Source: a virus (lineage: Duplodnaviria > Heunggongvirae > Uroviricota > Caudoviricetes). From it: a DNA stretch of 4,385 nt. The DNA is taken from the IMG/VR virus record IMGVR_UViG_2671180268_000009. One strand, given 5' to 3'. This document shows positions 1 through 4,385 of the stretch, one piece after another. Under the pieces are notes generated by a model. That model was given only the letters and a program-made list of their open reading frames with translations, was not told the DNA's origin and ran no database searches. The position numbers and the translations under genes are program-made. The stretch's first letter is position 1; each line of letters begins with the position of its first letter.

Positions 1-79
1 GCTTTGAACTCTTTAGAGTAACGTTGGGTTTTTCTGCTCATTATTAGCTCCTTCTGATGCCATTCTATTTCAGGAAGGA

Positions 80-782
80 GTGTCCGTTAAACTCAGGCTA
101 CCTCAGGTTATTCGCTTCTGGGCATGGGCGGATCAACAAATGATAGACGGTAATGCAGATTGTAACGCTCGCGGCGTTACAAAAAGTGCAATAGATCGCA
201 TCACTTTTATGTCTGGTTTTGCTGATGCGTTAATTCAGGTTGGATGGCTGGTCGAAAATGACGGAGGGCTTTCTCTACCTAACTTTGAACGTCATAACGG
301 AAAAAGCTCTAAAAAAAACGGGCGGTTACAAACGAGCGAGTAACAAAAATACGCGAACTGAAACGAAAAGGTAACGCTGCCAGCGTTACACAAACGGATC
401 AAAAAGCGTTACCAGAGGAAGAGGAAGAGGAAGATCTAAATACTGATCTCCCCCTCGCCAAAAACGAGCGTCTAAAAAATTCGAGCCGGAGGCTATTGAG
501 CTGCCCGATTGGTTGCCGGAAACACTCTGGCATGAGTGGGTCCGGTTCAGACAGGCATTGCGAAAACCGATTCGAACGGAGCAGGGCGCTAACGGGGCGA
601 TACGGGAACTGGAAAAATTCCGTCAGCAGGGTTTTACACCTGAGCAGGTGATTCGACACAGCATCGCCAATGAATACCAGGGCCTGTTCGCGCCGAAAGG
701 TGTTCGGCCTGAGACGTTGCTCCGACAGGTTAACACCGTCTCGTTGCCGGACAGTGCGATCCCGCCAGGCTTCAGGGGGTAA
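80..782 (+). pseudogene. Phage replication-initiation/primosomal protein with DnaT-like C-terminal domain (YdaU-like); frame broken by two apparent -1 frameshifts
   Basis: Three consecutive open segments in different frames: frame 2 from GTG 80 to TAA 341-343; frame 1 open 313-648, reading through a (GAGGAA)x3 acidic stretch; frame 0 open from 447 to TAA 780-782. The frame-0 segment ends ...NTVSLPDSAIPPGFRG, which closely matches the C-terminus of E. coli DnaT as I recall it (...NTVSEPDSQIPPGFRG), and ELPDWLPETLWHEW resembles the DnaT PDWQPD region. The frame switches fall at an A8 run (311-318) and an A6 run (474-479). Adding one A to each run gives one continuous ORF of about 235 aa. GGAAGGAG at 72-79 abuts GTG 80 with no spacer, so the true start is uncertain (in-frame ATG at 140 is an alternative). 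Stops occur in all three frames within 1-50, so the gene does not extend upstream of the window. Confidence 0.6.
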
Positions 783-788
783 CGGACC

Positions 789-1219
789 ATGAAAAATATT
801 GCGACAGGCGGCGTTCTGGAACGCATCCGCCGACTGACCCCGCCACATGTAACCGCCCCATTCAGAACGGTAGCGGAGTGGCGCGAGTGGCAACTTGCTG
901 AAGGCCAGAAACGTAGCGAGGAGATCAACCGCCTGAATCGCCAGTTGCGGGTGGAAAAAATTCTGAATCGCTCAGGCATCCAGCCGTTGCACCGTAAATG
1001 CTCGTTTGCGAATTACCAGGTGCAGAACGACGGCCAGCGATACGCGTTAAGCCAGGCGAAATCCATCGCCGATGAACTGATGACCGGGTGTACAAATTTT
1101 GCGTTCAGCGGAAAACCTGGTACCGGGAAGAATCACTTAGCGGCAGCTATCGGGAATCGCCTGCTGAAAGACGGTCAGACAGTGATTGTGGTTACCGTGG
1201 CTGATGTTATGAGCGCCCT
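789..1219 (+). CDS. DnaC-like replicative-helicase loader (phage YdaV/P-like AAA+ ATPase), 3' end lost in assembly gap
   Basis: ATG 789 follows a GGGGG SD-like tract at 775-779 and sits 6 nt after the upstream stop. The translation MKNIATGG...RSGIQPLHRKCSFANYQV...FAFSGKPGTGKNHLAAAIGNRLL...VVTVADVMSA parallels E. coli DnaC as recalled (MKNVGDLM...RSGIRPLHQNCSFENYRV...FIFSGKPGTGKNHLAAAICNELL...IITVADIMSA), including the Walker A motif GKPGTGKN. The ORF runs into N at 1220; the residues the ORF track reports after the gap are a read-through artefact. Confidence 0.85.
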
Positions 1220-1320
1220 NNNNNNNNNNNNNNNNNNNNNNNNNNNNNNNNNNNNNNNNNNNNNNNNNNNNNNNNNNNNNNNNNNNNNNNNNNNNNNNNN
1301 NNNNNNNNNNNNNNNNNNNN
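1220..1320. other. Assembly gap (101 N)
   Basis: Uninterrupted run of n at 1220-1320. It removes the 3' part of the DnaC-like gene, and the true length is unknown. Confidence 0.98.
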
Positions 1321-1336
1321 AGTTTCAGGAGGATTT

Positions 1337-1759
1337 ATGGCGAAACCTTTTACTCCCGAACAGCGGGAAGAACTGAAGACGCGAATTGTGGAACTCGTGC
1401 ATCAGGACGGTCGGGTCACGATTCGGCAGTTGTCAGATGAAACAGGTATCAGTCGTGCGTCTGTCGGTCGCTTATGCATAGAACTGGTCGCAAGTGGTGA
1501 TGTATATAATTCTGGCTACGGCTTATTCCCGTCTGAACAGGCTCGCAAGGACTGGCAAAGCGCCCGCAAAAAACTCTCGAGAGTAAAGGTGAGGAAACCG
1601 GTTGTTGTTGATCCGGACCTTATCTGGTCATTACCTGACGGAGAAATACGCCGCTACGACAGGCGCCTGAATATAATCTGTCGCGAGTGCCGGAAGAGCG
1701 AAGCTATGCAGCGTGTACTGGCTTTCTATCAGGGTAATTTTCAGGAGGCGATACTGTGA
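1337..1759 (+). CDS. Small winged-helix/HTH DNA-binding protein (prophage DUF977/YdaW-like, tentative)
   Basis: ATG 1337 is preceded by AGGAGG at 1327-1332 with a 4-nt spacer; 140 codons to TGA 1757-1759. The N-terminal segment RVTIRQLSDETGISRASVGRLCIELVASGDV has the pattern of a helix-turn-helix. Its position directly after the DnaT-like and DnaC-like genes matches the ydaU-ydaV-ydaW order of the Rac prophage as I recall it. The family assignment is from memory. Confidence 0.7.
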   Translation: MAKPFTPEQREELKTRIVELVHQDGRVTIRQLSDETGISRASVGRLCIELVASGDVYNSGYGLFPSEQARKDWQSARKKLSRVKVRKPVVVDPDLIWSLPDGEIRRYDRRLNIICRECRKSEAMQRVLAFYQGNFQEAIL

Positions 1760-1816
1760 ATGAAATTAGCTATCAGGCTTCAATTACCGCTGGCATTCGC
1801 ATCAAAGGAGAGGAGC

Positions 1817-2173
1817 ATGGAAATAAAACCAGAAGATGAGTTAAGCAATATCGTTTTATTTCCGGTAAAAGAGGATGACCCTCGTAATCAGGTTAATTTT
1901 CTTTATGAGCCATCGGAAAGACCATATTGCCATCACGCCTCTGTACGGGTTGACGAAAAAGAGCGTCAGGTCCGCTGTAAAATCTGCGGTGCGGTTGTGG
2001 AGCCGTTTGACTGGATGCTCTCTGTGGCAAAAAGAGAAACCAGACTGGCAGATGATGTAAGGCTATTGCGCCAGGAGGAACAGGAAAGGCGGAGAAATAT
2101 AGAAAAGCTGATACAGATTGAGCGTAACGCGAAAGCGCGGATACGCAGGGCGACAAAATCCAGAACTGAATAA
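1817..2173 (+). CDS. Hypothetical zinc-ribbon protein with a highly charged C-terminal helix
   Basis: ATG 1817 has AGGAG at 1806-1810 with a 6-nt spacer. Translation MEIKPEDEL...PYCHHASVRVDEKERQVRCKICGAVVEPFDW...RLLRQEEQERRRNIEKLIQIERNAKARIRRATKSRTE. The C-HH...C-x2-C spacing suggests a small metal-binding knuckle, and the tail is rich in Arg/Glu/Lys. An alternative start at ATG 1760 abuts the upstream stop, but codons 1760-1816 use rare AGG and TTA, so 1817 is preferred. Confidence 0.6.
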   Translation: MEIKPEDELSNIVLFPVKEDDPRNQVNFLYEPSERPYCHHASVRVDEKERQVRCKICGAVVEPFDWMLSVAKRETRLADDVRLLRQEEQERRRNIEKLIQIERNAKARIRRATKSRTE

Positions 2174-2320
2174 TTAAATTTAGCACTGTTAAAAATTTAA
2201 TCCTTAACCGGAGGGATTTCTGCACCCTCAAATCATCAGGAGACCACCCGAAAGGGCGGGGAGCAGTCACACATCTGTTTCCGATAGCCCCGTTCTAATG
2301 CTACACTCTTTGATATTTTT
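2174..2320 (+). promoter_or_regulatory. Intergenic regulatory region upstream of the QueH-like gene, containing an AT-rich inverted repeat and a possible extended -10
   Basis: Inverted repeat ATTAAATTT (2173-2181) / AAATTTAAT (2193-2201) with an 11-nt spacer. GAGGG (2211-2215) / CCCTC (2225-2229) small hairpin. TTTGATATTTT at 2309-2319 resembles an extended -10 (TGn + TATTTT). No convincing SD precedes ATG 2321 or ATG 2342. Confidence 0.3.
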
Positions 2321-3007
2321 ATGACCCCAATAAACATATTTATGACAGTTGCTGATTTCAAACGGCCCAAATTGGAGCTCCCAAACGGGGCAAACAAACT
2401 ACTACTGCACTCTTGCTGTGCTCCATGTTCCGGTGAGGTGATGGAGGCGCTTCAGGCCTCGGGAATCGACTACACCATCTTTTTCTACAACCCGAACATT
2501 CATCCTCAGAAAGAGTATTTAATTCGTAAGGATGAGAATATTCGCTTTGCTGAACAACACGGCGTGCCGTTTATTGATGCTGATTACGACACAGACAACT
2601 GGTTTGAACGAGCCAAAGGAATGGAATGGGAGCCCGAACGAGGGATCCGTTGCACCATGTGTTTTGACATGCGTTTTGAGCGGACAGCGCTGTACGCCGC
2701 TGAAAATGGTTTCAGTGTGATCAGCAGTTCACTGGGCATTTCACGCTGGAAAAATATGCAGCAGGTTAACGACTGTGGGCGGCGAGCCGTCGCGCATTAT
2801 CCGGGCATGGTGTACTGGGATTATAACTGGCGCAAGCAGGGCGGCTCGTCCCGTATGATTGAAATCAGCAAGCGCGAAAAATTCTATCAGCAGGAATATT
2901 GTGGCTGTGTGTATTCTCTGCGCGATACCAATCTACACCGCAAATCTCAGGGACGCCCTCTTATCAAAATTGGTCAACTCCACTACGGTAAAGAAGAGAA
3001 GGAGTGA
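2321..3007 (+). CDS. queH: QueH-like epoxyqueuosine reductase (DUF208 family) carried as prophage cargo
   Basis: 228-codon ORF ending at TGA 3005-3007. The N-terminal motif [15 protein letters not shown] matches the conserved LLLHxCCAPCS signature I recall for DUF208/QueH, with further Cys pairs (RCTMCFD, YCGCVYS) consistent with an Fe-S/metal enzyme. Start is ambiguous between ATG 2321 and ATG 2342. Confidence 0.65.
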
Positions 3008-3028
3008 TTTTATGGGGCACCTTTCTGA

Positions 3029-3058
3029 TTGATTTCATATTGGCGAGGTAAGTAGAAT
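3029..3058 (+). promoter_or_regulatory. Candidate sigma70-type promoter directed into the masked region
   Basis: TTGATT (3029-3034), 18-bp spacer, TAGAAT (3053-3058). Pattern match only. Confidence 0.25.
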
Positions 3059-3076
3059 GACTGCGGGTGCTTGAGG

Positions 3077-3113
3077 CTATCTGCTTCAGGCATGAACACC
3101 AAAAGGCAGATAG
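3077..3113. repeat. 8-bp perfect inverted repeat (CTATCTGC ... GCAGATAG) with 21-nt loop
   Basis: 3077-3084 CTATCTGC and 3106-3113 GCAGATAG are exact reverse complements. It lies just downstream of the candidate promoter and could be an operator or an RNA stem-loop. Confidence 0.4.
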
Positions 3114-3156
3114 AGAAAAGCCCCAGTTAACATTACGCGTCCGGCAAGACGCTTAA

Positions 3157-3449
3157 NNNNNNNNNNNNNNNNNNNNNNNNNNNNNNNNNNNNNNNNNNNN
3201 NNNNNNNNNNNNNNNNNNNNNNNNNNNNNNNNNNNNNNNNNNNNNNNNNNNNNNNNNNNNNNNNNNNNNNNNNNNNNNNNNNNNNNNNNNNNNNNNNNNN
3301 NNNNNNNNNNNNNNNNNNNNNNNNNNNNNNNNNNNNNNNNNNNNNNNNNNNNNNNNNNNNNNNNNNNNNNNNNNNNNNNNNNNNNNNNNNNNNNNNNNNN
3401 NNNNNNNNNNNNNNNNNNNNNNNNNNNNNNNNNNNNNNNNNNNNNNNNN
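3157..3449. other. Masked/unknown sequence (293 N)
   Basis: Uninterrupted n run at 3157-3449. The non-round length suggests a sized gap or masked segment; its content cannot be read. Confidence 0.98.
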
Positions 3450-3472
3450 CATCCTCAACGCACCCGCACTTA

Positions 3473-3516
3473 ACCCGCCCATCGCTGTGATCTCTCAGCG
3501 TTTCGGCGGGTTTTTT
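3473..3516 (+). terminator. Rho-independent terminator for a rightward transcript leaving the masked region
   Basis: ACCCGCC (3473-3479) pairs with GGCGGGT (3505-3511), with inner pairing CGCTG (3483-3487) / CAGCG (3496-3500), followed by TTTTTT at 3511-3516 and more T-rich sequence to 3527. Confidence 0.55.
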
Positions 3517-3645
3517 GTTGTTTATTTCCGGTGAATTTGATTCGCGCACCTTCGCAGATAGAATCGACTCACTTAAGTAGCGCGCAGGGAGAAGAGGGAT
3601 GGACCCCGAACAGGGGAGAGCTATTTATCTGGAAGGATTCTGAAG

Positions 3646-3933
3646 ATGAAAATCGAAGAATTGCGTGAAATTTTTAGTGAAAATGGCCTCTATGCTGTGC
3701 GCGTTGAGAATGGAGCGATTGTCAGCCATTGCCGCATTAGATGTTTGCAATCTCAACAAAGGAAGAGCGGTGCTGTGTTATTTTATTTTTGTAATGGACT
3801 TCTGACGGACGGTTTTATTTTGCGTGAGGACGAATTTGTCACATCATTACGGGTTTTGAAAGAGATTGGTTTTAAGGCTGGTTTTCTGCTTTTGCTGAAG
3901 AATAAACTCATCTACAATCTTGAGCAGGATTGA
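3646..3933 (+). CDS. Hypothetical protein, AT-rich orphan ORF (possible moron)
   Basis: ATG 3646 is preceded by GGAAGGA at 3631-3637 with an 8-nt spacer; 95 codons to TGA 3931-3933. It is visibly more A/T-rich than its neighbours (runs such as ttttatttttgtaatgg, ggttttattttg). I recognise no family. A promoter-like TTGATT (3537-3542) / TAGAAT (3558-3563) lies upstream, but its 15-bp spacer is short. Confidence 0.5.
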   Translation: MKIEELREIFSENGLYAVRVENGAIVSHCRIRCLQSQQRKSGAVLFYFCNGLLTDGFILREDEFVTSLRVLKEIGFKAGFLLLLKNKLIYNLEQD

Positions 3934-3971
3934 ACTCCTGCTGTGTAACACCGTGCCACCGGAGAAAGCCG

Positions 3972-4325
3972 ATGGCACATATACAACTGGTCAAACAAAC
4001 CTCTTCCGGATTACTTCTCCCGGCGACGCCGGAGAGTTGCGATTTTCTGCATCAAATCAAAATAGGTGAGTGGATACACGCAGACTTTAAGCGTGTGTGT
4101 AACTACGCATTCCACAAGCGTTTTTTCAAACTCCTGCAACTGGGTTTCGATTACTGGACTCCGGTCGGTGGGGCGATCACGCCTCGCGAACGAAAACTGG
4201 TGTCCGGTTTCGTTGATTACCTGTGTGAATCAGTAGGCCGGGAACATACGCCAGCTCTGAGCGAAGCCGCAGAGCAATTGAGGTGTACTGGCAATAGCGG
4301 ACACTACCATTTGTTCTTTTTTTAA
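3972..4325 (+). CDS. Conserved lambdoid-phage nin-region protein (DUF1367-like, tentative)
   Basis: ATG 3972 has GGAG at 3961-3964 with a 7-nt spacer; the ORF runs to TAA 4323-4325. The translation MAHIQLVKQTSSGLLLPATPESCDFLHQIKIGEWIHADFKRVCNYAFHKRFFKLLQLGFDYWTPVGG resembles a phage family I recall from the region between replication genes and Q. The ORF ends inside a T7 run (4317-4323) with odd terminal residues (HYHLFFF), so the 3' end may be unreliable. Confidence 0.55.
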   Translation: MAHIQLVKQTSSGLLLPATPESCDFLHQIKIGEWIHADFKRVCNYAFHKRFFKLLQLGFDYWTPVGGAITPRERKLVSGFVDYLCESVGREHTPALSEAAEQLRCTGNSGHYHLFFF

Positions 4326-4385
4326 GCAGCCATCTGATGATATTTTTCCCTGAAGGCTGCCGGGGAGATATTCCCCAGACGAGAG

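Follow-up and report, generated by a model that had tools for sequence, protein, structure and literature searches.

Three lesions in a YdaU-type replication initiator gene of a Rac-like prophage remnant of Shigella sonnei: very probably a lineage-fixed pseudogene

A prophage replication gene whose reading frame breaks twice within a few hundred bases raises the question of whether the breaks were introduced during sequencing and assembly, whether they are translated through by some form of recoding, or whether the gene has been lost. The stretch of DNA that was analysed, referred to here as the window, is 4385 bases long, and three-frame translation shows that the reading frame of its first gene can be followed only as 2, then 1, then 0 (3). 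The first-pass annotation of this DNA favored homopolymer under-calling in a draft assembly as the explanation, and left the function of the prophage replication module to depend on the answer. Comparison with intact orthologues very probably points elsewhere, to a genuine, lineage-fixed pseudogene of a YdaU-type initiator that carries three independent lesions and belongs to the defective remnant of a Rac-like prophage in Shigella sonnei.

The window comes from a Rac-like lambdoid prophage and has the gene order ydaU, ydaV (DnaC-like), DUF977, a small hypothetical gene, queH, the hok region, rem, and DUF1367. With its N-runs set aside, it is 100% identical to three assemblies (loci L004, L005, and L016); the last of these, CP010829.1, is listed as Shigella sonnei FORC_011 (PMC5447701). 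Both N-runs are scaffold placeholders, and their lengths are not true. In the first (1220–1320), 101 N stand in place of 314 bp of ydaV as read in complete genomes, where ydaV is intact and encodes 248 aa; in the second (3157–3449), 293 N stand in place of 287 bp, and the hok region is mostly hidden there. A full-length queH gene (epoxyqueuosine reductase, Pfam QueH) at 2321–3007 forms prophage cargo between the replication genes and hok, and is also kept in intact E. coli prophages. An antisense ORF of 164 aa at 399–893 was dismissed, since the strand opposite to it is a conserved coding region and nothing independent speaks for it. The features that bound and fill the region of interest are:

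1–105, minus strand: left end of an IS600 element (IS3 family), with its terminal inverted repeat at 80–105
41–39, minus strand: ATG start of IS600 orfA (MSRKTQRYSKEFK...), reading out of the window
106–782, plus strand: 3' part of a YdaU-type phage replication initiator gene, very probably a pseudogene, corresponding to nt 105–789 of the intact 789-nt gene
789–1219, plus strand: 5' part of ydaV (DnaC-like helicase loader), which runs into an N-run in the window
4279–4385, minus strand: right terminus (IRR) of another IS600 copy, oriented like the first, with the DUF1367 gene truncated

One of the lesions had been overlooked. Positions 1–105 of the window are 99–100% identical to sequences annotated as 'IS3-like element IS600 family transposase', which occur in up to 43 copies per genome. 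In an alignment to intact orthologues, gene homology in the window begins at 106, equivalent to nt 105 in intact copies, and the preceding 104 nt are missing (34 full codons and 2 bases of codon 35). These first 104 nt were found on the far side of IS600 in complete S. sonnei genomes, in which the 1264-bp element lies between ...GGGAAGGT and GGTTATTCGC...; in locus L004 the element, also 1264 bp, is accompanied by a 3-bp target duplication, GGT, at gene nt 105–107. Its assignment to IS600 rests on the presence of both IRL and IRR, a length of about 1.26 kb, the GGT duplication, and the 100-aa HTH_Tnp_1 and 272-aa rve genes. The GTG at 80, which had been taken as the start of the replication gene, sits within the terminal inverted repeat of IS600 (80–105) and had to be abandoned as such. 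The IS600 truncation suffices alone to inactivate the initiator gene. Since the second IS600 truncates DUF1367, the window is the stretch between two IS600 copies.

Downstream of the insertion, two smaller lesions account for the changes of frame. The first-pass annotation was right that there are two such changes (2 to 1 to 0) and that both are real; the first was located as claimed, and the second was misplaced. The relevant sites, with a repeat array that lies between them, are:

311–318, plus strand: A8 run, first frame break (2 to 1); A6 in intact orthologues, that is, +2
414–431, plus strand: array of three AGAGGA hexamers, in frame, encoding a Glu run; no lesion
449–455, plus strand: 10-bp deletion junction, where the second frame break (1 to 0) really lies, with one TCCCCCT copy kept
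474–479, plus strand: A6 run, unchanged relative to intact orthologues; no lesion there

Stop codons confine the first frame change to 313–340, and the A8 run at 311–318 is its site. The proposed one-base under-call did not hold at this run, which is two bases longer than the A6 of intact genes; the frame change is therefore due to two extra A's and not to one missing base. Intact E. coli genes and phage 666R9 carry A6 here, and all S. sonnei-type loci as well as locus L019 carry A8; an A9 allele, found in the IS-free relative L014, is in frame and adds one lysine. Among 132 complete E. coli genomes that matched the A-run region, none had A8. The existence of A6, A8, and A9 alleles indicates that the homopolymer is mutable, and A8 might be derived from A9.

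Stop codons would allow the second frame change anywhere within 447–648. It had been assigned to the A6 run at 474–479, but this run is A6 in 20 of 20 loci, whether the gene is intact or broken, and the real lesion lies about 20 nt upstream. At the corresponding site intact genes have TCCCCCTAAATCCCCCT, reading GATC-TCCCCCTAAA-TCCCCCT-CGCC, and the window at 445–459 reads GATC-TCCCCCT-CGCC. The 10 bp that have been deleted, TCCCCCTAAA, are associated with two 7-bp direct repeats, TCCCCCT, between which the deletion falls, and the loss amounts to one 7-bp repeat copy plus the spacer. A 10-bp deletion placed between direct repeats in this way is a classic footprint of slipped-strand (replication slippage) events. 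The same deletion is shared by the IS-free relatives L014 (A9) and L019 (A8). A 71-nt query for counting deleted alleles in E. coli was non-diagnostic, because BLAST joins the two pieces across the direct repeat; among the matches listed for it, all span 81 bases and are thus undeleted. The best full-length E. coli match, which was used instead, has 98.8% identity and carries both differences.

The AGAGGA array between the two breaks is present in 2, 3, 4, 6, or 7 copies depending on the genome, with 3, 6, or 7 in S. sonnei-type assemblies. The draft scaffold L018 shows an implausibly long array adjoining N-runs, which is probably a gap-filling artefact.

Intact relatives of the gene allow its product to be assigned to a family. 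A search with window positions 1–1219 found 680 complete E. coli genomes in which 80% or more of the query was matched. In the top-ranked complete genomes ydaU is annotated as one uninterrupted CDS, and the intact orthologues in complete E. coli genomes form a single CDS of 260–262 codons. To repair the S. sonnei allele in silico, the IS was taken out together with one GGT copy, two A's were removed, and the lost 10 bp were put back. The resulting ORF of 789 nt encodes 262 aa, with 100% identity to the intact E. coli protein of locus L002. The repaired protein also closely resembles the orthologues found in Escherichia phage vB_EcoS-666R9, where it is annotated as 'DNA replication protein O', and in a Rac-type phage. 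These phage copies share about 93% identity at the DNA level, pass through both sites without a change of frame, and keep SSKKRAVTNE and LPLNPPRQKRASK across the two break sites.

Against PHROGs, the intact protein matched phrog_2509, 'replication initiation protein', over residues 1–262 (profile positions 1–277 of 277, E 1.2e-89), and the window copy, which lacks the uninterrupted ORF of this family, is filed as a family pseudogene. The gene occupies the position of an initiator, directly upstream of ydaV (DnaC-like) and downstream of the immunity genes, and the order of cI-like repressor, cro-like gene, ydaT, ydaU, and ydaV is the same as in other Rac-like lambdoid prophages with a YdaU-type initiator (phrog_2509), a family labeled 'phage replication initiator YdaU family protein' in RefSeq. 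Compared with intact YdaU-type initiators, the window copy is broken by IS600, by the +2 A expansion, and by the 10-bp deletion. A Pfam profile search with the intact protein and both window fragments returned no family at E ≤ 0.01, DUF1376 included. The NCBIfam DnaT equivalog NF002770 scored 16.2 bits against a cut-off of 201 bits, over the last 19 residues only. In a comparison with PDB, residues 170–262 matched the C-terminal domain of DnaT (2ru8_A, E 9.5e-5), and relative to E. coli DnaT (PDB 2ru8, 9zbt) the last ~20 residues are nearly identical (VNTVS.PDS.IPPGFRG). The earlier label 'DnaT-like' is therefore apt for the C-terminal ~90 residues, but not for the N-terminal 170, which have no similarity to DnaT. 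Relative to the K-12 Rac YdaU (DUF1376), the C-terminal 124 residues alone align, at 81% identity, and the N-terminal half is unrelated. The description that fits the protein best is a YdaU-type initiator with an N-terminal domain of its own and a DnaT-like domain at the C-terminus; gene order and family annotation suggest that the protein probably works with the downstream DnaC-like YdaV.

The same initiator gene has been disrupted independently in an unrelated 5.3-Mb genome (locus L015, around position 5985), where a +1 G frameshift changes GAGCCGGA to GAGCCGGGA; this genome has the A6 run and does not have the 10-bp deletion.

Whether the breaks could be sequencing or assembly errors, with homopolymers mis-called in a draft and the gene intact in the living cell, was judged from their recurrence. 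There is reason to ask, since the window is a draft scaffold with two N-runs of untrue length, one break does sit at a homopolymer, and the in-frame A9 of L014 means that A8 could in principle be an under-called A9. However, the second break is a 10-bp deletion with no homopolymer change, the A6 run being equal to the intact state, and in 13 of 13 fetched assemblies with this IS600 junction the A8, the 10-bp deletion, and the A6 were all identical. Among these 13 separately assembled genomes are several 4.8-Mb single contigs, the FORC_011 chromosome in finished form, and many drafts made independently, and it is not plausible that an error common to all of them produced a 10-bp deletion or an IS junction. 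The exact 87-aa product of 80–343, which arises only from the IS junction together with A8 and so marks both lesions, is indexed in 481 blocks of a public collection, 14 of which have contigs larger than 1 Mb. In 397 of the 481 blocks the longest contig with this product is 2–5 kb, in keeping with the look of the window, that of a typical IS-bounded S. sonnei short-read scaffold. Even if both indels were erroneous, the IS600 insertion with its target duplication would still break the gene. It is thus very unlikely that the breaks are errors. Under-calling, which was the preferred explanation of the first-pass annotation, does not fit a 10-bp deletion and a +2 change that both recur in 13 assemblies; true pseudogenisation in a decaying prophage, which it had listed as an alternative, is borne out by the same lesions and IS600 junction in all 13. 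Relatives with the same interrupted structure, which it had named as the observation that would speak against under-calling, are precisely what was found. A frame break next to a homopolymer in a draft had been put down to faulty base calling, which the comparison with intact orthologues did not bear out; this is a caution for similar cases.

Two further readings were considered, both very improbable. Recoding, either by two −1 ribosomal frameshifts (at 313–319 and 474–480) or by transcriptional slippage on A8, would yield a near-full-length protein. Runs of eight or more A's are prone to RNA-polymerase slippage, and the slippery-heptamer form noted earlier at both runs is correct, with X_XXY_YYZ in register at 313–319 (A_AAA_AAC) and 474–480 (A_AAA_AAT). 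Such shapes are, however, not enriched: region 80–782 has five against 2.9 ± 1.9 in shuffles, 403 of 2000 of which had at least five, so there is no excess over chance in this region, and the whole window has 23. Nested (pseudoknot-free) RNA folding downstream of the two heptamers gave unremarkable z-scores of −1.1 and −1.6, like shuffles, and the window had no Rfam match at gathering thresholds. A double slip would produce a protein that is unlike the intact one at two places, with a residue added at the first site (KKNRAV where the intact protein has KKRAV) and LAKNERLKN in place of LNPPRQKRASKK at the second, and still without the N-terminal 35 residues. The start, ribosome-binding site, and promoter have been lost to IS600, and the sole in-frame start is the GTG in the IS inverted repeat, which abuts AAGGAG without a spacer. 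Programmed −1 frameshifting at A_AAA_AAG in dnaX and in IS3-family transposases uses the same formal heptamer on an A-run; in contrast to those systems, the layout in the window is not conserved in orthologues, shows no stimulatory element in the nested folds, and has C or T rather than G as the Z base. Against programmed slippage, both sites are read in one frame in the intact E. coli and phage orthologues, which have A6 and lack the deletion; the two-frame layout is therefore neither ancestral nor conserved, and recoding has only the slightest probability. In the other reading, the A-run and the hexamer array would constitute a contingency (phase-variable) switch for the initiator, as might be thought from the A6, A8, and A9 alleles and the 2–7 AGAGGA copies seen across genomes. 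The A8 is, however, common to all S. sonnei-type loci, hexamer changes are in frame and cannot switch the gene, and slippage can reverse neither the 10-bp deletion nor the IS600 insertion, which makes a switch exceedingly improbable too.

In four draft S. sonnei scaffolds (L008, L011, L012, and L013), the 87-aa ORF is preceded by an IS600 whose far side connects to a different Rac-type prophage, which has a K-12-type ydaU (DUF1376, 285 aa) and a truncated ydaV; in large contigs, the IS600 connects to the 5' fragment of ydaU. The deviant joins are likely due to scaffolding across collapsed IS600 repeats or to IS-mediated rearrangement.

A further feature of this ydaU allele is a perfect 19-bp palindrome, GTAACGC-N5-GCGTTAC, which occurs three times at a spacing of about 200 bp in and just before the gene:

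162–180 and 371–389 of the window: two copies inside ydaU
3366–3384 of locus L002: one copy, 14 nt upstream of the ydaU ATG

Two or more copies were found in none of 200 shuffles, and the palindrome is absent from the K-12-type ydaU in L008. In S. sonnei, IS600 parts the first copy from the other two. In phage lambda, the origin lies inside the initiator gene O. The palindrome could be an initiator binding site, as an iteron or origin inside the initiator gene, or else an operator, and is the sole item here that might merit a later look. A residual activity of the locus can also be imagined, in which transcriptional or ribosomal slippage on A8 lets S. sonnei make a truncated DnaT-like C-terminal fragment, or in which the palindromes serve as a cryptic origin active in trans. 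If so, a fragment started at the IS600-borne GTG or at an internal start would still contact intact YdaV or the host primosome; this is a very improbable scenario.

A genuine pseudogene, fixed in the lineage, remains by far the best explanation, with three independent mutations that inactivate the gene. A 10-bp deletion arose between the 7-bp direct repeats, as is usual for replication slippage. Slippage in the poly-A run expanded A6 to A8, or may alternatively have passed through the in-frame A9 followed by the loss of one base. IS600 transposed into codons 35/36, leaving the 3-bp GGT target duplication and cutting off the promoter, the ribosome-binding site, and the first 34 full codons (104 nt) from the remaining gene. 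The order given here is suggested by the IS-free loci L019 (A8) and L014 (A9), both of which have the deletion: we infer that the 10-bp deletion, as the most widely shared lesion, probably came first, followed by the change in the A-run, with IS600 last. The decay is recent, as not a single amino-acid substitution separates the repaired protein from the intact one of E. coli. We also infer that no functional initiator is made; the recency of the decay, and fragments that may still be expressed, count against the pseudogene reading.

Decay is not confined to the initiator gene. The upstream neighbor ydaT has a 1-bp deletion in S. sonnei that lies outside any homopolymer (TTAGCC to TTGCC, around position 4195 of locus L004), and its called product is 101 aa as opposed to 140 aa, making it a second pseudogene of the same module. 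Together with the DUF1367 gene cut by the second IS600, this deletion suggests that the whole element is decaying. An integrase fragment follows directly after the second IS600, and lysis and structural genes are absent between them.

IS-mediated and indel pseudogenisation is part of Shigella genome reduction. The features seen here, including a multi-copy IS600 with a 3-bp duplication, indels in neighboring genes, and IS-bounded short-read contigs, are shared with that process, from which the present case does not differ in kind; it is one more instance. Prophage remnants of S. sonnei have been discussed previously (PMC5447701). With an initiator gene hit three times in an IS600-bounded remnant, the question of whether this prophage replication module is functional can be answered: it very probably is not. 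The loss of its initiator is ordinary Shigella gene decay, an event of an already well-known kind.

Follow-up and report, generated by a model that had tools for sequence, protein, structure and literature searches.

Escherichia coli makes epoxyqueuosine (oQ)-tRNA through Tgt and QueA, and is unable to make vitamin B12 de novo. The reductase QueH reportedly carries out a two-electron deoxygenation of the oQ epoxide by means of a [4Fe-4S] cluster and an adjacent iron, both of which are said to be held by a characteristic set of cysteines (CCxPC ... CxxC ... CGC). In E. coli and Salmonella, the conversion of oQ to queuosine (Q) is described as cobamide-dependent (Frey 1988, cited in PMC4646009), and oQ accumulates in aerobic growth (PMC7466049). 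QueG and QueH are found together as a redundant pair with different cofactors in Staphylococcus aureus and some streptococci (PMC13443448, PMC12632869). Our literature search, with Zallot 2017 and Li 2021 lying outside its coverage, found no description of a phage- or prophage-borne QueH.

We analyzed a 4,385-nt stretch of viral DNA (IMGVR_UViG_2671180268_000009, hereafter the window), which carries on its forward strand, at 2321-3007, an intact open reading frame encoding 228 amino acids. A sequence-only reading of this DNA had proposed the frame together with an 11-residue cysteine motif; both are present exactly, with the motif at aa 27-37 and a Pfam score far past chance. The true queH coding sequence is most likely 2342-3007, because the ATG at 2342 is unchanged in six of six aligned prophage and phage copies and the ATG at 2321 is replaced by ATT in one of these, from E. 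coli strain A10. The same start is indicated by the N-termini of orthologues, which match up with M8 of the longer frame (30 close orthologues start four to seven residues ahead of a conserved arginine, Arg15), and by the RefSeq start of WP_012421537.1 (221 aa), which lies at the position equivalent to 2342. We number residues below according to the 228-aa frame, and list the features of the locus in Table 1.

Table 1. Coordinates of queH and of the surrounding features in the window.
Feature	Position	Strand	Remarks
ydaV-type DnaC-like helicase loader, N-terminal part	789..1219	+	NCBIfam PRK12377, E=1.1e-81, DnaC; RefSeq ydaV; remainder N-masked, 1220-1320
DUF977 / Ren-like gene (ydaW-type)	1337..1759	+	Pfam DUF977, E=1.1e-33; phrog_142
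queH cassette 5' edge and leader	2266..2341	+	prophage homology from ~2266, from ~2293 in A10
TGCTACACT, extended -10-like element, candidate native queH promoter	2299..2307	+	34 nt upstream of ATG 2342
queH CDS, preferred start	2342..3007	+	221 aa; longest ORF, from 2321, 228 aa
CCAPC motif codons (C32-C33-A-P-C36)	2414..2428	+	align with T. maritima QueH C9, C10, D13
CxxC motif codons (C111-T-M-C114)	2651..2662	+	T. maritima C87/C90
CGC motif codons (C194-G-C196)	2900..2908	+	T. maritima C169/C171
hok/sok (hokD) type I toxin-antitoxin cassette, start	3029..3156	+	promoter-like site 3029-3058; Rfam sok 3065-3124; remainder masked, 3157-3449

The protein matches Pfam family PF02677 (QueH, formerly DUF208) over profile positions 1-174 of 175, with an E-value of 1.9e-65 and a score of 220.6 bits against a cut-off of 23.5, and the solved QueH of Thermotoga maritima (PDB 7lc5) aligns to aa 27-203 with E=5e-22. 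An NCBIfam scan returned no model for the product, which reflects the content of that library and does not count against family membership. An alignment of 77 full-length and diverse members of the family, chosen among representatives of clusters at 50% identity (4755 family matches), has seven conserved cysteine columns in which 67 to 77 of the 77 sequences have Cys; the prophage protein has Cys in all seven (C32, C33, C36, C111, C114, C194 and C196). Within the CCAPC motif, the columns of C32, C33 and C36 contain Cys in 75/77, 73/77 and 71/77 members, respectively. All seven cysteines are invariant in 30 close orthologues, and the other four hold across the family in 77/77 (C111), 76/77 (C114), 67/77 (C194) and 71/77 (C196) sequences. 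The column occupied by Asp13 in T. maritima QueH is Cys in 71 of the 77 members, making CCAPC the family norm and T. maritima the exception. The PDB contains C9S and D13N mutants of the T. maritima enzyme, the latter as entry 9dco.

An AlphaFold2 (AF2) model of the protein, made from 30 orthologues, has a pLDDT of 74.6 and a pTM of 0.76. The top five matches for this model in a Foldseek search of the PDB are all T. maritima QueH (E 1e-11 to 2e-10, TM-score normalized to the target 0.80-0.83, rmsd 2.7-4.1 Å), with 7lc7 and 7lc5 at the top of the list (E ~1e-11, TM 0.81-0.83). The next tier of matches, comprising TtuA, LarE and argininosuccinate synthase, has E-values of ~1e-5 and has only the generic PP-loop/adenine-nucleotide-hydrolase fold in common with the model. 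Overall, the assignment to DUF208/QueH made in the sequence-only reading is borne out by the full-length family match, the complete set of metal-binding cysteines and the predicted fold, and at the level of sequence the prophage gene is an intact member of the QueH family.

A copy of the gene with 100% identity is found in E. coli FDAARGOS_944, in a lambdoid prophage located between an integrase adjoining ybhA and the pgl/ybhD side. This prophage opens with the integrase, an excisionase and recombination genes, followed by a cI-like repressor, cro and YdaT, and continues with an O-like gene, ydaV (DnaC-like), the DUF977 gene, a 119-aa zinc-ribbon protein and QueH. Downstream of QueH are hokD, a hypothetical gene, DUF1367 (NinB-like), DUF1364 and DUF1133, then come four tRNA genes (Ile, Arg, Thr and Gly) and the genes for lysis, head and tail, with a gene for an ipaH effector last. 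The locus thus matches the prophage early operon that had been proposed: it is a Rac/Qin-type lambdoid early-right region, in which the replication module, queH and the nin/antiterminator module follow one another on the same strand. The effector gene, ipaHb, encodes a T3SS effector E3 ubiquitin ligase and lies beside a DNA-invertase fragment (16761-18587 of locus L015); it is a second cargo gene of the queH prophage, linked to virulence.

The DUF977 gene is the upstream neighbor of queH in most prophages we examined. The queH genes of E. coli O157:H7 (Z1768), ST131 (MB1159), A10 and 042 all lie downstream of it, with a small antisense ORF between the two genes in A10, and a short ORF annotated as 'DNA methyltransferase' separates them in the isolated phage HannyBb. 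In the window, the space between DUF977 and queH is occupied at 1814-2173 by the gene for the 119-aa protein (phrog_1621, unknown function), which has a zinc-ribbon-like CxxC pair and a basic coiled C-terminus. This gene is also present in FDAARGOS_944, and is missing from the prophages of O157, ST131 and 042, in which DUF977 directly precedes queH. The queH prophage of strain 042 is Rac itself, with kilR, sieB and trkG in the flanks. Further upstream in the window, the run of Ns within ydaV (1220-1320) is shorter than the sequence it masks; the offset to the identical RefSeq locus shifts by ~213 nt across the run, and coordinates of the two are not colinear at this point.

On the downstream side, the neighbor of queH varies among hokD, an NgoMIV-type restriction-modification pair and a DUF1971 gene. 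Variation of this kind is typical of a cargo slot and marks the position after queH as a hotspot for cargo; together with the DUF977 gene upstream, it agrees with the accessory slot described in the sequence-only reading. In O157:H7 Z1768, hokD is replaced directly after queH by an NgoMIV-family type II restriction endonuclease and a cytosine methyltransferase (6872-8882 of locus L010). In the window, the sok RNA (RF01794) is matched with 53.9 bits and E=2.2e-10, which is under the gathering score of 59, since the match is truncated by the mask. By eye, the hok/sok region (3029-3530) also contains a GC hairpin followed by a T-run, resembling a terminator, near 3470-3515. The last 107 bases of the window (4279-4385) are the end of an IS600 element (IS3 family), with 100% identity to plasmid-borne copies from Shigella and O157. 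This element breaks the DUF1367/NinB-like gene (3930-4278), whose reading frame continues into the IS and stops at 4325. Around queH itself we found no direct repeats and no tRNA genes, just two weak inverted-repeat pairs.

We next consider how widely the gene is distributed. A megablast search found queH in 995 of 5426 complete E. coli genomes (18%), nearly always as a single chromosomal copy, with query coverage of at least 80% in 985 of the 995. Database entries for the exact protein come from Shigella sonnei Ss046 and S. boydii, and it occurs on at least 1000 contigs. These occurrences and the IS600 end together suggest that the window originated in Shigella. Its molecular identity is already known, as RefSeq names the E. 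coli copies 'epoxyqueuosine reductase QueH'. The isolated phage HannyBb also carries queH (8001-8687 of locus L002), with 95.6% nucleotide identity. The remaining phage records retrieved by tblastn were not counted as phage carriage: these are 328-378 kb records named 'Acinetobacter phage MD-2021a' (78% identity, annotated 'putative prophage protein'), unannotated faecal contigs, and odd, unannotated Staphylococcus and Listeria 'phage' records with identical 35% matches. Both the Acinetobacter and the Staphylococcus/Listeria records are probably not phages.

The B12-dependent reductase gene queG is present in 5426 of the 5426 complete E. coli genomes, and so also in all 995 that have queH. Because of this, QueH in Escherichia is always a second enzyme and never a replacement; the pattern of non-orthologous replacement (queH without queG) was not seen in any of the 5426 genomes. 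The statement in the sequence-only reading that enterobacteria normally use QueG is therefore correct for E. coli, but does not extend to the order as a whole, where chromosomal QueH proteins with 79-92% identity to the prophage protein occur in Erwinia, Providencia, Serratia, Photorhabdus, Pantoea, Enterobacter, Kluyvera and others.

These chromosomal genes point to the source of the prophage copy. The best database relatives, named QueH and with 79-90% amino-acid identity, come from Erwinia, Providencia, Proteus, Photorhabdus, Gibbsiella, Pantoea, Ewingella, Rahnella, Dickeya and other genera. In Erwinia, queH has purL on one side and a two-component system on the other, and glnB, hmp and glyA are close by; in Providencia, it lies between tmcA/DUF441 and a group of genes including purC, bamC and dapA. 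We also scanned one genome per species and took the 80 most similar loci, among which Escherichia albertii ranks first (99% identity), followed by Scandinavium (92%), Kluyvera (91%) and Enterobacter (89-90%). E. albertii is the only one of these 80 species representatives in which queH has the phage DUF977 gene as a neighbor. In Scandinavium, Kluyvera and Enterobacter, the genes flanking queH encode dehydrogenase, hydrolase, DeoR, LysR and acetyltransferase proteins. Because its nearest relatives are chromosomal and have non-phage neighbors, the prophage gene is, as judged by sequence comparison, a captured chromosomal-type queH of Enterobacteriaceae, and its carriage by prophages appears confined to Escherichia and Shigella. 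The QueH subfamily as a whole is unusually conserved, with 75-80% amino-acid identity across Gamma-, Beta- and Alphaproteobacteria (Stenotrophomonas, Pseudomonas, Sphingomonas, Paracoccus and Rhizobium). A small number of record titles suggest contamination or mis-binning, namely Bacillus subtilis SK7B5, 'Candidatus Avacidaminococcus' and the Kingella/Simonsiella metagenome-assembled genomes.

Homology among the prophage copies begins ~50-75 nt upstream of ATG 2342, and the shared segment includes the extended -10-like element. The first eight bases of this element, TGCTACAC, are unchanged in six of six aligned prophage and phage copies; strain A10 differs by an A at the last base of the -10-like hexamer. 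The chromosomal queH of Erwinia has the identical nonamer, TGCTACACT, 31 nt upstream of the gene, and the contig P0001 has TGCTAAAAT 35 nt upstream of queH. Reading the upstream sequences of Providencia, Photorhabdus and Pantoea by eye, we found -10-like hexamers at ~32-34 nt. Conservation of this element between prophage and chromosomal genes suggests that queH arrived with its native promoter.

Other searches of the upstream region gave no further signals. A generic promoter and terminator scan did not call the -10-like element, found no good -35 element and returned nothing specific upstream of queH; its two promoter-like sites are at chance level (2 versus 1.4 expected) and both lie away from this region. 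The same scan found no terminator for queH, folding of the intergenic RNA upstream gave no significant structure (z = -0.89), and the leader (2308-2341) has no obvious Shine-Dalgarno sequence. The regulatory region of its own that the sequence-only reading had given the gene is thus only suggested: the conserved -10-like motif speaks for it, but neither a terminator nor an RNA structure was found. Just before the ATG, the leader has an A/U-rich stretch, ATAAAC(A/G)TATTT, common to the E. coli prophage copies and the chromosomal gene of Erwinia. We considered and rejected a CCACCC-GAAA-GGGCGG hairpin at ~2243-2260, which is specific to the context of the window and is not conserved among the aligned copies.

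Pairwise comparisons of the copies from the window, O157, ST131, 042, A10 and HannyBb gave dN/dS values of 0.02-0.05, with dS up to 0.45. We also performed amino-acid relative-rate tests of prophage copies against Scandinavium, Kluyvera and Enterobacter, with Serratia, Erwinia or Symbiopectobacterium as the outgroup. These tests revealed no significant acceleration of the window copy; the A10 copy alone was marginal, in 2 of 12 comparisons. Because dN/dS is this low and the rate has not accelerated, the prophage copies have evidently been kept under strong purifying selection, which indicates at the sequence level that the ancestral function was retained while the gene was phage-borne.

Overall, we consider it very probable that a functional QueH was captured by a lambdoid lineage of Escherichia and Shigella and has been kept as a moron, with predicted B12-independent completion of Q in the lysogen. 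A lambdoid phage lineage would have taken queH from an Enterobacteriaceae chromosome, probably with its own promoter, and within this lineage queH would now fill, as an accessory gene ('moron'), the space that separates the replication module from the NinB/antiterminator module. Its product is predicted to act as a cobalamin-independent iron-sulfur epoxyqueuosine reductase, converting oQ34 to Q34 in tRNA-Asp, tRNA-Asn, tRNA-His and tRNA-Tyr. We infer that the enzyme would be active and expressed from the prophage, and that host oQ/Q status or fitness may change as a result. Because E. coli QueG needs cobalamin, a lysogen expressing queH should be able to finish Q34 whatever the supply of B12. 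Any benefit of queH would arise only when cobalamin or QueG activity is limiting, because every host genome already has queG.

A further-reaching proposal is that the prophage takes control, through QueH, of the oQ-to-Q step, whose regulation in the course of phage infection is described in a recent preprint, and decouples the wobble chemistry of the lysogen's tRNA from cobalamin, altering fitness, phage susceptibility or biofilm formation. We regard this as doubtful and distinctly unlikely. One setting for such decoupling might be the loss of BtuB, a B12 transporter that doubles as a receptor for phages and colicins. If true, this would represent a tRNA-epitranscriptome type of lysogenic conversion, which we have not found described for any phage.

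A different possibility is that QueH serves the phage rather than the lysogen. Early-right (PR-type) read-through after induction or infection might raise Q34 for the translation of phage mRNAs rich in NAU and NAC codons, or might counter a host response that works by way of the oQ-to-Q step. The arrangement of the locus would allow this, as queH has the same orientation as cro and the replication and antiterminator genes, with no terminator found between them, and the gene is carried by an isolated phage, HannyBb. In addition, according to a 2026 preprint, Shewanella responds to phage infection with up-regulation of queG and a shift from oQ to Q, and Q affects phage resistance. However, the prophage copies have kept a native-looking promoter, which fits expression independent of the phage programme, and old, partly decayed Rac-type prophages such as that of strain 042 keep queH intact. 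We therefore judge a benefit to the phage to be rather unlikely, and retain a role for QueH in the lysogen as the preferred reading.

The gene could also be a neutral passenger, brought in by illegitimate recombination, hitch-hiking in a successful prophage lineage and useless beside QueG. Consistent with this, queG is universal in E. coli, queH is present in only 18% of the complete genomes, and the slot is a general cargo hotspot that also takes hok/sok and restriction-modification genes. Neutrality is nevertheless hard to reconcile with dN/dS of 0.02-0.05 over dS values up to 0.45, and there is no rate acceleration and nearly all copies are full length; a passenger role is thus very unlikely. 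Finally, it is highly improbable that QueH takes part in modifying phage DNA with 7-deazaguanine, or that its substrate is something other than tRNA oQ34: phages do use preQ0-derived bases in their DNA (PMC6884629), but no DpdA/TGT-like transglycosylase, FolE, QueC, QueD or QueE is annotated in the whole prophage, the deazaguanine-encoding viruses analyzed by Hutinet et al. yielded no QueA, QueG or QueH (PMC6884629), and the protein has 80-92% identity to housekeeping QueH with no rate shift and no PADLOC match. The deazaguanine-type nucleic-acid modification that the sequence-only reading had offered as an alternative was abandoned, since the DpdA/TGT-like and preQ0-synthesis partner genes are absent from the prophage annotation, and a role in a defense system was likewise rejected, PADLOC having returned no match for QueH.

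The gene itself is ordinary, and its carriage by phages is mildly novel. Phage annotation has a gap at this point: PHROGs places the family in phrog_3217, 'unknown function' (E=1.7e-138, with the profile beginning only at aa 34), and the HannyBb record annotates queH as a hypothetical protein, yet the protein is clearly QueH. If queH is expressed, almost one in five of the E. coli strains sequenced could complete queuosine without vitamin B12. Strains of ST131, O157:H7, O111 and APEC are among the carriers, and in Shigella sonnei the identical protein occurs widely. Expression would also make the Q/oQ status of tRNA dependent on strain and prophage, with a bearing on studies of Q-dependent translation, biofilm and virulence. 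Moreover, it would add a Q-specific tRNA-modification enzyme to the auxiliary genes of phages; a 2019 survey had no QueA, QueG or QueH in the viruses analyzed (PMC6884629).

Among structurally characterized proteins, the closest to the prophage protein is T. maritima QueH (PF02677, COG1636; PDB 7lc5, 7lc7 and 9deu), which has the full-length domain, the cysteine motifs and the predicted fold in common with it (TM 0.81-0.83, rmsd 2.7-2.9 Å). The prophage protein differs in being only ~31% identical, in having Cys in place of Asp13, and in having at its C-terminus a basic stretch of ~25 extra residues, conserved among proteobacterial orthologues; in addition, its gene sits on a prophage, in a host that also carries QueG. 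E. coli QueG (YjeS) is encoded in the same genomes and carries out the same reaction that is predicted for QueH. QueG nevertheless belongs to an unrelated family and needs cobalamin (B12) and Fe-S, whereas QueH needs iron only (PMC4646009, PMC13443448).

The chromosomal QueH proteins of Enterobacterales (Scandinavium, Kluyvera, Enterobacter, Erwinia, Providencia, Serratia and Photorhabdus) are 79-92% identical to the prophage protein and of similar length, and those of their genes whose upstream sequences were read have a -10-like element 31-35 nt before the start. In contrast to the prophage copy, which lies inside a lambdoid prophage, they are located among metabolic and housekeeping genes and have no phage neighbors. 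In its setting, queH resembles the morons and other cargo that lambdoid phages carry between the replication and nin/Q modules, such as hok/sok and restriction-modification genes, with which it has in common a variable slot, presence or absence among prophages, and a foreign origin. Unlike these, the cargo here is a tRNA-modification enzyme rather than a toxin, a defense system or a virulence factor.

What the first reader, a model, noticed from the sequence alone, without database searches (positions are those of the whole stretch)
3008..3530. Cryptic locus hidden by 293 N, bracketed by a promoter-like element, an inverted repeat and a strong terminator
A TTGATT-N18-TAGAAT element and an 8-bp perfect inverted repeat lie on the left of the N-run, and a textbook intrinsic terminator lies on the right. 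This implies a discrete rightward transcription unit of about 450 nt or more whose content cannot be seen. In addition, a minus-strand reading frame terminates at 3133-3135 (last codons ...LSVLPDA) and extends into the gap, so an oppositely oriented gene is also possible. If the window holds an undescribed element (small RNA, toxin or defence gene), this is the most likely place.
Basis: partly seen in the sequence, partly recalled or inferred. Interest (0 to 1): 0.6.

Follow-up and report, generated by a model that had tools for sequence, protein, structure and literature searches.

The report
Prophage hok/sok toxin-antitoxin behind N-gap

Summary
The described features are all present. [quoted passage not shown] Both flanks are 100% identical to E. 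coli FDAARGOS_943/944. They are also near-identical to E. coli ECMA0423 and S. flexneri SFBU1023. In all of these, 287 nt fill the gap and encode mok, hok and the Sok promoter. The Hok is 51 aa, hits Pfam HOK_GEF at 4e-23, and is 50/51 identical to the experimentally tested HokW of phage 933W/Sp5.

In the window itself:
- TTGATT-N18-TAGAAT (3029-3058) sits 6 nt upstream of the conserved hok mRNA 5' end (G3065).
- The 8-bp inverted repeat is the conserved 5' hairpin of that mRNA (Rfam RF01794, 53.9 bits, E 2e-10, on the visible third alone).
- 3453-3465 is the 3' fold-back element that pairs with the 5' end.
- 3472-3516 is the terminator.
- The 3' part of antisense Sok (about 3116-3156) is visible on the minus strand.

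The minus-strand "ORF" is an artefact of N being read as X; the filled sequence has four stops. Low interest.

The parts
3029..3058 (+). hok promoter (-35 TTGATT, 18-nt spacer, -10 TAGAAT)
   Evidence: Found by the consensus scan. The -10 ends 6 nt before G3065, which is position 1 of the Rfam hok-leader model. The -10 and its spacing to +1 are conserved in all 7 subfamily homologues aligned (TAGAAT, with TAAAAT or TACAAT in two); the -35 region is not conserved. Promoter activity is inferred, not shown.
3065..3516 (+). Full-length hok mRNA (about 452 nt in window coordinates, 446 nt in gap-free relatives); the middle is hidden by N
   Evidence: The 5' end is set by the Rfam RF01794 match and the 3' end by the terminator. 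The whole transcript from L001 folds at -191.5 kcal/mol, z = -8.4.
3065..3076 (+). 5' element GGGUGCUUGAGG (the 'tac' position of R1 hok mRNA), which pairs with the 3' fbi element
   Evidence: In the minimum-free-energy fold of every complete homologue, nt 1-12 pair with CCUCAACGCACCC near the 3' end. R1-type hok shows the same architecture with different sequences, GGCGCUU / AAGCGCC.
3077..3113 (+).
   Evidence: It aligns with the paired positions of Rfam RF01794.
3116..3186 (-). Sok antisense RNA, about 71 nt. The 3' tail and the 3' half of the terminator hairpin (3116-3156) are visible. The 5' part and its start are projected into the N-run from L001.
   Evidence: Position mapped from the annotated sokW of 933W (L002 871-941 minus strand) through alignment A1. 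The predicted RNA folds into a long terminator hairpin with a U tail, z = -4.9, as annotated SokW does. Coordinates beyond 3156 are nominal.
3157..3449 (.). N-run (293 N). Relatives have 287 nt here, holding the Sok start and promoter, the mok start, the whole hok CDS and an internal GC-rich hairpin. Nominal positions counted from the left edge using L001: Sok -10 at 3193-3198, Sok -35 at 3216-3221, mok ATG at 3178, hok ATG at 3235, shared stop at 3388-3390.
   Evidence: Both flanks are 100% identical to L001 up to the edges of the gap. The 287-nt fill differs by one SNP among L001, L005 and L006. Pfam HOK_GEF gives 4e-23, and Rfam sok gives 117 bits.
3453..3465 (+). fbi (fold-back inhibition) element CCUCAACGCACCC, complementary to the mRNA 5' end with a one-nucleotide bulge at C3459
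   Evidence: pairing partners 383-395 of the L001 transcript correspond to window 3453-3465.
3472..3516 (+). Intrinsic terminator of hok mRNA: 8-bp stem AACCCGCC / GGCGGGTT, a 25-nt loop containing a small sub-hairpin, then T6
   Evidence: z = -4.7. Other homologues have a compact CCCGC-TTCG-GCGGG-T6 terminator at the same place.

Best explanation
The region is a hok/mok/sok type I toxin-antitoxin module carried by a defective lambdoid prophage, between queH and a rem-like gene. Its central part is replaced by an assembly gap or mask.

Shown here by sequence and structure:
- A constitutive-type promoter (3029-3058) starts the hok mRNA at about G3065.
- The mRNA ends at the terminator (3472-3516).
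- Its first 12 nt can pair with the fbi element at 3453-3465.
- On the minus strand, a roughly 71-nt Sok RNA runs from a TTGCCT-17-TAACCT promoter (inside the gap) across the mok Shine-Dalgarno sequence and start codon. It ends at about 3116 with a long hairpin and a U tail.

Inferred from the R1 hok/sok and Sp5 hokW/sokW literature:
- The 5'-3' pairing keeps the full-length mRNA closed, so that it is neither translated nor bound by Sok.
- Slow 3' trimming opens the mRNA.
- While the short-lived Sok is made, it pairs with the mok translation-initiation region, blocks mok and the coupled hok translation, and the duplex is cut by RNase III.
- When Sok synthesis stops (loss of the element, or prophage induction or transcription shut-off), the stable mRNA is translated. 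The 51-aa Hok peptide then inserts into the inner membrane and collapses it.
- In a prophage the likely pay-offs are retention of the element and/or earlier lysis and better phage release, as reported for HokW.
For: - Both flanks of the gap are 100% identical to E. coli FDAARGOS_943/944 and near-identical (at least 99.6%) to E. coli ECMA0423 and S. flexneri SFBU1023. In all of these the gap is 287 nt, with one SNP among them.
- That fill encodes a 51-aa Hok (Pfam HOK_GEF, 81 bits, 4e-23) and an in-frame 70-aa mok ORF, arranged as in the annotated mokW/hokW of 933W.
- The Hok is 50/51 identical to HokW, 46/51 to K-12 HokD and 23/51 to R1 Hok.
- Rfam RF01794 (sok/hok leader) scores 117 bits in the relatives. 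It scores 53.9 bits, E 2.2e-10, on the visible window part 3065-3124 alone.
- 5'-3' pairing appears in the minimum-free-energy fold of every homologue with an intact 3' end, 8 of 8, and, with different sequences, in R1-type hok.
- The Sok promoter, start and hairpin coincide with the annotated sokW.
- hokW/sokW has been shown experimentally to be a type I TA system whose Sok disappears on prophage induction, and which roughly doubles phage release (PMC8621323).
Against: - The core of the module (hok, mok, Sok promoter) cannot be seen in the window itself. It is inferred from relatives.
- The N-run is 6 nt longer than the relatives' fill, and N-run lengths here are demonstrably unreliable (101 N stands for 314 nt). 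The real content of this particular genome is therefore unverified.
- No expression or toxicity data exist for this allele.
- The host prophage is degraded (IS600 ends at both ends of the window), so the module could be a relic.
Confidence: 0.93

Rival explanations
1. The module is present but is an inactive relic in this genome. The hidden part would carry a disrupting mutation or insertion, like several chromosomal hok loci of E. coli K-12 that are inactivated (my recollection of Pedersen and Gerdes 1999; not checked here).
For: - The prophage fragment is bracketed by IS600 ends and its outer genes are truncated.
- The N-run length differs from the relatives' fill by 6 nt.
- In K-12 Qin, the homologous hokD has lost the whole leader, mok and Sok: homology starts only at the hok Shine-Dalgarno sequence.
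Against: - Every visible regulatory element (promoter, 5' hairpin, Sok terminator half, fbi, terminator) is intact and identical to relatives in which the hok ORF is intact.
- N-run lengths are unreliable anyway.
Confidence: 0.1
2. In this genome the gap hides something other than the hok core, such as an inserted mobile element or different cargo that a short-read assembler could not cross.
For: - The genome is IS-rich (IS600 at both window ends).
- The assembler or mask left N here.
- The other N-run greatly under-represents the true length (101 against 314 nt).
Against: - A simpler cause of the gap is that the module is a repeat: 4713 of 5426 E. coli genomes carry it, with a median of 2 and up to 9 places per genome.
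- All four genomes sharing the flanks have the same 287-nt fill.
- The 293-N estimate is close to 287.
Confidence: 0.04
3. A minus-strand protein-coding gene ends at 3133-3135 and extends into the gap.
For: An open frame appears in the window when N is translated as X.
Against: - In the filled sequence the frame has four stop codons between 3135 and the right flank.
- No minus-strand ORF of 20 aa or more ends there.
- The plus strand is occupied by conserved hok/mok.
Confidence: 0.01

Closest known systems
hokW/mokW/sokW of Stx2 phage 933W / Sakai prophage Sp5 (AF125520; Takada et al. 2021, PMC8621323)
   Same: - Lambdoid-prophage location.
- Hok 50/51 aa identical.
- mok in frame with hok and sharing its stop codon.
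- The same Sok position and hairpin.
- About 91% DNA identity over the promoter-proximal region, leader and coding region, L001 3743-4170.
- The same leader structure by Rfam.
   Different: - Different neighbours: here queH upstream and rem-like downstream, whereas in 933W the module lies near the right end of the genome next to L0136-L0139.
- The -35 region of the hok promoter differs.
- The terminator here carries a 25-nt loop insert.
- One residue differs at the C-terminus (R50 here, E50 in HokW).
hokD (relF) of the E. coli K-12 Qin cryptic prophage, next to rem
   Same: - Hok 46/51 aa identical.
- The same downstream neighbour (rem).
- 82% DNA identity from the hok Shine-Dalgarno sequence through rem.
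- NCBI's PGAP annotation names the gap-filling gene hokD.
   Different: - K-12 hokD has no leader, no mok and no Sok. Homology begins at L001 3922, just upstream of the hok ATG, and the gene follows relBE.
- The window lineage keeps the complete autonomous module.
hok/sok (parB) of plasmid R1, the type system
   Same: - The same set of parts in the same order: promoter, 5' element pairing with a 3' fbi element, leader hairpins, and a mok start overlapped by antisense Sok.
- The Sok -10 and -35 hexamers are embedded in the conserved TAGCCTCTTAC / CAAGGAGAAG blocks.
- A Hok peptide with the conserved LTRK-LCE-R-G-EVA-F-YES motif.
   Different: - Only 23/51 aa identity.
- No nucleotide BLAST match.
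- In R1, mok is in a different frame from hok (read from the R1-type sequence). Here it is in frame, so Mok would be an N-terminally extended Hok.
- The Sok hairpin here is longer by a 16-nt insertion relative to the Rfam consensus.
- Prophage rather than plasmid.

Membership tests
hok/sok (Hok/Gef) type I toxin-antitoxin | Hok-family toxin ORF of about 50 aa (Pfam PF01848 HOK_GEF) | tested here: met
   Met on the gap-filling sequence of relatives with 100% identical flanks: 51 aa, 81.1 bits against a cut-off of 22, E 4.3e-23. It cannot be seen in the window itself, where the sequence is N.
hok/sok (Hok/Gef) type I toxin-antitoxin | Overlapping upstream mok reading frame through which hok translation is coupled | tested here: met
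   A 70-codon ORF at L001 3879-4091 starts 57 nt upstream of hok and shares its stop codon. Annotated mokW/hokW of 933W have the same layout. Translational coupling itself is not testable here.
hok/sok (Hok/Gef) type I toxin-antitoxin | Structured hok mRNA leader (Rfam RF01794 'sok') | tested here: met
   Relatives score 117 bits against a gathering score of 59. The visible part of the window, 3065-3124, matches model positions 1-58 at 53.9 bits, E 2.2e-10. That is below the gathering score only because two thirds of the model lies in the N-run.
hok/sok (Hok/Gef) type I toxin-antitoxin | Cis-encoded antisense Sok RNA with its own promoter, complementary to the mok translation-initiation region, ending in a terminator hairpin | tested here: met
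   - Minus-strand promoter TTGCCT-17-TAACCT, with the start at L001 3887, which coincides with the 5' end of annotated sokW.
- The RNA covers the mok ATG (3879-3881) and its GAGG.
- It folds into a long hairpin with a U tail, z = -4.9.
- The 3' 41 nt are visible at window 3116-3156.
- Expression was not tested.
hok/sok (Hok/Gef) type I toxin-antitoxin | Long-range pairing of the mRNA 5' end with a 3' fbi element that locks the full-length mRNA | tested here: met
   Both partners are visible in the window: 3065-3076 GGGTGCTTGAGG and 3453-3465 CCTCAACGCACCC, giving 12 pairs and one bulge. They are paired in the minimum-free-energy fold of every homologue with an intact 3' end, 8 of 8. R1-type hok does the same with different sequences.
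hok/sok (Hok/Gef) type I toxin-antitoxin | Hok kills or arrests cells when expressed, and Sok neutralises it | not testable with these tools
   Shown experimentally for HokW/SokW, which is 50/51 aa identical (PMC8621323; identity). Not shown for this allele.

The most novel reading that the evidence does not exclude
The actual gap content of this genome, or this lineage's unusual terminator, marks a functional variant of the prophage hok/sok module. The terminator has a 25-nt structured insert in its loop, shared at 95% identity or more by only about 6 of the complete E. coli records. Such a variant might have altered 3' processing or activation kinetics of hok mRNA, or a 2-codon longer Hok/Mok if the 293-N length is real.
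Probability: 0.05. Interest if true: 0.2.

Novelty: already known. Interest (0 to 1): 0.08.

Why it matters
It matters little beyond annotation. The "cryptic locus" is a standard prophage-borne hok/sok addiction and lysis-timing module that occurs in most E. coli genomes, often in several copies. Two practical lessons follow. Repeated prophage modules such as hok/sok are places where draft assemblies break or are masked. And the visible flanks alone (promoter, 5' hairpin, fbi, terminator) are enough to recognise the module. For this strain the finding adds one more putative type I toxin to the inventory of a degraded, IS600-bracketed lambdoid prophage.

Tried and rejected
- tRNA genes in the gap. 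My first guess was the ileZ-argN-argO-type tRNA cluster of lambdoid phages, which would fit about 290 nt. ARAGORN finds nothing in the window, and in the relatives the tRNA cluster lies about 2.2 kb further downstream. Rejected.
- A minus-strand protein gene. Rejected: four stops in the filled frame.
- Finding the source contig itself. An exact-pattern scan of genome contigs returned five loci, none of which contains the N-runs, so the source genome was not identified. The close relatives are E. coli and S. flexneri.
- Testing whether the N-run lengths are faithful. The first N-run (101 N) corresponds to 314 nt in every close relative, so a length-preserving mask is unlikely. The 6-nt difference at the second gap cannot be interpreted.
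- Covariation statistics for the 5'-3' pairing. Within this subfamily both partners are invariant, so nothing could be counted. Only the comparison with R1-type hok shows different sequences keeping the pairing.
- The consensus terminator scan misses the terminator because of its 25-nt loop. Folding and the inverted-repeat search confirm it.

Full report
**Observation**

The window is 4385 nt and has two N-runs, 1220-1320 (101 N) and 3157-3449 (293 N).
- TTGATT-N18-TAGAAT lies at 3029-3058.
- A perfect 8-bp inverted repeat, CTATCTGC / GCAGATAG, lies at 3077-3084 / 3106-3113, inside a longer imperfect pair.
- A stem, AACCCGCC / GGCGGGTT, lies at 3472-3479 / 3505-3512 and is followed by T6.
- A minus-strand frame is open through the Ns and ends at 3133-3135.

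By consensus alone the promoter-like site is no more than chance (4 sites found, 3.9 expected). The simple terminator scan missed the terminator because its loop is 25 nt.

**What surrounds it**

The window is a piece of a lambdoid prophage. In order it holds an O-like gene, a DnaC-like ydaV (interrupted by the first N-run), a DUF977 gene, a small ORF, queH (Pfam QueH, 1.9e-65), the gap, a rem-like 95-aa ORF, and a truncated DUF1367 gene. Both ends of the window (1-109 and 4278-4385) are IS600 termini.

**Filling the gap**

Megablast of 2800-3900 against complete E. coli genomes found two records, FDAARGOS_943 and FDAARGOS_944, that match both flanks at 100%. A pattern scan of species-representative genomes added E. 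coli ECMA0423 and S. flexneri SFBU1023. In all of these, 287 nt lie between the flanks, with one SNP among them.

The first N-run stands for 314 nt in the same relatives. N-run lengths here are therefore estimates, not true lengths, and the difference between 293 and 287 carries no weight.

The fill is annotated hokD, "type I toxin-antitoxin system toxin". It contains:
- a 51-aa ORF (Pfam HOK_GEF, 4.3e-23);
- a 70-codon mok frame that starts 57 nt upstream, in frame with hok, exactly as in the annotated mokW/hokW of phage 933W.

The Hok is 50/51 identical to HokW, 46/51 to K-12 HokD and 23/51 to R1 Hok.

**What the visible flanks are**

Rfam RF01794 (the hok leader / sok family) matches the relatives at 117 bits. 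In the window itself, 3065-3124 matches model positions 1-58 at 53.9 bits, E 2.2e-10.

- **Promoter.** In all 7 subfamily homologues the -10 hexamer (TAGAAT, with TAAAAT or TACAAT in two) and this spacing are conserved, while the -35 region varies.
- **Inverted repeat.** The 8-bp repeat is the stem of the conserved first leader hairpin.
- **Right flank.** 3453-3465 (CCTCAACGCACCC) is complementary to the first 12 nt (GGGTGCTTGAGG) with one bulge. This 5'-3' pairing appears in the minimum-free-energy fold of the whole transcript (-191.5 kcal/mol, z = -8.4) and of every homologue with an intact 3' end, 8 of 8. The R1-type hok mRNA, whose sequence I recalled and then confirmed at 100% identity in many plasmids, shows the same architecture with different sequences, GGCGCUU / AAGCGCC. 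This corresponds to the fold-back-inhibition (fbi) arrangement of the R1 system.
- **Terminator.** It follows at 3472-3516.

**Sok**

On the minus strand of the fill, TTGCCT-17-TAACCT precedes a start at L001 3887. That start coincides with the 5' end of the annotated sokW when mapped through the alignment. The RNA runs across the mok GAGG and ATG and ends near L001 3817, which is window 3116. It ends with a long hairpin and a U tail (z = -4.9, the same fold as SokW). The last 41 nt of Sok (3116-3156) are thus visible in the window, and its promoter and 5' end are hidden.

**The minus-strand ORF**

Translating the filled sequence in that frame gives four stop codons, and no minus-strand ORF of 20 aa or more ends at that position. 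It is an artefact of N being read as X.

**Mechanism**

The parts listed above are shown here by sequence and structure. The dynamics are inferred from the R1 and Sp5 literature, as follows.
1. The 5'-3' pairing keeps the stable full-length mRNA inert, and 3' trimming activates it.
2. Short-lived Sok pairs with the mok initiation region, blocks the coupled mok/hok translation and triggers RNase III cleavage.
3. When Sok synthesis stops, Hok is made and damages the inner membrane.

For HokW/SokW these points were tested (PMC8621323). HokW is toxic. SokW from its own promoter neutralises it, partly dependent on RNase III and Hfq. SokW disappears after mitomycin C induction. Deleting the locus delays growth arrest and halves phage release.

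A survey reports that hok genes are about four-fold enriched in prophages (bioRxiv 10.1101/2025.08.07.668861).

**Comparison and novelty**

The closest known system is hokW/mokW/sokW, with about 91% DNA identity over the promoter-proximal region, leader and coding region. K-12 Qin hokD is the same gene next to the same neighbour (rem) but has lost the leader, mok and Sok. The window lineage keeps the whole autonomous module.

The module, or close relatives of it, occurs in 4713 of 5426 complete E. coli genomes, with a median of two and up to nine places per genome. It also occurs on many plasmids. That repetitiveness is a sufficient reason for an assembly gap here.

The only lineage-specific detail is a 25-nt structured insert in the terminator loop. 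Other homologues have CCCGC-TTCG-GCGGG, and most E. coli matches stop just before the insert.

**Verdict**

It is wrong about novelty and about a minus-strand ORF. The element is already known and of low interest. The remaining uncertainty is only whether this particular genome carries the same 287-nt core as its relatives, which PCR across the gap would settle.

Noticed in passing
window 1220-1320: The first N-run (101 N) interrupts the DnaC-like ydaV gene. In all close relatives 314 nt lie between the same flanks, so N-run lengths in this window are not true lengths. This fits scaffold gaps at repeated prophage genes; this segment matches up to 7 places per E. coli genome.
   Followed up: yes
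window 1-109 and 4278-4385: Both ends of the window are termini of IS600, an IS3-family element (100% identity to annotated IS600 copies). IS600 copies therefore bracket the prophage fragment, truncating the O-like gene on the left and the DUF1367 gene on the right. In S. flexneri SFBU1023 the two segments are the two ends of a single roughly 1.27-kb element, which begins 61 nt beyond the point where homology to the window's right-hand prophage sequence ends. This suggests an IS-rich, Shigella-like or enteroinvasive-type source genome.
   Followed up: partly
window 3537-3564: A second promoter-like site with the same hexamers (TTGATT-16-TAGAAT) lies directly after the hok terminator, about 80 nt upstream of the rem-like ORF (3646-3933). 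It may be that gene's promoter. No test beyond the consensus scan.
   Followed up: no
window 3480-3504 (loop of the hok terminator): This lineage has a 25-nt insert (CATCGCTGTGATCTCTCAGCGTTTC, with its own CGCUG/CAGCG sub-hairpin) where other hok homologues have a TTCG tetraloop. Only about six of the complete E. coli records (genomes FDAARGOS_943/944 among them) match the whole module at 95% identity or more. Any effect on termination or 3' processing is unknown.
   Followed up: partly
L001 4074-4077 (hidden part; nominal window about 3373-3376): Hok codon 47 is TAC (Tyr) followed by G, within CUACGAA. This is the TACG context in which TadA A-to-I editing recodes Tyr to Cys in K-12 hok mRNAs, according to the bioRxiv Hok survey. 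This prophage hok may be subject to the same editing.
   Followed up: no
window 2321-3007: A complete epoxyqueuosine reductase gene (queH; Pfam QueH, 1.9e-65) is carried by the prophage immediately upstream of hok/sok. It is a phage-borne tRNA-modification (queuosine) gene.
   Followed up: no
L004 (Xanthomonas pisi 431-nt contig), L007 (Candidatus Scatousia MAG, 2995-nt contig), L008 (soil 'Proteobacteria' MAG scaffold): E. coli-type hok/sok leaders (Rfam sok, 102-114 bits) sit on short contigs assigned to unrelated organisms. L008 also carries a DicF RNA. These are probably enterobacterial prophage contamination or mis-binning in those assemblies.
   Followed up: no
L001 3879-4091 and L002 933-1145: In this prophage subfamily mok is in frame with hok and shares its stop codon, so Mok would be an N-terminally extended Hok of 70 aa. 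In R1, mok and hok are in different frames.
   Followed up: partly
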